A DNA stretch of 52,938 bases from a bacterium (GTDB taxonomy: Bacteria; CG03). Positions within the stretch are counted from its first letter, which is position 1; every line of letters starts with the position of its first letter. The notes beneath the pieces are model-generated. The model searched no databases, was not told where the DNA came from, and saw nothing but the letters and a program-made list of their open reading frames with translations. The stretch covers positions 1 through 52,938 of the forward strand of contig JBDRMV010000012.1 in NCBI GenBank assembly GCA_043811795.1, read 5' to 3'. Below, one piece after another: positions 1-52,938 of this stretch. The position numbers were made by a program, and so were the translations under genes.

Positions 1-2
1 AT

Positions 3-101
3 GAAGTCGCAACAATGAAACTCCGGTCAATGGGGATAAAAATAGACAGGCTGACTCCCGAACAGAAGAAATATCTTTCTTCATGGACTGCGGGAACATA
101 A
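3..101 (+). CDS. ahcY: 3' end (last 32 codons) of adenosylhomocysteinase, truncated by the window edge
   Basis: Frame 3 reads [32 protein letters not shown]-stop. This resembles the conserved AhcY C-terminal tail as I recall it. It has no start in the window, so it is absent from the ORF track. Confidence 0.5.
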
Positions 102-637
102 AAAAAATCAAAAATAAAAAAAAGAACATTGCAAAGGCGAAGAAAATAAAGGTCTTTGCAATGGACATTGACGGCGTTCTGACGGACGGACGTATTGTTT
201 TCTGCAAAGGCGAGGAAATAAAATACTGGAACGTAAAAGACCGGATTGCTTTTTTCATATTGAACAGGGCGGGTTATAAAACGGTGTGGATTTCGGGCAG
301 AAAAAGCCGGGAAGTCGAAGAAAGAGCGGGGGATCTCAAAATTAAAGGGGTCTTCCTCGGTGTAAAAAACAAACTTAAAATTTGGAAGCTTGTTTTAAAT
401 AAATTCAAAATAAAGCGTGAAGAAATTTTGTACATAGGCGACGACCTTGTTGATTTGCCTCTTCTGAAAAGCGCGGGCCTTTCCGCTGCCCCTGCCGACG
501 CCGCGGACGATGTCAGAAAAATCTGCGATATCGTAACACGTTCCGCCGCAGGCGAAGGAGTGCTCAGGGAAATCACCGAATTCGTTTTAAAAGCGCAAAA
601 CAAATGGAAAAATGTCTTAAACTATTACGTTTCTTAA
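83..637 (+). CDS. kdsC: 3-deoxy-D-manno-octulosonate 8-phosphate phosphatase (HAD family, KdsC)
   Basis: HAD motif I is [12 protein letters not shown] and motif IV is IGDDLVDL. The size and the position upstream of lptC/lptA/lptB fit KdsC. It has an unusual Lys-rich N-terminal 25 aa. Confidence 0.85.
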
Positions 638-1122
638 CCATCATATTACTCTTCCAGACCTGTTCAAAACAATCATCGGAATTCAGGGTTCTGGAGAAGA
701 TGGACGGTTTTCATATAAAAAAAACTTGCGGCGGCGTGACAAAGTTCGCCCTTCGCGGTGAAAAAATGGTAAGGGGACAAAAAATAGTTGCATCTTATGT
801 AACCGGCTCTTTCTACGATGACGGCGCGGCGAGCGCCGATTTTCAGGCAGACAGAGCCGTTTTTTCCGAAGACGGCAGAGAAATGGAGGCATCCGGCAAC
901 GTTTTTATTCTGGATAAGAAAAATAACGCAAAAATCTACCTTGAAGACATCATGTGGGACAATGCAAAACGCATTTATTTCACGAACAAAAAAGTCAGGC
1001 AGGTTTCATCCGACGGGGAAATTTACGGCACCGGTCTTATGGCGACGGAAGACCTCGGGCGCATCGTAATTGAAAACCCGCGGGTAACCGCAGAAACAAA
1101 AAAAGTGACCAATGAAAAATGA
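604..1122 (+). CDS. lptC: LPS export system protein LptC-like (membrane-anchored)
   Basis: It has an N-terminal hydrophobic anchor, a beta-rich OstA/LptC-like body, and conserved kdsC-lptC-lptA-lptB synteny. Its stop codon lies inside the MITE-like repeat. Confidence 0.7.
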   Translation: MEKCLKLLRFLTIILLFQTCSKQSSEFRVLEKMDGFHIKKTCGGVTKFALRGEKMVRGQKIVASYVTGSFYDDGAASADFQADRAVFSEDGREMEASGNVFILDKKNNAKIYLEDIMWDNAKRIYFTNKKVRQVSSDGEIYGTGLMATEDLGRIVIENPRVTAETKKVTNEK

Positions 1123-1230
1123 CGTTGCCTTCCAGGGACGCTCACGTAAGAATAGTTCGCTCTGGGTTCGCTCCGGGCGAGAGCAAAACTCCTCGCTCAC
1201 ACAGCCCCGTCAGACAACGGTCATTTTTCC
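1114..1230. repeat. MITE-like repeat, copy A (about 117 bp), with terminal inverted repeats GAAAAATGAC(C)GTTG
   Basis: The arms are near-identical to 48868-48999. The left arm is AAATGACGTTGCCTTCCnnGGACGCTCACG. The right arm is GTTCGCTCCGGG...GCAAAACTCCTCGCTCACACAGCCCCGTCAGACAACGGTCATTTT. The two copies are read in different frames, so conservation is at the nucleotide level. Confidence 0.8.
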
Positions 1231-1237
1231 AATTAAA

Positions 1238-1948
1238 GTGCAACTGCACATTAAGATTTTTTGTTTTCTTACCGCTATTCATTCTTTCTGTCCCTTTTTA
1301 CAGGCCGATTCGCTCCAGATAGAAGCGGAAAAAATGATTTATCTGAAACAGGGGGATATTGTTGAATTCAAAAAAAGTGTCAAATTTTCAAAAGAGGGTT
1401 TTAATGGAATTTCCGAAACCCTTCTTCTCGATAAAAAAAAGCGGGTCCTTTCCGCATCCGGCAATGTCTATATAATTCTGAAAAGCACAACAACGGCGCA
1501 AATGTTGAAATTGTGGACAAAAGAAATCCTATATAACGAAAAAAGCGATAAGATATCTTCATCCACGCCGGCTAAGTTTCTGGTTTTTACGTCCACCCGC
1601 CAGAGGTCGGATACCGCGGCCGGAGCCGAAGACAATCTCGCTGCGAGGACCGCTACTCCGGGGGTCTATGAAATCACCTGTGATTCATTTTACGGTTTCG
1701 CGGCAGGGCGGAGGTTTTACTTATCGGGAAAACCTGTTATAATAAACGGGGAAGGCCGTGAAGGCAAGGCGGATTTTGCTGATTTTTCAAATGATGTCAT
1801 AATGATGAAGGAAAATGCATCAATGGAATATAAAGGGGAAAGTCCTTATTTTATCAACGCAGGACTCATCAGAATTGATACTGCCAGCGGAAAAATTAAT
1901 TTCAAAGAAGACGTGGAAGGAACTTTTTATAATTCAAACCCGCAATGA
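1238..1948 (+). CDS. lptA: LPS transport periplasmic protein LptA (OstA-like); start uncertain
   Basis: The body is OstA-like (ADSLQIEAEKMIYLKQGDIV...SASGNVYI) and the stop overlaps the lptB start. A GTG at 1238 gives a signal-peptide-like N-terminus (IKIFCFLTAIHSFCPFLQA/D). The ATG at 1112 would translate the repeat, and the ATG at 1334 would remove the signal peptide. Confidence 0.7.
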   Translation: MQLHIKIFCFLTAIHSFCPFLQADSLQIEAEKMIYLKQGDIVEFKKSVKFSKEGFNGISETLLLDKKKRVLSASGNVYIILKSTTTAQMLKLWTKEILYNEKSDKISSSTPAKFLVFTSTRQRSDTAAGAEDNLAARTATPGVYEITCDSFYGFAAGRRFYLSGKPVIINGEGREGKADFADFSNDVIMMKENASMEYKGESPYFINAGLIRIDTASGKINFKEDVEGTFYNSNPQ

Positions 1949-2685
1949 ATAATGAAACCCGCCCGGAAAAAGAGAATAACCTCTCTTTGAGAGTTTCCGG
2001 CCTGGTAAAGGACTACGGTAAAAAAAGAGCCGTCAACGGCGTTGACATTGAAGTAAAAAGGGGCGATATTGTGGGGCTTCTGGGACCCAACGGCGCCGGT
2101 AAGACGACAATTTTCTATTCGGTAATGGGCATCATTGCCCCAACGTCCGGGAAAATTTTTCTGGGAGATGCTGACATCTCCGGAATGCCGGTTTACAGGC
2201 GGGCGCGCGAAGGCATCGGTTATCTCGCGCAGGAGCCGTCGATTTTCAGAGGTCTCTCCGCACGTGAAAATCTTTCCGCCGTCGCGCAGTTCACGGGCGC
2301 TGATAAAAATGAGCGGACCGACGAAATAATGGAGGAGATGGGAATTTCACACTGCGCCGGAACAAAGGCGTCAAACCTCTCCGGCGGAGAAAAAAGAAGA
2401 GTGGAAATTTCAAGAATTCTTCTTGCAAACCCCTCTTTTCTTTTGCTCGACGAGCCCTTTGTGGGAATCGACCCGATTGCCGTTTCGGAACTCAAACGCA
2501 TCGTAATCGGTTTTAAGAAAAGAAATATAGGAGTCCTTATTACCGACCACAATGTGCGGGAGACCCTCAAAATAATAGACAGCGCTTATATCATTCACAA
2601 GGGCCGGATACTCATCCACGGCACAAGTTCCCAGCTCCTGAATTCCGCCGAGGCGCGCAAAATTTATTTAGGCGAGGACTTTTAG
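1945..2685 (+). CDS. lptB: LPS export ABC transporter ATP-binding protein LptB
   Basis: It has Walker A GPNGAGKTT, ABC signature LSGGEKRRVEISR and Walker B LLLDEP. The synteny also fits. Confidence 0.93.
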   Translation: MNNETRPEKENNLSLRVSGLVKDYGKKRAVNGVDIEVKRGDIVGLLGPNGAGKTTIFYSVMGIIAPTSGKIFLGDADISGMPVYRRAREGIGYLAQEPSIFRGLSARENLSAVAQFTGADKNERTDEIMEEMGISHCAGTKASNLSGGEKRRVEISRILLANPSFLLLDEPFVGIDPIAVSELKRIVIGFKKRNIGVLITDHNVRETLKIIDSAYIIHKGRILIHGTSSQLLNSAEARKIYLGEDF

Positions 2686-2721
2686 AGACGCTTTCGATTA
2701 AATATAATAGGGAGGTTTGTA

Positions 2722-3231
2722 ATGAAAATTGTTGCTAAAAACTTCAGCTTGACGGAGCCGCTGAAAGAATATGCCCTGAAGAAACTGGGTTATTTCCAGC
2801 AGCGTTTCGGCATTTCAAACATCACGGTTACCCTGTCACAGGAGAAAAAAAATTCCACGGCGCAGTTTCTGGGAACATTTTCAAAAACCAACGCTCTCGT
2901 GAAAGTGAAAGCGTCGGACAATACCATGTATGCGGTTATCGACAAGGTTTATTCCATCTGCAAGGTAAAATTGAGCCGCACGAAGAACCAAACTTTGCAA
3001 AATACCCATGCTCTGCGGAAGAAAAGAAAAGGCATCAGGGCTTTTGAGGAACCCGCGGAAACGATGAGAAGTGTCCCGGTTACTCTTATGAGCCGGGAGC
3101 TCGCGCTTGAAAAAATGCTGCGCAGCAAATATCATTTCTGGCTTTATACCGACAAAGACACGGGGCTTTTTACAGTGCTGTACAAAAGCGGGGACGGGCA
3201 GATCTGCGTAATTCATCCCGTCTTCGAATAA
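2722..3231 (+). CDS. hpf: Ribosome hibernation promoting factor (long HPF / sigma-54 modulation protein family)
   Basis: SD GGGAGG lies upstream. It has a YfiA/HPF-like N-domain plus a C-terminal dimerisation-type domain, and sits between lptB and ptsN as in many proteobacteria. Confidence 0.88.
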   Translation: MKIVAKNFSLTEPLKEYALKKLGYFQQRFGISNITVTLSQEKKNSTAQFLGTFSKTNALVKVKASDNTMYAVIDKVYSICKVKLSRTKNQTLQNTHALRKKRKGIRAFEEPAETMRSVPVTLMSRELALEKMLRSKYHFWLYTDKDTGLFTVLYKSGDGQICVIHPVFE

Positions 3232-3233
3232 CC

Positions 3234-3689
3234 ATGCTAAATTACATATCTTCGCCTTTAATAAGCGTCCGGACAAAAGCAAAATCCAAGAAACGGGTCA
3301 TTGAAGAACTCCTCGGCCTTTTTGTCAAAACCAAAGACATCGGAAAAAAATATGCAAACGATGTCTGCAAGGCGGTCCTCAAGCGGGAAACTCTGGGGTC
3401 GACGGGAATCGGCAACGGCATTGCCCTGCCCCACGTAAGACATAAAAAAATAAAAAAAATAAAGATGGCTTTTGCAAATTCGGTTGACGGCATAGAATTC
3501 AATTCTCTGGACGCAGAACCGGTTCACATTGTTTTTCTCCTTATAGGTCCGGAGAAATCGGGACGGGAATACACACAAGTTCTTTCGGAGCTCGCCCAAT
3601 ATTTAAATGACCCTTATTTCAGGAGGGACTTGCTTGCCGCCGAAGCAAAAAAGGATGTGCTTGCCGCAATCAGGAAGAAAGACGAATGA
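3234..3689 (+). CDS. ptsN: PTS EIIA-Ntr type protein (PtsN)
   Basis: It has the EIIA(Fru/Ntr) active-site region GIGNGIALPHVR. The size and the synteny after hpf fit. Confidence 0.87.
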   Translation: MLNYISSPLISVRTKAKSKKRVIEELLGLFVKTKDIGKKYANDVCKAVLKRETLGSTGIGNGIALPHVRHKKIKKIKMAFANSVDGIEFNSLDAEPVHIVFLLIGPEKSGREYTQVLSELAQYLNDPYFRRDLLAAEAKKDVLAAIRKKDE

Positions 3690-4108
3690 CAAAAATAATT
3701 ATTGCCGCCCACGGAAACATTGCCGAACATCTTTTGAATGCGGTAAAAAACCTGACAGGTGAAATAGAAAATATACAGGCAATAAACTTCCGGACGCACC
3801 AGTCGCTGGACGACCTGAAAAATTCCCTTGATACAGCCGTTCTCGTTCGACCCGGCGAAGATGTTTTTATCTTAACCGATTTTCTCGGCGGGTCGCCGTG
3901 CAACTGCGCCTGCCGGCTGCTGCCCGGAAAAAACATGTGGGTCGTCTCGGGCGTGAACCTTCCGATGCTCCTTGAACTGATAACGAAAAGAGACAAAATT
4001 CCGCCGGCACAGTTGTGCTCTGAAATTATAAAGGCAGGCCGGGAATCGATTGTAGATGTAAAAGCGAAATTTGTCTCGCGAATAAACACAAAAAGGGCAG
4101 AGCAATGA
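3686..4108 (+). CDS. PTS mannose/sorbose-family EIIA component
   Basis: The N-terminal KIIIAAHGNIAEHL carries a phospho-His like ManX IIA. It overlaps ptsN in an ATGA junction. Confidence 0.85.
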   Translation: MTKIIIAAHGNIAEHLLNAVKNLTGEIENIQAINFRTHQSLDDLKNSLDTAVLVRPGEDVFILTDFLGGSPCNCACRLLPGKNMWVVSGVNLPMLLELITKRDKIPPAQLCSEIIKAGRESIVDVKAKFVSRINTKRAEQ

Positions 4109-4611
4109 TTAAATTATTCCGCGTCGATTCGCGGCTTATTCACGGGCAGATTGTTGAGGGATGGCTTAAGGCATATCCCATAGACGAAATCCTGGTAATA
4201 GACGACGATATTTATAACAGCGAATTTGAAACCAGGGTTATGAGGTTTTCCGTTCCTCAGGAAGTATCATTCGAGGTCTTAACAATCGGCATGGCCTCCG
4301 AAAGATGGAGAACATTTGAGGCCTCCGCCAAAAAAATCCTCGTCATAGTGCAGTCAATAGAAATCCTGAAGAAACTCTTTGATACAGGCGTTAATTTACC
4401 CGGGATAAATATGGGCCTCGTCAATTACACCGACTCAAAAACCGCCCTTACGAAGTCGGTGTATATTGATGAAACGGAAAAAGATATCCTCTTATACCTT
4501 TTGGAAAAGGGCGTTAAAATATTTATCCAGACATTGCCTTCGGATGAAAAAATTCCACTTGAAAAAGTCATGGTTGGGGACGGTCGAAGAGACCCGTCCC
4601 CTTCCACATAA
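4105..4611 (+). CDS. PTS mannose/sorbose-family EIIB component
   Basis: It has the N-terminal RVDSRLIHGQIV motif (EIIB-Man catalytic His). It overlaps the preceding gene in an ATGA junction. Confidence 0.85.
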   Translation: MIKLFRVDSRLIHGQIVEGWLKAYPIDEILVIDDDIYNSEFETRVMRFSVPQEVSFEVLTIGMASERWRTFEASAKKILVIVQSIEILKKLFDTGVNLPGINMGLVNYTDSKTALTKSVYIDETEKDILLYLLEKGVKIFIQTLPSDEKIPLEKVMVGDGRRDPSPST

Positions 4612-4612
4612 A

Positions 4613-6685
4613 ATGAACGGAATGTATTTTGCTTTCGGGGTGCACGGTCATCAGCCGATCGGTAATCATCCGAGGATATTTGAAGAATGTTACAGAACTT
4701 CATACGCGCCTTTTTTTAAAGTACTCGAGAACTTCCCCGAACTTTTGATTAACGTCCATCTGAGCGGGTCCCTGCTTGAGTGGCTCCTGAAAAACAAACC
4801 CGAGTTTATCGGCTCCCTTCAAGCGATGATAGACAGAGGACAAATTGAAATTTTGGGCGGACCTCTTTATGAACCGGTATTGCCGCTCATACCCGAACCG
4901 GATATAACGGAACAGATTTTGCTCTTTACAAAATTTCTCGCCGAGAAAATGGGCGTTCACCCCCGCGGGATGTGGCTTCCGGAGAGGGTCTGGGAATCGT
5001 ATCTTGCAAAACCCATTGCAATGGCGGGAATCGAATATACGCTGGTGGACAACTGTCATTTTAACGGAGCGGGATGGATGGACGATAAACTGCACGGCTA
5101 TTTTATCACGGAGCATGAGGGTTTTAAGTTAAAAATGTTCCCGATACTTGAGTCCCTGAGATACAAAATGCCGTATTCCGCTCCGGCGAAAGTCATCGAA
5201 TATATAAAAAAAATAGGCGAGGAAGCCGGCGGCGGTGTGAGAATAATGATAGATGATATCGAAAAATTCGGCGCATGGCCCGGGTCATACAAGCACACTT
5301 ATGAAGACAAATGGCTTGAGAATTTTTTTACCCTTCTCAAAAAAGAACAGAAAGCAGGAAACATTTCTACGATAAAACTTTCCGATTACACGGATAAATT
5401 CCCCTCCGACGGCAACATCTATCTGCCCGCACGCTCGTATTCTAAAATGGGGATGTGGGCGCTCCCCTGCGATTCCGGAAATACTTTCCGGCCCATTTAC
5501 GAAAAAATAAAGGAAACCGCCGAGACAGAGAAAAAACCATGGATGAATTTTATATGCGGAGGGATTTTCCAGAATATGCTCATCAAATACCCCGAAAGCA
5601 ATCTTATGCATAAAAAAATGCTCAAACTCTCGCGGGAAATAATTAACCTCCGTGAAAGCGAGAACTTCCCCGCAATGCAGCGGCATCTTTTCAGAGGCCA
5701 GTGCAACTGCGCTTACTGGCACGGAATTTTCGGCGGAATTTACATGGGGCACCTGAGAGCCGCTGTTTTCCACGAACTTCTTGAATGCGAAAAACTGCTT
5801 TACGGAACCTCCGGTAAAAAAATGCTGCTGGCGGAGGACGATTCCGTCTTTTACGGCCAGAACGAAATAGACGTCTGCACTGAAAATTTTTCCGCGCACA
5901 TCCACCCTGACATAGGAGCAAACGTTTCGGAACTCTCCGAATTCAAGACCTGTCACAACCTCGGTTTCGTCATGAAACGCCGCAAGGAGGTGTATCACAC
6001 TTCAAATATATTAAATGATAAAATAGTTGAACCCGCAAACAAGTCAGTCAAAATTAAAGACGCACAGAAGCTTACTTACGACTGGTACGACAGATTTTCG
6101 TTCATTTTCCATTTTTTCCACCCGGAAACCCGCCTCGAGGACTTCGCAAAATGCACATACGGCGAGCAGGGTGACTTCGTCAATCAACCCTTCAAATACA
6201 CGATAGACCGTGATGCCGGAAAAATAATCTGCGAAAGAACAGGCCACGTATGGGAAGCGGATAACTTTGTAAACATAACCGTAACAAAGACATTTGAATT
6301 CTTCGGCAACAGTGAAATAAAATTTCTCTGGAAAATTACGAACAATTCTCCGAAAAAAATAAATTTACTCCCCGGCATAGAACTGAATTTAAGCCCGTCC
6401 TCGCAAAATTCCGCAACATTCTCGGTCGGCGCCGAAACCGTCCCCTGCACGAAATTGTTTCAGGGTAGCGGCGACTCCGTGGTTCTTGAGGACAAAATAT
6501 ACAACCTGACCATGAAAATTTTATGCTCAAAAAAAACAAAAATATGGCTTTATCCCGTTGAAACCGTCTGCCTGATAGACACCGGTTTTGAATCCCTTTT
6601 CCAGGGCGTTTCCCTTACATTCCTGAACCGTGTTGAAATCGAACCCGGCCGGGCAGACACGGGGACGATAAGGATTATGGTTTAA
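4613..6685 (+). CDS. Glycoside hydrolase family 57 enzyme (4-alpha-glucanotransferase / amylopullulanase-like), cytoplasmic
   Basis: All five GH57 signature regions are visible: HGHQP, GQIEILGG, WLPERVWE (nucleophile Glu), DDIEKFG (acid/base Asp) and CNCAYWHG. The start was chosen at the ATG 1 nt after the EIIB stop. The longer ORF from 4466 overlaps EIIB. Confidence 0.88.
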   Translation: MNGMYFAFGVHGHQPIGNHPRIFEECYRTSYAPFFKVLENFPELLINVHLSGSLLEWLLKNKPEFIGSLQAMIDRGQIEILGGPLYEPVLPLIPEPDITEQILLFTKFLAEKMGVHPRGMWLPERVWESYLAKPIAMAGIEYTLVDNCHFNGAGWMDDKLHGYFITEHEGFKLKMFPILESLRYKMPYSAPAKVIEYIKKIGEEAGGGVRIMIDDIEKFGAWPGSYKHTYEDKWLENFFTLLKKEQKAGNISTIKLSDYTDKFPSDGNIYLPARSYSKMGMWALPCDSGNTFRPIYEKIKETAETEKKPWMNFICGGIFQNMLIKYPESNLMHKKMLKLSREIINLRESENFPAMQRHLFRGQCNCAYWHGIFGGIYMGHLRAAVFHELLECEKLLYGTSGKKMLLAEDDSVFYGQNEIDVCTENFSAHIHPDIGANVSELSEFKTCHNLGFVMKRRKEVYHTSNILNDKIVEPANKSVKIKDAQKLTYDWYDRFSFIFHFFHPETRLEDFAKCTYGEQGDFVNQPFKYTIDRDAGKIICERTGHVWEADNFVNITVTKTFEFFGNSEIKFLWKITNNSPKKINLLPGIELNLSPSSQNSATFSVGAETVPCTKLFQGSGDSVVLEDKIYNLTMKILCSKKTKIWLYPVETVCLIDTGFESLFQGVSLTFLNRVEIEPGRADTGTIRIMV

Positions 6686-7311
6686 TGCTGAATATCGCTC
6701 TCGCTTCACTGATGACCGGCGTTTTATCCTGCGATACGGTCACCGCAGGTCAGTTTATGCTCTCAAGGCCCATTATAATGGGCCCTGTAATAGGTCTCTG
6801 CCTCGGTAATCCTTACGTCGGTTTTATAGCGGGGATTTGCGTTGAATTAATATGGTCGAGCGTAATTCCCATCGGCTCCTCAACCCCGCCGGACATGCCC
6901 ATGACGTCGGCGCTGGCGACCGCATCCGCAATTTTTTCAATTTCAAACTACGGGATAACCGAGTTCCCTGCAATAATTCTGGCTCTGGTCGTTTCGATAC
7001 CGTGCGGGATTCTTTTTCAGAAGGCGAGTTTAAAAATCCGGCTCCGTAATTCGGATATCATCGACAAAATAAAGGCGGATGTTGCAAAAGACAAATACGA
7101 GAGCGTTAATTTCTTTACTCTGTTCGCTATTCTGAGGGTTTTTCTGGTGAGCGCATTCTTTTTTGCGGCATGTTATATTCTTATTACGCAGATACCGCGC
7201 GCCTACTGGATGCTTTTTAGCATTCTGAACGTTGCCCCGTGGGTAATTTTGAGATTTATATATATTCTCTGTTTTGCGCAGTTATTCGAGATGTTCGTAA
7301 AATGGAAATAA
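6685..7311 (+). CDS. PTS mannose-family IIC membrane component (short)
   Basis: It is a polytopic membrane protein whose start overlaps the GH57 stop (TAATG). It sits directly before a IID-like gene. Confidence 0.72.
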   Translation: MLNIALASLMTGVLSCDTVTAGQFMLSRPIIMGPVIGLCLGNPYVGFIAGICVELIWSSVIPIGSSTPPDMPMTSALATASAIFSISNYGITEFPAIILALVVSIPCGILFQKASLKIRLRNSDIIDKIKADVAKDKYESVNFFTLFAILRVFLVSAFFFAACYILITQIPRAYWMLFSILNVAPWVILRFIYILCFAQLFEMFVKWK

Positions 7312-8087
7312 AAACGGAAAGACATTACGAAAAGAAGTTCGGAAAAGTCCTGAGAAAGGTTTTCTTCAGGTCATTTCTGCTGCAGGCGCTCTGGAATTTC
7401 AAAGGAATGCAGAATGCGGGCTTTCTTTACACGATAAAGCCCGTTCTGGATCTTTTATATGAAAACAAAGAAGAAAAAAAAGCCGCCTACCTGAGGCATC
7501 TTGATTTTTTTAACACTCATCCCTACTGCGCCTCTTTTATATTCGGCGTTGTGGCCAGAGAAGAAAAATTGTTTGCGGAAAGCGGAGACAGGCGGCACAT
7601 AGAACGCGCGGTTAACACAAAAAAAATTCTGGGGGGGCCCATTGCCGCCTTCGGCGACTCAATGATATGGGGAATCGCCAGACCCTTTACCGCCCTTATC
7701 GGGACAGCCCTGATTCTGCTTTTCTCCAAGAATGTAAATCTTATGTGGCTCGGCCCGGCGGCGGCTTTCGTTATTTTCAATGTTTTCCACCTCATTATAA
7801 GATACCGCGGCATTTTCATCGGCTTTGAAGACGGTGAAAAAATTTTTGATAAAATTTTAGCCGGATACATCCACAAGTGGGCGGGTTATTTGAGAACGAC
7901 AGCGATTGTTCTGATTTCACTTCTGCTTGTAAGGGGCTTTATGTCCGAAACAGGGACCATGGCGCTTAAAATGGCGTATCCCGTTTCGTTTGTTTTGCTG
8001 GTTCTTTTTCTCAACAGAATTTCTGCGACGCTTCTTTTTTATATTGTTGTCGTGGCGGGAGGAATCTTTGCAGGGTGCTGTCACTAA
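7302..8087 (+). CDS. PTS mannose-family IID membrane component
   Basis: It has the IID-type N-terminus FFRSFLLQALWNFKGMQNAGFLYTIKP. The ATG at 7302 overlaps the IIC stop (ATGGAAATAA). Confidence 0.8.
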   Translation: MEIKTERHYEKKFGKVLRKVFFRSFLLQALWNFKGMQNAGFLYTIKPVLDLLYENKEEKKAAYLRHLDFFNTHPYCASFIFGVVAREEKLFAESGDRRHIERAVNTKKILGGPIAAFGDSMIWGIARPFTALIGTALILLFSKNVNLMWLGPAAAFVIFNVFHLIIRYRGIFIGFEDGEKIFDKILAGYIHKWAGYLRTTAIVLISLLLVRGFMSETGTMALKMAYPVSFVLLVLFLNRISATLLFYIVVVAGGIFAGCCH

Positions 8088-8340
8088 AAAATATAAAATA
8101 ATGCTTGCCTCCGGTATCCACGTGAGAACCGCCCTCACAATTGCCAAACTCGTCGGCAGATTCAAGAGTAAGGTCTTTATAAAAAAGGGAGAGAATGAGG
8201 CGGGGACGGATTCTTCCCTCGGAATTCTTGCCCTGGGAATAGAAGAAGGCGATGAAATCGAAATCAGAATCGAAGGCCCCGACGGCGCGGATCTTGCGGA
8301 AGCCTTCGATAAATTGGTAAATGATAATTTTGGAGAATAG
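8068..8340 (+). CDS. ptsH: Phosphocarrier protein HPr (TTG start)
   Basis: TKKYKIMLASGIHVRTA aligns with the B. subtilis HPr segment QKTFKVTADSGIHARPA. The ATG at 8101 would delete strand 1. GGGAGG at 8057-8062 lies 5 nt before the TTG at 8068. Confidence 0.85.
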   Translation: MQGAVTKKYKIMLASGIHVRTALTIAKLVGRFKSKVFIKKGENEAGTDSSLGILALGIEEGDEIEIRIEGPDGADLAEAFDKLVNDNFGE

Positions 8341-8375
8341 CCGCAAAGCAGTCATCGCGGCAAATAGGAGTAAAT

Positions 8376-10061
8376 ATGATTTTTAGGGGTATTCCTGTTT
8401 CTCCGGGCATAGCCGTAGGAAAAGTTTTTGTTCTTGAAAAAGAAATTCAGAATGTTTATAGAAGAAACATTCTCGCTAACGCGGTAAAAAACGAAATCGC
8501 GCGTTTCAGAAAAGCGGTTTCGCAAACACGAAATGATATTATGGACGTCGAGAAAAAAATCCGGAAAGAACTTGGGCGGCGGAAAAGCCAGATTTTTGAG
8601 GGCTACCGGCTTTTCCTGGAAGACAGAATTCTCATAGAAGACACGGAGGAAATTATCCGGAAACAGAAAGTCAACGCCGAATTCGCATTCTCAATACAGT
8701 TGAAAAAAATTATTTCGGAATTTCAGAACATAAAAAATGCTTATCTGAAGGAAAGAACGCGGGACATATCCGAGCTGGGTAACAAAATTATGGCTCATCT
8801 TTTGCAGAGAGACGAAAAGTTCTCATGGTCGCAAATTCCCGAAAATTCGGTAATCGTCGCTCACAACATTACCCCGGCGGACACCACAAACATGAAGGGC
8901 AATTCGGTGATTGCCTTTGTAACCGATATCGGCGGGAAGACATCCCACACGGCAATTATGGCGAGAGCCCTTGAAATACCCGCCGTCACCGGGCTGAAAA
9001 ACTTTTCGCAGAACATTGAGGGTATGCAGGACATCATCGTTGACGGGGTAAGCGGAATCGTGATAACCGAGCCCGACGAGGAAACGCTCATAAATTACAA
9101 AAGAGAACGAAAAAAATATCATGAGGAACAATACTCCCTGCAGTATCTCATAGAAAAACCGACCGTTACCCGTGATGGAAAAACCCTGACTCTCACGGCG
9201 AACATAGAAATACCGGAGGAAATCCCAACGGTTCTTGCTCACGGCGCCGAAGGAATCGGCCTTTACAGAAGCGAGTACATTTTTATGAATTCTCCGGAGG
9301 TGCCGAAGGAGGCAGAGCAGTATCAAATATACAAAACAATCTGTGAAAAAATGCTTCCCTACCCCGTCATAGTAAGAACTTTCGATATAGGAGCGGATAA
9401 ACTTTCCGATTCAATAGAACTCCCCGATGAACCTAATCCGATAATGGGTCTGAGAGCAATCCGGCTTTACTTTAAAATCCCCGAGGTTTTCAAGACACAG
9501 CTGAGGGCTTTGATGAGGGCATCTTCGGCGGGGAATTTGAAAATAATGATTCCGATGATAACCTCCGTTTCCGAAGTGAAAAAAGTAAAGACGATTCTTG
9601 AAGAAGTGAAGCGCGAACTTGAAAACGAAGGCGTCCCGTTTAACAAAAAAACACCCCTCGGGGCGCTGATTGAAGTTCCTTCCGCCGCTCTCACCGCCGA
9701 CTTAATAGCGGAGGAAGTTGACTTTTTAAGCATCGGGACAAACGACCTTATCCAGTACACTCTTGCCGCCGACAGGTCAAACGAAAACGTCGGCTATATT
9801 TATGAGCCGATGGACCTCTCCATCCTGCGGCTCATTGATTATGTCGTAAAGGCATCCCACCGGGCGGGCAAGCAAGTTTCAATGTGCGGGGAAATGGCTT
9901 CGGACCCCGCTTACACCAAACTGCTTGTGGGAATGGACTTTGATGAGTTGAGTATGTCTTCAATTTCAATCCCCAAAATAAAGCAGATAATACGAACGAC
10001 AGATTACAAGGAAGCAAAAAAATTTGCAAGGGATTTTATAAAAAACCCTCTGGATATATGA
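8376..10061 (+). CDS. ptsI: Phosphoenolpyruvate-protein phosphotransferase (Enzyme I)
   Basis: It has the phospho-His region GGKTSHTAIMARALEIPAV and PEP-utilising C-domain motifs (GTNDLIQY, CGEMA). SD AGGAG lies upstream. Confidence 0.95.
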   Translation: MIFRGIPVSPGIAVGKVFVLEKEIQNVYRRNILANAVKNEIARFRKAVSQTRNDIMDVEKKIRKELGRRKSQIFEGYRLFLEDRILIEDTEEIIRKQKVNAEFAFSIQLKKIISEFQNIKNAYLKERTRDISELGNKIMAHLLQRDEKFSWSQIPENSVIVAHNITPADTTNMKGNSVIAFVTDIGGKTSHTAIMARALEIPAVTGLKNFSQNIEGMQDIIVDGVSGIVITEPDEETLINYKRERKKYHEEQYSLQYLIEKPTVTRDGKTLTLTANIEIPEEIPTVLAHGAEGIGLYRSEYIFMNSPEVPKEAEQYQIYKTICEKMLPYPVIVRTFDIGADKLSDSIELPDEPNPIMGLRAIRLYFKIPEVFKTQLRALMRASSAGNLKIMIPMITSVSEVKKVKTILEEVKRELENEGVPFNKKTPLGALIEVPSAALTADLIAEEVDFLSIGTNDLIQYTLAADRSNENVGYIYEPMDLSILRLIDYVVKASHRAGKQVSMCGEMASDPAYTKLLVGMDFDELSMSSISIPKIKQIIRTTDYKEAKKFARDFIKNPLDI

Positions 10062-10062
10062 T

Positions 10063-11040
10063 ATGAGCGACAAAGAAAAAATTTCTCTTATTTCAAAAAC
10101 GTTCAACGCGTTAAAGAGCGAACTTTCAAAAGCCGTCATCGGGCAGGACGCGGTCATAGAACAGCTGTTGATTTCTCTTTTTGCGAAGGGGCATGCCATC
10201 ATCGTGGGCGTGCCGGGCCTCGCTAAAACGCTGCTCGTGGCAACTCTCGCCCGGATTCTTGACCTGAAATTCTCAAGAATACAGTTCACCCCCGACCTGA
10301 TGCCATCGGACATAATAGGAACGGATATAATAGAAGAGGACTTAAAATCGGGACGCAAAAATTTCAGGTTCATAAAAGGCCCTGTTTTTGCCAACATAAT
10401 TCTGGCTGACGAGATAAACAGAACGCCCCCGAAAACGCAGTCCGCCCTTCTTGAAGCAATGCAGGAATATAAAGTGACCGCGGGCGGGAACGACTATGTT
10501 CTTGAACAGCCGTTTTTTGTGCTCGGAACGCAGAATCCCATCGAACAGGAAGGGACGTACCCTCTGCCCGAAGCGCAGCTCGACAGGTTTTTCTTTCAGA
10601 TAAACATTTTTTATCCCAGCGAAGAAGAAGAAAAGAAAATTGCTCTCACGACCACGGCATTCCCCGATTACGACCTGAAAACGATTCTTACGAAAAAAGA
10701 AATTCTCGGGATACAGGATTTCGTAAGGAAAATACCCGTTCCCGACAATTCGCTTGAATACGCCGTAAAACTCGTAAAAATGACGCGCCTGCCGGACGGC
10801 GACCCCGATATCATAAAATGGATTTCGTGGGGCGCAGGGCCCAGGGCTTCGCAGGCGCTCGTTCTGGCTGCAAAAATAAAAGCGGCCCTGGACGGAAGAT
10901 TTTCCGTTTCAAAAGAAGACATAAGAGACATTGTCTTCCCCGCCCTCAGACACCGCCTGGTCATAAATTTCAGCGCCGAAGCGGAGGGAATCACTGCGGA
11001 CGATATAATACGGAAAATGCTGGAGAAAAATTTAAAATAA
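10063..11040 (+). CDS. MoxR-family AAA+ ATPase
   Basis: It has Walker A GVPGLAKT, Walker B ILADEINR and typical MoxR length. No vWA/DUF58 partner follows. Confidence 0.9.
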   Translation: MSDKEKISLISKTFNALKSELSKAVIGQDAVIEQLLISLFAKGHAIIVGVPGLAKTLLVATLARILDLKFSRIQFTPDLMPSDIIGTDIIEEDLKSGRKNFRFIKGPVFANIILADEINRTPPKTQSALLEAMQEYKVTAGGNDYVLEQPFFVLGTQNPIEQEGTYPLPEAQLDRFFFQINIFYPSEEEEKKIALTTTAFPDYDLKTILTKKEILGIQDFVRKIPVPDNSLEYAVKLVKMTRLPDGDPDIIKWISWGAGPRASQALVLAAKIKAALDGRFSVSKEDIRDIVFPALRHRLVINFSAEAEGITADDIIRKMLEKNLK

Positions 11041-11043
11041 TTA

Positions 11044-11490
11044 ATGGAAACAACGGCAAAGAAAACAGGAAAAAAAGAAAAAAAAATCCTGAAAGTCATT
11101 TTAACGGTTCTCGGTGTTTACATTCTGATTAACCTGATTGTTTATACGGACGTTTATCTCCGGGCAAGGTCTTCGTATCTCAAGGGGGTTCAATATTTAG
11201 AATGGTTTGAAGAACCGCAGTTAAAAAAGAACTTCCTGGACAAGTGGCTGAAGGAACGGATACATAAGATTTCCGCCGGGGAAAAAAGCGAAAATGAAAT
11301 CCTGAAAAAGGCCATTGAAATGCAGTATAAAATGCAGATGGAAGACAACGACGCGAAAAACGCTTATTTCTGGTTTCAGACAACCGTTGAGTGCTTTCAG
11401 CCCCCGCGCTCAAAATATGTGCGCCTGGCGGAAGAAAAAATGGCGCTCGCAAAAAAACTCTGGGACAATTCAGCGGCGGCGCAAGAATGA
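11044..11490 (+). CDS. Hypothetical membrane-anchored protein
   Basis: It has a Lys-rich N-terminus and one TM helix (ILKVILTVLGVYILINLIVY). It is tightly packed between moxR and the antiporter. Confidence 0.5.
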   Translation: METTAKKTGKKEKKILKVILTVLGVYILINLIVYTDVYLRARSSYLKGVQYLEWFEEPQLKKNFLDKWLKERIHKISAGEKSENEILKKAIEMQYKMQMEDNDAKNAYFWFQTTVECFQPPRSKYVRLAEEKMALAKKLWDNSAAAQE

Positions 11491-12434
11491 TTCCTGACCT
11501 TCTCATAATTGCCATTTGTTTCTTTTTTATCTTTAAGTCCGCCGACATTCTCGTAAGCAGTTCAAGCCGTATTGCCGCGCATTACGGCATTCCACCGGTT
11601 TTCATAGGGCTCGTTCTCGTGGGCCTCGGCACCTCAGCCCCCGAGATATTCGTAACGGCAATCGCTTCCTATACGAAGCACCCCGGCGTCGTGATCGGAA
11701 ACGCAACAGGGAGTATCGCATGCAACGCCGGTCTGGCGATGGCGGTTATCTTCTGGCTGTTAAAACCCGGCGAAGCACCGGCGGATATGAAGGCGCTGGG
11801 AAGCAGATTCTGTCTTGTAAACGGGCTGTTTCTCGCCGGCGGAGCGGCGGTAATGATGTTTTTCCTGCAGAACGGCGTCTCCCCGCTTAAGGGCCTGGCG
11901 CTGCTTGCCGTGGTCATTCTTTATTTGTTTGTCAATTCGCGCATCAGCAAAAAGTTTGCGGAGGTTCCCGCCCCCGAGGGAAAAATATGGGTGGTCCTTG
12001 TCAAATTATTCTGCGGCCTGGCTGCGCTGGTAATTGCTTCAAAATTTCTGGTCGTTTCCGCGACATCCTTTGCCGAAAAAATCGGAATCCCTGAAATCAT
12101 AATAGGCATAACCCTGATTGCGGTGGGCACTTCCATCCCCGAAATCGCAACATCCATAAGCGCCACGAGGCAGGGAAAAATAGGGATTGCCGTCGGAGAA
12201 CTCGTCGGCTCGCAGGCGCTTAACCTCTACCTGCTGCTCGGTCTGGCGTCGCTCATAAGACCCTTTGCGGTTGAAAATTCAAAGCATATCTTCGGATGGA
12301 TGGCTTTTATTCTCGGAGAACTCATGCTTCTCATCTGGCTGAAAAAAATCCCGTCAAAACTGAAGGCGCTGATTGCGCTGTTTACGTACGCCGTTTATAT
12401 CGCGTTTAATTTTAGGTTTTTAATGCCCGCCTGA
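11487..12434 (+). CDS. CaCA-family cation/Ca2+ antiporter (YrbG-like)
   Basis: Two alpha-repeat motifs are present, GLGTSAPE and AVGTSIPE. The start was taken at the ATGA overlap with the previous gene. The upstream part of the ORF from 11391 overlaps that gene. Confidence 0.85.
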   Translation: MIPDLLIIAICFFFIFKSADILVSSSSRIAAHYGIPPVFIGLVLVGLGTSAPEIFVTAIASYTKHPGVVIGNATGSIACNAGLAMAVIFWLLKPGEAPADMKALGSRFCLVNGLFLAGGAAVMMFFLQNGVSPLKGLALLAVVILYLFVNSRISKKFAEVPAPEGKIWVVLVKLFCGLAALVIASKFLVVSATSFAEKIGIPEIIIGITLIAVGTSIPEIATSISATRQGKIGIAVGELVGSQALNLYLLLGLASLIRPFAVENSKHIFGWMAFILGELMLLIWLKKIPSKLKALIALFTYAVYIAFNFRFLMPA

Positions 12435-12461
12435 AAAATATGTTTTAAAGGAGGCTCAATA

Positions 12462-12668
12462 ATGCTATTGATGCTGATATCCGCCTGTTTCCTGTTAATG
12501 TTTCTGTGGCTGGATCTTCGGGTAAATGCCATAGAAAAAGTAAATAAAGACATACAATTCTCCATTCCGAAACTGCTGGATAAAATTTCCCAGTTGAGGA
12601 AACGCCTGGATGAAGCCGAAAAATTCTTGAATATAGAAAATTTCAAACCTGGCGAAAAAAAACTATAG
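12462..12668 (+). CDS. Small membrane-anchored coiled-coil protein, hypothetical
   Basis: A strong SD AGGAGG at 12449-12454 lies 7 nt before the ATG. It has one TM helix and then a charged helix. Confidence 0.5.
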   Translation: MLLMLISACFLLMFLWLDLRVNAIEKVNKDIQFSIPKLLDKISQLRKRLDEAEKFLNIENFKPGEKKL

Positions 12669-12771
12669 AAAAAGGCGTTCCCTATTTTCTGTATTTGAAT
12701 CCGGCTTTTGAGTTATAATTCACCATAATATGAAATTTTGTATCAAACCGTAAAAGCTCAGTAAACGGCGT

Positions 12772-12962
12772 GTCATTTCCCTCTGGAATCTGCCCTCTGC
12801 AATCCAAAGGATTGCGAGGACTTAGTCCCGGAAATTCTTTGAATTCCTCGGGGCGAGGGAATGACGCGAAGCGGCACAACCGAAGCGCTTCGTGCGCCGT
12901 GGCGCGCAATCTCGATATTGCCACGCTGTTCCCTCGTTTCACTCGGGACGCCCGCAATGACA
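12772..12962. repeat. GC-rich hairpin-dense intergenic element (two adjacent units bounded by GTCATT/AATGAC)
   Basis: The inverted pair GTCATTTCCCTC (12772-12783) / GAGGGAATGAC (12855-12865) encloses the GCAATCC-AAA-GGATTGC hairpin (12799-12815). The second unit holds the palindrome CGAAGCGCTTCG (12881-12892) and ends in GCAATGAC at 12962. Confidence 0.5.
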
Positions 12963-12987
12963 AATACGGTGTTCACTGAATATTTAC

Positions 12988-13018
12988 TTGACATACATAT
13001 TACCATATTGTAATATGT
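12988..13018 (+). promoter_or_regulatory. Sigma70-like promoter with overlapping ArsR-type operator
   Basis: TTGACA (12988-12993), a 17-nt spacer and TAATAT (13011-13016). An 8-bp inverted repeat ACATATTA (12995-13002) / TAATATGT (13011-13018) spans the spacer and the -10. Confidence 0.5.
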
Positions 13019-13041
13019 TACTGAGAAAGCGAGGTGCGAAT

Positions 13042-13377
13042 ATGCGGAAAATAATGAAGATACTTGATGCATTATCTGAAGAAACAAGAATGAGGGTGTT
13101 TCTGCTTTTAATTAACGGGGATTTATGCGTATGTGAGCTGGTGAATATCCTTAATATGAAGCAGGCAAGGATATCGCATATAATGAAAAAACTGACCGAC
13201 GCCGGACTTACAGACAGCAAAAGAAACGGTAAATGGATTGTTTATTCGGCAAAACCGGCGGCTTTAAAATCGGGTATTGTTAAAGGTTTGTTAGACGATA
13301 TCAAGATATCTATGTCTGATTTGAAAAATCTGAGACAATGCAAGAAAGACAGAATAAGAGAGACCTGCGGCAAATGA
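13042..13377 (+). CDS. ArsR/SmtB-family metalloregulator
   Basis: It has a winged HTH with the CVCEL metal-binding motif (DLCVCELVNIL). SD GAGGTG lies 6 nt upstream of the ATG at 13042. The ATG at 12988 coincides with the -35 box. Confidence 0.85.
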   Translation: MRKIMKILDALSEETRMRVFLLLINGDLCVCELVNILNMKQARISHIMKKLTDAGLTDSKRNGKWIVYSAKPAALKSGIVKGLLDDIKISMSDLKNLRQCKKDRIRETCGK

Positions 13378-13378
13378 T

Positions 13379-14548
13379 ATGAAAGAAAAACATAAATTTA
13401 TATCTATACTTACCGTTTTCTTAATTGCTTATTACGCTCCATTTGAAGCATTAAAATTATCCGGTCCGGTATTTGAAGCTCTTATGATGCTCCAGGAATA
13501 TGCCAGGCAGCATGTATTATTATGTCTTGTCCCGGCTTTTTTTATTGCCGGGGCAATATCCAATTTCGTAAGCCGGCAATCGGTGATAAAGTATTTCGGC
13601 GCAAAAGCAAATAAAGTCCTTTCGTATTCCGTCGCTTCTGTTTCAGGCGCGATTCTTGCGGTATGCTCATGCACGGTTCTTCCGCTTTTTGCGGGAATAT
13701 ACAAAAAAGGCGCGGGGATAGGCCCGGCAACTGCATTCCTGTATTCCGGACCCGCAATTAATGTGCTTGCGATTATCCTTACGGCAAGAGTTCTCGGATT
13801 ACAACTTGGTATTGCAAGAGCAGCCGGCGCAATAATATTTTCAATTGTCATTGGTCTTTCCATGCATCTTATATTCCATAAAGATGAAAAAAACAGGCAA
13901 GACACAGGCAATTTTAATATGAGCATTGAAGATTCAAAAGACAAACCTCTCTGGCTTATGGCATTATATTTCGGCGTAATGATAGCAATACTTGTTTTTG
14001 CAAACTGGAGCAGAGATGAAAGCATAAAAATATGGCAGACCTTTTATAATATCAAATGGTACATAACCGGAGCATTCCTTTTGATTCTGGCCGGTGTATT
14101 ATATAAATGGTTCGGTAAAGACGAACTAAAATCATGGACAGAATCTACCTGGGGATTCGCAAAACAGATACTGCCTCTTTTGTTCGGCGGCGTGCTTGTT
14201 GCGGGCTTGCTTCTGGGCCGTCCCGGACATCAGGCGCTGATACCCGAAAGCTGGATACAAAACCTTGTCGGCGGCAACAGTATATGGGCAAATTTATTCG
14301 CATCAGTATCGGGCGCTTTGATGTATTTTGCCACTTTAACGGAAGTCCCGATACTGCAGGGCTTGATAGGCGCCGGCATGGGGAAAGGCCCTGCCCTTGC
14401 GCTTCTTCTTGCCGGACCCGCTTTAAGTTTACCGAATATGCTTGTTATAAGGAGTGTAATCGGCACGAAAAAAACGCTGGTTTATATTTTTCTTGTCGTA
14501 ATAATGGCGGCAATCAGCGGAATTGTTTACGGAAATTTATTCGGTTGA
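13379..14548 (+). CDS. ArsP_1/DUF318-type permease with a vicinal Cys pair
   Basis: It is polytopic, with the motif AVCSCTVLPLFAG. It is typically paired with a small thioredoxin-fold protein, which is present next. Confidence 0.8.
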   Translation: MKEKHKFISILTVFLIAYYAPFEALKLSGPVFEALMMLQEYARQHVLLCLVPAFFIAGAISNFVSRQSVIKYFGAKANKVLSYSVASVSGAILAVCSCTVLPLFAGIYKKGAGIGPATAFLYSGPAINVLAIILTARVLGLQLGIARAAGAIIFSIVIGLSMHLIFHKDEKNRQDTGNFNMSIEDSKDKPLWLMALYFGVMIAILVFANWSRDESIKIWQTFYNIKWYITGAFLLILAGVLYKWFGKDELKSWTESTWGFAKQILPLLFGGVLVAGLLLGRPGHQALIPESWIQNLVGGNSIWANLFASVSGALMYFATLTEVPILQGLIGAGMGKGPALALLLAGPALSLPNMLVIRSVIGTKKTLVYIFLVVIMAAISGIVYGNLFG

Positions 14549-14559
14549 GGAGGAAAATC

Positions 14560-14790
14560 ATGAAAATTGAGATACTCGGAACGGGCTGCCCGAAGTGTAA
14601 AAAACTCACACAGAATGCAGAGGAAGCGGTAAAAGAGCTTGGCATCGATGCAGAAATTATCAAAGTAACAAAGATAAACGAAATAATGAAATACGGCGTA
14701 ATGCTTACTCCCGCTCTTGTGGTTAACGGCGAAGTAAAAGAGTCCGGAAAACTCCTGAGTAAAGAAGAGATAAAAAGCATCATCTCATGA
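14560..14790 (+). CDS. Small thioredoxin-fold protein (redox-active disulfide protein 2 type)
   Basis: MKIEILGTGCPKCKKL carries a CxxC. SD GAGGAGG lies at 14546-14552. The longer ORF from 14134 overlaps the permease gene. Confidence 0.8.
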   Translation: MKIEILGTGCPKCKKLTQNAEEAVKELGIDAEIIKVTKINEIMKYGVMLTPALVVNGEVKESGKLLSKEEIKSIIS

Positions 14791-15263
14791 ATAAAAAATT
14801 AGTATTAATTTTAATGATTATTTCGATTGGCGCATGCAGGATTCCTGAAAATAATTCCAGGGAAAAAACAAAATCGGGGAAAAAAGAGCAGAGTACTGAC
14901 AGGCAGGAAATTACAAGTGGTAATAAAAGCCAAATAATTAAAAGTACCACATCAGCCGTTTCAGAAACAAGTAAGGAAGAAATCAAAGTAACTTTTATTG
15001 AACTCGGTTCGGTCGGATGTATTCCCTGCAAGATGATGCAGCCTATAATGGCTGAAATAGAAAAAGAGTACGCGGGTCAGGTGAAAGTTATTTTTTACGA
15101 TGTGTGGAAACCCTCAGGAAGGCCTTACGCGCAGAAATATGGTATAAAGGCGATTCCGACACAGGTTTTTCTCGACAAAAACGGGAATGAATATTACAGG
15201 CACACGGGTTATTTTCCCAAAGAAGAACTGGTTAAAATTTTGAAAATGCAGGGCGTAAACTAA
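14787..15263 (+). CDS. Thioredoxin-like lipoprotein
   Basis: It has a lipobox-like ISIGAC, then a thioredoxin domain with GCIPC and a cis-Pro region IPTQVF. Confidence 0.8.
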   Translation: MNKKLVLILMIISIGACRIPENNSREKTKSGKKEQSTDRQEITSGNKSQIIKSTTSAVSETSKEEIKVTFIELGSVGCIPCKMMQPIMAEIEKEYAGQVKVIFYDVWKPSGRPYAQKYGIKAIPTQVFLDKNGNEYYRHTGYFPKEELVKILKMQGVN

Positions 15264-15967
15264 TGCTGCGAACACTCTTTGAATGGCTTTCAAAATCTCT
15301 TTATGCTGCGCCTTTTATCGCACTCCTTGCGTCTTTTTTATGGGGGATATTGAGCATAATATTGAGTCCCTGCCATCTGGCCAGTATCCCTCTTATCGTC
15401 GGGTTTATAAACGGACAGGGAAAGATTTCAACGAAGCGCGCTTTCCTTATATCTTTGCTTTTTTCATCCGGCATACTGGTTACAATTGCCGTAATCGGCG
15501 TTATAACCGGCTTGCTTGGAAGAATGCTCGGAGATATCGGCAGGTTCGGCAATTATTTCGTCGCTGTAATCTTCTTTATTATCGGGCTTCACCTGCTGGA
15601 GATAATACCGCTCCCTTTCCTCGGGAAAGCAAACCAGCCCGGTTTCAAGAAAAAAGGTTTTGGGGCGGCTTTTCTTATGGGTTTGCTTTTCGGCGTTGCT
15701 TTAGGCCCCTGCACATTCGCTTATATGGCGCCCATGCTGGGTGTGGTTTATACGGTCGCGGCAAAAAATATTTTATTTGCGGGAGCCCTGATATTATCAT
15801 ACGCGGCCGGACACTGCTCGATAATCATTTTTGCGGGAACATTTACCGAAGTGGTACAGCATTATCTGGACTGGAACGAAAAATCAAGAGGCGCAATAAT
15901 TCTTAAAAAACTGTGCGGAATTCTGGTTATCCTGGGTGGAATATATTTAATTTACAGTTGCGTATAG
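15263..15967 (+). CDS. ccdA: Cytochrome c biogenesis CcdA/DsbD-like thiol-disulfide transporter
   Basis: It has six TM helices with the conserved SPCHL and GPCTF Cys motifs. Confidence 0.85.
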   Translation: MLRTLFEWLSKSLYAAPFIALLASFLWGILSIILSPCHLASIPLIVGFINGQGKISTKRAFLISLLFSSGILVTIAVIGVITGLLGRMLGDIGRFGNYFVAVIFFIIGLHLLEIIPLPFLGKANQPGFKKKGFGAAFLMGLLFGVALGPCTFAYMAPMLGVVYTVAAKNILFAGALILSYAAGHCSIIIFAGTFTEVVQHYLDWNEKSRGAIILKKLCGILVILGGIYLIYSCV

Positions 15968-15979
15968 GGAGGTTCAAAT

Positions 15980-17146
15980 ATGAGTAACGAAAAAAGAGGA
16001 ATAAGTTTTTTTGAAAAGTATCTTACGGTCTGGGTGCTTTTGTGTATTGCCGGCGGAATAGTTTTAGGCAAGATGCTGCCCGGTATGGCAAAATTTCTCG
16101 ACGGTCTTGCAATATATGTCGGTGAGGCTCCCGTCGTTTCCATTCCCATTGCGATTTGTCTTTTTTTTATGATGTATCCTATTATGGTGAAAATAGATTT
16201 TGCGGAAGTAGTCCAGGCCGGCAAAACACCGAAACCTGTTTTGCTTACTCTTTTTGCAAACTGGGCTATCAAACCGTTTACGATGTATGCGATTGCTGTT
16301 TTCTTTTTAGGGTTTGTTTTTAAGAAATTTATCGGCGCCGATGCAACAGATATTGTGAAACTTCCGCCCGGGGCGGCGGACTGGGCAGCCGGTTCGATTC
16401 ACGGAGCCGGTACGGTTATAATGCAGAACGGTATGAAAATGCTCGAAATACCGTTATGGAGAAGTTATCTCGCCGGATGTATTCTGCTCGGAATAGCGCC
16501 CTGTACCGCTATGGTTTTGGTATGGGGTTATCTTGCTAAAGGCAATGACGGACATACCTTAGTAATGGTTGCAATAAATTCGCTGACGATGCTGCTGCTG
16601 TACGGTGTTCTTGGAGGATTTCTTCTCGGCGTCGGAAGACTCCCTGTTCCCTGGCAGGCATTATTGTTATCAATAGCCATATATGTTGCTCTCCCGCTGG
16701 TAGCAGGATATTTTTCAAGAAGAATGCTTATAAAATCAAAGGGAGAGGAATGGTTTAAAGAAAAATTCTTACATCTATTGACCCCTGTTTCAATATCCGC
16801 TCTATTGATAACGCTGGTTCTGCTGTTCTCATTTAAAGGCGATATCATCCTTTCAAAACCTTTGACAATTCTCTGGATAGCGATTCCGCTATTCATACAG
16901 ACCAACCTGATATTCTGGATAACGTACGGACTGGCGAAAATACTTAAGTTTAATTATGAGGACGCTGCGCCTTCGGCCATGATTGGAGCAAGCAACCATT
17001 TTGAAGTAGCCATAGCAACAGCGACAATGCTTTTCGGATTATCTTCAGGAGCGGCTCTTGCGACAGTCGTAGGTGTTTTAATAGAAGTCCCTGTAATGCT
17101 GATGCTTGTAAGAATTTGCGTGAACACACGCAATTGGTTTGCATGA
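15980..17146 (+). CDS. acr3: ACR3-family arsenite efflux transporter
   Basis: It has the N-terminus [14 protein letters not shown] and the conserved GIAPCTAMV motif. The length is about 388 aa. Confidence 0.9.
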
Positions 17147-17330
17147 TACAATTCTATTCCGCGGCAATAGCAGCCTACCTTTATTGCCATCTCCCTGTAA
17201 TCCTTTGCCTGCTTTGGCTTTTCCTTTTTGTGTTCAGTGTCATTGCAGCCAAGTAAACTTCGAATTTGTCATAAAGAGCGCAAATTACTATAATTTAGCC
17301 GGTGAAAGTAAAAAAACGCTTAATTTAAGT

Positions 17331-17909
17331 ATGGATAAATTCTTGTTGTGTTTCATTCCTTTATTTGTCGCAGTGGATACTCCCGGTATTTTACCAATGT
17401 TTATCACGCTTACCGAAGGTTTAAAAAAACGGCAGGTTAGAAGGATAATAGTACAGTCAATAATTACGGCGGCTGTTGTGTCTGTTCTTTTTGTATTTTT
17501 CGGAAAAACTCTGCTGGAAGTGCTCAATATAACAGTATATGATTTTATGATAGCCGGAGGTATGCTGTTATTCATAATTTCCGTCAGCGACATTCTCTCA
17601 TACGAGAAGAAGCAGAGGCATATAGATGCTGACAGCCTCGGGGCGGTGCCTATCGGAGTTCCTCTCATAGTAGGCCCGGCAGTGCTGACAACGAGCCTTA
17701 TTCTTGTAAATGAATACGGCAGCTATTTAACGGTTGTATCATTAGTTTTAAATATTCTCATTGCCGGCCTTGTTTTCTTTTTGTCCGACAATATATATAA
17801 ACTGTTAGGCCGGGCCGGTTCAAAAACTCTTTCCAAAATTGCCAATCTGCTTCTTGCCGCTATCGCTGTGATGATAATCCGCAAAGGAATAGCGGGGATG
17901 TTACAGTAA
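17331..17909 (+). CDS. MarC/UPF0056-family membrane protein
   Basis: MDKFLLCFIPLFVAVDTPGILPMF is a typical MarC N-terminus. The upstream part of the ORF from 17139 is non-coding-looking. Confidence 0.78.
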   Translation: MDKFLLCFIPLFVAVDTPGILPMFITLTEGLKKRQVRRIIVQSIITAAVVSVLFVFFGKTLLEVLNITVYDFMIAGGMLLFIISVSDILSYEKKQRHIDADSLGAVPIGVPLIVGPAVLTTSLILVNEYGSYLTVVSLVLNILIAGLVFFLSDNIYKLLGRAGSKTLSKIANLLLAAIAVMIIRKGIAGMLQ

Positions 17910-17922
17910 TTATTATTCGATA

Positions 17923-18882
17923 ATGAACGTTCTTTCTGCAATTATATTTATTGCCGGTTTTATACTGTTAATAAAGGGCGCTGATTTTTTAGTAGATGGC
18001 GCGTCCATCACAGCCAGGAAATTCGGCATATCGGATATGGTTATCGGATTATCAATAGTCGCGTTCGGCACATCAGCCCCTGAACTGTTTGTAAATATTT
18101 TTGCCAGCATGCAGGGAAATTCTCAGATAACCATAGGGAATATTATGGGAAGCAATATTTTTAATGCCTTCTTTATTCTTGGAATTTCAGCGGTGATATT
18201 TCCTTTGAAAGTCGCAAAAAATACCGTGCGGAAAGAAATACCCTTTAATCTGTTATCAGGAATCATTCTGTTTATTCTCGCAGCGGATATAACGAGATTG
18301 AAATTGAATCGGGGTATAATCAGCAGGAGTGACGGCGTTGTTCTTTTAATTTTATTCTGCGCATTTTTATATTACTTATTAATATCCGCCAGAAAACAGC
18401 AGGGCGCCATTCCCGCAGATTATGACAAAAAAGGCAGCGGCGCGTTAAGAATAATAATTTTAATCACCGGAGGCCTGGTATTGCTGAATGTCGGAGCAAA
18501 ATGGGTTGTAGATGGCGCAGTTAAAATAGCTGAACTGTTTAAGGTAGACAGAAGAATTATAGGCCTTACGATTGTCGCAGCAGGCACATCGCTTCCTGAA
18601 CTTGCGACGTCTGCGGTGGCTGCATTTAAGAAGCGCCCCGACATAGCGGTCGGGAATATTATTGGTTCCAACATCTTTAATATTCTTTTTATAATGGGTA
18701 TCAGCTCAATTATAAGCCCGCTGGAATTTATTGCAGTTAATTTTTTTGATTTAACCGTTGTAATCTTCTCGAGTATATTGATATTCATCACCATGTTTAC
18801 CGGAGGCAAAAGAATGCTTGACAGGTGGGAAGGAATCGGGTTTGTTGTTTTATACATAACTTATTTATGTTTTATTTTGTAG
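17923..18882 (+). CDS. CaCA-family cation/Ca2+ antiporter (second paralog)
   Basis: It has alpha-repeats AFGTSAPE and AAGTSLPE. It is a diverged paralog of 11487-12434. Confidence 0.85.
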   Translation: MNVLSAIIFIAGFILLIKGADFLVDGASITARKFGISDMVIGLSIVAFGTSAPELFVNIFASMQGNSQITIGNIMGSNIFNAFFILGISAVIFPLKVAKNTVRKEIPFNLLSGIILFILAADITRLKLNRGIISRSDGVVLLILFCAFLYYLLISARKQQGAIPADYDKKGSGALRIIILITGGLVLLNVGAKWVVDGAVKIAELFKVDRRIIGLTIVAAGTSLPELATSAVAAFKKRPDIAVGNIIGSNIFNILFIMGISSIISPLEFIAVNFFDLTVVIFSSILIFITMFTGGKRMLDRWEGIGFVVLYITYLCFIL

Positions 18883-18941
18883 GTTTATAGATTCACAAGT
18901 ATAATAAAGTTTGATTCATGGCGGAGAGGAGTCTTTAAAAA

Positions 18942-20636
18942 ATGGAAAAAAATTTTAATACGAGGCAAATGAAAAAAATAGTTAAGCCAGTATCACTTAT
19001 TTTGAGCTTAATAATATTTGCATCTATAACAAGTATTTCAGCGAGACAATATATTTTTTTGGATGAACTTGATGAATTGCTGAGAAACCGAATCGAATCA
19101 GCTATGTACTCCGGCGTTATAAAGATAGGAAATGAAGTTATATATTCCCGGAAAGCGCTTCCGCAGTTTTATGAAAAATGCGCATACATGCCTGCCTGGA
19201 TTGAAGGTGACGGGAGGTTGTCAAAGAATGCGTCCGAGCTGATAAAAGCTGTAAAAGATTCATATATGGAAGGCCTGAATCCCGGTGATTATCATATTGA
19301 GAAAATAGAGTTATTAACTAAGTACATTACCGGGGAGAAACATGGAACAAATCTGCCCAAAGTCCTTGTAGAGATTGATATTCTTCTGACAGATGTTTTT
19401 CTTATTTACGGCTCGCATCTTCTTGCGGGAAAAGTGAATCCCGAGACAATTGACTCTGAATGGATAGCTGTTAGAAGAGAGCAGGATCTGACGGAAGTTC
19501 TTCAGAAAGCATTAAAGGAAAACAACATAGAAAAAAGCCTTGCGGGACTTCTGCCTGAACATGCGGGATATTTTACGTTAAGAGAAGCTCTTTCAAAGTA
19601 CAGGAGCATTTCGGAAAAAGGCGGGTGGCAAAAGATACCTGCCGGCAAAGTCATTAAACAGGGCGACATTGATTCAAGGATTCCTGTTATATGCGAGCGT
19701 TTAAGCGCTTCCGGTGATCTCAAAGGTATAAGAGAGGATATTGACTTATTTGACGAAGCCATTAAACAGTCGGTTGAGAAATTTCAGGAACGTCACGGCC
19801 TTGAAATAACAGGTAAAATAGATGATGCTGCAATTAAAGCAATGAATGTCAGTGTTACGGAAAGAATAAGGCAGATTGAAGTAAACCTTGAGAGGTGGAG
19901 ATGGCTGCCGCAGAACCTTGGCGGAAAATATGTGCTTGTAAATATAGCCGGCTTTGAACTTGACGTTATTGATGATAAGAAAAAGATTATGAATATGCGC
20001 ATAATCGTCGGCAGGGATTACAGGCGGACACCTGTCTTCAGCGATCAGATAACGTATCTGGTTTTTAATCCTTACTGGCATGTTCCGCAGAATATAGCTG
20101 TTCAGGACATAATACAGAAAGCGCTTACTGACCCGGAATACCTTTCAAAACAGAAGATAAGAGTTTTTCAGGGGCGGGGAAGCGAAGCAAGAGAAATAGA
20201 TCCGCACACTGTTGAATGGGATAAGTTGAACGAGAATAATTTCCCGTACCGGCTCAGACAGGATCCGGGGCCCCATAATGCATTGGGAAAAGTTAAGTTT
20301 ATGTTCCCTAATAAATTTAATGTCTATCTTCATGATACGTCTGCGCCCGAATTGTTTGAAAAAAATATACGCACTTTCAGTTCGGGCTGTATACGTATAG
20401 AGAAAGCTCTTGAACTTGCTGAATATCTTCTTAACTGGTCAGGAAAGGAAATTAAAGAAGCTCTCAATCCGGGCGCGGGAAAAACAGTGAAACTTAAAAA
20501 TCCGGTACCCGTGCATATACTCTACTGGACAGCGTGGTCGGATGATAACGGAAAAATTAATTTCAGAGAAGATATATATAAAAGGGACTTGAAATTGTAT
20601 ACTGCGCTGAAAGAGAAATATGAGGAATCAAAATGA
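18942..20636 (+). CDS. L,D-transpeptidase, YcbB/LdtD-like, with a peptidoglycan-binding domain
   Basis: It has a PG_binding_1-like segment (VEKFQERHGLEITGKIDDAAIKAMN) and the YkuD catalytic motif HDTSAPELF...FSSGCIRI. Confidence 0.85.
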   Translation: MEKNFNTRQMKKIVKPVSLILSLIIFASITSISARQYIFLDELDELLRNRIESAMYSGVIKIGNEVIYSRKALPQFYEKCAYMPAWIEGDGRLSKNASELIKAVKDSYMEGLNPGDYHIEKIELLTKYITGEKHGTNLPKVLVEIDILLTDVFLIYGSHLLAGKVNPETIDSEWIAVRREQDLTEVLQKALKENNIEKSLAGLLPEHAGYFTLREALSKYRSISEKGGWQKIPAGKVIKQGDIDSRIPVICERLSASGDLKGIREDIDLFDEAIKQSVEKFQERHGLEITGKIDDAAIKAMNVSVTERIRQIEVNLERWRWLPQNLGGKYVLVNIAGFELDVIDDKKKIMNMRIIVGRDYRRTPVFSDQITYLVFNPYWHVPQNIAVQDIIQKALTDPEYLSKQKIRVFQGRGSEAREIDPHTVEWDKLNENNFPYRLRQDPGPHNALGKVKFMFPNKFNVYLHDTSAPELFEKNIRTFSSGCIRIEKALELAEYLLNWSGKEIKEALNPGAGKTVKLKNPVPVHILYWTAWSDDNGKINFREDIYKRDLKLYTALKEKYEESK

Positions 20637-21613
20637 ACAGGAAAATATTTTTAAAAAAACTGTTATATCCCGGCATAAGCGCATTATTAGTATGTTTCTT
20701 TATAACATGTCATCTAAAAGCGGAAATCAATAACCCTTCTCCGGGATTCAGCTTAGAGTTTAAAAAGGAGACCTGTCCGTATGATATTGCGGGGGTATTT
20801 GTCATGCCCGGCGAGGATATAAAATTTAAAGCTGTCAGCAAAGAACAAACTTTACAAAAATATTCCGTTAAGGCTTCCACGGGGCATATTAAAAGCATAT
20901 CCGGGAATGAGTGGGAATGGAAAGCCCCGAGAGCCAAGGGACTATATAAAATCGAAATTACGGATATCAAAAAAAATACCGCTATAACAATGAACGTATT
21001 TGTCAAGGTGCCCCGCGCGGAAAAGAAAGGCGAATATCTTAACGGGTACAGGATAGGATACTACGAAAAAATTGCGTTAAAAAAGCTGGCAATATACAAA
21101 ATACCCGAAGGGTTCATTGAAGTGACAAAAGATAATGAGGACACGCTTATATCGCCGCATTTAAAACTGAAACAGTTTGTATGCAAACAGAAAAGCGGTT
21201 ACCCCAAATATGTTGTAATAAAAGAGCGGCTGATATTCAAACTGGAGCTGCTGTTGGAAAAACTGAATGAGAAGGGATACAAAACAGACACGATTCAGAT
21301 AATGAGCGGTTACAGAACGCCTTACTACAATAAAGCGATAGGCAATGTTAAATACAGCAGGCATCTGTACGGAGGGGCAGCCGATATTTTTGTTGACGAG
21401 AATCCCAAAGACGGCAGGATGGACGACCTTAATAAAGACGGGAAGATAGATTATCACGACGCAATTATTATTTATGATATAATTGATTCAATGTACGGCA
21501 AGGAGTGGTATAAAGTCTTTCACGGCGGACTCGGGTGGTATAAGAAGACAAAGAAGCACGGCCCGTTTGTACACGTTGACGTCAGGGGATTCAGGGCAAG
21601 ATGGGGAGATTAA
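20633..21613 (+). CDS. DUF882 / peptidase M15A (YcbK/MepK-like) with an extra N-terminal domain
   Basis: It has the C-terminal motifs SGYRTPYYN, SRHLYGGAADI and FVHVDVRG. Pairing with a YcbB-type transpeptidase is the usual arrangement. Confidence 0.8.
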   Translation: MNRKIFLKKLLYPGISALLVCFFITCHLKAEINNPSPGFSLEFKKETCPYDIAGVFVMPGEDIKFKAVSKEQTLQKYSVKASTGHIKSISGNEWEWKAPRAKGLYKIEITDIKKNTAITMNVFVKVPRAEKKGEYLNGYRIGYYEKIALKKLAIYKIPEGFIEVTKDNEDTLISPHLKLKQFVCKQKSGYPKYVVIKERLIFKLELLLEKLNEKGYKTDTIQIMSGYRTPYYNKAIGNVKYSRHLYGGAADIFVDENPKDGRMDDLNKDGKIDYHDAIIIYDIIDSMYGKEWYKVFHGGLGWYKKTKKHGPFVHVDVRGFRARWGD

Positions 21614-21625
21614 TAAGGAAATACA

Positions 21626-22783
21626 ATGATGCGTAAAAATAACAGGTGTGTCGTCTTAGTCGCGGTGTTGATGAGTTTTGTTTGTGTCCGTTACGGTTTT
21701 TGTTCGGAAATGACGCTTGATGGGCTTGTCATGATGATGGAGGATAAAAACAGCAGTTTCGAGAAAGAAGTAAACGATATAGTGATGCATCTTACATCGC
21801 AGGAACTTATGCCTGACGGGTTAAAAGCCACAAGCAGGATAAAATTCATGCGTAAAGGAAATAAGACAAAAGAAATCGTAACAACGGAATTTAAAGAATA
21901 TTCCGGAAGCAAAGAAAAGCCCTTTAAATTAACAAGCATGGCAATTGACGACGGTGAAAGCAGATGGATTTTTGAGCCGTCGATATTCAGGTGGATTCCG
22001 ACATTCGAAGATGATGTTTATATAGTTGACATAATTGACCTTATGAAGTGGCACAATGATTTGACGGAAAAAACAAAGTTTGTAGGACAGGAGATGATTG
22101 ATGATATACCTGCATATCTTGTCGATATACCCGGAGAGGACGGAGATTATACGAAAATATGGGTTGATAAACAGCGGATGGTTGTTCTGAAAGTTGAATA
22201 CAGGGATAATGAAGGCAATGTAACAGCAGAAATATTTTCCGATATCAGAAAGGTTAAGAAGAAGTGGGATTTGCCGTTCAGGGTTGAGACCAAAAAGAAC
22301 GGTGAACTGATGCAGACACTTTTGGTGGACTCAGTCAAAATTAATACGGGGCTTTCCGACAGAATTTTTATACCTCCCAAAGGCACTATATGGGAAGAGG
22401 AACGGGCGGTAATATACAGGGATATGCCCCCCGAAGATAAAATGACCGATGAACTGCGCGAGAATGTAATTATTTATCCTGAAAGTGAAATTACCAAGGT
22501 AATCGACGGCCGGGAAAAAGGACTCGCATTGATAGTGAAGTTCAGGGCAAATGTTAAATACAAAAAGTTGTATAAATTCTTTGAAAAAGGTCTGGAATCC
22601 GACGGCTGGCAGATTACCGACAGTTTTATAGCGAAGTACAGAAAAAGCGGGGTGCTGTCGTGGATATCTGCGGAAAGGGATGGAGTGTCGGTTGAGGTCA
22701 CGATTGCAGGCGCTGATAAAAAAAGAGATTTTGTTCAGGGTGTAATAACATATTATAATTCGGATTATGAGAATAAAAAATAG
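21626..22783 (+). CDS. Secreted protein, possibly LolA-like fold (outer-membrane lipoprotein-sorting-like) plus a C-terminal domain
   Basis: It has a signal peptide and a beta-rich body. This is a weak recollection-level resemblance only. Confidence 0.4.
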   Translation: MMRKNNRCVVLVAVLMSFVCVRYGFCSEMTLDGLVMMMEDKNSSFEKEVNDIVMHLTSQELMPDGLKATSRIKFMRKGNKTKEIVTTEFKEYSGSKEKPFKLTSMAIDDGESRWIFEPSIFRWIPTFEDDVYIVDIIDLMKWHNDLTEKTKFVGQEMIDDIPAYLVDIPGEDGDYTKIWVDKQRMVVLKVEYRDNEGNVTAEIFSDIRKVKKKWDLPFRVETKKNGELMQTLLVDSVKINTGLSDRIFIPPKGTIWEEERAVIYRDMPPEDKMTDELRENVIIYPESEITKVIDGREKGLALIVKFRANVKYKKLYKFFEKGLESDGWQITDSFIAKYRKSGVLSWISAERDGVSVEVTIAGADKKRDFVQGVITYYNSDYENKK

Positions 22784-22914
22784 AAACTTTCGTTGAGTAT
22801 TCCAGCAACGAGATTTATCACGAATCTTTGCCCGTAGACGCGTATTCAGGCAGATACGCTGAAATCCAGGGCGAAAGGTTGACAGTCAAAGCAGAAACTC
22901 TTAAACGCCGCCGC

Positions 22915-22954
22915 CACATTTCTTACTTCTGTAAATTTGATATAATAGAATAAC
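22915..22954 (+). promoter_or_regulatory. Extended -10 promoter of the restriction-modification island
   Basis: TGaTATAAT lies at 22938-22946, 8 nt before the ATG at 22955. The mRNA is therefore leaderless or nearly leaderless. Confidence 0.4.
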
Positions 22955-23878
22955 ATGCGAAACAATGGTTCTATGGCAAAGCCTTTCCTGAAATGGGCAG
23001 GAGGAAAAACTCAGCTTTTAAATGAACTAGAAAAACGGTTACCACACAAAAATAGGAGTACAGGCATAATTGAGCGATATATTGAGCCATTTGTAGGCGG
23101 TGGAGCATTATATTTTTACCTTGAAAGCATATATAAAATTAAAACAGCATATTTAATTGATAACAATCAAGATTTAATTTTAACATATAAGGTTGTACAA
23201 AAAGAACATAAAAAGTTAATAAGGGAACTTGAGCGGCTTCAAGAGATTTATCTCCAGAAGAGCTCGGTAGGCCGTCAAGAATATTATTATCAGATAAGAG
23301 ACGAATATAATAAACAAAAAGACAAAATCAATTATAGCCGGTTTTCAGATATCTGGATTACAAGGGCGAGTTACCTAATATTGCTTAATAAAACCTGCTT
23401 TAATGGTTTATATCGCCTAAATAGGAAAGGAGAATTTAATGTTCCTCATGGCAGATATAAGAATCCCAAAATCTGCGATAGCAATAATATTGGCAATGTA
23501 AACAGGATTTTAGCTAAAACTCATATCGTTTGCGCGGATTTTTCAAAATGCAAAGATTACGCAAGGAAAGACACTCTCATTTATTTTGATCCCCCCTATC
23601 GCCCCCTCACCGCAACATCAAGTTTTACTACTTATACACCGGATGGTTTTTGCGATAAAGACCAAATCAGGTTAGCGAAACTTTGTAAAAATCTTTCTCA
23701 AAAAGGTGCTTTTGTTCTGCTCAGTAATTCAGACCCGACCAATGAAAATATAGACGATACCTTTTTCGATAAGATATATAGAAGTTTTAACATCAAGCGT
23801 GTATTGGCGAATCGCATGATTAATTGTAACGGAAATAAGAGAGGGCATATTCAAGAATTATTGATAGCTAATTATTAG
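22955..23878 (+). CDS. Dam-family (D12 class) N6-adenine DNA methyltransferase
   Basis: It has KPFLKWAGGKTQLL, EPFVGGGA (motif I) and the catalytic FDPPY. Confidence 0.9.
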   Translation: MRNNGSMAKPFLKWAGGKTQLLNELEKRLPHKNRSTGIIERYIEPFVGGGALYFYLESIYKIKTAYLIDNNQDLILTYKVVQKEHKKLIRELERLQEIYLQKSSVGRQEYYYQIRDEYNKQKDKINYSRFSDIWITRASYLILLNKTCFNGLYRLNRKGEFNVPHGRYKNPKICDSNNIGNVNRILAKTHIVCADFSKCKDYARKDTLIYFDPPYRPLTATSSFTTYTPDGFCDKDQIRLAKLCKNLSQKGAFVLLSNSDPTNENIDDTFFDKIYRSFNIKRVLANRMINCNGNKRGHIQELLIANY

Positions 23879-23894
23879 AATATTGATGTGAAAT

Positions 23895-24416
23895 ATGATA
23901 AATAAAGGTAAGGGTGGAGCAAATACAAAAACTGGTCTAGTTTTTGAGGGAAAAACAGATTTAGCTACTTTTCTTAATGCACAGAAAAATTATCGTGTTA
24001 CTAATGGGGTGGTTTATTTTCGTGGTGAATCTGTTGCACGTATATTTAAAAAACATCAGCTATATAAATTTATTGAGGAATACAAAATTGACTGGAGAAA
24101 GATTCTCTCAAAGAAGTTATTACCTGACGATTCAATATATGTAATTATTAAAAATACGCTTTATATTATTGAATGTAAATTTCAAAAAGTGGCTGGTTCC
24201 GTAGATGAGAAATTGCAAACCTGTGATTTTAAAAAGAAACAGTATCAAAAGCTTTTTTCTCGAGCCAATATCGAAGTGGAATATATATATCTTTTAAATG
24301 ATTGGTTTAAAAAACCACAATACAAAGATGTTTTAGATTATATTATTAGTGTACGGTGTCAGTACTATTTCAATTATATACCGTTAGCAAAGTTAGGTTT
24401 ACCAATCCCTAAATAG
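23895..24416 (+). CDS. Putative type II restriction endonuclease (PD-(D/E)xK)
   Basis: It sits between two methylase genes. It has a PD...ECK signature (LPDDSIYVIIKNTLYIIECKFQK). I did not recognise the family. Confidence 0.55.
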   Translation: MINKGKGGANTKTGLVFEGKTDLATFLNAQKNYRVTNGVVYFRGESVARIFKKHQLYKFIEEYKIDWRKILSKKLLPDDSIYVIIKNTLYIIECKFQKVAGSVDEKLQTCDFKKKQYQKLFSRANIEVEYIYLLNDWFKKPQYKDVLDYIISVRCQYYFNYIPLAKLGLPIPK

Positions 24417-24428
24417 TATTTTTATTAA

Positions 24429-25184
24429 ATGTCTAACTCCAAGATACAACCTGATAACTTTGAAATAGAGACTACAACAGTATGGTCATTTCCGAAAAGA
24501 GGGAATTGGGCAACGCATAATGGAAAATTCAGAGGCAATTTTGCTCCGCAGATACCGCGTAATTTAATTATACGATATTCAAAAGTGGGAGACTGGGTGC
24601 TTGATCCGATGGTAGGAAGTGGCACTACTCTTGTAGAATGTATATTAACGGGTCGGAATATTATAGGGCTGGATATAAATCCGGAAATTGTAAAAATTGC
24701 CAGAAGAGCAATGCATTTTAAAAGACCATATAATGTTGCTAAAACGAAATATAGTATCAGGGTTGGCGATTCAAGAAAAATAGCAGGAATAAAAGACGAA
24801 TCAATAGATTTAATTATCACACATCCGCCATATGCGGATATTATCAAATATAGCGATAAGAAAATTGAAGGTGACCTATCTAATATTCATAACATTGATA
24901 TGTTCTGCCTTGAGATGAAGAAAGTCGCTGCTGAATGTTATAGGGTTCTAAAACAAAAAAAATACTGCGGCATTTTAATTGGAGATACCCGCCGGCAAAA
25001 GTATTATCAGCCAATGGCTTACGGTGTAATGCAGGCTTTTATTGACTCAGGCTTTAAATTGAAAGAAGACATTATTAAACATCAATGGAACTGTAAAACT
25101 ACTCCGTACTGGATGAAGATGTCCAAAATTTATAATTTTTTGCTGATAATGCACGAACATTTGTTTATTTTTGAGAAAAGCTGA
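24429..25184 (+). CDS. Second DNA (amino-)methyltransferase of the island
   Basis: VLDPMVGSGTTLVEC (AdoMet motif I) is followed about 70 aa later by ITHPPYADI (motif IV, (D/N/S/H)PPY). Confidence 0.75.
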   Translation: MSNSKIQPDNFEIETTTVWSFPKRGNWATHNGKFRGNFAPQIPRNLIIRYSKVGDWVLDPMVGSGTTLVECILTGRNIIGLDINPEIVKIARRAMHFKRPYNVAKTKYSIRVGDSRKIAGIKDESIDLIITHPPYADIIKYSDKKIEGDLSNIHNIDMFCLEMKKVAAECYRVLKQKKYCGILIGDTRRQKYYQPMAYGVMQAFIDSGFKLKEDIIKHQWNCKTTPYWMKMSKIYNFLLIMHEHLFIFEKS

Positions 25185-25190
25185 ATCAAA

Positions 25191-26468
25191 ATGCCTGAAA
25201 AACAAGACAGTTTCAAACATTCAAGCAAAAAAGTCTACATCAAAACTTTCGGGTGTCAGATGAATTTTGCCGACAGCGGGATGATGAAGAACCTGCTTGC
25301 TGACAGCGGTTTTGAATTCACCGAAAAACCGGAAGAAGCAAACTTGATAATTTTCAATTCCTGCAGCGTCAGGGCACACGCCGAGAACCGTCTTTTTTCA
25401 AACATCGGGCTCTTTATGAAAAAATATCCTCAGGCGAAATTCATCCTTGCGGGATGCACCGCAAAAAGATTCGGTCAGAAAATTTTTAAAAGGTTCCCGC
25501 TTATAGCGGCGGTTATAGGCCCAACTGACGAACCGGCAATTTCCGAAATAGCGGGGGAAGTCCTTAACGGCGGGAGGGTTGCCGCCTTAGGCGAAAGTGA
25601 ATATCCCGTGATTGCAAGAACCGGAGGCGTCAGCGAATTTGTCGTTATCCAGAGGGGCTGCAACAATTTCTGCTCGTACTGCGTGGTGCCTTACTTGAGA
25701 GGAGCGGAAAAATACAGACCTCCCGAAGACATACTGCGTGAGGCATCAAACCTTGCAGAAAAAGGCACAAAAGAAATTGTGTTACTGGGACAAAACGTAA
25801 ATTCTTACAGGGGGGACAAAAACGTCCCTGATTTTCCTGCGCTGCTTCGGGAAATTTCAAAAATCAAAAACATTCGGAGGATAAGATTCCTTACCTCACA
25901 CCCGAAGGACTTATCCGATAAGTTGATTGACGAAATTGCGGAAAACCCGAAGGTCGCGCGGCACATCCACCTGCCCGTCCAAAGCGGTTCCGACAAAATC
26001 CTCCGCCTTATGAACAGGGGTTACACAAAAGAGAATTACCTGAACATTATCCGGAAACTGAAGAAAAGAATTCCCGGCATCTCTTTGACCACAGACATTA
26101 TCTGCGGATTCCCGACCGAAGAAGAGGGCGATTTTGAGCAGACCGTCTCGCTCGTTGAAGAAGCGGGTTTCGACGGCATTTACGTTTTTATGTACAGCCC
26201 GAGAACCGGAACCGGCGCTGCGAAAATGAAAGACGACGTGCCCGAAAACATAAAAAAGGAGCGGCAGCAGAAAATTCTTCTCCTCGCAAAGAACCTCTCC
26301 CTCAAAAGCGCGGAAAAATTCCGGGGACGGGAAATAAAAGTCCTTTTTGAAAGAGACGGTATTGGACATTCCTCCGAAAATTTTTTAGTATTTAAAGATG
26401 GCGCCGGCAAGGGCGGGTTCCTTGATTTAAGAATCAGGGATATCTTAAAATGGCGCCTGATAGCGTAA
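25191..26468 (+). CDS. miaB: tRNA-i6A37 methylthiotransferase (MiaB family radical SAM)
   Basis: It has a UPF0004 N-domain (YIKTFGCQMN), the radical-SAM motif GCNNFCSYCVVP and a TRAM-like C-terminus. Confidence 0.88.
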   Translation: MPEKQDSFKHSSKKVYIKTFGCQMNFADSGMMKNLLADSGFEFTEKPEEANLIIFNSCSVRAHAENRLFSNIGLFMKKYPQAKFILAGCTAKRFGQKIFKRFPLIAAVIGPTDEPAISEIAGEVLNGGRVAALGESEYPVIARTGGVSEFVVIQRGCNNFCSYCVVPYLRGAEKYRPPEDILREASNLAEKGTKEIVLLGQNVNSYRGDKNVPDFPALLREISKIKNIRRIRFLTSHPKDLSDKLIDEIAENPKVARHIHLPVQSGSDKILRLMNRGYTKENYLNIIRKLKKRIPGISLTTDIICGFPTEEEGDFEQTVSLVEEAGFDGIYVFMYSPRTGTGAAKMKDDVPENIKKERQQKILLLAKNLSLKSAEKFRGREIKVLFERDGIGHSSENFLVFKDGAGKGGFLDLRIRDILKWRLIA

Positions 26469-26524
26469 AACGGACGCCACCCTCCCACCACCCTGAAGAG
26501 GAAAAAGAAATTGGAGGTTATGAT

Positions 26525-26836
26525 ATGTCACAGATAAAATTACTTTTTGCTTTAGCCCTGCTCGTCGGCATCACCCTGCTTACGGTTTTTGCCCCCCCGA
26601 ATATTTCCGAATTACCGCCGATGATGCTCGTTGTGGTATCGCTGTTCCTGGGAGCCGCTGTCTCAGCAGTCGTCGGAATAGCGGAAAACGTCGGGTTGCG
26701 GAAGAACATAAAAAAACAGAAAAAGGAAACAGAACTTCTACAGGAAAAAATACAGAAACTGCAGCTTCAAATACGAGAATTTGAAGAGCAGAAAGAAGAA
26801 AAACAAACAAAAGAAAACCCGCCTGACTACATTTAG
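26525..26836 (+). CDS. Small two-TM protein with a coiled-coil tail (LapA/DUF1049-like)
   Basis: SD GGAGG lies upstream of the ATG at 26525. It has two hydrophobic helices and then a KKQKKETELLQEKIQKLQLQ helix. Confidence 0.5.
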   Translation: MSQIKLLFALALLVGITLLTVFAPPNISELPPMMLVVVSLFLGAAVSAVVGIAENVGLRKNIKKQKKETELLQEKIQKLQLQIREFEEQKEEKQTKENPPDYI

Positions 26837-26853
26837 CGCCGGGGGAATTTGAA

Positions 26854-29385
26854 ATGCAGAACCTCACGCCCCTGATGGAACAGCACGAACGCCTGAAAAA
26901 ACAATATCCCGACTGCATCATTTTTTTCCGTCTGGGCGACTTTTACGAGATGTTCGGCGAGGACGCAAAATACGCAGCATCCGTTCTTCAGATTGTTTTA
27001 ACCCACAGAGGCAGCCAGCCGATGTGCGGCGTCCCGTTCCATTCGGCGGACAATTACCTGACGAAACTCGTCCGGTCGGGGAAAAAAGTCGCCGTCGTCG
27101 AGCAGATGGAAGAAGCGGGAAAAGACAAGAAACTCGTCAAAAGGAACGTCATAAGGATTATGACGCCGGGAACTCTGACCGGAGAAGAACTCTCCCCGAA
27201 CACAAACAATTTTATTCTGAGCGTTTATCCCGGAGGGTCTTCCGGACAGGTTTTTAACTGCGTGATGGCCGACATCACGACAAGCGAACTTATTGCAAGG
27301 GTCGTGCCGGAAACAGATTTTCCGGGTTTCCTCAAAAGTTCCGAAAAAATAAGGGAGGTGATTTTCCCCGAGGGAAGCGAACCCGTACAATACCTGCCCG
27401 ACGACGTCTTCAAAGTTCCGATGGAAAAGAGCTACTTCGACGAGTTCGCCGGGCGCGAGAAATTCAAGGAACTGTTCAAAGTAAGTTCCGCTCAGGGTTT
27501 TGAAATGGAAGACAGCGGCCTTCTGAGGGCGGCGGCGGCGCTGTTCGGTTACCTTGAAAGAGCCAAGATAGACGTTCTATCCTCCATCAGAAAAATTATC
27601 AGAATTCACGGAGGCGAAAACCTGTTTCTGGATTCTTCTTCAATACGGAATCTTGAACTCGTTGAAAATTCCGGCGGGGGAGACGCCAAAAACACTCTTT
27701 TCGCCGTCCTCGACAGAACAAAAACCCCGCAGGGCGGGCGGCTGTTAAAGAGGCGTTTGCTCAACCCGTCGGCAAAAATCGAAAAAATCAGACAGCGCCA
27801 GAAAGAAGTTACGGAGTTTCTTGAAAACTGTTCCTTAATGGACGAGGCGGGCCTGATCCTGACACGCATAAAGGATATTGAGCGGGCTTCCTCCAGAATA
27901 TCAATTTCGGGATGGCACCCGCGCGATTTTCTGATTCTGCTCGAGTCGCTCCTCAGCGCGGAAATTCTCAAACAAAAACTTTCGGGCCCGGTTTTCCCGA
28001 AAATCAACGCCCTCCCGAAACTGCGGAAAATACTTGAAAATTCCCTTGAAAAAGATACGGACGGGTACATAAAAATCAAACAGCAGTTCAGCCCGAAACT
28101 GACCGAAATCGAACGGAAACTCGCCGTCCTTGAAAAATGGATAAAAACCCTTGAAGCCGGAGAAAGGAAAAGATTAAGCATCCCGAAACTGAAAGTCGGG
28201 TTCAACTCCGTTTTCGGATATTACATAGAAGTAAGCAAAGCCAGTATGCGAAAAGTCCCCGGGGAATACATCAGAAAGCAGACGCTCGTAAACTGCGAAA
28301 GATTCATAACGCACCGCCTGAAAGAAAAAGAAACCGAGATTTTGATTCTGAAAGAAGAGCTCCTGAACATACAGAAGGACGCATGGATGTTTCTCGCGGG
28401 TGAAGTAAAAAAATTTCTCGCTGAAATAAAAAATCTTTCCTATGCAATCGCTTCCGCGGACGTTTCGCTTTCGCTTGCCGAGACCGCAATCCGCGAAAAC
28501 TACGTGATGCCGGATATTTCCGGCGGAGATGAACTCACGATAGAAAACGGCAGGCACCCCGTCGTCGAAAAGATGCAGACGCAGGTGTTTACCCCGAACA
28601 GCGTTTTTCTTAACAGGAAGGATAATCAGATTATGCTGATTACAGGGCCCAACATGGCAGGCAAATCAACATTCATAAGGCAGACCGCGCTGATTGTGAT
28701 TCTGGCGCAGATGGGTTCGGCCGTCCCTGCCTCATCCGCGAAAATAGGCATTGCCGACAGAATTTTCACGAGAATCGGGTCGGGCGACAATCTCGCGCAG
28801 GGAAGTTCCACATTTATGGTAGAGATGGTGGATGCGGCAAACATTTTGAACAATTCGACGGAGAAATCGCTGATAATAATCGACGAACTCGGACGGGGGA
28901 CTTCCACTTACGACGGTATTTCAATTGCGCAGGCGTGTCTCGAATATCTGGCAAAGGACAAACGGCATTCCAGATGTCTTTTCGCCACGCATTTTTTTGA
29001 ACTCGTGGAACTGCAGGGAGAATTCAAGAACATCAAAAATTTCAACGCGACCGTGAAAGAGTGGCAGGGCAAACTCCACTTCCTACACAAAATAGAGCCG
29101 GGTCCCGCCGACCGCTCGTACGGAATACATGTGGCCCGCCTCGCAGGAATTCCCGAAGATGCGGTCAAAAGAGCGGGAGAGATTCTCGGAGAACTTGAAG
29201 CGGGGCAAACCGCCGCAAAGACCCGGGACGGGAGTCCTCAACTTACATTTTTTGAAAACCCTTACAAACAATCAAACGAGGTTCTGAAAAAAATCAAAGC
29301 GCTTAACCTTAACGAGACAATGCCGGTGGATGCCCTGAAGATACTGGACGAGATAAAGAAAGAACTTGAAGAGGAGAATAATTGA
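26854..29385 (+). CDS. mutS: DNA mismatch repair protein MutS
   Basis: It has the N-terminal TPLMEQH...FFRLGDFYE (mismatch-binding Phe), Walker A GPNMAGKST and DELGRGTS. Confidence 0.95.
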   Translation: MQNLTPLMEQHERLKKQYPDCIIFFRLGDFYEMFGEDAKYAASVLQIVLTHRGSQPMCGVPFHSADNYLTKLVRSGKKVAVVEQMEEAGKDKKLVKRNVIRIMTPGTLTGEELSPNTNNFILSVYPGGSSGQVFNCVMADITTSELIARVVPETDFPGFLKSSEKIREVIFPEGSEPVQYLPDDVFKVPMEKSYFDEFAGREKFKELFKVSSAQGFEMEDSGLLRAAAALFGYLERAKIDVLSSIRKIIRIHGGENLFLDSSSIRNLELVENSGGGDAKNTLFAVLDRTKTPQGGRLLKRRLLNPSAKIEKIRQRQKEVTEFLENCSLMDEAGLILTRIKDIERASSRISISGWHPRDFLILLESLLSAEILKQKLSGPVFPKINALPKLRKILENSLEKDTDGYIKIKQQFSPKLTEIERKLAVLEKWIKTLEAGERKRLSIPKLKVGFNSVFGYYIEVSKASMRKVPGEYIRKQTLVNCERFITHRLKEKETEILILKEELLNIQKDAWMFLAGEVKKFLAEIKNLSYAIASADVSLSLAETAIRENYVMPDISGGDELTIENGRHPVVEKMQTQVFTPNSVFLNRKDNQIMLITGPNMAGKSTFIRQTALIVILAQMGSAVPASSAKIGIADRIFTRIGSGDNLAQGSSTFMVEMVDAANILNNSTEKSLIIIDELGRGTSTYDGISIAQACLEYLAKDKRHSRCLFATHFFELVELQGEFKNIKNFNATVKEWQGKLHFLHKIEPGPADRSYGIHVARLAGIPEDAVKRAGEILGELEAGQTAAKTRDGSPQLTFFENPYKQSNEVLKKIKALNLNETMPVDALKILDEIKKELEEENN

Positions 29386-29533
29386 GAAAATTGACGGCGC
29401 TGTGGCTTGCGGCGATTTTTGTTTTTCTTATTATATTAGGCGTTAAACTCCGGCGGCCGGAGACTACATGGGGCATCGCCTCGAACCTGTGCATTGATTG
29501 CATGGGTCTTAAATCAAAAATAAAAAATTAAAA

Positions 29534-30400
29534 ATGTTAAGCAGAGCGAAATCCACCTCCGGCGGAGAAAATGCAAAAAGAAAAATAACGCAGATAATAT
29601 CTTTTTTACTGATAAACGGTAATTTAAAAACTATTTTCGGCTGGAAACTTTACGACGGCCCTCTTAAAAAAATCTGTGTCCCTGTGCTTAACTGCCACTC
29701 CTGCCCGTTTGCTCTCTCCGCATGTCCACTGGGGATGCTCCAGCAGTTTCTGTCCCTCGGTATAAAAAATGGCATGGCTGGTTTTCTGTATATTCTGGGT
29801 ATGCTCGGAGTTCCAGCTGTTTTTCTCGGGCGTTTTTTCTGCGGCTGGGCGTGCCCTTTCGGTTTCATGCAGGACATTATCAATGTTAAAAAGATAACGG
29901 TATTTTTTCCCCGGGTTTTGAAGTGGATAAAGTATATTCTGCTGCTGGGTTTTGTTCTGATATTCCCGGTTGTATTCACAAACAGCTGGGGAATAGGAGC
30001 CCCGACTTTCTGCAAGTACATCTGTCCGGCAGGCACTCTGGAAGCGGGAATTTACGGGGCAGTTATTCTTAAAGCCACTCACACTCTGCTTGACGTGAAA
30101 GTTTTAATTCTGATAATGACGGTGGGGCTGGCGATTTTTGTGCGCCGTTTTTTCTGCAGGATTTGCCCGCTCGGATTTATACTCGGCCTGTTCAACAAAA
30201 TATCTCTGCTTCAGATGCGTAAAAACGAAAAGTGCGATAACTGCGGGAACTGCGCGAAGGTCTGCCCGATGGGCATCGATATGCCGGGCAATCTGAATTC
30301 AATAAACTGCATAAGGTGCGCAAAATGCGTCCACGCCTGCCCTGAATATGTTCTAAAATTAAGTTTTCTTCCCGAAAAACCGGAGCGCCCTGCCCCGTAA
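29534..30400 (+). CDS. Membrane-bound 4Fe-4S polyferredoxin (NapH/MauN-like)
   Basis: It has TM helices with CHSCP...ACP and WACPFG motifs. It also has C-terminal CDNCGNCAKVCP and CIRCAKCVHACP clusters. Confidence 0.75.
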   Translation: MLSRAKSTSGGENAKRKITQIISFLLINGNLKTIFGWKLYDGPLKKICVPVLNCHSCPFALSACPLGMLQQFLSLGIKNGMAGFLYILGMLGVPAVFLGRFFCGWACPFGFMQDIINVKKITVFFPRVLKWIKYILLLGFVLIFPVVFTNSWGIGAPTFCKYICPAGTLEAGIYGAVILKATHTLLDVKVLILIMTVGLAIFVRRFFCRICPLGFILGLFNKISLLQMRKNEKCDNCGNCAKVCPMGIDMPGNLNSINCIRCAKCVHACPEYVLKLSFLPEKPERPAP

Positions 30401-30405
30401 CGGAA

Positions 30406-31230
30406 ATGTTCGCTTTCTCAACCTTAATGCTGGAGAATTTCGGAGACTCGGCTTTTTCGCACGCAGCAGACATCGTTACTGCAGGGGTAAAGAACATCGA
30501 ACTCACCTGGAGTATCGGCCTTCCTCTGGACGATAAAAAAATGCTGCTGGACAGGTCGGGCGAAATACTGAAAACGGGCGTCAAAATAATTTCAATGCAT
30601 ACACCGCTCCGCGACGGGAACGGGAAAGACCTTGACATTTCCGCCGCCGACAACTGGGACAGGAAGTTTGCAATCAGGGAAATTCAAAAAAGCATGATAG
30701 CTTTCCGGCTGGCAGCGCCTGAACACGGAGAGAAAACCGTAATACACTGCGGCAGAAAATGCGATTATACCGGCAGAAAATCCCGGCTTGAAAAATCAAT
30801 TGAATCCCTGAAAGAAATTCTTGATTTTAACCGGGATTTCGGATACGAAATTTGTCTTGAAAACACTCTCCCCGGAGACGTCGGATGCTTCCTTGAGGAC
30901 TTACTGCTCGTAAAAGAAAAACTGAACAGTGAAAAAATCAAATTCTGCTTTGACACCGGTCATTATAATATCGGCAGAAAACAGGATGATATTCTAACGG
31001 AAATGACCCGGGACATTTCGGAAATGCACATCCACGACAACAACGGGAAAAATGACGAACACTTCGCCCCGGGAGACGGGAACATCGTCTGGAAAGACCT
31101 CTTTTCAAAAATTTCCGGATGGAGCGGAACGCCTGTTTTTGAGTTAATGGAATCCGCCCCGTACGGAATAGAAAAGTGCATAAAATTTGCGCGGGAATCC
31201 GGTTTGCTCCCCGCTGAGCCGCTTGAATAG
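30406..31230 (+). CDS. Xylose-isomerase-like TIM-barrel protein (sugar phosphate isomerase/epimerase family)
   Basis: The pattern is typical for the family: ICLEN, FCFDTGH and EMHIHDNNGKNDEH. Confidence 0.7.
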   Translation: MFAFSTLMLENFGDSAFSHAADIVTAGVKNIELTWSIGLPLDDKKMLLDRSGEILKTGVKIISMHTPLRDGNGKDLDISAADNWDRKFAIREIQKSMIAFRLAAPEHGEKTVIHCGRKCDYTGRKSRLEKSIESLKEILDFNRDFGYEICLENTLPGDVGCFLEDLLLVKEKLNSEKIKFCFDTGHYNIGRKQDDILTEMTRDISEMHIHDNNGKNDEHFAPGDGNIVWKDLFSKISGWSGTPVFELMESAPYGIEKCIKFARESGLLPAEPLE

Positions 31231-31447
31231 AACCTGAAATCTTTCTTTCTCTTTAATTTTTGCTTTGTATATTTACCATCAAGCAAAAAATATCCCAATT
31301 TTTCTACTCACGCTCCAAGATAGATAGCTTTTTCAGTACAATTTTATACTTGTAGGTTTCAACAGAAAGAGTTTTTTTAATAAGTCACTAAAGCATTATA
31401 TCCGCCGGAGCCTCGGCGAAGGAGGGGCAAGGACTGGGGTTATTCAC

Positions 31448-32284
31448 CTAAATATCAAGTCCTTTTGCAGAAGATAATTCAATATCTAATATTTTCTTAA
31501 GACTTTCTTTCCATCTAATTTTTGAATTATTTTTTAAATGCGAATACCATAATTTAACTTTAGATTCAGAATAGTAATCTAGTAATTGAGTTGCCTTTAA
31601 GATTGTATTTCTATCTCTATACCCGTTTAATTTTAAACGGCGCAAAAAATAATTAGGTTTCCCTATCCAAATAGAGTCTGTTATAAACGGTAATACTTTT
31701 TTTACAAGCAAAGTTGGGCTTTTATCAAGCAAGGGCTCACAAGACACACTTGTTTTAAATCCTTTTTTGTATGCCAACTGAAGGGATTTGAATCTTTCGG
31801 AAAAGCTAGGAGCTCCGGGCTCCCAAAATTTTAAAATACGTGTACTAATAGAACCAATTGTAAATCTAAATAAAATTTGTTTTTTGTAATCTTTAAATTC
31901 TTTACAAATTGTGGAGATACACATGAGGTGAGGTTTTGTTACTATTAAGACTTTATTGTTTTCAACCACTATGTTTTGTAAAAATTTTATTGCTTCATCC
32001 AAGTTATCTGGATGAATATCATGAGAAGAAGGAAACATTATTGTCCCTGATACCTTTTTGAATTTTTTATTAAGGTTATTTTCTTTTACAATTGCATTTT
32101 TCCAATTATCTGGAGTTCTTCGGCCAAAACGAATCGCCATTTCTTTACTGTAACAGTACTTGCAATCATGCTGGCAGCCATCAATAAAATTTGCATTTTG
32201 GCACGCCCATTCATATGTCCCAAAAATGTGTGGGTTATCCCTTAGGCTATTGTTGCTCGGTTTTGTTGATAACAATGTTTCCAT
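31448..32284 (-). CDS. Three-Cys (CX3CX2C) radical-SAM-like protein of the SplB/COG1533 type
   Basis: It has GCQHDCKYCYS near the N-terminus and an SplB-like layout (FPSSHDI, VLIVTKP, FTIGS, WEPGAPSFSER, SCEPLL). Its start abuts the upstream stop (TAAATG). Confidence 0.7.
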   Translation of the reverse strand: METLLSTKPSNNSLRDNPHIFGTYEWACQNANFIDGCQHDCKYCYSKEMAIRFGRRTPDNWKNAIVKENNLNKKFKKVSGTIMFPSSHDIHPDNLDEAIKFLQNIVVENNKVLIVTKPHLMCISTICKEFKDYKKQILFRFTIGSISTRILKFWEPGAPSFSERFKSLQLAYKKGFKTSVSCEPLLDKSPTLLVKKVLPFITDSIWIGKPNYFLRRLKLNGYRDRNTILKATQLLDYYSESKVKLWYSHLKNNSKIRWKESLKKILDIELSSAKGLDI

Positions 32285-33100
32285 TTATATTTTAGTATAG
32301 CTTTTAAATATGTCCTTTACAATTCTCCCGGCAACTTGTTCTTGGGATGCAAAAAACAAGTAATATATTATTGAACCCGTACTGTTTTTCATAGCAATTG
32401 GTTGTGGAACAATTTTAAAGCCCGCAACCTTTATCAAACGTTCTCTAAATTTTTCAGCTAAGTTTTTATTATTAATTTTCTCTTTTAGTTCCTCAAATAA
32501 ATATCCATTATTTGAATACGCAACTTCTTTCCAGGTTTCATCTCCCCAAAACCTTGTCATCCTTAATGCCTGCTCAGCCGTAACTTTGTCAGGATTTTTT
32601 TTGAGAGCGTTCATATTTATATCCATTACGGGGAAGTTCAAAAATATTTCTATGGATTTCATCTCACCGGCTGTTTTAATAACTTGCCAATCAAGATGTA
32701 ATCCATATGGATCTAGTAAACATAATCCTCTACAATACTCACTATATTTTATGCGTGGAAATACTTCCTCTAAAAGTTTTTTGTTGCAATCCCCACAATA
32801 AACATAAACGTTTTTTTTCTCTTTACTTAATTTTCTTAATAATTCCACTTTCTCTTTGTTCGTATCAATAAAATGGTATTCTTTGAAAGGTATTTTAACA
32901 TTCAAGGCATTGAGCGGACTGCCCGGAACTCTGTCCCCTGTTTCTTTTGAAATGTGTTCTCCCGCTCCTGCGAAAGCATCAACATAAATATTTTTAAATC
33001 TTGAGCCTACAATTTTTACATATGCTTCTGAATACTTTTTTAATATCTCTAATTTATCCTCCGACCAATTACCAATAATATCAAGTTTGGCTTCTTTCAT
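32285..33100 (-). CDS. TcmP-like three-Cys-motif partner protein (Rossmann methyltransferase-like)
   Basis: The N-terminus GNWSEDKLEILKKYSEAYVKI...YVDAFAGAGEH and the later LLDPYG match my recollection of TIGR04474 and amino-methyltransferase motifs I/IV. Confidence 0.62.
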   Translation of the reverse strand: MKEAKLDIIGNWSEDKLEILKKYSEAYVKIVGSRFKNIYVDAFAGAGEHISKETGDRVPGSPLNALNVKIPFKEYHFIDTNKEKVELLRKLSKEKKNVYVYCGDCNKKLLEEVFPRIKYSEYCRGLCLLDPYGLHLDWQVIKTAGEMKSIEIFLNFPVMDINMNALKKNPDKVTAEQALRMTRFWGDETWKEVAYSNNGYLFEELKEKINNKNLAEKFRERLIKVAGFKIVPQPIAMKNSTGSIIYYLFFASQEQVAGRIVKDIFKSYTKI

Positions 33101-33149
33101 TGTCTTAAACCCCTCTTATTACTGTAACACCCCTATAACACCCCAGACT

Positions 33150-33180
33150 TTGACATTTTGACATGAATAATTATACCAAA
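33150..33180 (-). promoter_or_regulatory. Extended -10 promoter and tandem ATGTCAAA repeat of the TcmP cassette
   Basis: The minus strand reads TGgTATAAT (33178-33170), followed by ATGTCAAAATGTCAAA (plus-strand TGACATTTTGACAT at 33151-33164). SD AGAGGGG lies before the ATG. Confidence 0.4.
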
Positions 33181-33468
33181 TGACAGCTCAATTCACAGCA
33201 TAAATGTGTATACATCTGTTCAAAACTGCAAGTATATTTGGGATTTTGAAATGCTACCATTCTTACAAGTTGAAGGGGTTGCAAAATTTAATATCTTTGA
33301 GAAATTCCGGTAACTATTGCAAACATTTCTTCTCGCCGAATAACCCGCCGCTATCCCCCTCACCTCAATCCTTCCGCCTCAGGCGGAAGGAAACCAAGAA
33401 TATGTAGTAAGTGGAACTTTACTTTTGCAGTCCTCAATAATTTGATTTTTAGTAGATAGCGCGGGATA

Positions 33469-33918
33469 TTATCTCCGGGGTCTCTCATTAAGTTCTTTAA
33501 AATCCGCTTTTTTCTTAAGGTTTTCCCTCTTGTCGTATAATTTCCTGCCCTTGACCAGAGCAATTTCAAGTTTCACAAAACCCTTCTTAAAGTACAAACT
33601 CAGCGGAATGGCCGTCAATTTTTTTTCCTGCGTTTTATAGAAAAATCTCGCAATCTCTTTTTTATGGAGCAGAAGGCGGCGGAGCCTCAAAGGGTCCGCT
33701 TTTTCTAACGTCGAATGGACGTAAGGGCTTATGTACATCCCAACGACTTCCGCCTGATTTTCATTGAACTTGACATAAGCGCCCTTCAAATTGGCGGCGC
33801 CGTCCCTTATCGACTTCACCTCGCTCCCTTGCAGCGCAATCCCCGCCTCTATTTTTTCAATGATAGCGTAATCGTGGAACGCCTTCCTGTTTAATATTTT
33901 TATTGACTTCGGCTTCAT
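33469..33918 (-). CDS. smpB: SsrA-binding protein SmpB
   Basis: The SmpB sequence is typical: NRKAFHDY, GIALQGSEVKS, LLLHKKEI and a basic C-terminal tail. Confidence 0.92.
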   Translation of the reverse strand: MKPKSIKILNRKAFHDYAIIEKIEAGIALQGSEVKSIRDGAANLKGAYVKFNENQAEVVGMYISPYVHSTLEKADPLRLRRLLLHKKEIARFFYKTQEKKLTAIPLSLYFKKGFVKLEIALVKGRKLYDKRENLKKKADFKELNERPRR

Positions 33919-33931
33919 TTTGATTTATTAT
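33903..33931 (+). promoter_or_regulatory. Candidate promoter of tRNA-Leu
   Basis: TTGACT (33903-33908), 17 nt, then TATTAT (33926-33931). It lies about 25 nt upstream of the mature tRNA 5' end and inside the smpB 5' coding region on the other strand. Confidence 0.45.
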
Positions 33932-33955
33932 ACTAAATACGCCGTAACGACAGAA

Positions 33956-34039
33956 GCCGGAGTGGCGGAATTGGCAGACGCGCTGCGTTCAGGGCGCAGT
34001 GGGCATTAGCCTGTGTGGGTTCAAATCCCTCCTCCGGCA
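33956..34039 (+). tRNA. tRNA-Leu (anticodon CAG), class II with a long variable arm
   Basis: The acceptor is GCCGGAG/CTCCGGC and the D-arm is GCGG-AATTGGCAGA-CGCG. The anticodon stem is CTGCG/CGCAG with loop TTCAGGG. The T-arm is GTGGG-TTCAAAT-CCCTC with one U-U mismatch. It is close to E. coli tRNA-Leu(CAG). No CCA is encoded. Confidence 0.9.
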
Positions 34040-34312
34040 AACTCTAAATTTTTCACAGGGGATTTGAAGCCGACCCGAGCGCCACTGGTCCGAGCGAGGG
34101 CGGCCGGCTTCGGATGAGGAGCGGCAGCGACGAGGGAGAAGAAATCCCTCCTCCGGCAAATCTTAAATTCTTCACAGGGGATTTGAAGCCGACCCCTGCC
34201 TGCCGGCAGGCAAGGCGAGCGCTCCCGAGTCGAGCGAGGGCGGCCGGCTTCGGATGAGGAGCGGCAGCAACGAGGGAGAAGAAATCCCTCCTCCGGCAAA
34301 CTCTAAATTCTT
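34023..34312 (+). repeat. Tandem repeat of the tRNA-Leu 3' end (three copies) with about 100-120 bp GC-rich hairpin units
   Basis: AAATCCCTCCTCCGGCAAA occurs at 34023-34041, 34142-34160 and 34282-34300. Each copy is followed by (C/T)TCTAAATT(T/C)TTCACAGGGGATTTGAAGCCGACCC. The units end in GAGCGAGGGCGGCCGGCTTCGGATGAGGAGCGGCAGC(G/A)ACGAGGGAGAAG. Confidence 0.85.
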
Positions 34313-34383
34313 AATGGTGTCCCATAATTGTGCAAGTCGTAGCGGAATTGTAGAAAAGAAAAAGCAGGGCGTCCCCTTTTTTT

Positions 34384-35097
34384 CTATAAACTGAACTTCC
34401 CGGGAAAATCCGTAAAAATTCCTCCGGCTCCGATGGAAACCATTTTCCTGAACGTATTCTCGTCATTCGCCGTCCAGACATTAAGTCCGAAGGCTTTTTC
34501 GCGAAGAATTTCCGCAAGAGTTCCCGTCGCGAAAAGACATTCGACTCCGGCGGCGGAAGCGCCCGTTTCGCCGAGTATTCTGAGAATTTTATCCGGGGCC
34601 GCTGCGCCTTTGAAATTAAGAGCACAACGGCGGGCAGGGAATTTTTTTTTAAGTTTTTTAACGGCGGACGGCAGAAAAGAGCAGAACTGAAACTCAGGGA
34701 AAAGAGGTCTCGCCCTGATAATATCACAGAGAACTTCCGAAGTTTCCTCCGCAAGGTTGTCATTTTCCGCTTTTATTTCGATAACGAGAATCTTTCCGTA
34801 ATTTTTTACAAGGTTTGCGACTTCGGAAATTTCCGGGATTTTTTCTCCGCCGCCTGCATTTAATTTTTTCAATTCTTCAAGCCCGTAATCTGAAACCCTT
34901 CCCTTCCCGTTTGTTGTCCTTTCAAGAGCGCTGTCGTGAAATGCGACAAGTTTTCCGTCTTTTGTCAGGCGTATATCGCATTCAACGGCGGCGGCAGGAG
35001 ATTCAAGTCCGAGGCGGAAAGATTTAAGCGTGTTTTCGGGGGCAATGCCCGCAGCGCCGCGGTGTCCTATAACAAACTGTCCCCCGGCAGAATTCAC
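34384..35097 (-). CDS. Glycerophosphodiester phosphodiesterase (GDPD family)
   Basis: It has the N-terminal IGHRGAAGIAPENT plus ECDIRLTKDG and HD motifs. Confidence 0.88.
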   Translation of the reverse strand: MNSAGGQFVIGHRGAAGIAPENTLKSFRLGLESPAAAVECDIRLTKDGKLVAFHDSALERTTNGKGRVSDYGLEELKKLNAGGGEKIPEISEVANLVKNYGKILVIEIKAENDNLAEETSEVLCDIIRARPLFPEFQFCSFLPSAVKKLKKKFPARRCALNFKGAAAPDKILRILGETGASAAGVECLFATGTLAEILREKAFGLNVWTANDENTFRKMVSIGAGGIFTDFPGKFSL

Positions 35098-35102
35098 AAA
35101 TT

Positions 35103-37085
35103 TTATTTTTCTCCGCTGATGCGTTTCTGCGCCGCAAGCAGTATCGTCTCAAGCATATTGTTATAAGACATTCCGGCGAGATTAGCCATCTTCGCCAGAT
35201 GGCCGTCCCAGCACCATCCGGGATTGGGATTGGCCTCAAGAAGTTTCGGAACGCCTTCCGAATTAAGCCGCCAGTCAAACCGGGCATAATCCCGGCATTC
35301 AAGCCGCTCAAAAAGTCCGACACACCACTCTTCAATCGACTTTTTCGTTTCTTCGGGAATATCCGCAGGTACGGATTTCAGCACCGCATAGGGAGAATCC
35401 GGCCGCCATTTCGCCTCATAGCCGCATATTTTAGGAAGTCCGTCGGGAAGTTCGGAATAATCCTCTTCAATTATGGGCAGTATCGTGTAAGATTCGGGGG
35501 GATTTCCTATTATTCCCACGGTTAAATCACTTCCCGTCAGAAATTCTTCGACAAGAATCGGTTTATCATATCCGAATTTTTCTCTCATTTCCGAAATGGC
35601 GCTTATAAGTTCGTCCAGATTGTTTGCGACGCTTTTTTGCGTTATGCCGAAACTTGAATCGCCCAAATTGGGTTTTACTATTACGGGAAAACTGATTGAA
35701 ATTTCATAAATGCTGTCTTCAGGTTTTATAAAAAAGGCCTGAGGCACGGGGATGGACATTTCCTTCGCTATTCCTCTGACAAGCGATTTGTCGTAGCAAT
35801 AGGCGAGGCACTGAGGCCCCGCTCCCGTGTAGGGAATTCCGATTTCCTCAAGAAGAGCCGGAATATGAAGTTCCTTCCTCGCATCGTTCATAAAACCCTC
35901 GTCGCACAAATTGAAAACAAAATCGGTCTTTCCCTTCAATTTTGTGAGGTCGTAAATCAATTTATTATGATTTACCAAATATCCGAACCTGTATTTCTTC
36001 AGTTCATTCAGCGCCGATTTTAGCCGGTCAATCGTATACAAATCGTCATCGTCAAAAACCTGGCTCGGCTTTATTACATCCGGCCTTGAAGGGTCTCCTA
36101 ATATCACGCTGATTGATGCGGCCGTCGTCTTCTTTTTTTTAACGGGAGTCCATTCTTTCTGCACGGCGGCGGTGTATATCAGCCGCTGTTCCATCATGCC
36201 GAGGTCCTGATTCCTTTTTGAATCCACGCTTATTTCACTGTGAAAAAACGTATCGTAAAACCCGGCGCCCTCAAGAAGTTTTTTCAACATCTGGTGGGAA
36301 TAAAGCCTTTCGGCGTAGAATTGGTCGGCTATAACGCCCTTTTCCGCATCGGTGATTATTTCCCTGGATATAAGCCGCGTTCGGTCGACGGAAAGAGCCC
36401 TTTCGCGGCAGACGAAATATTTTTTTCCTACCCATTCCCACGACCTCGGATTAAATTTTTTCCTGAGATACTCACCGTCGGAAACGTCTATAAGAATTTT
36501 TCCGCGCGGTTTGAGAACTCTGAAAACTTCCTTCAAAACCCTTAAATCGTCCTGGGACGTTTCAAAGTATCCGAAGCTGTTTCCCAAAATCATAACAATA
36601 TCAAAATTGTCCGCCGGATACGGAAGTTTCCTCGCATCGCCCTCCCTGAACTTCACGTTCAGTCCTTCTTTTTTTATTATCGCTCTCGCTTTCTGTATGA
36701 GATAGTGCGACCTGTCAAGACCCTCTATAAACTTGAATCCGTGCCGGGCGAACTCCAGCGTGTGCCGTCCCTGACCGCAGCACAAATCAAGAACAGCCGA
36801 ATCGGGAAGCGGCTTTAAAATATCAAGGAAAATGTCCACTTCATGCCGCGTTATATCATCGTCATTGATGACATCGCCGTCTGTTTTAAGATAAAGAGGG
36901 GTAAAAATTTCCCGCCACCACTCCTTGCGGACATGGTCCTCGGGATTTGCCACAGGGCCCAGCACGACGGGGCGCCGGGTGTTCTTTGTTTTTTTCTCAA
37001 TATTTTCTATTATTTTGTTCTCCCTTAAAAAATCAAGCTCAGGTTCTTTCTGTAGTGAAAAAGTCAAAGGTTTCACTTTTTTCAT
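35103..37085 (-). CDS. Fusion protein: class I SAM methyltransferase (N-terminal) + D-Ala-D-Ala-ligase-like ATP-grasp (C-terminal)
   Basis: The N-half has VLDLCCGQGRHTLEFA (motif I) and a post-I acidic residue. The C-half has a Ddl-like pre-ATP-grasp and ATP-grasp layout (NLCDEG, GIPYTGAG, VIVKPNLGDSS, LEANPNPG). Confidence 0.75.
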   Translation of the reverse strand: MKKVKPLTFSLQKEPELDFLRENKIIENIEKKTKNTRRPVVLGPVANPEDHVRKEWWREIFTPLYLKTDGDVINDDDITRHEVDIFLDILKPLPDSAVLDLCCGQGRHTLEFARHGFKFIEGLDRSHYLIQKARAIIKKEGLNVKFREGDARKLPYPADNFDIVMILGNSFGYFETSQDDLRVLKEVFRVLKPRGKILIDVSDGEYLRKKFNPRSWEWVGKKYFVCRERALSVDRTRLISREIITDAEKGVIADQFYAERLYSHQMLKKLLEGAGFYDTFFHSEISVDSKRNQDLGMMEQRLIYTAAVQKEWTPVKKKKTTAASISVILGDPSRPDVIKPSQVFDDDDLYTIDRLKSALNELKKYRFGYLVNHNKLIYDLTKLKGKTDFVFNLCDEGFMNDARKELHIPALLEEIGIPYTGAGPQCLAYCYDKSLVRGIAKEMSIPVPQAFFIKPEDSIYEISISFPVIVKPNLGDSSFGITQKSVANNLDELISAISEMREKFGYDKPILVEEFLTGSDLTVGIIGNPPESYTILPIIEEDYSELPDGLPKICGYEAKWRPDSPYAVLKSVPADIPEETKKSIEEWCVGLFERLECRDYARFDWRLNSEGVPKLLEANPNPGWCWDGHLAKMANLAGMSYNNMLETILLAAQKRISGEK

Positions 37086-37326
37086 AAATTTGTTTCTGCG
37101 GGATTTTACATAATGCTCAAATTAAAAACAAGCGGACGCGTTGAATCATCTAAAATCTGACCGAAGGCCAAGCCGTTAAATCTTTTGCAAGCGGAAATAG
37201 TATTCGGTAAAATTATTGGAATAGTTTGACTGGCATCATAATTGCGGAGTCGAATGGCTTGAATTACTTCCCGTAATTTTGAATAAAAGGACTATTTTCC
37301 GAAGTCAACCACCCTTAGCACCACCA

Positions 37327-37351
37327 AAAAACCATCCGCCTGAGGCGGATT
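37327..37351 (-). terminator. Rho-independent terminator of the RRM gene
   Basis: The minus strand reads ATCCGCC-TCA-GGCGGAT followed by GGTTTTTTGG. It lies 30 nt after the stop codon. Confidence 0.65.
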
Positions 37352-37380
37352 AAGCCGTGGTGCGGAATTTATTCTTTTTC

Positions 37381-37710
37381 TTACCAGGTACGCCGTCCGC
37401 CGCCGCCTCCGCCGCCGCCGCGAGAACCGCCGCCGCGAGAACCACCTCTACCGCCGCCATTACGATCTTCGCGGGGTTTGGCTTCATTTACTTTAATGGC
37501 TCTTCCATTCAGTTCTTTACCGTTTAAGCCGGATATGGCAGCAATGCCTTCGGATTTTTCGGGCATTTCCACAAATCCGAATCCTCTGGGCTCTCCTGTA
37601 TACCTGTCCTTTAAGACAGCAACAGACGAAACCTGCCCAAATGCTTCAAACGCTTCCTTCAGACCCTGCTCAGATGTTTCTTTTGACAAATTCCCTACAT
37701 AGATATTCAT
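37381..37710 (-). CDS. RRM-type RNA-binding protein with a Gly/Arg-rich tail
   Basis: It has RNP-2 IYVGNL, RNP-1 RGFGFVEM and the C-terminal GGGRGGSRGGGSRGGGGGGGGRR. Confidence 0.9.
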   Translation of the reverse strand: MNIYVGNLSKETSEQGLKEAFEAFGQVSSVAVLKDRYTGEPRGFGFVEMPEKSEGIAAISGLNGKELNGRAIKVNEAKPREDRNGGGRGGSRGGGSRGGGGGGGGRRTW

Positions 37711-37751
37711 CTTACCCTCCTGTTTTCTATAAAGTGAACCATTACGGATAT

Positions 37752-37780
37752 ATCATACGGAAACAAAAGATAGATGTCAA
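37752..37780 (-). promoter_or_regulatory. Sigma70-like promoter of the RRM gene
   Basis: The minus strand has TTGACA (37780-37775), 17 nt, then TATGAT (37757-37752). SD AGGAGGG lies before the ATG. Confidence 0.5.
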
Positions 37781-37959
37781 GAAAGACTTCCATAAAATTT
37801 CCACTTTACTTTGGTAAGGATAGAACTTAAATATGGGTTTGTCAACACCATTTGTTTTATTCCCGGAATGCCGTTTGAAAAAAAATATTTTAAAGACAAC
37901 CTCCCCCTGCAGAAACTGTCCGAAGGACTCATATTTCAACTGTTCCCTATCAATGGTCA

Positions 37960-39000
37960 TTATTCCGGAGATTTTTGCGCTTTAAGCAGGCCGCAGGCGG
38001 CGCTTATATCCCGGCCGCGGGGCCTTCTGACGGTGAAAAACACGCCTTTATCTTTTATGACGGCGGTAAAAACGCTAATTTCCTCAGCCGTGGGAGCTTT
38101 CCAGTCAAAATATTCCGAGGGATTATACGGGATTATATTCAGTTTGTGCGGCACACCCTTTACATACATGGAAAGCTGAACGGCGTCTTCCACTGATGAA
38201 TTAAAACCGCTTATCAGCAGATATTCAAAAGTTACGGGAAGGCCCTCTTTCGCATAAAACCTTTTCAGGGCTTTCATGATTTCTCCCGTGTCATATTTTT
38301 TATTAACCGGCATTATTTTTGAGCGCTTTCTGTCGTCCGCCGAATGCAGCGATACGGAAAGTCTTATCCCGCCGCCCTTCTCCGTCAGGCGGTCTATTCC
38401 CGGGACGATGCCGCAGGTGGAAACGGACTGCTTTCTTTTACCCATATTCAGGCCATGCCCGTCTCTCATAATATCAAACGCCGTCATGAGATTATCAAAA
38501 TTATCAAGCGGCTCGCCCACGCCCATGAAAACAACGTTTGTCACTTTTTCGTTTATGGCCTCTTCCGCCGCCAAAATCTGCCCGAGCATTTCGCCGGCTG
38601 TAAGATTTCTTTCAAATCCGTTTATGCCGCTCACACAGAAATTACAGCCCCATCTGCATCCTGCCTGCGTTGAGACGCAGATAGTCCGCCTTGCCCTTTC
38701 GGGAATAAGAACGCTTTCAATCCCTGCCCCGTCTTCAAGGCCGAGCAGCAATTTAACAGTGCCGTCGGAAGATACTTCCTTTTTTCTGACGGGCATTTCC
38801 GGAAAATAAAAAGATTTTCCCAGATAATCTCTGAATTTCGCCGGCAGGTTCATCATATCGTCAAAATTTTTCACCCGCTTGCGGTAGAGCCACTCAAAGA
38901 GCTGTTTCGCGTGGAATACGGGAACACTCTGCTGACGGCAGACATCCTCAAAATCTTCTTTTGTAATATTCCTTACATCTCTTAAATCAGCATTCACCAT
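37960..39000 (-). CDS. rlmN: 23S rRNA/tRNA adenine-C2 methyltransferase RlmN (radical SAM)
   Basis: It has the QLFEWLY N-domain, the cluster motif GCRWGCNFCVSG, GVGEPL and the C-terminal AACGLL. Confidence 0.92.
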   Translation of the reverse strand: MVNADLRDVRNITKEDFEDVCRQQSVPVFHAKQLFEWLYRKRVKNFDDMMNLPAKFRDYLGKSFYFPEMPVRKKEVSSDGTVKLLLGLEDGAGIESVLIPERARRTICVSTQAGCRWGCNFCVSGINGFERNLTAGEMLGQILAAEEAINEKVTNVVFMGVGEPLDNFDNLMTAFDIMRDGHGLNMGKRKQSVSTCGIVPGIDRLTEKGGGIRLSVSLHSADDRKRSKIMPVNKKYDTGEIMKALKRFYAKEGLPVTFEYLLISGFNSSVEDAVQLSMYVKGVPHKLNIIPYNPSEYFDWKAPTAEEISVFTAVIKDKGVFFTVRRPRGRDISAACGLLKAQKSPE

Positions 39001-39112
39001 ATTAAAGTCACCTGTTGCCGGCTTCGCCCATGGCGACAGACAAGCAGTTTCATTTTCATAGCGGGGACATCTCCGATTTTTTAAATACGTTAAATGGAAC
39101 CGGCGCCATTTT

Positions 39113-40507
39113 TTACTTGATGTCTTTTCTCGAAATCAAACGATCCGTCATCCTGAACCACTCGGTCATAAGTATTTTAAGCTGGACGGAGCGGAGTATT
39201 TTGTTGAATTTATTTTCATCCACGCGGTTCGAAGCGTCAATGAAATCGTTCAGCGACACTTTACCGTAAGAGTAATTAACCGTCTCATCTTTCAATATTG
39301 ATTCGGCAAGCACTATTTTTTCTTCGGCCAATACTATTAATTTTTTCTCGCGTTCTATCTGAATGTTCAGCGCCGTTAAATCGGTGCGGAGCTGAACGTA
39401 TTTGTTTGCGTTGGCCAACCTGGTTTTTTTATCGGCTATTTTAGATGTTTCAAGCCCCGCCCGGTTTATCTGATTAGGGAAGGGCCATGTCACCGAGATG
39501 CCCGCGAAACGCATATCATCAGGATTGTTGAGTCCTGTGCCGTCGCCGTCAACCTCATAACCGAAAAGAAGGTTCGTGGACGGCAGAAGAGCGTCGGCGT
39601 CCTTTGACACTTCCAGAGCGCTTTTTTTCTCCAGAAGATTTAAGATGCGGTATGTGCGGCTGTTTTGCGTGAAATTTTTGTAATCCTCGTCAAACGATAT
39701 TTTTCTGTCGTCATACATAAACGGATCGGCGGGTGTTATCGTCTCATCCCCGATGTGCCTGACGGCCTGTTTGATGAAGTTCAGTATGTTCTCGTATTTT
39801 TCCCGCAGATTTATCAGATTTTCTTTTTTCACCAGAACCTGTATGTTTATTTTGTTAACGTCTATGGGAAGCGCGATATTATTTTTGCGCCTGTTCCTGA
39901 TGTTCTGCAGAAGCTCCATGTTCTGACTGTAAGACGATTCTCCTATCTTCAGATTTTCGTAGGCCAGATACCAGTTAAAATACGCTGTTATAATGTTTGC
40001 CAGATAATCTTCGTACGCCTCCGTCACCTGGTGCTTTATCACATCAATTTCCGCGCCGATTATTTTGTCATGAAGGCGGGTCCCTTTGCCGAAGGCGTTT
40101 TTCGCCACCGGCTGGGAAATAAGCAGCGTGAGCGCCGAACTGTCCGAGTCGGGGATTGCCGACGGCACTGTTTTGTATTGAGCGGAAATATCCGTTCCCG
40201 TAAACGGAAAAAGTTTGCTCAACCCGACCGTGGCGGCGTGACCGCTCTCATCCTGGTCGAGAAAAAATTCATATTGGCTTTTTACCGAGAGCACGATGTC
40301 GCGCGGCGGAAGGCCGAGGTCTTTTTTATACTTCAACGCCAGCTCATCTATCAGAATCTCCTCAAAGCCCGTATCTTTTATGGTGGCGGTTTTAATAAAA
40401 TCTTCTATGGTCAGCACGCTGCCGCCGGTAGTAGTTACTTCATTTTCTGCGGAAAGAATGCCGCAATTCAGAAAAATAAAAAGAGCGGCGAAAAATATTT
40501 TAATCAT
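39113..40507 (-). CDS. TolC-family outer membrane efflux protein
   Basis: It has a signal peptide and two OEP-type helical repeats. It overlaps the upstream RND gene by 4 nt. Confidence 0.8.
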   Translation of the reverse strand: MIKIFFAALFIFLNCGILSAENEVTTTGGSVLTIEDFIKTATIKDTGFEEILIDELALKYKKDLGLPPRDIVLSVKSQYEFFLDQDESGHAATVGLSKLFPFTGTDISAQYKTVPSAIPDSDSSALTLLISQPVAKNAFGKGTRLHDKIIGAEIDVIKHQVTEAYEDYLANIITAYFNWYLAYENLKIGESSYSQNMELLQNIRNRRKNNIALPIDVNKINIQVLVKKENLINLREKYENILNFIKQAVRHIGDETITPADPFMYDDRKISFDEDYKNFTQNSRTYRILNLLEKKSALEVSKDADALLPSTNLLFGYEVDGDGTGLNNPDDMRFAGISVTWPFPNQINRAGLETSKIADKKTRLANANKYVQLRTDLTALNIQIEREKKLIVLAEEKIVLAESILKDETVNYSYGKVSLNDFIDASNRVDENKFNKILRSVQLKILMTEWFRMTDRLISRKDIK

Positions 40508-43500
40508 TCTATTGTCTCCGGCTGCTCAACGGCGCCAAAAAGCTTTAATTTCAGGAACCTCAGATCCTGGCTGAGACTATAGGCGCACGGGACAAAAATA
40601 AGCGTAATAACTGTTCCGAATATTAAGCCCCATGACAGCGCAAGCATCATCTCAGCAAGCATGGCGTCATATCCGGTAAAGCCGTATGCTGTCGGTAAAA
40701 GTCCCGCTACTGTTGTTACAGTAGTCAATAAAACGGCTCTCAGCCTTGTTTTTGCTATAGCGGCGATCTGATTATTTGAATCCTCTTTCCCCCGGCTATT
40801 ATCATAGCTCTTAGTTAGTTTGGCAATCATTATTATTGAATCATTGACGACAACTCCGGCTAAACCCACAGCGCCGATAGCCGCGAAAAACCCGAACAGC
40901 ACCTTGCCATGGAGCCAGAAAGCAAGCACAATACCTATTATCCCGAACGGGATCGCCAGCATGATGATAATCGGCTTCGTCAACGAACCGAATATAAGGA
41001 CCAGCACGAGATAGATAAGAATAACCGCCATAATTATAGCATTTTCAAAATCTCCTGTAGATTCACGCGTATCCTTTACTTCTCCCTCAAAATTAATCAG
41101 TGTTGTGGGGTGTTTTGACAGCAGACCGGGGAACACATTGCTTTCAAGGTCTTCAGCTATTTCGACAGGCGTCAGTTCCAAACCTTTTTTTATATCGGCA
41201 TAAATAGTTGTAAGCCTCTTTGAGTCTTTTCTTTCTATAGCATTAGGCGTTATGGTCTTTTTAACATCAACAATATCTCTTAAGGGCACAAGATAATCTC
41301 CTGTATTTTCAATGGGAATATCCAGAATTTTTTCAATATCGTCTTTTGCCGAATCAACTATAGTAAACCTGACATCTATTTCTTCGTCACCGCTGGGAAG
41401 TTCGTAGATGACAGTTCCCTGAAGGGCAGCCCTCAGGGTAGAGGAAACGTCCAACGGGCTTATGGAAAGGCGTTTTATTTTCTCGCGTCTGAGGCTGATC
41501 TTGTATTCCGGGTTTTCCAGAGGCCGCTCTATCTCGACATTTTCAAGCGCGGGATGTTGTTTCATTGATTCGGCAAGCTGTTCGGAGACTTCTTTTCTTA
41601 CCGTATCATCGTTTTCCTGGACTATAATCTCTATGGGGCTGCCGCTGCCATGCCCCCAGCGGCTTTTTGTAACTGTTATTTCTTTAAAGTCTTTTATGAG
41701 AGCAAATTGCGTCTCAAATTCTTTAATGAGCTGATCCGCCGATTTTTTACGTTTTTCTTTCGGCACTATTTCAATATTCATCCGGAATTTATTTTCTTCT
41801 ACCGCCCGGCCCCATCTGCTTCGGGCTATGCTGGTCCTGAATCCTATCACTTCTTTTCCGATATACGAGACGAGCATATCCTCTACCTGTTTTGTCAGCC
41901 TGGCTGTTTCATACCTGTCAGCATCCGCCGCCGCTTCGCCTGAAACAGAGATCTGTCTTGTCTCTTCGCGCGGAAACATAACGAACTTCATCTTTGACTT
42001 AACAATATACATTGAAAAAATGAGCAGCAAGATAAAAACAGGGAACACTGCCCATTTAAAAGGCAGCAACCTGTTCAGAAAATTTCCATAGGAATGCTCC
42101 ACTTTAGTAAACCAGTGCGTTTTCTGCGTAACCTGTTTTCTTTTTTCCGGTTTACCGAAAAGCTTTCCCAGTCCCGGGAGTTTCAAATGCATGTGCCCCG
42201 GGAGTATTATAAGCGATTCAAACAGGCTTGCCCCCAGCATAAAGAATATAACCGGCGGGATAAATTGGAGCATCTTGCCGAACCGGGCGCGGAAAAAGAA
42301 AAGAGGGACAAAAGCGATACATGTAGTCAGTATGCTTCCTATTACAGGGGTAAATACAAATGCCGTACCTTGTACAGCGGATTTTTCTGACGATAACCCT
42401 TCGGAACGCAGCCGGGATATATTCTCCGATACTACAATAGCATCGTCTACGATCATGCCCAGCACTATTATAACGGCCGCGAGGGTAATGTTGTTGATCG
42501 TATAGCCACTCACGAATACGCATATCATGGAAAAGCAAAGCGTAAAAGGGATACCCAGCGCCACCCAGACACCCGAACGGAAATCAAGGAATATAAAAAG
42601 CATGATTAGTATCAATAAGAATCCTATGGATCCGTTCGCCACAACAATGGATAACCTGTTTTGCAGATCTACGGATGCATCATCCGTAGTGAACATTTTT
42701 ATATCCATACCTTCAAGATTGTTTTTTTGAAAGATATTAACCTGCTTTTTCACAGCTTTAAGCGCTTCGAGTATGCCGTAGGAAGTGTTCTTAACCACCC
42801 TGAGGATTATGGCTTCGTTGCCGTTGACCTTAGTTATCGATTTATTTTTCTCGTAATCGCGCGTAACACCGGCCACTTCTTCCAGCTTTACCACCTGGCC
42901 CTCAAAACCTCCCTGAATGACAAGGTCATTTAATTTTTCAACCGTATCAAGTTCGGAGAGAAGCGTTACTTTCGGCTCGCCTTTTATCTCGATGTTTCCG
43001 GCCGGCTGACGGACATGGTTATTCATTACTTCCCTCATCGCAGTATTAAAAGGAATATCGAATTTTCTTAATTTCATCGGATCGACCATTATCTGTATCT
43101 CTTCCTGAAGATAACCGGATTTTTCGATACTGTTTACCTCGGACAGGTTTTGAAGCTGCTGATCGAGAGTATATGCGTACTGCTGCAGCCGTCTGCGCGA
43201 CTTAATATCAAGCAAGTGCTTCGTGGTATCGATCAGCACTATGTCAATGATCGCCCTTTTTGTGGTCTTCCACACATGCACTTCCGGGTCGTCCCTGACA
43301 TCCTCAGGCAGTTGTACATCCGAGATAGCATTTCTCACTTCCATTAATGCTTCATCTATATTAGGGTAATTCTGCTCGAAATCAATACTTATATTGCAGG
43401 CGCCGTCGCTGGAAGTGCTCGTGATCCTGTAGACGCCGTCAAGCCCCTTTACCGCATCTTCGAGAGGTTTGGTTACAAAATGTTCTACTTCTTCGGCAGT

Positions 43501-43674
43501 CGCGCCCGGATAACTGGCAGTTACATTCGTGTGATCAAACTCCATATCAGGCATCTCTTCCATGCTGGTATTATTCCAAGCTAATATGCCGCCGATGAAA
43601 ACCGCGACAAACATCAGGTTTGTCAGCAGGTGCCGGTTAACAAAATACGCAATGACTTTTTCTAATAAACTCAT
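40504..43674 (-). CDS. RND-family efflux transporter (AcrB/CzcA-like, 1056 aa)
   Basis: It has 12-TM AcrB architecture with two large periplasmic loops. The N-terminus (FVNRHLLTNLMFVAVFIGG) and the TM4-region Asp motif (VDDAIVV) are typical. Confidence 0.92.
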   Translation of the reverse strand: MSLLEKVIAYFVNRHLLTNLMFVAVFIGGILAWNNTSMEEMPDMEFDHTNVTASYPGATAEEVEHFVTKPLEDAVKGLDGVYRITSTSSDGACNISIDFEQNYPNIDEALMEVRNAISDVQLPEDVRDDPEVHVWKTTKRAIIDIVLIDTTKHLLDIKSRRRLQQYAYTLDQQLQNLSEVNSIEKSGYLQEEIQIMVDPMKLRKFDIPFNTAMREVMNNHVRQPAGNIEIKGEPKVTLLSELDTVEKLNDLVIQGGFEGQVVKLEEVAGVTRDYEKNKSITKVNGNEAIILRVVKNTSYGILEALKAVKKQVNIFQKNNLEGMDIKMFTTDDASVDLQNRLSIVVANGSIGFLLILIMLFIFLDFRSGVWVALGIPFTLCFSMICVFVSGYTINNITLAAVIIVLGMIVDDAIVVSENISRLRSEGLSSEKSAVQGTAFVFTPVIGSILTTCIAFVPLFFFRARFGKMLQFIPPVIFFMLGASLFESLIILPGHMHLKLPGLGKLFGKPEKRKQVTQKTHWFTKVEHSYGNFLNRLLPFKWAVFPVFILLLIFSMYIVKSKMKFVMFPREETRQISVSGEAAADADRYETARLTKQVEDMLVSYIGKEVIGFRTSIARSRWGRAVEENKFRMNIEIVPKEKRKKSADQLIKEFETQFALIKDFKEITVTKSRWGHGSGSPIEIIVQENDDTVRKEVSEQLAESMKQHPALENVEIERPLENPEYKISLRREKIKRLSISPLDVSSTLRAALQGTVIYELPSGDEEIDVRFTIVDSAKDDIEKILDIPIENTGDYLVPLRDIVDVKKTITPNAIERKDSKRLTTIYADIKKGLELTPVEIAEDLESNVFPGLLSKHPTTLINFEGEVKDTRESTGDFENAIIMAVILIYLVLVLIFGSLTKPIIIMLAIPFGIIGIVLAFWLHGKVLFGFFAAIGAVGLAGVVVNDSIIMIAKLTKSYDNSRGKEDSNNQIAAIAKTRLRAVLLTTVTTVAGLLPTAYGFTGYDAMLAEMMLALSWGLIFGTVITLIFVPCAYSLSQDLRFLKLKLFGAVEQPETIE

Positions 43675-43729
43675 AGTTTTTCTCTATATTTCAGATAACT
43701 GTAAGTGTAAATAAATTCCGCATATTATC

Positions 43730-43880
43730 CTGCATTATTCATACTCTGGCAGAAAAGTAGTGCGAGGATTTATCCTCGCTTTTATCTGAAAAGAAGCGAC
43801 CTTACCCTGACGGGCACAAGTAAAAGGTCGCACTACAAAAAACACTTTTATCGGAAATCTTCTCATTATGAATAATGCAG
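43730..43880. repeat. 151-bp nested palindrome / structured leader between the lipoprotein gene and the RND gene
   Basis: The outer 14-bp perfect inverted repeat is CTGCATTATTCATA (43730-43743) / TATGAATAATGCAG (43867-43880). Inner pairings are GTAGTGCGA (43757-43765) / TCGCACTAC (43828-43836), hairpin GCGAGGA-TTTA-TCCTCGC (43762-43779) and GCGACC...GGTCGC (43796-43831). Confidence 0.65.
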
Positions 43881-43898
43881 ATTATACTTTTTTAACCA

Positions 43899-44558
43899 TT
43901 ACTCCGCAATCAGCCATATATCTTTCAGTGAATCAAGCAGGGTACCGACGGCCTGTCTTATTGCGGTATCCATATAAAAAGAATCATACGTGTATGAACC
44001 TGCCCATACAACTTCCCCTGTTACCACATCAACCATCCTTGCATTGATACCCGCTTCCGCATCCACCAGAAAAATCTCCTCTTTGACCTTCCCCTGGTCG
44101 TCCGTCACATAAATTCTCTCTTTCCTGTTCGGGATGTATCTGGTCACAGTCCCCATAATTAACGCGTCCACTCCGAGGATTTTCCCCATTTCTTTTATTG
44201 TCGCGGGGTCGATGTTGCCGCTTTTCCACAGATTTTGCTCCTGGAGTATACTTTGAATACGGGAACGTTCCACGACTTTTATGCCTCTGCTTATGAACTG
44301 GAATACAAATTCATCGGCTACCGCATTTCCGGGATTATAAGAAGGGAAATATTGTATTTGGGAATTATCGAACGCCAGCACGCCAATCCGTTCAATCTTT
44401 TTGAAGTCATAATCGCGCCTGACCGCCACTTTTATCGCGCAGCCGGTAAGAACAGCGCAGGTTGCGAGAGTAAAACTCAGGAATAAAAGAAAAAACCTTT
44501 TTCCGCTCTCCTGGCTGAAATCTCCGGTTTTATTTAATTTTGACTTTATTTTTTTCAT
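43899..44558 (-). CDS. Periplasmic lipoprotein of the LpoB/CsgG/FlgO-like fold class
   Basis: It has the lipobox LTGC. The pattern IGVLAFDN...VADEF...GIKVVERSRIQSILQEQ...GKILGVDALIMGTV is typical of this fold class. Confidence 0.5.
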   Translation of the reverse strand: MKKIKSKLNKTGDFSQESGKRFFLLFLSFTLATCAVLTGCAIKVAVRRDYDFKKIERIGVLAFDNSQIQYFPSYNPGNAVADEFVFQFISRGIKVVERSRIQSILQEQNLWKSGNIDPATIKEMGKILGVDALIMGTVTRYIPNRKERIYVTDDQGKVKEEIFLVDAEAGINARMVDVVTGEVVWAGSYTYDSFYMDTAIRQAVGTLLDSLKDIWLIAE

Positions 44559-44988
44559 TTAATCTCTTCAAATGCTTTTTCGCTATTTTTGCCGTCCGGC
44601 CGTCCGGCTTCAGCGTAAGATATTTTTCCCAGATTTGAACCGCCTTTTTATCCTTTTCTAATTTTTCATGGAGCCGCGCTAAAATAAAATACGCTTTTTT
44701 ATTGTCCGGGGCCAATTCAATTGCCTTTTCCAACAGCATAACCGCTTCCTTTTCCATTTTCTTGTTGATATAAACAATCCCAAGAGCCAAATAGGCGCTG
44801 GCATAATCTTTATCGTCTGTGATTATCTGAGTAAACTCAAGAATGGCTTTATCGTATTTTTCCTGGTTGGTGTATTCCACTCCCTTTTTAAATCTTTTCC
44901 TGATTTCACCGGTTTCGGCAAAAATAAAATATCCCGAAACGCCCGACAGAAAAATAATGCCGATACCCATCAATATTTTCTTCCCCAC
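44530..44988 (-). CDS. TPR-repeat protein with an N-terminal anchor
   Basis: It has TPR-like helices (YDKAILEFTQ, AYLALGIVY, AIELAPDNKKAYFILARL). Confidence 0.7.
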   Translation of the reverse strand: MGKKILMGIGIIFLSGVSGYFIFAETGEIRKRFKKGVEYTNQEKYDKAILEFTQIITDDKDYASAYLALGIVYINKKMEKEAVMLLEKAIELAPDNKKAYFILARLHEKLEKDKKAVQIWEKYLTLKPDGRTAKIAKKHLKRLNEKNKVKIK

Positions 44989-45137
44989 CTATTCCCCCTT
45001 CTTTAGTCGGACGGCCTTAACCCTGCTAACATTCCTGTTCGGAATTATTCTTTATCTTCTTATCCTGAAGTTCCTAATTATACAGTATTCTTGCCCGCAA
45101 AGGAAACTCAGACGGGCAATGCTCCTGCAGCGCTGTT

Positions 45138-45671
45138 TTATTTTTTGCGCTTTCCTTCTATTTTCTCAGGCTGCATTTTTTTTCCTTTCTTCATCTTTTT
45201 CATCTCTTTACACTTTGCCTTCTGTTCTACCGTCAGTTGGGCAAGGACTTTTCTCCGTGTTTCAAATTGTTTGAACTGCAACTCTGCTTTTACCTCATTG
45301 ATCTTGAAGATTAATGTCTTGGCTTCTTCTAAAGAACCGGCCTCATCCTTTTCCAATTTACTGAGTTCTAATTTCAGGCCCGACAGTTCATCTTTCTTGT
45401 CAATCCGGTAATGCTGCATTTCCTTTTTTATTTTTCTGATTTCTTCAATCTGTTTTTCTGAAAGTCCCAGTTTTTCCGCCATGCAAATGATTTTTGTTAA
45501 GAAATCCTGTCTCCTTCCCTGGTGCCCACCCTTTTTTCCTTTCATTTCCATGCGGGAACACATTTCCATACTTCCTCTTTCTTCTCTCTTCTCCGACTCT
45601 TTCGCAATAAGAAAAGAACTGAAAGAACCAACCGTTAAAACAACAGCCAACATCCGTAAAATTCTCTTCAT
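45138..45671 (-). CDS. Spy/CpxP-family periplasmic protein (LTxxQ motifs)
   Basis: It has a signal peptide and LSEKQIEEI and LTVEQKAK motifs. It is a highly charged helical protein. Confidence 0.62.
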   Translation of the reverse strand: MKRILRMLAVVLTVGSFSSFLIAKESEKREERGSMEMCSRMEMKGKKGGHQGRRQDFLTKIICMAEKLGLSEKQIEEIRKIKKEMQHYRIDKKDELSGLKLELSKLEKDEAGSLEEAKTLIFKINEVKAELQFKQFETRRKVLAQLTVEQKAKCKEMKKMKKGKKMQPEKIEGKRKK

Positions 45672-45843
45672 TTTTACCTCCCCTTCGCCATCTTCTCTTT
45701 TCCTTTAGACGCAACAATATAGTTATAAGTTACAACTATCCTAAAATTATCTTTCTCTGTTATCCCGCTCCCCGCTGGCGCTGTCGTTGCAAGCCGCATG
45801 CGCGGCAATCCCGGACTTCCCTCCGCCGCCGTTTTTTTATACT

Positions 45844-46821
45844 ATGAAAATATTGAAAAAACACATTAACCATTTATTCGTTTGTCTTTTTTTCCCGTTT
45901 TTGGTTTTTCACGCGGGCGCGGAACCGGTCAAACGGGAAAATTTGAGTGTCAATGATACGCAGGATACATTACTGGACCACACCCATGAATTTGTCGCAA
46001 AAAATATGTACGGGCCGGTGGCATGGTTTGATAACTTCTTCAGCGACGAGAGAACTCTTGATGAGGAGCCGGTAACTTCATCTCTCAGATGGCGTAAGGA
46101 ATTGCGATGGGAAGAAGGCGGACATTCTTCTCTTAGCACGTTTCTCCACGCGAATATACGGCTGCCGAAAGCAAGTAAAAAATTAAAATTAATTGTTACG
46201 GGAGATGAGGAAGAAGAGCCGGATGAACTTCTGCCCGGCAATCTGGCTGAACCGGGCTTTATAAAAAGCAGTGAACGCGAGCGCCTCAATATGGGGCTGC
46301 GGTATAACCTTATTTATACCATGGTCTCGAAGCTGCATTTCGGCAGCGGCATAAAACTTAAAAGACCGCTGGAACCATACGTTCGCGCTCGATACAGGCA
46401 CATCGTACCTATTGCCTCTGCGGCTCAAGTCCGGTTTACGGGAACGGCTCTGTGGCGGAATCTAAAAGGCTGGAAAGAAACAGCGCAGCTTGATTTTGAA
46501 AAATTATTCTCCGAATCAAACCTTATCCGGTGGAGCAATTCAGTTACGTTTGAAGATACAACCATTGACTATTCATGGGGCTCTTCATTAGGGTTTCAAC
46601 ATCTGATATCAAAAAGATATGCTTTATCGTATGACGCCGGCATGTCCGGAACCGATACGGAGATTATGAGTTACAGAGTGGGAATACGTTTCAGAAGCAA
46701 TTTCTATCGCGAATGGCTTTTTTATGAAATCGCGCCGGAAATTTCCTGGCCGCGCGATGGACAGGGGGAGTACAACCCGGTTCCCGCAATAACCTTCCGC
46801 ATCGAAATGCAATTCGGGTAA
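45844..46821 (+). CDS. Hypothetical secreted / outer-membrane-like protein
   Basis: A signal peptide follows the ATG at 45844 (MKILKKHINHLFVCLFFPFLVFHAGA). The C-terminal half is beta-strand-rich and ends in QFG. Confidence 0.4.
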   Translation: MKILKKHINHLFVCLFFPFLVFHAGAEPVKRENLSVNDTQDTLLDHTHEFVAKNMYGPVAWFDNFFSDERTLDEEPVTSSLRWRKELRWEEGGHSSLSTFLHANIRLPKASKKLKLIVTGDEEEEPDELLPGNLAEPGFIKSSERERLNMGLRYNLIYTMVSKLHFGSGIKLKRPLEPYVRARYRHIVPIASAAQVRFTGTALWRNLKGWKETAQLDFEKLFSESNLIRWSNSVTFEDTTIDYSWGSSLGFQHLISKRYALSYDAGMSGTDTEIMSYRVGIRFRSNFYREWLFYEIAPEISWPRDGQGEYNPVPAITFRIEMQFG

Positions 46822-46848
46822 AAACAGGGGTCTGACCTGCATTGCCTC

Positions 46849-46897
46849 TTGACAGACATTTTGAAAACAGGTTAAAATGTGACTGACCGGTCAGTCA
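46849..46897 (+). promoter_or_regulatory. Promoter plus an 18-bp perfect palindromic operator upstream of the TetR gene
   Basis: TTGACA (46849-46854), 18 nt, TAAAAT (46873-46878), then TGACTGACCGGTCAGTCA (46880-46897). Confidence 0.6.
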
Positions 46898-46925
46898 GTT
46901 TATTTGACACGGCAGAGGAAAAGTT

Positions 46926-47507
46926 ATGGCAAAGAAAAAAAAGATACTTGAGGCGGTAAAAAAAATAATTGTTGAAAAAGGCGTCCGCAAAATAACCACC
47001 GAAGCAATCGCAAAAAAAGCGGGAATTGCCAAGGGCACCCTTTATCTCTACTTCAGGTGCAAAGAGGATATTTTTGCCGGTCTGCTGAACAGTTTTCTTG
47101 ACGAAGCGGAAAATTTCGTGGCAGAAGCAAAAAAATCAAAGGGAAGCGGTCTGAAGAAACTAATGGCATTTATAAAATCAGACCTGAGATTTTACGAAAA
47201 AAATCACAAACTCTTCAGGGTGCTCGGGATGGAAATGGACTCGGTCGCGAACATCATGAGTAAAAAATACAAGGAAAAACAGATAGTCAGATATTTTAAA
47301 ATCATCCGCTCAATAGAAGACATCATTGAACAGGCAATAAAGGAAAGGGAACTCGGAAAAATGTCCGCTATGGAAGGCGCCGTGATTCTGATTTCAATAA
47401 TACACGGCTACGCGGGCATGCGGGTGCACAAACTCAGCCGGGTACCCTTAACGCGGCAGTCGGACAGGGTTCTGAATATGTTCCTGAACGGGGCGGGAAA
47501 ATGCTGA
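46926..47507 (+). CDS. TetR/AcrR-family transcriptional regulator
   Basis: It has the N-terminal HTH ITTEAIAKKAGIAKGTLYLYF. Confidence 0.9.
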   Translation: MAKKKKILEAVKKIIVEKGVRKITTEAIAKKAGIAKGTLYLYFRCKEDIFAGLLNSFLDEAENFVAEAKKSKGSGLKKLMAFIKSDLRFYEKNHKLFRVLGMEMDSVANIMSKKYKEKQIVRYFKIIRSIEDIIEQAIKERELGKMSAMEGAVILISIIHGYAGMRVHKLSRVPLTRQSDRVLNMFLNGAGKC

Positions 47508-48838
47508 AAGTGCCCGTCAGGGTGACAAACGCTTCTTTACATAGATTCAAAAAACGCCCGCGAATTTATCTGCCCGCATGCGTCGGCGCTCTCCTGTTTT
47601 TATCAGTGACAGTCAGCGCCCAAGTCCGGGAAGTCCTGACTTTGGAAAGGTGTATCGCCCTTGCTCTTGAAAACAGCGAACTCATAAAAATCACCGCCGA
47701 AGGAGTCGTCGCAGCGAAGGGAATGAAACAGGAGGCGTTCGGACGCTTTCTTCCGTCGCTCGATATGGCGGGAAGTTATACGCAGATTCCCGAAGTCCCA
47801 GAAATAATGGGTTTTAAGATGGGCGACGAGGATAATTATTCCGCTAAATTGACGCTGGCGCAGCCCCTGTTCACATGGGGTAAAATCCGTCAGGGATACA
47901 GGCAGGCGGGTCTTCGACACGGCATCGCCGCCGAGACCTATCGCAAAGACAAAAACGAAATGGTTTTAAACGTGAAAAAAATGTTTTACGCGGTTCTGCT
48001 TTCCGGGCAGATAAAAAATATATCGGAAGAAGCGAGGGACGTGATGAAGAGACACTACGAGGTGACGCAGGCGCTTTACAGAGAGGGAAAGGTCTCAAAT
48101 CTTGACGTTTCCCGCGTTAAGGTTCAGATGATAAACAGCAGCACGCGCCTGATAAAAGCGGAAAATGAATTAGTCATTGCAAAGAAGGCTCTGCTCAACC
48201 TCATAAATTACTGTCCTGACGACGACTGGGAGGCGGAAAGCAAACTTCCTGATATTTCAGGAGAGGATTCAAGACCGATGGCGGAACTCGTGAGCGAGGC
48301 GATCAAAAGCCGCCCCGAGATGAAAAATGCCTCTTCTCAAAAGGAAATTGCAAAATGCCTGGTAAAACTCGCCCGCGCGCAGAACCGTCCGAACCTTGCG
48401 TTAATAGGAAACTACGAATATACAAAGCCCTACAACTTTGTAAACGAGTGGGACAGTTCATGGAATGTCACCTGCGCTCTGACATTTCCCCTGTTCAACG
48501 GTCTTTCCAATTTCGGAAGAATCCAACAGGCAAAGGCGGGGTTACAACAAACAACGCTGGGAGAAAACCTGCTGAAGAAAAACATAAAACTTGAAGTTGA
48601 AAAAGCGGAACTTGACCGCCGGAACGCCGCCGAAAGGGTTGAGGCTCAGAAAGAAAACGTGAAGACGGCGAAGGAAAATATGGACATCGTCCAGAAGAGA
48701 TACGAACAGGGCCTGGTTTCCGACCTGGAACTGAGAGACACGCAGCTCGCGCTGACCCAGGCGGAAACGGAATACTCAACCGCCCTTTTTGACCTGAATA
48801 TTGCTCAGGCGGAACTTGAAAAAGCAATAGGGGAATAA
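47501..48838 (+). CDS. TolC-family outer membrane efflux protein
   Basis: It has a signal peptide, LTLERCIALALENS and two OEP repeats. Confidence 0.85.
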   Translation: MLKVPVRVTNASLHRFKKRPRIYLPACVGALLFLSVTVSAQVREVLTLERCIALALENSELIKITAEGVVAAKGMKQEAFGRFLPSLDMAGSYTQIPEVPEIMGFKMGDEDNYSAKLTLAQPLFTWGKIRQGYRQAGLRHGIAAETYRKDKNEMVLNVKKMFYAVLLSGQIKNISEEARDVMKRHYEVTQALYREGKVSNLDVSRVKVQMINSSTRLIKAENELVIAKKALLNLINYCPDDDWEAESKLPDISGEDSRPMAELVSEAIKSRPEMKNASSQKEIAKCLVKLARAQNRPNLALIGNYEYTKPYNFVNEWDSSWNVTCALTFPLFNGLSNFGRIQQAKAGLQQTTLGENLLKKNIKLEVEKAELDRRNAAERVEAQKENVKTAKENMDIVQKRYEQGLVSDLELRDTQLALTQAETEYSTALFDLNIAQAELEKAIGE

Positions 48839-48867
48839 ATATCGGAAATAAAACTGAACCCATGAAA

Positions 48868-48999
48868 GAAAATGACGTTGCCTTCCGTGGACGCTCACGA
48901 ATGCAGGGGTTCAAAATTTTGAACCCCTACTCTCTGTTCGCTCCGGGTACGGGCAAAACTCCTCGCTCACACAGCCCCGTCAGACAACGGTCATTTTCC
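48868..48999. repeat. MITE-like repeat, copy B (about 132 bp), with an internal 24-nt perfect palindrome
   Basis: It has the same arms as 1114-1230. The central segment is replaced by AGGGGTTCAAAATTTTGAACCCCT (48905-48928). Confidence 0.8.
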
Positions 49000-49046
49000 T
49001 GCGCGGCGGAAATATTTAATGTTAAATGATGCAGGGAGGAAAAAAT

Positions 49047-49955
49047 ATGAAAAATTACTATAGAGACAAAATTTTAAGAATTTCGCTGGTTTCGCTGTTT
49101 CTAACAGCGGTAATTTCGGGATGCGGAAAAAAAGAAGAAAATAAAAGTTCTGAAACGGCGGGGGGCGCCGTTCCAGTGAAGGTTGCGAAAGTTCGCAAAA
49201 CCGACATATCCGCGAAACTGCGTTTTACCGGCGACATTCACGGGGAAAAAGAGATAAATGTTTATGTGAAAGTTCCCGGCAAACTTGCAAATAAATTGAA
49301 AAGGGAAGGAACGCTGGTCGGAAAAAATGAAGTTATCGCTCTGATTGACAGGGACGAACCCGCCTTGAATTATTCAAAGGCGGAAGTGAGGGCGCCGATT
49401 TCGGGAGTCATCACGTTGTATTTTGCCGAACCGGGAGATGCTGTTCTGCCGGCGCCGGGGGGGCCTGTCTGCACAATTGCCGACATGGACAGGGTAAAAG
49501 TTTTTATTTATGTCAGCGGGAAAGACATCGGAAAAGTCCGGCAAGGACAGAAAGCGGTCGCGCTGATGGACGCTTATCCCGGGAAAGTTTTCGAGGGTAT
49601 TGTCAGCAACGTTTCGGCGGCGGCTGACCCGCAGACAAGAAAAATCCGCGCTGAAATCACTGTCCCCAACCCGGGACATCTGCTAAAACCGGGAACTTTT
49701 GCGAGGGTGGAAGTTACAACTTCCCGCCGGGAAGAAGTTCTTGCGGTACCGAACTCAGCGCTCCTGGAAGAGAACGGAAAAAAATTCGTTTTTACGGTTG
49801 AAGCCGGCGCTGCGAAAAGGAATTTCGTTGAAACCGGCATTAAAAACGAAGATATGACCGTGGTCGTGAGCGGCCTGGAGGAAGGCGCCCCCGTGGTCAT
49901 TGAGGGAAACTGGGGCCTTTCGGAAGGAAAGAAAGTCTCCGTCACGGAGGATTAA
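49047..49955 (+). CDS. RND efflux periplasmic adaptor (HlyD/MFP family) lipoprotein
   Basis: SD GGGAGG lies before the ATG at 49047. It has the lipobox ISGC and the biotinyl-lipoyl-like motif VRAPISGVI. Confidence 0.85.
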   Translation: MKNYYRDKILRISLVSLFLTAVISGCGKKEENKSSETAGGAVPVKVAKVRKTDISAKLRFTGDIHGEKEINVYVKVPGKLANKLKREGTLVGKNEVIALIDRDEPALNYSKAEVRAPISGVITLYFAEPGDAVLPAPGGPVCTIADMDRVKVFIYVSGKDIGKVRQGQKAVALMDAYPGKVFEGIVSNVSAAADPQTRKIRAEITVPNPGHLLKPGTFARVEVTTSRREEVLAVPNSALLEENGKKFVFTVEAGAAKRNFVETGIKNEDMTVVVSGLEEGAPVVIEGNWGLSEGKKVSVTED

Positions 49956-52938
49956 TGTCCCTGCCCGATTTTTCGGTAAAAAGAAAAGTCACCGTCTCAA
50001 TGCTGATGATGGTTGTGGTTTTAGGCGGAATTGTGGCTTTCTCCTCGCTCGGTCTTGACTTAATGCCCGAGATGGAATATCCGATGATAACGGTTGTAAC
50101 ATCCTACGAGGGCGTTGCGCCGGAAGACGTAGAAAACACCGTGACAAAGTCCGTGGAAGATGCGGTCGGCACCATTGAAGGCATCAAAAATATTTACTCA
50201 ACATCAATGGAAGGCGTTTCCGTCGTCATCCTTGAATTTGCGTGGGGAACAAACCTTGATTCCGCCACGCAGGATGTCCGCGACAATCTGGATATGGTAA
50301 GAATGATGATGCCCTCGGACTCGGATGAACCGCTGGTTCTAAAATTTAACATCTCGCAGATGCCCATAATTTTCTACGGGATTACGGGAATGAGAAACAC
50401 GATGGAACTGAGGGAATACCTCGACGATAACGTGAAACCCCGCCTTGAGCGTCTTGAAGGGGTCGCATCCGTCATGCTTTTCGGCGGAGAAGAAAAGGAA
50501 ATAGCTGTCTTCGCGGACAGAGTCAAACTGGACGCTTACGGCGTTTCGACGGAAGAAATAGCAGGCGCTATTACTTCCCGGAACGTGAACGTGTCGGCAG
50601 GCAACCTCAAAGGAAATCACACGGAACATTTCGTGAGGTCCGTCGGCGAATACAAATCCATTAAAGATATTGAAAACACAATAATAAAAAAACAAAACGG
50701 CGTCTCACTTTATGTAAAGGACGTTGCCGAAGTCGCCGAAACGTTCAAGGAAAGAAGAGACATTACCAGTTTGGACGGCAAGGACGCCGTTCTGGTGATG
50801 ATATCAAAACAGTCGGGAGCAAACACCGTCACTGCGACTGACCGGGTTAAAAAAGAACTTGAAGTGCTGAAAGGAATTATGCCCGAAAATATTCACTACT
50901 TTCCCGTGTTTGATCAGGGACACATCATTAAAAAGATTCTGTCCGCGACGCTGTTAAACGTTCTTACCGGCGGAGTCCTCGCGGTTCTGTTTCTTTATTT
51001 CTTTTTGAGAAACGCAAGACCCGTCGTGGCGATAGCGGTCGCCATACCGACGTCAATCATCACGACATTCATCGGGCTTTTTCTTATGAAATACACCTTC
51101 AACATTTTCACCATGGCGGGTTTCGCGCTGGTCGTCGGAATGCTGGTGGACAACGCCGTCGTCGCAATAGAAAATATTTTCAGACACCTTGAAGAAGGAG
51201 AGAAAAGACCCGTTGCCGCCGCCGGAGGAACCAATGAGGTCTCAATGGCTATCACGACTTCCACGCTGACAACGATCGCGGTTTTTCTGCCGATGGTTCT
51301 TTCAAAAGGCCTTGCCGGACAGATTTCAAGACCCATGGCTCTGACAATCACCGTCGGGCTTGTTTGTTCGCTTTTTGTGGCTCTTACAATCGTGCCCATG
51401 ATTGCCTCCGTTCTTTTCAGCGAAAAAACAAAAGATACAGGCAGTGAGGACAGCGGTAAATTCAAGTATATTAATAAACTGAAAAATGCCTATAAAAATC
51501 TGCTCTGCAAAGCGCTGAACCGGAGAAAGTTTGTTTTAATATCGGCCGCCGCACTTTTTATTCTGTGTCTGTTTCTTCTGAAAGTTACGGGTTTTGAATT
51601 CATGCCGGAGATGGACAGGCCTGTTATTATGCTGCAGTTCTCCATGCCTGTCGGCACGAACCTCGACGAAACGAAGCGGCTTGCGGAATATGTAAATGAG
51701 AAGTTCCTTGAACTGCCCGAGAAAGAAGCAGTTTTTCTGCAGGTCGGGCGAAGCGTTTACGGAGCGGCTGACGCCGCGATGGGAACCGGTCCCGCCGACG
51801 TGAACGAGGCGATGATTATGGCGAGAGTCACCGACCTTGAAGACAGGGACCGCCGGATAGAGCAGATTACGGAGGCATTAAGAAAAAAATTCCCCGACCT
51901 TGAAAACGTCAACTACACGTTTCAGGACACCGGACAGGCAATGATGGGCAGCAGCGCCCAGGCGCCCGTTGAATTGAAAATTTTCGGCAAAGACCTTAAA
52001 GTTCTTGGAAATCTCGCCGAAGAAATCTCCTCAAAAATAAAAAATATTAAAGGAATCAGAGACGTAAACATAACGCTGAAAAAGGGAAAACCCGAATACC
52101 GGATAAAAATCGACGGGGAAAAGGCGGCGCATTATTTTCTCGGCAATTCCGCAATAGGCAACACTGTGAGAAAGGCTCTCACGGGCAAAGTCGTTTCAAA
52201 ATTCAGGTCGGGGGGCGAGGAAACGGACATCAGAATAAGATTTGCGGAATCCGACAGAGAAACGCTTGAAGATATTGAAAACACCGTGATACGGACCCCT
52301 AATATAACCTTAAAGGACGTGGCGGAAATAGAAGAGGGAATCGGCCCCCTTAAAATAGAAAGAGAAAACCGCCTGAGAAAAGTCGTCGTCACCGCAAACG
52401 TTGTTGACAGACCAATCGGCAAGGTCGCATCCGACATAAAAAAGGAACTTTCCCTGATACCGATGCCGGGGGGCTATTTTGTGGAACAGGGGGGGACATA
52501 CAAGCAGATGAAAGACACGATGGGAGACCTCGTGCTCGCCCTGATCGCCGCAATAATTCTCATTTATATGATTATGGCGGCACAGTTCGAGTCCTTCACT
52601 CAGCCGTTTGTGATTATGTTTTCGGTCCCGCTGGGAATTATAGGAGTTATGGTCGGGCTCACGGTTATGGGGATGAGTTTCTCGGTCCCCGCTATGATGG
52701 GCGTTGTTATTCTCGCAGGAATTGTCGTCAACAACGGAATTGTTATGGTTGATTTCGTAAACCGGCTGAGAGCAAAAGGGATACCCAAGTATGAGGCGCT
52801 GGTTGAGGGGGCAGTTTTAAGATTGAGACCGATTCTGATAACTTCGCTTACAACAATATGCGGAATTCTTCCGATGGCTTTTTCACGCTCTCAGGGCGCG
52901 GAAATGCGCGCGCCGCTCGGCGTTGCGGTTTCGTTCGG
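49955..52938 (+). CDS. RND-family efflux transporter (AcrB-like), 3'-truncated by the window end
   Basis: The ATG overlaps the adaptor stop (TAATG). It translates as MSLPDFSVKRKVTVSMLMMVVVLGG...EYPMITVVTSYEGVAPEDVE. The frame is open to the window end and only short antisense ORFs occur in the region. Confidence 0.9.
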   Translation, partial: MSLPDFSVKRKVTVSMLMMVVVLGGIVAFSSLGLDLMPEMEYPMITVVTSYEGVAPEDVENTVTKSVEDAVGTIEGIKNIYSTSMEGVSVVILEFAWGTNLDSATQDVRDNLDMVRMMMPSDSDEPLVLKFNISQMPIIFYGITGMRNTMELREYLDDNVKPRLERLEGVASVMLFGGEEKEIAVFADRVKLDAYGVSTEEIAGAITSRNVNVSAGNLKGNHTEHFVRSVGEYKSIKDIENTIIKKQNGVSLYVKDVAEVAETFKERRDITSLDGKDAVLVMISKQSGANTVTATDRVKKELEVLKGIMPENIHYFPVFDQGHIIKKILSATLLNVLTGGVLAVLFLYFFLRNARPVVAIAVAIPTSIITTFIGLFLMKYTFNIFTMAGFALVVGMLVDNAVVAIENIFRHLEEGEKRPVAAAGGTNEVSMAITTSTLTTIAVFLPMVLSKGLAGQISRPMALTITVGLVCSLFVALTIVPMIASVLFSEKTKDTGSEDSGKFKYINKLKNAYKNLLCKALNRRKFVLISAAALFILCLFLLKVTGFEFMPEMDRPVIMLQFSMPVGTNLDETKRLAEYVNEKFLELPEKEAVFLQVGRSVYGAADAAMGTGPADVNEAMIMARVTDLEDRDRRIEQITEALRKKFPDLENVNYTFQDTGQAMMGSSAQAPVELKIFGKDLKVLGNLAEEISSKIKNIKGIRDVNITLKKGKPEYRIKIDGEKAAHYFLGNSAIGNTVRKALTGKVVSKFRSGGEETDIRIRFAESDRETLEDIENTVIRTPNITLKDVAEIEEGIGPLKIERENRLRKVVVTANVVDRPIGKVASDIKKELSLIPMPGGYFVEQGGTYKQMKDTMGDLVLALIAAIILIYMIMAAQFESFTQPFVIMFSVPLGIIGVMVGLTVMGMSFSVPAMMGVVILAGIVVNNGIVMVDFVNRLRAKGIPKYEALVEGAVLRLRPILITSLTTICGILPMAFSRSQGAEMRAPLGVAVSF

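Follow-up and report, generated by a model that had tools for sequence, protein, structure and literature searches.

We observed that a PTS operon in a 52,938-nt stretch of DNA from an Elusimicrobiota-type MAG (hereafter the window, meaning the whole stretch that was analysed) encloses a GH57 gene of the 4-alpha-glucanotransferase / 'AmyA' type, and that the same arrangement recurs in about 25 genomes. The operon is the tail of an lptB-(rpoN)-hpf-ptsN 'rpoN-cluster' PTS and not a free-standing sugar-uptake operon. As the best explanation, to which we give about an even chance, we propose that alpha-glucan remodelling by the GH57 enzyme is tied to the state of the phosphorelay through this embedding. 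The recurrence of this linkage in many uncultured phyla, and also in Endomicrobium proavitum, which has been cultured, suggests an undescribed tie between a carbon-sensing relay and storage-glucan turnover.

The genes of the block lie on the + strand in the order hpf, ptsN, EIIA(Man), EIIB(Man), GH57, IIC, IID, HPr, EI, and each scores above its Pfam gathering threshold. The ribosome hibernation / sigma-54 modulation gene hpf (2722..3231; PF02482, PF16321) and a ptsN-like EIIA of the fructose/Ntr class (3234..3689; PF00359, 110 bits; TIGR01419, 83.9 bits, which is under its cut-off) are followed by EIIA(Man) with phosphorylatable His9 (3686..4108; PF03610, 79.5 bits), EIIB(Man) with phosphorylatable His13 (4105..4611; PF03830, 138 bits) and GH57 (4613..6685; 690 aa). 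Downstream lie a short form of IIC(Man) (6685..7311; 208 aa; PF03609, 76 bits), IID(Man) (7302..8087; 261 aa; PF03613, 138 bits), HPr with a TTG start (8068..8340; PF00381, 67.5 bits) and an Enzyme I without a GAF domain, or 'EI-R' type (8376..10061; PF05524, PF00391, PF02896). Upstream, on the same strand, lptB (1945..2685; PF00005) encodes an ABC ATPase that shares 51-70% identity with the lptB preceding this PTS block in relatives. It forms the left edge of the rpoN-type cluster, and no rpoN follows it in the window.

Every junction from EIIA(Man) to HPr consists of overlapping or abutting stop and start codons. ATGA overlaps join ptsN to EIIA(Man) at 3686 and EIIA(Man) to EIIB(Man) at 4105, and a single base separates the EIIB stop TAA (4609-4611) from the GH57 ATG at 4613. 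The GH57/IIC junction is TAATG (6683-6687), the IIC/IID junction is ATGGAAATAA (7302-7311), and HPr starts at a TTG (8068) that falls 20 nt within IID and has a GGAGG 5-6 nt upstream. The GH57 start at 4613 was preferred over an upstream TTG at 4466 because the orthologues in about 25 loci start at the same residue. All coordinates of the codon contacts reported in a preliminary description hold; its view of GH57 as an integral operon member is likewise borne out by the touching codons, a pattern of tight coupling kept in about 25 genomes. The surrounding genome is compact and contains many overlapping genes.

An internal terminator could have isolated GH57 from the PTS genes, as the same description had cautioned, and none was revealed on the + strand by consensus scans at any of the junctions. 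A consensus scan of the region showed no enrichment of promoter-like sites (15 seen, compared to 11.0 +/- 4.1 expected). The best sigma-70-like site, TTTAGA-16-TATAAT (2681..2708, + strand; 10/12, a consensus match only), lies in the 36-nt gap between lptB and hpf and is a candidate operon promoter. GH57 is presumably co-transcribed with the PTS genes. When compared to the same-genus genome, the six genes from EIIA(Man) to HPr show dN/dS values of 0.17-0.23 (EIIA 0.22, EIIB 0.17, GH57 0.23, IIC 0.20, IID 0.18), and the genes of the block are under purifying selection. G+C is flat across the block. These dN/dS values and the flat G+C, together with retention of the arrangement at 25-60% identity, led us to reject a recent insertion of GH57.

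The GH57 protein is homologous over its full length to the 4-alpha-glucanotransferase of Thermococcus litoralis (1K1W, 1K1X, 1K1Y), with 1K1W aligned over residues 4-677 at E 2.6e-125. It has the same three domains, PF03065 (155.8 bits against a cut-off of 21.2), PF09094 (110 bits) and PF09095 (151 bits), of which the first is the catalytic domain, the second a helical middle domain and the third a C-terminal beta-sandwich. All five conserved GH57 regions are present (HGHQP, GQIEIL, WLPERVW, IDDIEKFG, GQCNCAYWHG), and the catalytic Glu and Asp occupy the same motifs, nucleophile E124 and acid/base D215 aligning with E123 and D214 of TLGT. Neither residue varies among 14 aligned relatives, and 103 of 105 tblastn matches retain them. 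Since the alignment to the cytoplasmic 1K1W starts at residue 4 and leaves no room for one, the protein has no signal peptide and is cytoplasmic, as is the case for the T. litoralis enzyme. The five family signatures and the missing signal peptide had been noted before, and the catalytic residues, whose non-conservation on alignment would have told against the preliminary description, proved to be conserved. We predict from sequence homology that the enzyme is a 4-alpha-glucanotransferase acting on alpha-1,4-glucans, whose reaction may be disproportionation, cyclisation or hydrolysis.

In contrast to the T. litoralis enzyme, the window GH57 sits inside a PTS operon, and the window's family also has GH77 MalQ, so the work may be divided differently. 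NCBI names the bacterial homologues 'alpha-amylase/4-alpha-glucanotransferase domain-containing protein' or 'DUF1926 domain-containing protein'. A comparison of PTS-linked GH57 proteins with the others yielded three weakly discriminating columns, none of them His or Ser. Since no extra His or Ser is conserved in the linked proteins, a dedicated phospho-acceptor site is not indicated. Nor does the comparison give evidence for a special PTS-linked subfamily, as the linked proteins have no distinguishing residues in common.

The PTS proteins retain their phosphorylation sites. His9 of EIIA is kept by all orthologues that are aligned at that site, His13 of EIIB is found in 22 of 22 orthologues, and HPr keeps His18 and Ser49 (the Ser46 equivalent), with His and Ser conserved in its orthologues. 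The AlphaFold model of IIC (pLDDT 77.8) aligns over ~210 columns with two IIC chains of Man-PTS structures, 6k1h_B and 7xtg_D (probability 1.0), and IID matches E. coli ManZ (6k1h_Z) over residues 7-194 (E 1e-29). The IIA and IIB domains with their histidines and the IIC and IID subunits place the system in the mannose-class PTS (TC 4.A.6), and the IIA-IID complex is a predicted mannose-class permease. All NCBIfam matches to substrate-defined equivalogs (mannose, sorbose, GalNAc, GalN) fell far below the curated cut-offs (IIC 55 against 300 bits; IID 127 against 365 bits). The same four functions IIA, IIB, IIC and IID make up E. coli ManXYZ and the Listeria/Lactococcus Man-PTS (6K1H, 7VLX, 8HFS). 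The IIA and IIB histidines of ManXYZ are present and the window IIC model has the ManY fold; however, the window components are very divergent, IIC is ~55 residues shorter, and IIA and IIB are separate proteins. This was the only PTS found in the window genome.

The rpoN gene cluster with a regulatory PTS, lptB-rpoN-hpf-ptsN-hprK-rapZ-IIA(Man)-HPr-EI-R, has been proposed to be ancestral for Proteobacteria, and in Desulfovibrio vulgaris the cluster still includes a mannose-class IIB/IIC/IID (Comas et al. 2008, PMC2405797). We found the same order of kdsC, lptC, lptA, lptB, hpf, ptsN, IIA(Man), HPr and GAF-less EI, and relatives share this layout and in addition possess hprK, rapZ and a CofD/YvcK-like gene, each at its expected position. 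In contrast, the window's lineage has lost rpoN, hprK and rapZ: none of the three is in the window, and tblastn found no hprK, rapZ or yvcK in the genome. Since all three lost genes are present in relatives, the window cluster is a reduced derivative. HprK is absent from 12 of 12 genomes of the window's phylum with an embedded GH57. The rpoN-cluster PTS backbone was already known, and the new element is the embedded glycogen enzyme, accompanied in some relatives by an embedded GH57 branching enzyme and DUF4912; the literature consulted describes neither.

The order EIIB-GH57-IIC occurs in about 25 genomes from several Elusimicrobiota lineages, other classes of the window's phylum, Firestonebacteria, Krumholzibacteriota and one further MAG, with junctions of -13 to +37 nt that are mostly 4- or 8-nt overlaps (projected). 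The GH57 junctions still overlap at 25-40% protein identity. All 10 of the 10 genomes of the window's family carry EIIA-EIIB-GH57-IIC-IID-HPr, at 44-61% protein identity outside the window's genus, and cultured E. proavitum Rsa215 has the full arrangement (CP009498.1). Four variants have no IIB/IIC/IID adjoining GH57: rpoN-hpf-hprK-rapZ-EIIA-GH57-HPr in NC10, rapZ-DUF4912-GH57 branching enzyme-EIIA-GH57-HPr-EI at locus L041, hprK-GH57-HPr-EI at locus L118, and hprK-GH57 in Sumerlaeia. At locus L037, a glucanotransferase-type GH57 and a GH57 branching enzyme both lie between IIB and IIC; L037 and L041 are the two loci with a co-embedded branching enzyme. Restriction to a single genome, which the preliminary description had left to a synteny survey, is contradicted by the ~25 genomes and by these permease-less variants in other phyla. 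These variants, in which GH57 is combined with relay proteins only, resemble the regulatory PTS of Brucella melitensis, which has no permease (EI-Ntr, NPr, EIIA-Ntr, EIIA-Man, HprK; PMC2937029). The window shares the soluble components of the Brucella system but keeps a full IIB/IIC/IID set under purifying selection, whereas Brucella has no linked glucan enzyme.

Same-phylum relatives also display the empty site, with EIIB followed directly by IIC. Because a PTS neighbour is missing from 63 of the 80 best GH57 loci, and because within the window's phylum GH57 lies elsewhere in families f5-f8 and is lacking in f3 and f9, the link is facultative. The GH57 tree, in which deep nodes are weak, follows taxonomy, and PTS linkage requires at least 3-8 changes on it. 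Some of the cross-phylum sharing could reflect transfer of whole operons and not independent recruitment. The literature on GH57 or glucanotransferase with PTS or HPr kinase yielded no paper describing the linkage, in agreement with the initial impression that no PTS operon with an internal GH57 had been described. The linkage has been present in public genomes since 2015, E. proavitum (CP009498.1) being an example.

We also surveyed glucan and glucose genes elsewhere. The window genome encodes GlgA, GlgP and a separate pair of DUF4912 and GH57 branching enzyme. Families f1 and f2 have a canonical GH77 MalQ, and a replacement of MalQ by GH57 was rejected on this basis. The window's own assembly (92.5% complete) yielded neither a glucokinase nor a ROK gene. 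PF02685 gave weak N-terminal matches only, which proved to be ROK kinases. Since 8 of the 10 genomes of the family, that of the same genus among them, have a ROK kinase, its absence from the window genome is probably an assembly gap, and the argument that the PTS must phosphorylate glucose for want of a glucokinase is weakened.

Coupling to PTS state is our best reading because the partner that GH57 shares across phyla is the phosphorelay and not the permease. The enzyme would be a translationally coupled member of an rpoN-cluster PTS operon with a complete mannose-class permease, and would remodel internal alpha-glucan (glycogen or maltodextrin) in step with sugar supply and PEP/pyruvate balance. 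At minimum, the mechanism would be obligatory co-expression of GH57 with the relay. By analogy with E. coli HPr and glycogen phosphorylase, HPr, EIIA or EIIB may in addition bind or phosphorylate GH57 directly, so that the PTS might control the enzyme through protein-protein contact. In E. coli, glycogen phosphorylase is a binding partner and phosphorylation target of HPr (PMC13324651); in Rhizobium leguminosarum, EIIA(Man)/ManX controls glycogen, PHB and EPS, and its loss leads to glycogen accumulation (PMC13689476). Both cases are precedents for a PTS relay protein governing storage-glucan metabolism. However, they involve a post-translational link between products of unlinked genes, with GT35 phosphorylase or TCA enzymes and not GH57 as targets, whereas here the link is known from gene order alone. 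Of the two roles suggested in the preliminary description, the comparative data favour PTS-state control of glycogen turnover over uptake feeding an alpha-glucan pathway, given that GH57 is linked to HprK, EIIA and HPr without adjoining IIB/IIC/IID. A stronger form of the preferred reading, possible but in our view rather doubtful, makes GH57 (and in some lineages the branching enzyme) a direct client of the phosphorelay, bound or His-phosphorylated by HPr, EIIA(Man) or EIIB(Man), or docked on the EII complex. In that case the rpoN-cluster PTS of many diderm phyla outside the Proteobacteria would have storage-glucan turnover as a conserved output that has so far escaped notice.

An rpoN-cluster PTS is found widely among diderm bacteria, and beyond a few Proteobacteria little is understood of its outputs. 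The presence of a glycogen enzyme in this operon in numerous phyla hints, at the level of gene order, that turnover of storage glucan may be among them, and this hint agrees with the phosphorylation of glycogen phosphorylase by HPr and the over-accumulation of glycogen in EIIA(Man) mutants. The question is open to experiment, as E. proavitum Rsa215 is cultured and the proteins are small and, except for IIC and IID, soluble. Genome-based metabolic models of Elusimicrobiota, which now treat the PTS as a plain glucose importer, are also affected.

The position of GH57 exactly between the soluble (IIA, IIB) and membrane (IIC, IID) genes, with overlapping codons in the window and ~25 genomes, would also suit a metabolic module. 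Here the glucanotransferase would free glucose from malto-oligosaccharides (glycogen-derived or external) and EII(Man) would make glucose-6-phosphate (by leak and recapture, or on the cytoplasmic side), GH57 plus PTS being comparable to MalQ plus glucokinase; or PTS-imported hexose would feed glucan synthesis. The Endomicrobiaceae mannose-type PTS has been treated as a glucose uptake system able to replace glucokinase (PMC11257099), and the window genome has a sole PTS and no glucokinase/ROK gene found in its own assembly. We nevertheless consider this unlikely: the ROK kinases of the family make that absence a probable assembly gap, the family's GH77 MalQ leaves no missing step for GH57 to fill, the NC10, L041, L118 and Sumerlaeia loci link GH57 to relay proteins without adjoining permease genes, and the branching enzyme co-embedded in L037 and L041 releases no glucose. 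It is similarly improbable that a housekeeping glycogen gene landed in a constitutive, tightly packed operon of a small genome and was kept because excision is hard, with no coupling to the PTS. Such a history would agree with GH57 being each phylum's ordinary orthologue without a PTS-specific signature, with the loss or absence of the link in many lineages and with the compact surroundings. However, GH57 adjoins PTS relay genes at no fewer than four positions across phyla (between IIB and IIC, EIIA and HPr, or hprK and HPr, and after hprK), PTS genes make up well under 1% of such genomes (a rough estimate, not calculated), and the junctions persist as overlaps in highly diverged proteins.

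Firmicutes PTS operons commonly contain glycosidase genes, and a place between IIB and IIC would suit a hydrolase of a PTS-delivered sugar phosphate such as a phospho-alpha-glucoside, by analogy with phospho-glucosidases of GH4 or GH13 that other PTS operons encode. We regard this as very improbable for GH57, which is orthologous over its full length to a glucanotransferase acting on unphosphorylated alpha-1,4-glucans, has the five GH57 regions unchanged and is of the same sequence type as the GH57 of genomes without a nearby PTS. Moreover, known mannose-class permeases transport monosaccharides, the linkage persists without adjoining permease genes, and a branching enzyme can be co-embedded.

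Finally, a stable hairpin in the last codons of EIIB (4571..4606, + strand; -23.7 kcal/mol, z -2.67) ends 7 nt upstream of the GH57 ATG. It has no U-tract and occurs only once in the window, and its 3' arm differs in the same-genus genome without compensating changes. On these grounds we rejected it as a terminator or attenuator isolating GH57, and the hairpin is probably incidental.

We observed that positions 83-11040 of the window form a single, tightly packed run of co-directional genes with uniform G+C over the block. The order is a KdsC-like gene, lptC, a 278-aa ORF in the lptA position, lptB, hpf, a ptsN-like EIIA, EIIA(Man), EIIB(Man), GH57, IIC(Man), IID(Man), HPr, Enzyme I (EI) and a MoxR ATPase. 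The 278-aa ORF (1112-1948) had no Pfam or NCBIfam match. When the sequence was re-read, every junction listed in the preliminary description proved correct: ATGA overlaps at 3686 and 4105, an EIIB stop at 4609-4611 followed by the GH57 ATG at 4613, TAATG between GH57 and IIC (6683-6687), the IIC/IID overlap ATGGAAATAA (7302-7311) and a TTG start of HPr at 8068, which lies 20 nt within IID and is preceded by GGAGG. No plus-strand terminator was seen at the junctions by consensus scan, nor were promoter-like sites in excess; the top-scoring of them lay in the lptB-hpf gap. A 36-nt hairpin (4571-4606; -23.7 kcal/mol, z -2.67) lacking a U-tract spans the final EIIB codons directly 5' of the GH57 start; in the same-genus genome its 3' arm carries changes that are not compensated, and there is a 9-nt indel close by.

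This neighbourhood is the 'rpoN gene cluster' of Comas et al. (PMC2405797), who proposed it to be ancestral for Proteobacteria and described mannose-class IIB/IIC/IID genes still within it in Desulfovibrio vulgaris. The cluster is made up of kdsC, lptCAB, (rpoN), hpf, ptsN, (hprK, rapZ and a CofD/YvcK-like gene), IIA(Man), HPr and a GAF-less EI. The window lacks rpoN between lptB and hpf (2685-2722), and hprK, rapZ and yvcK between ptsN and EIIA (3686). No copies of these four genes were found elsewhere in the window's genome, and tblastn with hprK, rapZ and yvcK gave no match anywhere in this MAG (92.5% complete). The missing rpoN is consistent with the absence of sigma-54 from Elusimicrobium minutum (PMC3162934). 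In relatives, the ptsN-EIIA spot holds rapZ alone (loci L035 and L115), hprK-rapZ (L121) or hprK-rapZ-cofD (L039 and the cultured Endomicrobium proavitum). The rpoN-cluster PTS is known; what is new is the glycogen-type enzyme embedded in it.

The embedded GH57 protein (4613-6685) has 690 aa and the Pfam architecture (three domains) of the 4-alpha-glucanotransferase/AmyA type, and aligned over residues 4-677 with the Thermococcus litoralis 4-alpha-glucanotransferase (TLGT, 1K1W; E 2.6e-125). The nucleophile E124 (TLGT E123) and the acid/base D215 (TLGT D214) are both present, invariant across 14 aligned relatives and kept in 103 of 105 homologues. The first strand of its catalytic domain stands at the very N-terminus, so the protein is cytoplasmic, in line with the earlier statement that it has no signal peptide.

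The PTS of the window is the only one in its MAG (1.74 Mb, 92.5% complete). EIIA His9, EIIB His13, and HPr His18 and Ser49 were kept in all orthologues examined, and dN/dS against the same-genus genome was 0.17-0.23 for every one of the six genes ptsN to IID. For IID, the alignment with E. coli ManZ had an E value of 1e-29. With 208 aa, IIC is short; its model, based on 11 orthologues (pLDDT 77.8), matched ManY-type chains over its full length with probability 1.0. All components are strongly divergent and score far under the NCBIfam substrate-specific cut-offs, so the PTS sugar was left unassigned. Elsewhere in the window's genome there is a second PtsN-like EIIA(2) domain with 32% identity (contig C157, 6669-7094), as well as a distant EI paralogue with 28% identity (contig C65, 1318-2673), probably a PEP-utilising enzyme.

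We then asked how far the arrangement extends. The GTDB phylum of the window has just 26 species genomes, and the closest named relative carries the NCBI label 'Elusimicrobia bacterium HGW-Elusimicrobia-2'. The order EIIA-EIIB-GH57-IIC-IID-HPr was present throughout the window's family (10 genomes), with 44-61% identity outside the genus of the window, and in two more families of the phylum (L016, L024). Among the best 80 GH57 loci from 185,579 species genomes, it recurred in one MAG each of Firestonebacteria and Krumholzibacteriota, in a MAG with the label Clostridia and in several further clades of Elusimicrobiota. Precomputed Pfam labels placed it in a 99-kb Logan contig and in the complete genome of cultured E. 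proavitum Rsa215 (CP009498.1, 93260-111332). The projected distances from EIIB stop to GH57 start and from GH57 stop to IIC start were -13 to +37 nt, mostly 4- or 8-nt overlaps. Restriction to a single genome, which the preliminary description had held out as evidence against its reading, was thus not observed. As far as we found, this embedded variant, conserved across phyla, has not been described in the literature; the mannose-type PTS of Endomicrobiaceae has been treated as a glucose uptake system with GH57 unmentioned (PMC11257099).

Other loci keep GH57 beside different parts of the PTS. NC10/Methylomirabilis has lptB-rpoN-hpf-hprK-rapZ-EIIA(Man)-GH57-HPr without IIB, IIC or IID, and the Elusimicrobia MAG locus L041 has rapZ-DUF4912-GH57 branching enzyme-EIIA-GH57-HPr-EI. 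Two GH57 enzymes, one of them a branching enzyme, both lie between IIB and IIC in L037. A genome of another phylum (L118) carries hprK-GH57-HPr-EI, a Sumerlaeia MAG hprK-GH57, and a Zixibacteria MAG (L045) hprK-EIIA-EIIB-MlaD-GH57. The MlaD-domain gene of L045 occupies 5487-6383; tblastn found no IIC or IID downstream, and the EIIB of this locus would then have no recognisable permease. The site is empty in three genomes of the window's phylum; these read hprK-(rapZ)-EIIA-EIIB-IIC-IID-HPr-EI, with an IIB-IIC gap of about 24 nt, and have GH57 elsewhere or not at all. The GH57 tree follows taxonomy, and PTS linkage requires 8 changes on it, at least three forced by well-supported branches.

The phosphorelay, rather than the permease, is the common denominator of the GH57-linked loci. 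The most economical reading of this gene order is a putative functional coupling, in which glucan remodelling would be tied to PTS state through obligatory co-expression. Direct control of GH57 by relay proteins would also be possible. As precedents, HPr has been found to bind E. coli glycogen phosphorylase and to phosphorylate it on histidine (PMC13324651), and loss of EIIA(Man)/ManX in R. leguminosarum leads to glycogen accumulation (PMC13689476). Two observations speak against a strict link or a dedicated mechanism at the protein level: no distinguishing residue is common to the PTS-linked GH57 proteins, and GH57 is unlinked to the PTS in many lineages. The preliminary observation holds, and its reading as a PTS-glucan connection is supported in part; the mechanism is left as a proposal, testable in a cultured organism.

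Alternatively, GH57 and the PTS could supply the steps of MalQ and glucokinase. This is weakened by the gene content of the window's family, which has GlgA, GlgP, a separate pair of DUF4912 and GH57 branching enzyme, and a GH77 MalQ, with a ROK kinase in 8/10 genomes (not found in the window assembly, 92.5% complete); there is therefore no MalQ gap for GH57 to fill, and glucose-6-phosphate can be reached by routes other than the PTS. A role for GH57 as a phospho-sugar hydrolase is counted against by the variants without a permease and by the co-embedded branching enzyme.

The window's genome encodes a DUF4912 protein next to a GH57 branching enzyme, apart from the PTS (contig C130, 2420-4824, minus strand). 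Since the same pair lies inside the L041 PTS cluster, DUF4912 may be part of the GH57 glycogen toolkit. Of the 26 genomes in the phylum, the 12 with a PTS-embedded GH57 (families f1, f2 and f4) all lack HprK, and 13 of the 14 without one have it, the exception being only 66% complete. One or two evolutionary events may be enough to account for this anticorrelation, which fails in Endomicrobiales, where both are present. The HPr of the window retains the Ser46-equivalent residue despite the absence of HprK.

Follow-up and report, generated by a model that had tools for sequence, protein, structure and literature searches.

What is the AT-rich pair of genes that separates smpB from its neighboring core gene in this bacterial genome, how did it come to lie there, and what might its products do together? 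[quoted passage not shown] The analysis below establishes what the two proteins are and that the segment is foreign, and weighs the functions that the pair may have.

Layout and origin of the cassette

The features of the locus, in window coordinates, are as follows.

30406..31230, plus strand: left flanking core gene, AP_endonuc_2 / sugar-phosphate isomerase-like TIM barrel (PF01261 on orthologues; weak NCBIfam matches)
31283..33268, no strand: foreign segment particular to the window, 1986 bp, comprising the cassette together with its non-coding 5' and 3' ends (blastn against contigs L109/L110)
31402..31445, no strand: non-coding stretch that closes the cassette on its 3' side; contains a weak hairpin (CGCCG-n6-CGGCG) and the left 9-mer copy; inside the foreign segment
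31448..32284, minus strand: gene for the radical-SAM enzyme, SPL-like, 278 aa
32282..32287, minus strand: TAAATG stop/start junction, CATTTA on the plus strand (direct reading)
32285..33100, minus strand: TcmP gene, 271 aa, predicted RlmJ-like Rossmann fold
33110-33115: Shine-Dalgarno sequence GAGGGG in the cassette leader
33122..33164, minus strand: 5' leader with two direct-repeat pairs, ATGTCAAA twice (33149-33164) and GGGGTGTTAYAG twice (33122-33144) (direct reading)
33170..33178, minus strand: extended -10-like TGGTATAAT, candidate cassette promoter (pattern match, inside the foreign segment)
33269..33468, no strand: host backbone downstream of smpB, outside the cassette, holding GAATAACCC and a perfect hairpin; 94.4% identical to the cassette-free L109/L110
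33469..33918, minus strand: right flanking core gene smpB (ORF; PF01668 on orthologues)
33956-34039: tRNA-Leu(CAG), with three repeats of the tRNA 3' end nearby

The two minus-strand ORFs abut with a gap of 0 through the TAAATG junction, just as the sequence-only reading had described, and the junction probably couples their translation; in homologous TcmP/rSAM pairs, the intergenic gap ranges from -32 to +48 nt. The reported compositional contrast is equally real: GC content is 0.31-0.35 in the cassette block versus 0.44-0.53 in the flanks (400-nt windows), GC3 is 0.26-0.28 for the two cassette genes versus 0.45-0.58 for the flanking genes, and the segment from 31283 to 33268 has a GC content of 32.6% versus 44.0% for the whole window. 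Both cassette proteins are basic (pI 9.1 and 9.6), and each is a singleton in 90% identity clustering.

Comparison with related genomes identifies this segment as foreign, horizontally acquired DNA in a variable slot. In blastn searches against the sister contigs of the 95%-MutS relative (L109/L110), 92.8% homology stops at 31282 and restarts at 33269 at 94.4%. Between identical break points, these contigs carry a different two-gene cargo, which matches PDC-M05A (PADLOC); the L109 cargo has no non-coding ends in common with the window cargo above chance 9-12-mers. In an 85% relative (L111), the site is empty, with no cargo separating AP_endonuc_2 from smpB. An empty site between the TIM-barrel gene and smpB had been proposed as a sign of insertion, as opposed to the same two genes standing here in all relatives with backbone-like composition; the genes are instead absent or replaced in close relatives. 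The comparison with the sister contigs reveals no duplication at the junctions, and the window contains no transposase or integrase ORF. Most likely, a self-contained two-gene operon arrived by replacement via the conserved flanks, without transposition of its own. The locus is a clean natural experiment, a 2-kb operon with its own leader whose sisters hold an empty site or other cargo.

The cassette had also been credited with its own extended -10. The sequence is present (TGGTATAAT at 33178-33170, followed by two copies of ATGTCAAA at 33149-33164, plus strand), but its status as a promoter does not stand beyond that of a candidate: it is a pattern match, missing from the sigma-70 consensus scan list because it has no -35. 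The direct repeats of the leader, as read from their sequence, possibly form an operator; they have no conserved counterpart ahead of the two nearest cassettes (L105 and L028). An Rfam search of the leader and flanks (E ≤ 1) matched the tRNA and no other RNA element. At the opposite end, the hairpin region at 31402..31445 has a predicted fold energy of about -13 kcal/mol.

A further proposal, of a discrete mobile element bounded by terminal inverted hairpin repeats and/or integrated at an smpB/tRNA-Leu hotspot, is already contradicted by these comparisons and retains virtually no probability. Its elements do exist. The inverted 9-mer GGGTTATTC (31437-31445) and GAATAACCC (33338-33346) has only these two copies in the window, the arms bordering the cassette are loosely alike (71% complementary across 24 nt when extended), a perfect hairpin CCTTCCGCC-TCA-GGCGGAAGG lies at 33370-33390, and smpB and the repeats of the tRNA-Leu 3' end are close by. 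However, the right arm and its hairpin are host backbone, present in cassette-free genomes; compensatory changes preserve the hairpin structure in L109 (about -18 kcal/mol there and in the window). Moreover, an exact inverted match of at least 9 nt between the non-coding flanks arises in 423 of 2000 shuffles (21%), as do at least two copies of the 9-mer in the whole window in 14 of 100. The repeats are therefore not mobile-element termini, one arm being host backbone and the match being at chance level. The hairpin arms have no extra copies in the window that would mark a dispersed REP-like family (pattern search), and the cassette shares none of its non-coding ends with its two closest counterparts. 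The segment thus differs from a TIR-bounded transposable element or MITE, its right arm lying outside the insert, with neither transposase nor target duplication. It likewise differs from a tRNA/tmRNA-site integrative island: there is no integrase, and the insert ends at 33268, with smpB standing before tRNA-Leu.

The two proteins and their closest folds

On profile and model evidence, the upstream protein belongs to the TcmP family and has a Rossmann methyltransferase fold whose nearest match is RlmJ. Its proposed identification was confirmed by TIGR04474 (195.5 bits versus a cut-off of 53, with residues 11-267 aligned to positions 1-261 of the 263-position profile), and the PADLOC model PDC-M41A (PDLC04638) matches it over its full length (E 3.1e-74). 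The peptide motifs quoted earlier are present in the ORFs; in TcmP, the invariant columns, of SAM type, spell Y39-x-D41-x-F-x-G45-x-G47, G60-S-P62, G103-D-C-N106 and D130-P-Y-G133. With the AF2 model (pLDDT 89.8) as query, RlmJ accounts for 8/8 of the top Foldseek matches (E 3.7e-8 to 1.5e-7, TM 0.53-0.58), and it is the only sequence match of the TcmP profile in the PDB (E 0.05); Trm1 is also found among the matches of the fold/PDB searches. TcmP has no Pfam match to the RlmJ/DUF519 family, and the five longest or odd matches of the representative search contain no informative domain fusion.

RlmJ, the E. coli 23S rRNA A2030 N6-methyltransferase (DUF519), shares with TcmP the motifs YxDxxAGxG, PGSPxxA and (L/I)DP(P)Y. 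It differs in several respects: TcmP is ∼13% identical to it, and the spacing from motif I to GSP is much shorter in the TcmP alignment, so that the RlmJ helical subdomain is probably missing. Where RlmJ has DPPY as motif IV, the cassette TcmP has DPYG and the consensus of the long TcmP subfamily has DPT, so that one cannot be sure of methylation at an exocyclic amine. Furthermore, RlmJ is encoded by a conserved housekeeping gene, whereas TcmP is carried on a mobile cassette with a radical-SAM partner.

The downstream protein belongs, by the same kinds of evidence, to the radical-SAM enzymes; its Cys triad is invariant, and its predicted fold is nearest to that of spore photoproduct lyase (SPL). 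PF04055 matches it with 41.2 bits (gathering threshold 29.5). The cluster motif C37-x3-C41-x2-C44 lies within GCxHDCKYCYS, and its Cys triad, Y43 and Y45 are invariant in 25 homologues, as are PSSHDI and WEPGAP...ER; the earlier GCQHDCKYCY/SplB-like description is thereby upheld, with no loss of the Cys triad among these homologues. The AF2 model (pLDDT 84.6) retrieves SPL as its top six Foldseek matches (E 1e-6, TM 0.51), all top matches being rSAM enzymes, and SPL is the sole PDB match of the rSAM profile (E 0.056). The structure predictions and fold searches proposed for each protein thus return RlmJ for one and SPL for the other. PF07505 (DUF5131, phage Gp37/Gp68), also named for checking, fell short, with 18 bits against a gathering threshold of 28.9 and a spacing of CX3CX2C versus CX6CX2C. 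Its hhalign similarity to DUF5131 spans only 42 N-terminal columns (E 3e-5), which hold a specific motif that the two share, EW(A/T)...GC...CxxCY. The rSAM has no match at E ≤ 0.01 to the SPL models TIGR04070 and TIGR03886, and no NCBIfam model of its own.

Like SPL (SplB, COG1533) and phage M6 gp53, the cassette rSAM combines a partial TIM-barrel rSAM fold with CxxxCxYCY and EPGxxxFxxR motifs. The invariant tyrosines of its CKYCY (Y43 and Y45) align with Y96 and Y98 of the SPL CHYCY, which form a radical relay. Differences are nevertheless substantial. The rSAM is 15% identical to SPL and ∼90 residues shorter at the N-terminus, and the position of the SPL hydrogen-donor cysteine (C140, G. thermodenitrificans) is, in a weak alignment, occupied by the invariant Ser86 of PSSHDI. 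Unlike the cassette enzyme, neither SPL nor gp53 is paired with a methyltransferase-fold protein. These two are the only documented radical-SAM enzymes that act on DNA; gp53, an SPL-like rSAM, installs a DNA modification as a hypermodification isomerase (PMC8989533). In RadicalSAM.org Megacluster-5, the MJ0683-like (5-1), DUF5131 (5-2) and SPL (5-3) families are neighboring subgroups (PMC9477430), and the cassette rSAM is weakly similar to both DUF5131 and SPL.

Pairing and distribution

Gene order across homologues identifies the SPL-like rSAM family as a regular partner of TcmP, in place of the canonical DUF5131. A TcmP gene lies directly upstream in 34/40 assessable genome homologues of the rSAM with at least 52% identity, in line with the co-occurrence expected from the sequence-only reading, and in 8/34 below that level. 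The closest TcmP (70% identity) is likewise followed by a PF04055 protein, while the next closest (57-61% identity) are followed by DUF5131. The partner expected of a TIGR04474 protein is therefore present, as a CX3CX2C protein adjoining TcmP, of a type other than the usual DUF5131.

This exchange of partner sets the cassette apart from its nearest known counterparts, PADLOC PDC-M41 (short TcmP) and PDC-M30 (long TcmP), which are computational candidates for defence systems. These share its two-gene operon, the TIGR04474 protein, a partner of Fe-S type with a Cys triad, and a sporadic, cassette-like distribution, but their partner is DUF5131 (CX6CX2C), whereas here it is PF04055 and SPL-like (CX3CX2C). 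TcmP corresponds to component A of PDC-M41; the rSAM falls short of the DUF5131-type component B, matching PDC-M41B over residues 24-105 only (E 1.6e-4, versus 1.6e-120 for the genuine DUF5131 partner of locus L106). The PADLOC B models miss the SPL-like rSAM because it replaces the DUF5131 partner, and current defence-finder models thus overlook this partner type.

Both families are widespread. The TcmP profile matches ∼5000 clusters at 50% identity, the cassette rSAM has >2300 close homologues, and TcmP pairs transfer across phyla and into phages. Loci with the rSAM but no TcmP number 32 in genomes and 18 in viruses. These rSAM-only copies lie in phage replication modules, where their neighbors are replication, recombination, integration and head genes; no thymidine-hypermodification genes appear among the 25 most frequent PHROG families listed. 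In cultured phages, rSAM homologues are limited to distant archaeal-virus matches (26% identity), and distant TcmP homologues occur in five records. Published work places TcmP beside hna in S. meliloti (PMC12445080) and in the cargo of prophages (PMC12429752). Sources name homologues of the rSAM ‘DNA repair photolyase’, and, going by MAG titles, most of the hosts are anaerobes that live in the dark.

Genomic neighborhood analysis of 41 pairs (two nearest genes per side) recovers Type I R-M at 3 loci, BrxL at 1 and KAP NTPase matches at 2, counts to be read without a baseline. Most neighbors of TcmP pairs are housekeeping genes, the defence-island signal is weak, and no conserved third gene accompanies the pair among 143 neighbors. 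The window is not itself a defence island. Literature searches on TcmP, DUF5131, PDC-M41/M30, and RlmJ with radical SAM found no functional or anti-phage study, consistent with the earlier statement that no biochemical function has been assigned to TcmP/three-Cys pairs.

Candidate functions of the pair

The inference of a base-modification or defence/anti-defence module is a reasonable one. In its more specific form, to which we give about even chances, the cassette is a horizontally acquired two-enzyme module for nucleic-acid modification, of DNA more likely than RNA, acting in phage-host conflict. The RlmJ-like, SAM-binding TcmP would recognize and probably flip a base, supplying target recognition and possibly N-methylation. 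The rSAM, from the DNA-acting SPL branch, would stand in for the canonical ‘three-Cys’ DUF5131 partner, its [4Fe-4S]/SAM center supplying 5'-deoxyadenosyl-radical chemistry on the same or a neighboring base. The two would most likely act as one complex, installing or remodeling a covalent modification for use in self-marking, defence or counter-defence between phage and host. This reading is favored by the families, folds and invariant motifs of the two proteins, their basic character, their regular pairing and the foreign origin of the segment. A conflict setting is suggested by the PADLOC candidates, the R-M, BrxL and KAP neighbors, the PDC-M05A match of the alternative cargo, the hna and prophage surroundings of TcmP and the rSAM-only copies in phage replication modules, and gp53 offers a precedent. 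Against this reading, motif IV departs from DPPY, the defence-island signal is weak, the PADLOC B models do not recognize the rSAM, the closest solved TcmP homologue, RlmJ, acts on rRNA and not on DNA, and the fold matches of both proteins reach a TM of only ∼0.5.

A bolder version is more tentative, and we consider it possible but clearly the less probable: TcmP with an SPL-like or DUF5131 rSAM would represent a new class of cellular DNA-modification system, in which base flipping by the methyltransferase-fold subunit and C-H chemistry by the rSAM subunit yield a DNA base not seen before, which serves as self-mark or barrier in phage defence. If true, the exchange of partners and of long and short TcmP would imply a single modular chemistry behind PDC-M30, PDC-M41 and thousands of uncalled pairs, and a mobile cellular pair of rSAM and methyltransferase-fold proteins acting on DNA would bring an unfamiliar chemistry to epigenetic marking or immunity. 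On present evidence, the finding is a well-documented member of the TcmP-pair family, a modest variant of a known pair without a new principle.

Two other readings appear unlikely, to a similar degree. The first is an R-M-like or toxin-immunity pair, in which the rSAM damages unmarked nucleic acid by radical H-abstraction that ends in strand breaks or lesions, and TcmP methylation protects self; such self-marking would lend the cassette the addictiveness and mobility of R-M systems. The tight operon of a methyltransferase-fold protein and an effector, the variable slot, whose AT-rich cassette lacks mobility genes and gives way to other content in relatives, and the swapping of partners, comparable to modular R-M components, are all consistent with it. 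However, the rSAM stands alone in phages and many genomes, which is unexpected for an unguarded toxin, SPL-like enzymes repair or isomerize but do not cleave, and we know of no radical-SAM nuclease.

The second is a mobile rRNA- or tRNA-modification cassette, an analogue of Erm or Cfr that alters sensitivity to an antibiotic, a toxin or a phage translation inhibitor. Cfr-type radical-SAM RNA methylases are mobile resistance genes, RlmJ (23S m6A2030) is the sole PDB relative of TcmP by sequence and its best by fold, with Trm1 also among the matches, and both cassette proteins are basic. Yet the rSAM is nearest to the DNA-acting SPL branch and not to RlmN/Cfr, it is found in phage replication modules and beside R-M/BREX genes, and TcmP appears, from its alignment spacing, to have dispensed with the helical subdomain of RlmJ.

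Accessory DNA repair is less probable still. Here, the SPL-like enzyme would undo thymine-type damage, for example a photoproduct or a radical crosslink, with TcmP as the lesion-recognition or base-flipping subunit. SPL as the closest fold, the shared CxYCY tyrosines and EPGxxxFxxR, and the photolyase naming of homologues favor such a role, whereas the missing SPL NCBIfam match and the weakly aligned serine at the donor position, the dark-habitat anaerobic hosts, and a patchy occurrence spread by horizontal movement, in variable slots and prophages, atypical for repair genes, speak against it. Chemistry on a nucleotide or small molecule, whether the product is an antiviral nucleotide of viperin type or a metabolite altered by methylation and radical chemistry, is highly improbable: viperins among the weaker rSAM fold matches and a faint pVip match (E 0.034) point in that direction, but these follow from the generic rSAM barrel (TM 0.4-0.5, E >1e-3), and each of the specific relatives, RlmJ and SPL, has a nucleic-acid polymer as its substrate.

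A foreign cassette in a variable slot beside smpB

[quoted passage not shown] The sequence-only reading had described abutting ORFs in an AT-rich block, a -10-like box followed by a tandem repeat, and adjacent smpB and repeat-bearing tRNA-Leu genes, all of which are present in the window. The ORFs meet at a TAAATG junction, GC falls to 0.31-0.35 over 31200-33200 (0.44-0.53 either side), and the GC3 of both genes is 0.26-0.28, compared with 0.45-0.58 in six flanking genes.

Features of the cassette and its right flank (leader elements read in the sequence)
31448-32284, minus: rSAM ORF, 278 aa
32285-33100, minus: TcmP ORF, 271 aa
33178-33170, minus: -10-like box TGGTATAAT
33149-33164, leader, after TGGTATAAT: direct repeat ATGTCAAA, two copies
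33122-33144, leader: second direct repeat GGGGTGTTAYAG, two copies
Cassette leader, after the GGGGTGTTAYAG repeats: SD-like GAGGGG
33370-33390: perfect hairpin
33469-33918, minus: smpB
33956-34039: tRNA-Leu(CAG)

Close relatives were chosen via MutS homologues; the window MutS is 57-62% similar to proteins named Elusimicrobia, which is the sole basis of host taxonomy here. Two relatives, L109 (NCBI GCA_043825615.1) and L110, have MutS proteins 95% identical to that of the window; their match to the window runs at 92.8% identity as far as 31282 and resumes at 94.4% at 33269. Between these break points they hold a different, two-gene cargo of 1292 bp (L109 14451-15742; L110 6050-7341; GC 36.6%), encoding a 109-aa wHTH protein (PADLOC PDC-M05A, 5.7e-10; weakly ArsR-like) and a 186-aa protein with no family match. 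A more distant relative, L111 (MutS 85% identical), represents the empty site, since its AP_endonuc_2 gene and smpB converge without cargo; the called genes overlap, and homology to the window is broken by only 25 bp. Together, the break points and the empty site delimit the insert as 31283-33268 (1986 bp; GC 32.6% vs 44.0% for the window). The insert is a foreign cassette in a slot that is demonstrably variable, a new observation here, and not a TIR element. Replacement via the conserved flanks would be the simplest route of entry. Neither protein has a cluster-mate at 90% identity in a 15-billion-protein collection, so no donor is indicated.

The inverted 9-mer and hairpin said to bracket the block exist as sequence but are not element termini. 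The only copies of GGGTTATTC/GAATAACCC in the window are at 31437-31445 and 33338-33346, but the right copy, like the perfect hairpin, belongs to backbone common to cassette-free genomes, and 423 of 2000 shuffles gave an exact inverted match of at least 9 nt between the two flanks. No transposase or integrase was found, no target duplication at the insert junctions, and no non-coding sequence in common with related cassettes. The hairpin that follows smpB has no T-run, so it is a structural element of the backbone (L109 counterpart at about 15843-15865). Its structure is kept by compensatory changes (stems CCTCTCCC/GGGAGAGG in L109 vs CCTTCCGCC/GGCGGAAGG in the window), at about -18 kcal/mol in both.

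Between its -10-like box and SD, the leader holds two tandem direct-repeat sets (33122-33164), a possible operator; the cassette has no regulator gene, and conservation of the repeats does not extend to the two closest cassettes. Beyond smpB, further copies of the 3' 17 nt of tRNA-Leu(CAG), AAATCCCTCCTCCGGCA, are found at 34142 and 34282, within 119/140-bp units that also hold an inverted copy of the T-arm (34023-34380). The whole 34042-34380 block is missing from L109, and L111 has one unit. With no integrase nearby, these repeats resemble a stack of att scars or else a small tandem element. L111 differs at two further places (3782-4209 and 5464-5708): a HicAB toxin-antitoxin pair is inserted between its Fer4 and AP_endonuc_2 genes, and the GDPD and methyltransferase/D-Ala-ligase genes found after tRNA-Leu in the window are missing, indicating that several variable slots cluster around smpB/tRNA-Leu. 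Further along, L109 has about 47 bp in place of about 820 bp of the window (37134-37954), which include an ORF for a 109-aa RRM-type glycine-rich RNA-binding protein (37381-37710, minus).

Relationships of the two proteins

By profile, the upstream protein belongs unambiguously to the TcmP family, as had been proposed (TIGR04474, full length, 195.5 bits vs a cut-off of 53). It matches PADLOC PDC-M41A (3.1e-74), the cassette corresponding to only half of that candidate system, and no Pfam family. E. coli RlmJ is the 23S rRNA A2030 N6-methyltransferase. All eight best fold matches of the TcmP AlphaFold2 model (pLDDT 89.8) are RlmJ (E 4e-8 to 4e-7, TM 0.50-0.58), which is also the sole PDB match of a 31-homologue profile (E 0.05). 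In a weak alignment, YxDxxAGxG, PGSPxxA and (L/I)DP(P)Y correspond, and invariant residues include D41, G45, G47, G60-S-P62, G103, N106 and D130-P-Y-G133. The earlier amino-methyltransferase-like reading therefore holds at the fold level, but catalysis is not assured because motif IV is DPYG, or DPT in a long TcmP subfamily, and not DPPY.

The downstream protein is a radical-SAM enzyme (PF04055, 41.2 bits vs 29.5). C37/C41/C44, Y43, Y45, PSSHDI and WEPGAP...ER are invariant. Spore photoproduct lyase (SPL) provides the six best fold matches of its AF2 model (pLDDT 84.6; E 1e-6, TM 0.5) and the sole profile match in the PDB (E 0.056). The proposed SplB-like character stands in the Cys triad and fold but does not extend to the SPL NCBIfam models, none of which matched. 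In a weak alignment the two agree at CxYCY and EPGxxxFxxR, whereas the donor Cys140 of SPL aligns with Ser86. The score against PF07505 (DUF5131, the canonical TcmP partner) fell below threshold (18 vs 28.9 bits), and only the N-terminal motif is common to both (hhalign E 3e-5, 42 columns). DUF5131 and SPL are neighbouring subgroups of one RadicalSAM.org megacluster (PMC9477430). The defining features of DUF5131, SPL and RlmJ were sought and not found, so the cassette is assigned to none of them. Both proteins are basic (pI 9.1 for TcmP, 9.6 for rSAM).

Pairing and partner exchange

The rSAM has more than 2351 homologues, and 79 species-level genome loci were surveyed, genes being called by a simple ORF heuristic. 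In 42 of the 79, the gene immediately upstream, on the same strand, is of the TcmP family; these comprise 34 of the 40 assessable loci whose rSAM is ≥52% identical to that of the window and 8 of 34 below that level. NCBIfam bore out TIGR04474 in 38 of 50 tested upstream ORFs. The expected co-occurrence is thus observed, and the pairing is real and modular. Nearly all upstream partners belong to the long TcmP subfamily (about 310-390 aa; PADLOC PDC-M30A), only about 20% identical to the window's short TcmP. Downstream of relatives of the latter at 57-61% identity (Nitrospira and others) comes DUF5131, which carries IEWTxxTWNPVTGCxxxSPGCxNCYA, a CX6CX2C motif. Only the very closest short TcmPs precede a PF04055-type rSAM (P0122 in L105, 70%; L028, 72%). 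The three rSAMs linked to short TcmPs are scattered in a crude NJ tree without support values, which suggests repeated partner exchange. NCBI already labels the proteins "TcmP" and "radical SAM protein", and the cassette is a variant of a known, uncharacterised kind of pair. New here are the SPL-like rSAM family as a regular, interchangeable alternative to DUF5131 and the uncommon short-TcmP/SPL-like combination, of which three examples were seen.

In the genome of L109, whose smpB slot is without the cassette, a long-TcmP (PDC-M30A, 1e-28) and SPL-like rSAM pair is present elsewhere (JBDRRS010000019.1, 6838-8804), its rSAM being 59% identical to the window's. TcmP+DUF5131 pairs were also seen on three viral contigs and in the genome of Synechococcus phage Ssp-JY39. 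Gordonia phage BaxterFox gp42 (L112 3977-4963) is a TcmP homologue (23% identity) with no adjacent three-Cys partner; it directly follows the immunity repressor gene gp43 in the same orientation, within the lysogeny region, where the integrase also lies.

A candidate nucleic-acid-modification module

In agreement with the earlier statement that no biochemical function is assigned, a literature search found no functional study of TcmP pairs. The best-supported reading, to which we give roughly an even chance, is that the two enzymes form a nucleic-acid-modification module. Target recognition, and perhaps N-methylation of the target, would fall to TcmP, whose methyltransferase fold is RlmJ-like and base-flipping and whose SAM-type motifs are intact. 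The SPL-like rSAM would act on that base or its neighbour through 5'-deoxyadenosyl-radical chemistry. DNA is the favoured substrate, since the rSAM enzymes with documented activity on DNA are SPL and phage M6 gp53 (PMC8989533) and since the rSAM without TcmP is found within phage replication modules. In IMG/VR, 18 viral loci carry the rSAM (31-45% identity) without TcmP, and their neighbours include DnaB-like helicases, primase, recombinases, integrases, PAPS reductase-like and structural genes. An R-M-like pair, with rSAM as effector and TcmP as protector, is unlikely, and an Erm/Cfr-like RNA-modification cassette equally so. An accessory SPL-type repair module is less probable still, and nucleotide or small-molecule chemistry is the least likely of these.

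The evidence for a phage-host conflict context is suggestive, not strong. TcmP+DUF5131 pairs are themselves PADLOC candidates. A survey of 41 pairs, covering two genes on either flank, found no conserved third gene; raw counts, with no background rate, were Type I R-M genes at three loci, one BrxL, and two matches each to KAP NTPase and ORF6N, the remaining neighbours being housekeeping genes. The slot itself holds another PADLOC-candidate-like cargo in L109, and a neighbouring slot in L111 holds HicAB. In published work, TcmP adjoins the Hna defence gene (PMC12445080) and is among prophage cargo in S. meliloti (PMC12429752).

Follow-up and report, generated by a model that had tools for sequence, protein, structure and literature searches.

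The window analysed here is a stretch of 52,938 nucleotides (contig JBDRMV010000012.1, positions 1 to 52,938) of assembly GCA_043811795.1, a MAG of 1.74 Mb in 161 contigs to which we refer as G000. Both ARAGORN and Rfam place a single tRNA in the window, tRNA-Leu(CAG), at positions 33956-34039 (Rfam score of 49.5 bits against a gathering score of 29). Exact repeats of nucleotides 57-73 of this tRNA, AAATCCCTCCTCCGGCA (34023-34039), stand at 34142-34158 and 34282-34298, at intervals of 119 and 140 bp, confirming the two copies and the two periods reported in an earlier reading of the letters alone (the sequence-only reading). Each unit consists of a 17-nt spacer, the arm AGGGGATTT, a core running GAAG...GAGAAG and the 17-nt copy of the tRNA 3' end. 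As that reading had also proposed, the flanks of the copies are repeated: a spacer of 14-17 nt is found three times behind tRNA-Leu (34040-34056, 34159-34175 and 34299-34312), and the arm and the core are found twice each. In what follows X is the duplicated tRNA segment, X' the arm and P a helix. The features of the locus are:

33903-33931, + strand: promoter-like site TTGACT-17-TATTAT, 25 nt upstream of the tRNA; a consensus match only
33956-34039, + strand: tRNA-Leu(CAG), complete; CCA is not encoded, and U50-U64 of the T-stem is a mismatch; same sequence in G001, a congener free of the element
34023-34039, + strand: X0, tRNA nt 57-73, the duplicated segment (last 4 T-loop nt, 3' strand of the T-stem, 3' strand of the acceptor, discriminator)
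34040-34056, + strand: spacer s1, AACTCTAAATTTTTCAC, missing behind the tRNA of G001
34057-34065, + strand: arm X'1, AGGGGATTT, complement of tRNA nt 57-64 and 5' strand of P1; covaries with the T-loop of each target tRNA
34066-34141, + strand: core of unit 1, 76 nt, GAAG...GAGAAG, with 93-97% identity to the copies on contigs C157, C96 and C102
34069-34076 with 34098-34104, + strand: helix P2 of unit 1
34108-34111 with 34138-34141, + strand: helix P3 of unit 1
34118-34122 with 34127-34131, + strand: helix P3a of unit 1, with tandem G.A pairs and a GGCA loop
34142-34158, + strand: X copy 1, exact tRNA nt 57-73, its first 8 nt being the 3' strand of P1
34159-34175, + strand: spacer s2, AATCTTAAATTCTTCAC, differing from s1 at 4 of 17 positions
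34176-34184, + strand: X'2, AGGGGATTT
34185-34281, + strand: core of unit 2, 97 nt; several positions are substituted, and the tip of P2 holds an inserted palindrome of 22 nt (34194-34215)
34282-34298, + strand: X copy 2, exact tRNA nt 57-73
34299-34312, + strand: third, partial copy of the spacer, AACTCTAAATTCTT, and end of the repeat

Between the two units X and X' are unchanged, and the spacer differs at the 4 positions noted above. The global identity of unit 2 to unit 1 is 72%, because of the 22-nt insert, which is the extra palindrome that had been pointed out in unit 2. Our scan returned no terminator-like site between tRNA-Leu and the array and, given the promoter-like site upstream, co-transcription of the tRNA with the array is likely; the site at 33903-33931 would be the likely driver of such a transcript, judging from its match to the consensus.

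The mismatch in the T-stem (GTGGG/CCCTC) is present in the sequence as it had been described, and was formerly explained by replacement of the 3' part of the gene with an att copy. The same mismatch is found in an independent MAG of a congener (G001) and is thus no sequencing error; moreover, the tRNA-Leu(CAG) of G001 is identical, U50-U64 included, and has no unit behind it, so that the mismatch is unrelated to insertion and its explanation by att replacement does not hold. The host-specific U64 is found in all three X copies of the window and in the element-free G001, from which it follows that the copies derive from the resident gene or stay identical to it.

A search for the unit elsewhere in the source genome found the 76-nt core behind three further tRNA genes, Gly-GCC (C157), Gly-CCC (C96) and Gly-UCC (C102); the cores of this group (family A), including the one behind Leu-CAG, show 93-97% mutual identity. 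The 5' arms of the Gly copies are the reverse complement of the T-loop and T-stem of their own tRNA, the arm/target pairs in this genome being GGGGTTC/GAACCCC, GGGGAATC/GATTCCCC and GGGGATTT/AAATCCCT, and 3' of each core there is an exact copy of nt 57-73 of its own tRNA. A near-identical core with four target-matched arms cannot be accounted for by one element with a single att specificity. Among the four copies X' differs by only 3-4 nt, and changes are far denser in X' than in the core, a pattern that would reflect one of three processes: rewriting of the arm from a template, guides adapted in advance, or gene conversion that swaps cores among resident elements. A second core family of the same architecture (family B) stands behind tRNA-Tyr and tRNA-Ser(CGA), and copies of either family are found behind 6 of the 44 tRNA genes of G000.

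We then built a covariance model (R1) from nine copies and ran it on 26 genomes of the phylum, where family A was detected in 13, belonging to five families. Leaving aside hits truncated at a contig end, each of the 34 copies has a tRNA immediately 5' of it, in the same orientation. The targets comprise at least 10 tRNA species, namely Leu-CAG/UAA/GAG/CAA, Gly-GCC/CCC/UCC, Thr-UGU and Ser-UGA/GGA. Every family A copy follows the same order: tRNA, spacer, X' (7-10 nt, complementary to nt 57-63/64), core and exact copy of nt 57-73, the copy including CCA wherever the genome encodes it. The left junction always falls between the C56- and R57-equivalent positions of the T-loop; the element is non-coding and about 105-130 nt long. 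Tandem pairs such as the one in the window are common. Contigs of the relatives often break within these repeats.

Comparison with the congener showed what the insertions have added. The flanks of G001 are 92-98% identical to those of G000, no family A copy is present, and the sites are empty at all four tRNAs that are filled in G000, including the locus of the window; duplicated tRNA 3' ends had been read as the mark of inserted DNA, and this part of the earlier interpretation is borne out; the T-loop, in which the junction lies, is a classic point of entry for elements integrating into tRNA genes. At Gly-GCC, G001 equals G000 minus the spacer, X', core and 17-nt copy, only nt 57-73 being duplicated in G000. 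At Gly-UCC the native 17-nt trailer of the empty G001 site stands twice in G000, flanking X' and core, and the duplication amounts to 34 nt, from nt 57 to 17 nt beyond the gene; at Leu-CAA of another genome (G008) the duplicated native trailer measures 12 nt. In the 41 loci compared, tRNA and copy agree almost perfectly over nt 57-73, beyond which identity drops to background at variable points. An asymmetry in CCA at one locus (L097) was considered as a sign of an element-borne proximal copy and was dropped, other tRNAs of that genome also being without encoded CCA.

Between genomes of genus g4, orthologous tRNAs differ in being filled or empty. Remnants were also found: a solo spacer with X' and the first core bases at Thr-UGU in G004 and G008, and a solo core end, GGGAGAAG, at Gly-UCC in G009; in some loci the distal X copies are truncated. 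The remnants show an element that decays by internal deletions. The core of window unit 1 has 92% identity to a copy in G289 and 87% to one in G236, genomes of other phyla which are kin to G000 only at the domain level, and 61-63% identity to the copies of genus g4, which belongs to the same family as G000; core similarity thus runs against phylogeny. These genomes are MAGs, and binning errors could be behind some of the similarity across phyla.

The helices were evaluated on an alignment of 34 copies, in which five hold: P1, where X' pairs with copy nt 57-62; the long stem P2, with its internal hairpins P2a and P2b; and P3, between an internal CTYY and the RRAG directly preceding the copy, that is, the last four core bases. 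In total 84.9% of the cells are paired, compared with 68.2% in shuffles (0 of 500 as high) and 36-51% when the partners are slid; the covariation score is 0.375 against 0.143 for the control, and double changes are seen in 22 of 30 pairs. Since P2a and P2b are missing from the model with which the alignment was made, they provide independent support. Covariation thus supports a conserved three-way junction, in which P3 stacks directly on P1, so that the strand RRAG/R57... runs continuous through the junction point with the branched P2 domain on the opposite side. The apical hairpin P3a shows compensatory changes (GACGC/GCGTC, GCCGC/GCGGC and AACGC/GCGTT) and in G000 and many other phyla takes a conserved tandem G.A form, GGAGC-GNRA-GCGAC.

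Three pairings had been proposed for the units in the sequence-only reading. The one between AGGGGATTT and AAATCCCT is P1, with 97.9% of cells paired and several pair types; the other two show no covariation. GAAGCCG.CC with GGCCGGCTTC can be drawn here, but finds no covariation across the 34 copies and 236 of 500 shuffles are as good, and for the T-arm-like hairpin GAGGGA-GAAGAAA-TCCCTC 223 of 500 shuffles are as good. Instead of these, the comparative data prefer GCCG-A-CCC/GGG-CGGC (P2) and CTTC/GAAG (P3).

The evidence on the nature of the folded molecule is mixed. In 49 of 58 copies the sense strand, which is purine-rich, folds better than its complement; G.U and A.C are equally frequent in the helix cells (26 and 32, respectively). 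The fold is thus strand-specific, and the molecule could be RNA or single-stranded DNA.

We also scanned 185,579 species genomes for the architecture only, using GGTTCGATTCC, N16-46, GGAATCGAA, N68-98 and GGATTCC, a pattern for tRNAs with the T-loop TTCGATT. Against an expectation of about 0.06 chance matches, 44 loci were recovered, under record labels that include Elusimicrobia (three genomes from the phylum set), Endomicrobiales, Omnitrophota, Saccharibacteria, Moranbacteria, Parcubacteria, Colwellbacteria, Planctomycetia, Verrucomicrobiae, Lachnospiraceae, Eubacterium and Clostridia; at a higher rank they include MAGs of Elusimicrobia, Omnitrophota, Patescibacteria, Planctomycetes and Firmicutes. 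Four of the 44 loci are preceded by tmRNA genes. Two loci in Anaerovoracaceae proved to be false positives due to a neighbouring tRNA-Tyr, and the lone Verrucomicrobiae locus (L089) was set aside. R1 scores 56-91 bits on the copies from Omnitrophota, Parcubacteria, Saccharibacteria and Planctomycetia, and hence the cores of those phyla are homologous to family A. Cores of the Lachnospiraceae type were not matched by R1 and form a further family of the same architecture. Of about 375 genomes sampled from other phyla, four carried family A.

The IMG/VR viral contigs gave 0 matches to the element. A permissive cmscan against Rfam 15 (E<=10) matched the units with no family, hammerhead, twister, pistol, hatchet and tRNA-like families included; besides the tRNA it returned a chance-level tRNA-Sec (minus strand, E=0.7) and, outside the units, a chance-level PreQ1 aptamer (34644-34675, minus strand, E=5.2). 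A full-text literature search turned up T-loop sites of integrases and CIMEs and no description of these elements, and the family is apparently undescribed.

We also searched for what could move the element. Among the clustered ORFs of 68 loci no protein gene recurs as a neighbour, the clusters consisting of host genes only (EF-Tu, SerRS, SmpB, an ABC ATPase and a response regulator), and no integrase or related autonomous IS was found near any of these loci, extending the earlier remark that no integrase is present. Tyrosine recombinases (PF00589) occur in every one of the 26 phylum genomes; in G000 there are only two, of Xer-like score and size, and the lack of a further integrase is to be read against a completeness of about 92% for these MAGs. 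The Y1/HUH transposase (PF01797) shows no correlation with the element, being found in 11 of 13 carriers and 10 of 13 non-carriers, and one carrier (G014) is without any. Reverse transcriptase-type genes (RVT_1, PF00078) are found in 4 of the 26 genomes, only one of them a carrier, and are absent from G000 and from 12 of 13 carriers, a scarcity that argues against a retroposon mechanism. No candidate enzyme emerged from the phyletic comparison in the 26 genomes.

Our preferred reading, which we hold to be reasonably probable, is that the window holds, in tandem, two copies of a small element (~105-130 nt) that codes for no protein, is strongly structured, moves horizontally and inserts at the 3' part of tRNA and tmRNA genes. 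The element would be moved in trans by an enzyme encoded elsewhere, at the DNA level as we infer from the lack of RVT_1 in 12 of 13 carriers, and probably as a folded single strand. X' may serve as a guide or splint, lining up the target strand at nt 57 with the 3' end of the element within the continuous P3-P1 helix; we propose this role because of the fixed 56/57 junction, the variable right end, the complementarity of the arm to nt 57-63 and the position of P3-P1 abutting nt 57. Strand joining at nt 57 would leave the tRNA gene intact and duplicate a segment that always starts at nt 57 and stops at varying points on the right; the other end would be resolved as repair synthesis copies the sequence from nt 57 a second time. 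The pair of units seen in the window may have arisen by repeated insertion at the regenerated target or by duplication of a unit. The foreign spacer at Gly-GCC fits an element-borne att segment, that is, an element carrying its own spacer and 3'-end copy, and the duplications of native spacer at Gly-UCC and Leu-CAA fit a target-site duplication; the two patterns are not yet brought under a single mechanism.

Genes for tRNA and tmRNA are the classic landing sites of large integrase-borne islands, and the units could accordingly be classical att scars, CIME-type cis-mobilisable remnants of tyrosine-integrase islands in the tRNA-Leu T-loop which have accreted and shrunk to about 100 bp. Integrases of the T-loop class leave direct repeats that reach from the T-loop to the tRNA 3' end (PMC1762012), and CIMEs and accretion have been described (PMC5704250). 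The likeness is considerable: the targets are tRNA and tmRNA genes left intact, the insert lies between direct repeats that match the tRNA 3' end exactly and begin in the T-loop, tandem accretion is observed, the elements are non-autonomous as CIMEs are, and Gly-GCC has a foreign proximal spacer and a native distal flank. Nevertheless we think this origin unlikely. Family A is only ~100 nt long, carries no cargo and has an antisense arm, and its core is a conserved, covarying three-way-junction module instead of decaying junk; one att specificity per lineage is not what is seen, with 93-97% identical cores behind four tRNAs and arms matched each time; native downstream DNA is sometimes duplicated, as at Gly-UCC and Leu-CAA; no cognate integrase with the same att was found at the 68 loci or in G000 (MAGs ~92% complete), whose only two PF00589 genes are Xer-like; and IMG/VR gave 0 matches. 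The sequence-only reading had concluded on decayed or miniature integrase islands or a tRNA-derived tandem satellite, and neither agrees with units that are full-length members of a dispersed, conserved, structured family of ~100 nt, with target-specific arms and one common core serving different tRNAs; its interpretation is, overall, partly supported.

It could also be argued that the units are a structured RNA useful to the host, co-transcribed as 3' trailers with a processing, stability, decoy or regulatory role, selected for and spread mainly by recombination and not by transposition. A fold that is elaborate and conserved, its junctions rich in purines and its loops GNRA-like, the greater stability of the sense strand (49 of 58), the lack of a terminator between tRNA and array, and X and X' unchanged between the window units against a spacer with 4 of 17 differences would all be expected from such an RNA. 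We find it improbable all the same, as the units are absent from the congener and half of the phylum, stand behind a minority of tRNAs where present (6 of 44 in G000), decay by deletion with distal X copies sometimes truncated, spread patchily across phyla with near-identical cores and show no G.U enrichment. Mobility through RNA, with an X'-guided, ribozyme-like attack on the pre-tRNA at 56/57 and a chimeric RNA (core joined to the transcript from nt 57 on) written back as DNA 3' of the gene in a SINE-like manner, would explain why the duplication always begins at nt 57 and ends variably (at the 3' end of the transcript), why the copies carry U64 and why native trailers are duplicated, and the topology of two helices flanking the junction with a branched domain opposite resembles that of small ribozymes; it is very doubtful nonetheless, in view of the distribution of RVT_1, the absence of a ribozyme match in Rfam, the lack of post-transcriptional CCA in copies from genomes without encoded CCA and, again, the missing G.U enrichment. 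An assembly artefact or a purely local tandem duplication might be suspected in a fragmented MAG whose relatives have contigs breaking inside the repeats; we consider its probability negligible, since the units differ (119 and 140 bp, with substitutions) and the same architecture appears in independent assemblies from many studies and phyla.

Taking the units as a mobile element moved in trans, its place among known systems can be considered. The attC sites of integrons and attP of CTX phage are recombination sites that work as folded single strands, and they share with family A an imperfect inverted repeat closing the structure, a sharp exchange point, the formation of arrays and a sequence 3' of the exchange point that matches the partner site. 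Family A differs in being without GTTRRRY/RYYYAAC core sites, in targeting tRNA T-loops and not attI or dif, and in its branched P2: where attC has R''/R' sites (RYYYAAC...GTTRRRY, crossover G/TT), the junction here is RRAG/RANNCCC and the closing arm is the complement of the T-loop. REP/REPIN sequences (RAYT) and the ends of IS200/IS605 are likewise small protein-less hairpins moved in trans, with a few guide bases pairing at the cleavage point and a single-strand logic; unlike those of family A, their targets are not duplicated and are not tRNA T-loops, and the presence of a Y1 transposase is uncorrelated with family A.

MITEs are also short, non-coding, multi-copy and closed by inverted repeats, with a direct repeat of the target at the flanks, and were rejected as an identity for the element: the closing repeat of family A varies with the target tRNA and is not element-specific, the duplication is long (17 to 34 nt) with a fixed left and a variable right end, site specificity is extreme, and no parent IS or IS relative was found in the 68 loci. 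A tRNA intron was rejected because a complete tRNA stands ahead of every copy (distal copies may be truncated), and a SINE-like retroposon was rejected on the distribution of RVT_1 (4 of 26 genomes, one carrier, none in G000). The family is best placed with the site-specific non-autonomous elements of tRNA genes, and there is a substantial chance that it is a new class of its own. More tentatively, it might represent a new class of guide-programmed mobile elements free of protein genes, in which a three-way-junction molecule of ~100 nt (ssDNA or RNA) with a rewritable arm of 7-10 nt would choose nt 57-63 of a tRNA or tmRNA gene, use P3-P1 as a splint and be joined at the T-loop by a ubiquitous host enzyme (a ligase, topoisomerase or Xer-type recombinase) or by itself, and which would have spread between bacterial phyla; we put this forward as a conceivable but doubtful extension.

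What stands out is that a tiny, non-coding, structured element uses the landing spot of integrase islands in many phyla without a gene of its own, and that it explains pseudo-tRNA 3' fragments which would otherwise be annotated as prophage scars. If confirmed, the family would be a widespread and overlooked part of bacterial genome annotation, whose repeats also break MAG assemblies at tRNA loci, and a natural case of target choice by a short guide at a universally conserved site. It would also point to an unknown activity, trans-acting or self-catalysed, with a possible use for site-specific insertion at tRNA genes.

Besides family A, the structured element of about 100 nt without protein that lies 3' of tRNA and tmRNA genes, the window's own assembly (G000) carries a second family, B, whose core differs from that of family A and is about 145 nt long (GGGGATTCGAA-AGCCGGAGCGATGCGCGAG...GTGACC), with the same architecture as family A. 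The copies of family B in this assembly, all outside the window, are the following:

C8:7357-7520, family B copy
C157:8882-9045, family B copy
C102:1-140, family B copy

The genes with family B behind them in G000 are tRNA-Tyr and tRNA-Ser(CGA), and family B is also found 3' of tRNA-Tyr in the congener G001, a genome devoid of family A.

The Tyr-Gly(UCC)-Thr-Trp tRNA cluster is present in the G000 bin in two versions, on contigs C8 and C102, which are 92% identical across 234 nt; the C102 version contains a family A unit and the C8 version contains none. Two versions of the cluster in this assembly reflect either strain heterogeneity of the MAG or contamination. On C102 (positions 380-600), the resident, G001-like tRNA-Thr(GGU) gene seems to be broken in two, a 5' piece GCAGGATAGCTCAGTTGG and a 3' piece GGTCGGCGGTTCAATCCCGCTCCCTGGCT, separated by an insert of about 190 nt which holds a whole, different tRNA-Thr(GGU) gene together with a GC-rich hairpin.

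Small hairpins were also seen nested inside the copies. One of 22 nt, TGTT(G/T)CA(T/C)CCGCCTGTGG(T/C)GGG, sits directly 3' of a GAAG in two unrelated copies, and its core, CCGCCTGTGG[CT]GG, occurs 6 times in G000. The two sites are:

G000 C96:11466-11486, 22-nt hairpin insert
Locus L045 (G006 C59), 22-nt hairpin insert, within the core

G000 has 12 copies of the palindrome CTGCCGGCAG, where about 1 would be expected: one at window positions 34194-34215 (the insert at the P2 tip of unit 2, the second unit of the array) and the others at 11 further places. The palindrome may be a mini-element in its own right. At locus L027 (G016 C22), 3' of tRNA-Gly(CCC), a GC-rich hairpin of about 28 nt (CCTGCACCGCGAGGGGCGCAGGGCGCGG) breaks both copies of X, the repeated tRNA 3' end, in their acceptor-strand part (positions 1430-1480 and 1610-1660), and is a nested mini-insertion.

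Relatives also displayed unusual copies. In a long variant of family A (loci L043 and L032 in G005, and L125 in G008 C19) the P3 domain is expanded by about 100 nt (GGTGCCGGTCGCGATGAATAAAGAGCGACGACCGAG...), the G008 copy being entirely devoid of X' and P2. At locus L030 (G015 C123), the discriminator base (position 73) is T in the tRNA-Leu(UAA) gene itself but A in the downstream copy, A73 being the base that normally marks Leu identity, making this the sole case seen of a distal copy that appears more functional than the proximal one.

Just past the window array, G001 has nothing that corresponds to the about 70 nt leading to the shared flank (TATAAACTGAAC). At 34339-34350, 27 nt beyond the array, GTAGCGGAATTG matches the 5' region of tRNA-Leu, GTGGCGGAATTG (33962-33973), at 11 of 12 positions. 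The sequence downstream of the array may be what is left of either a tRNA 5' fragment or another element.
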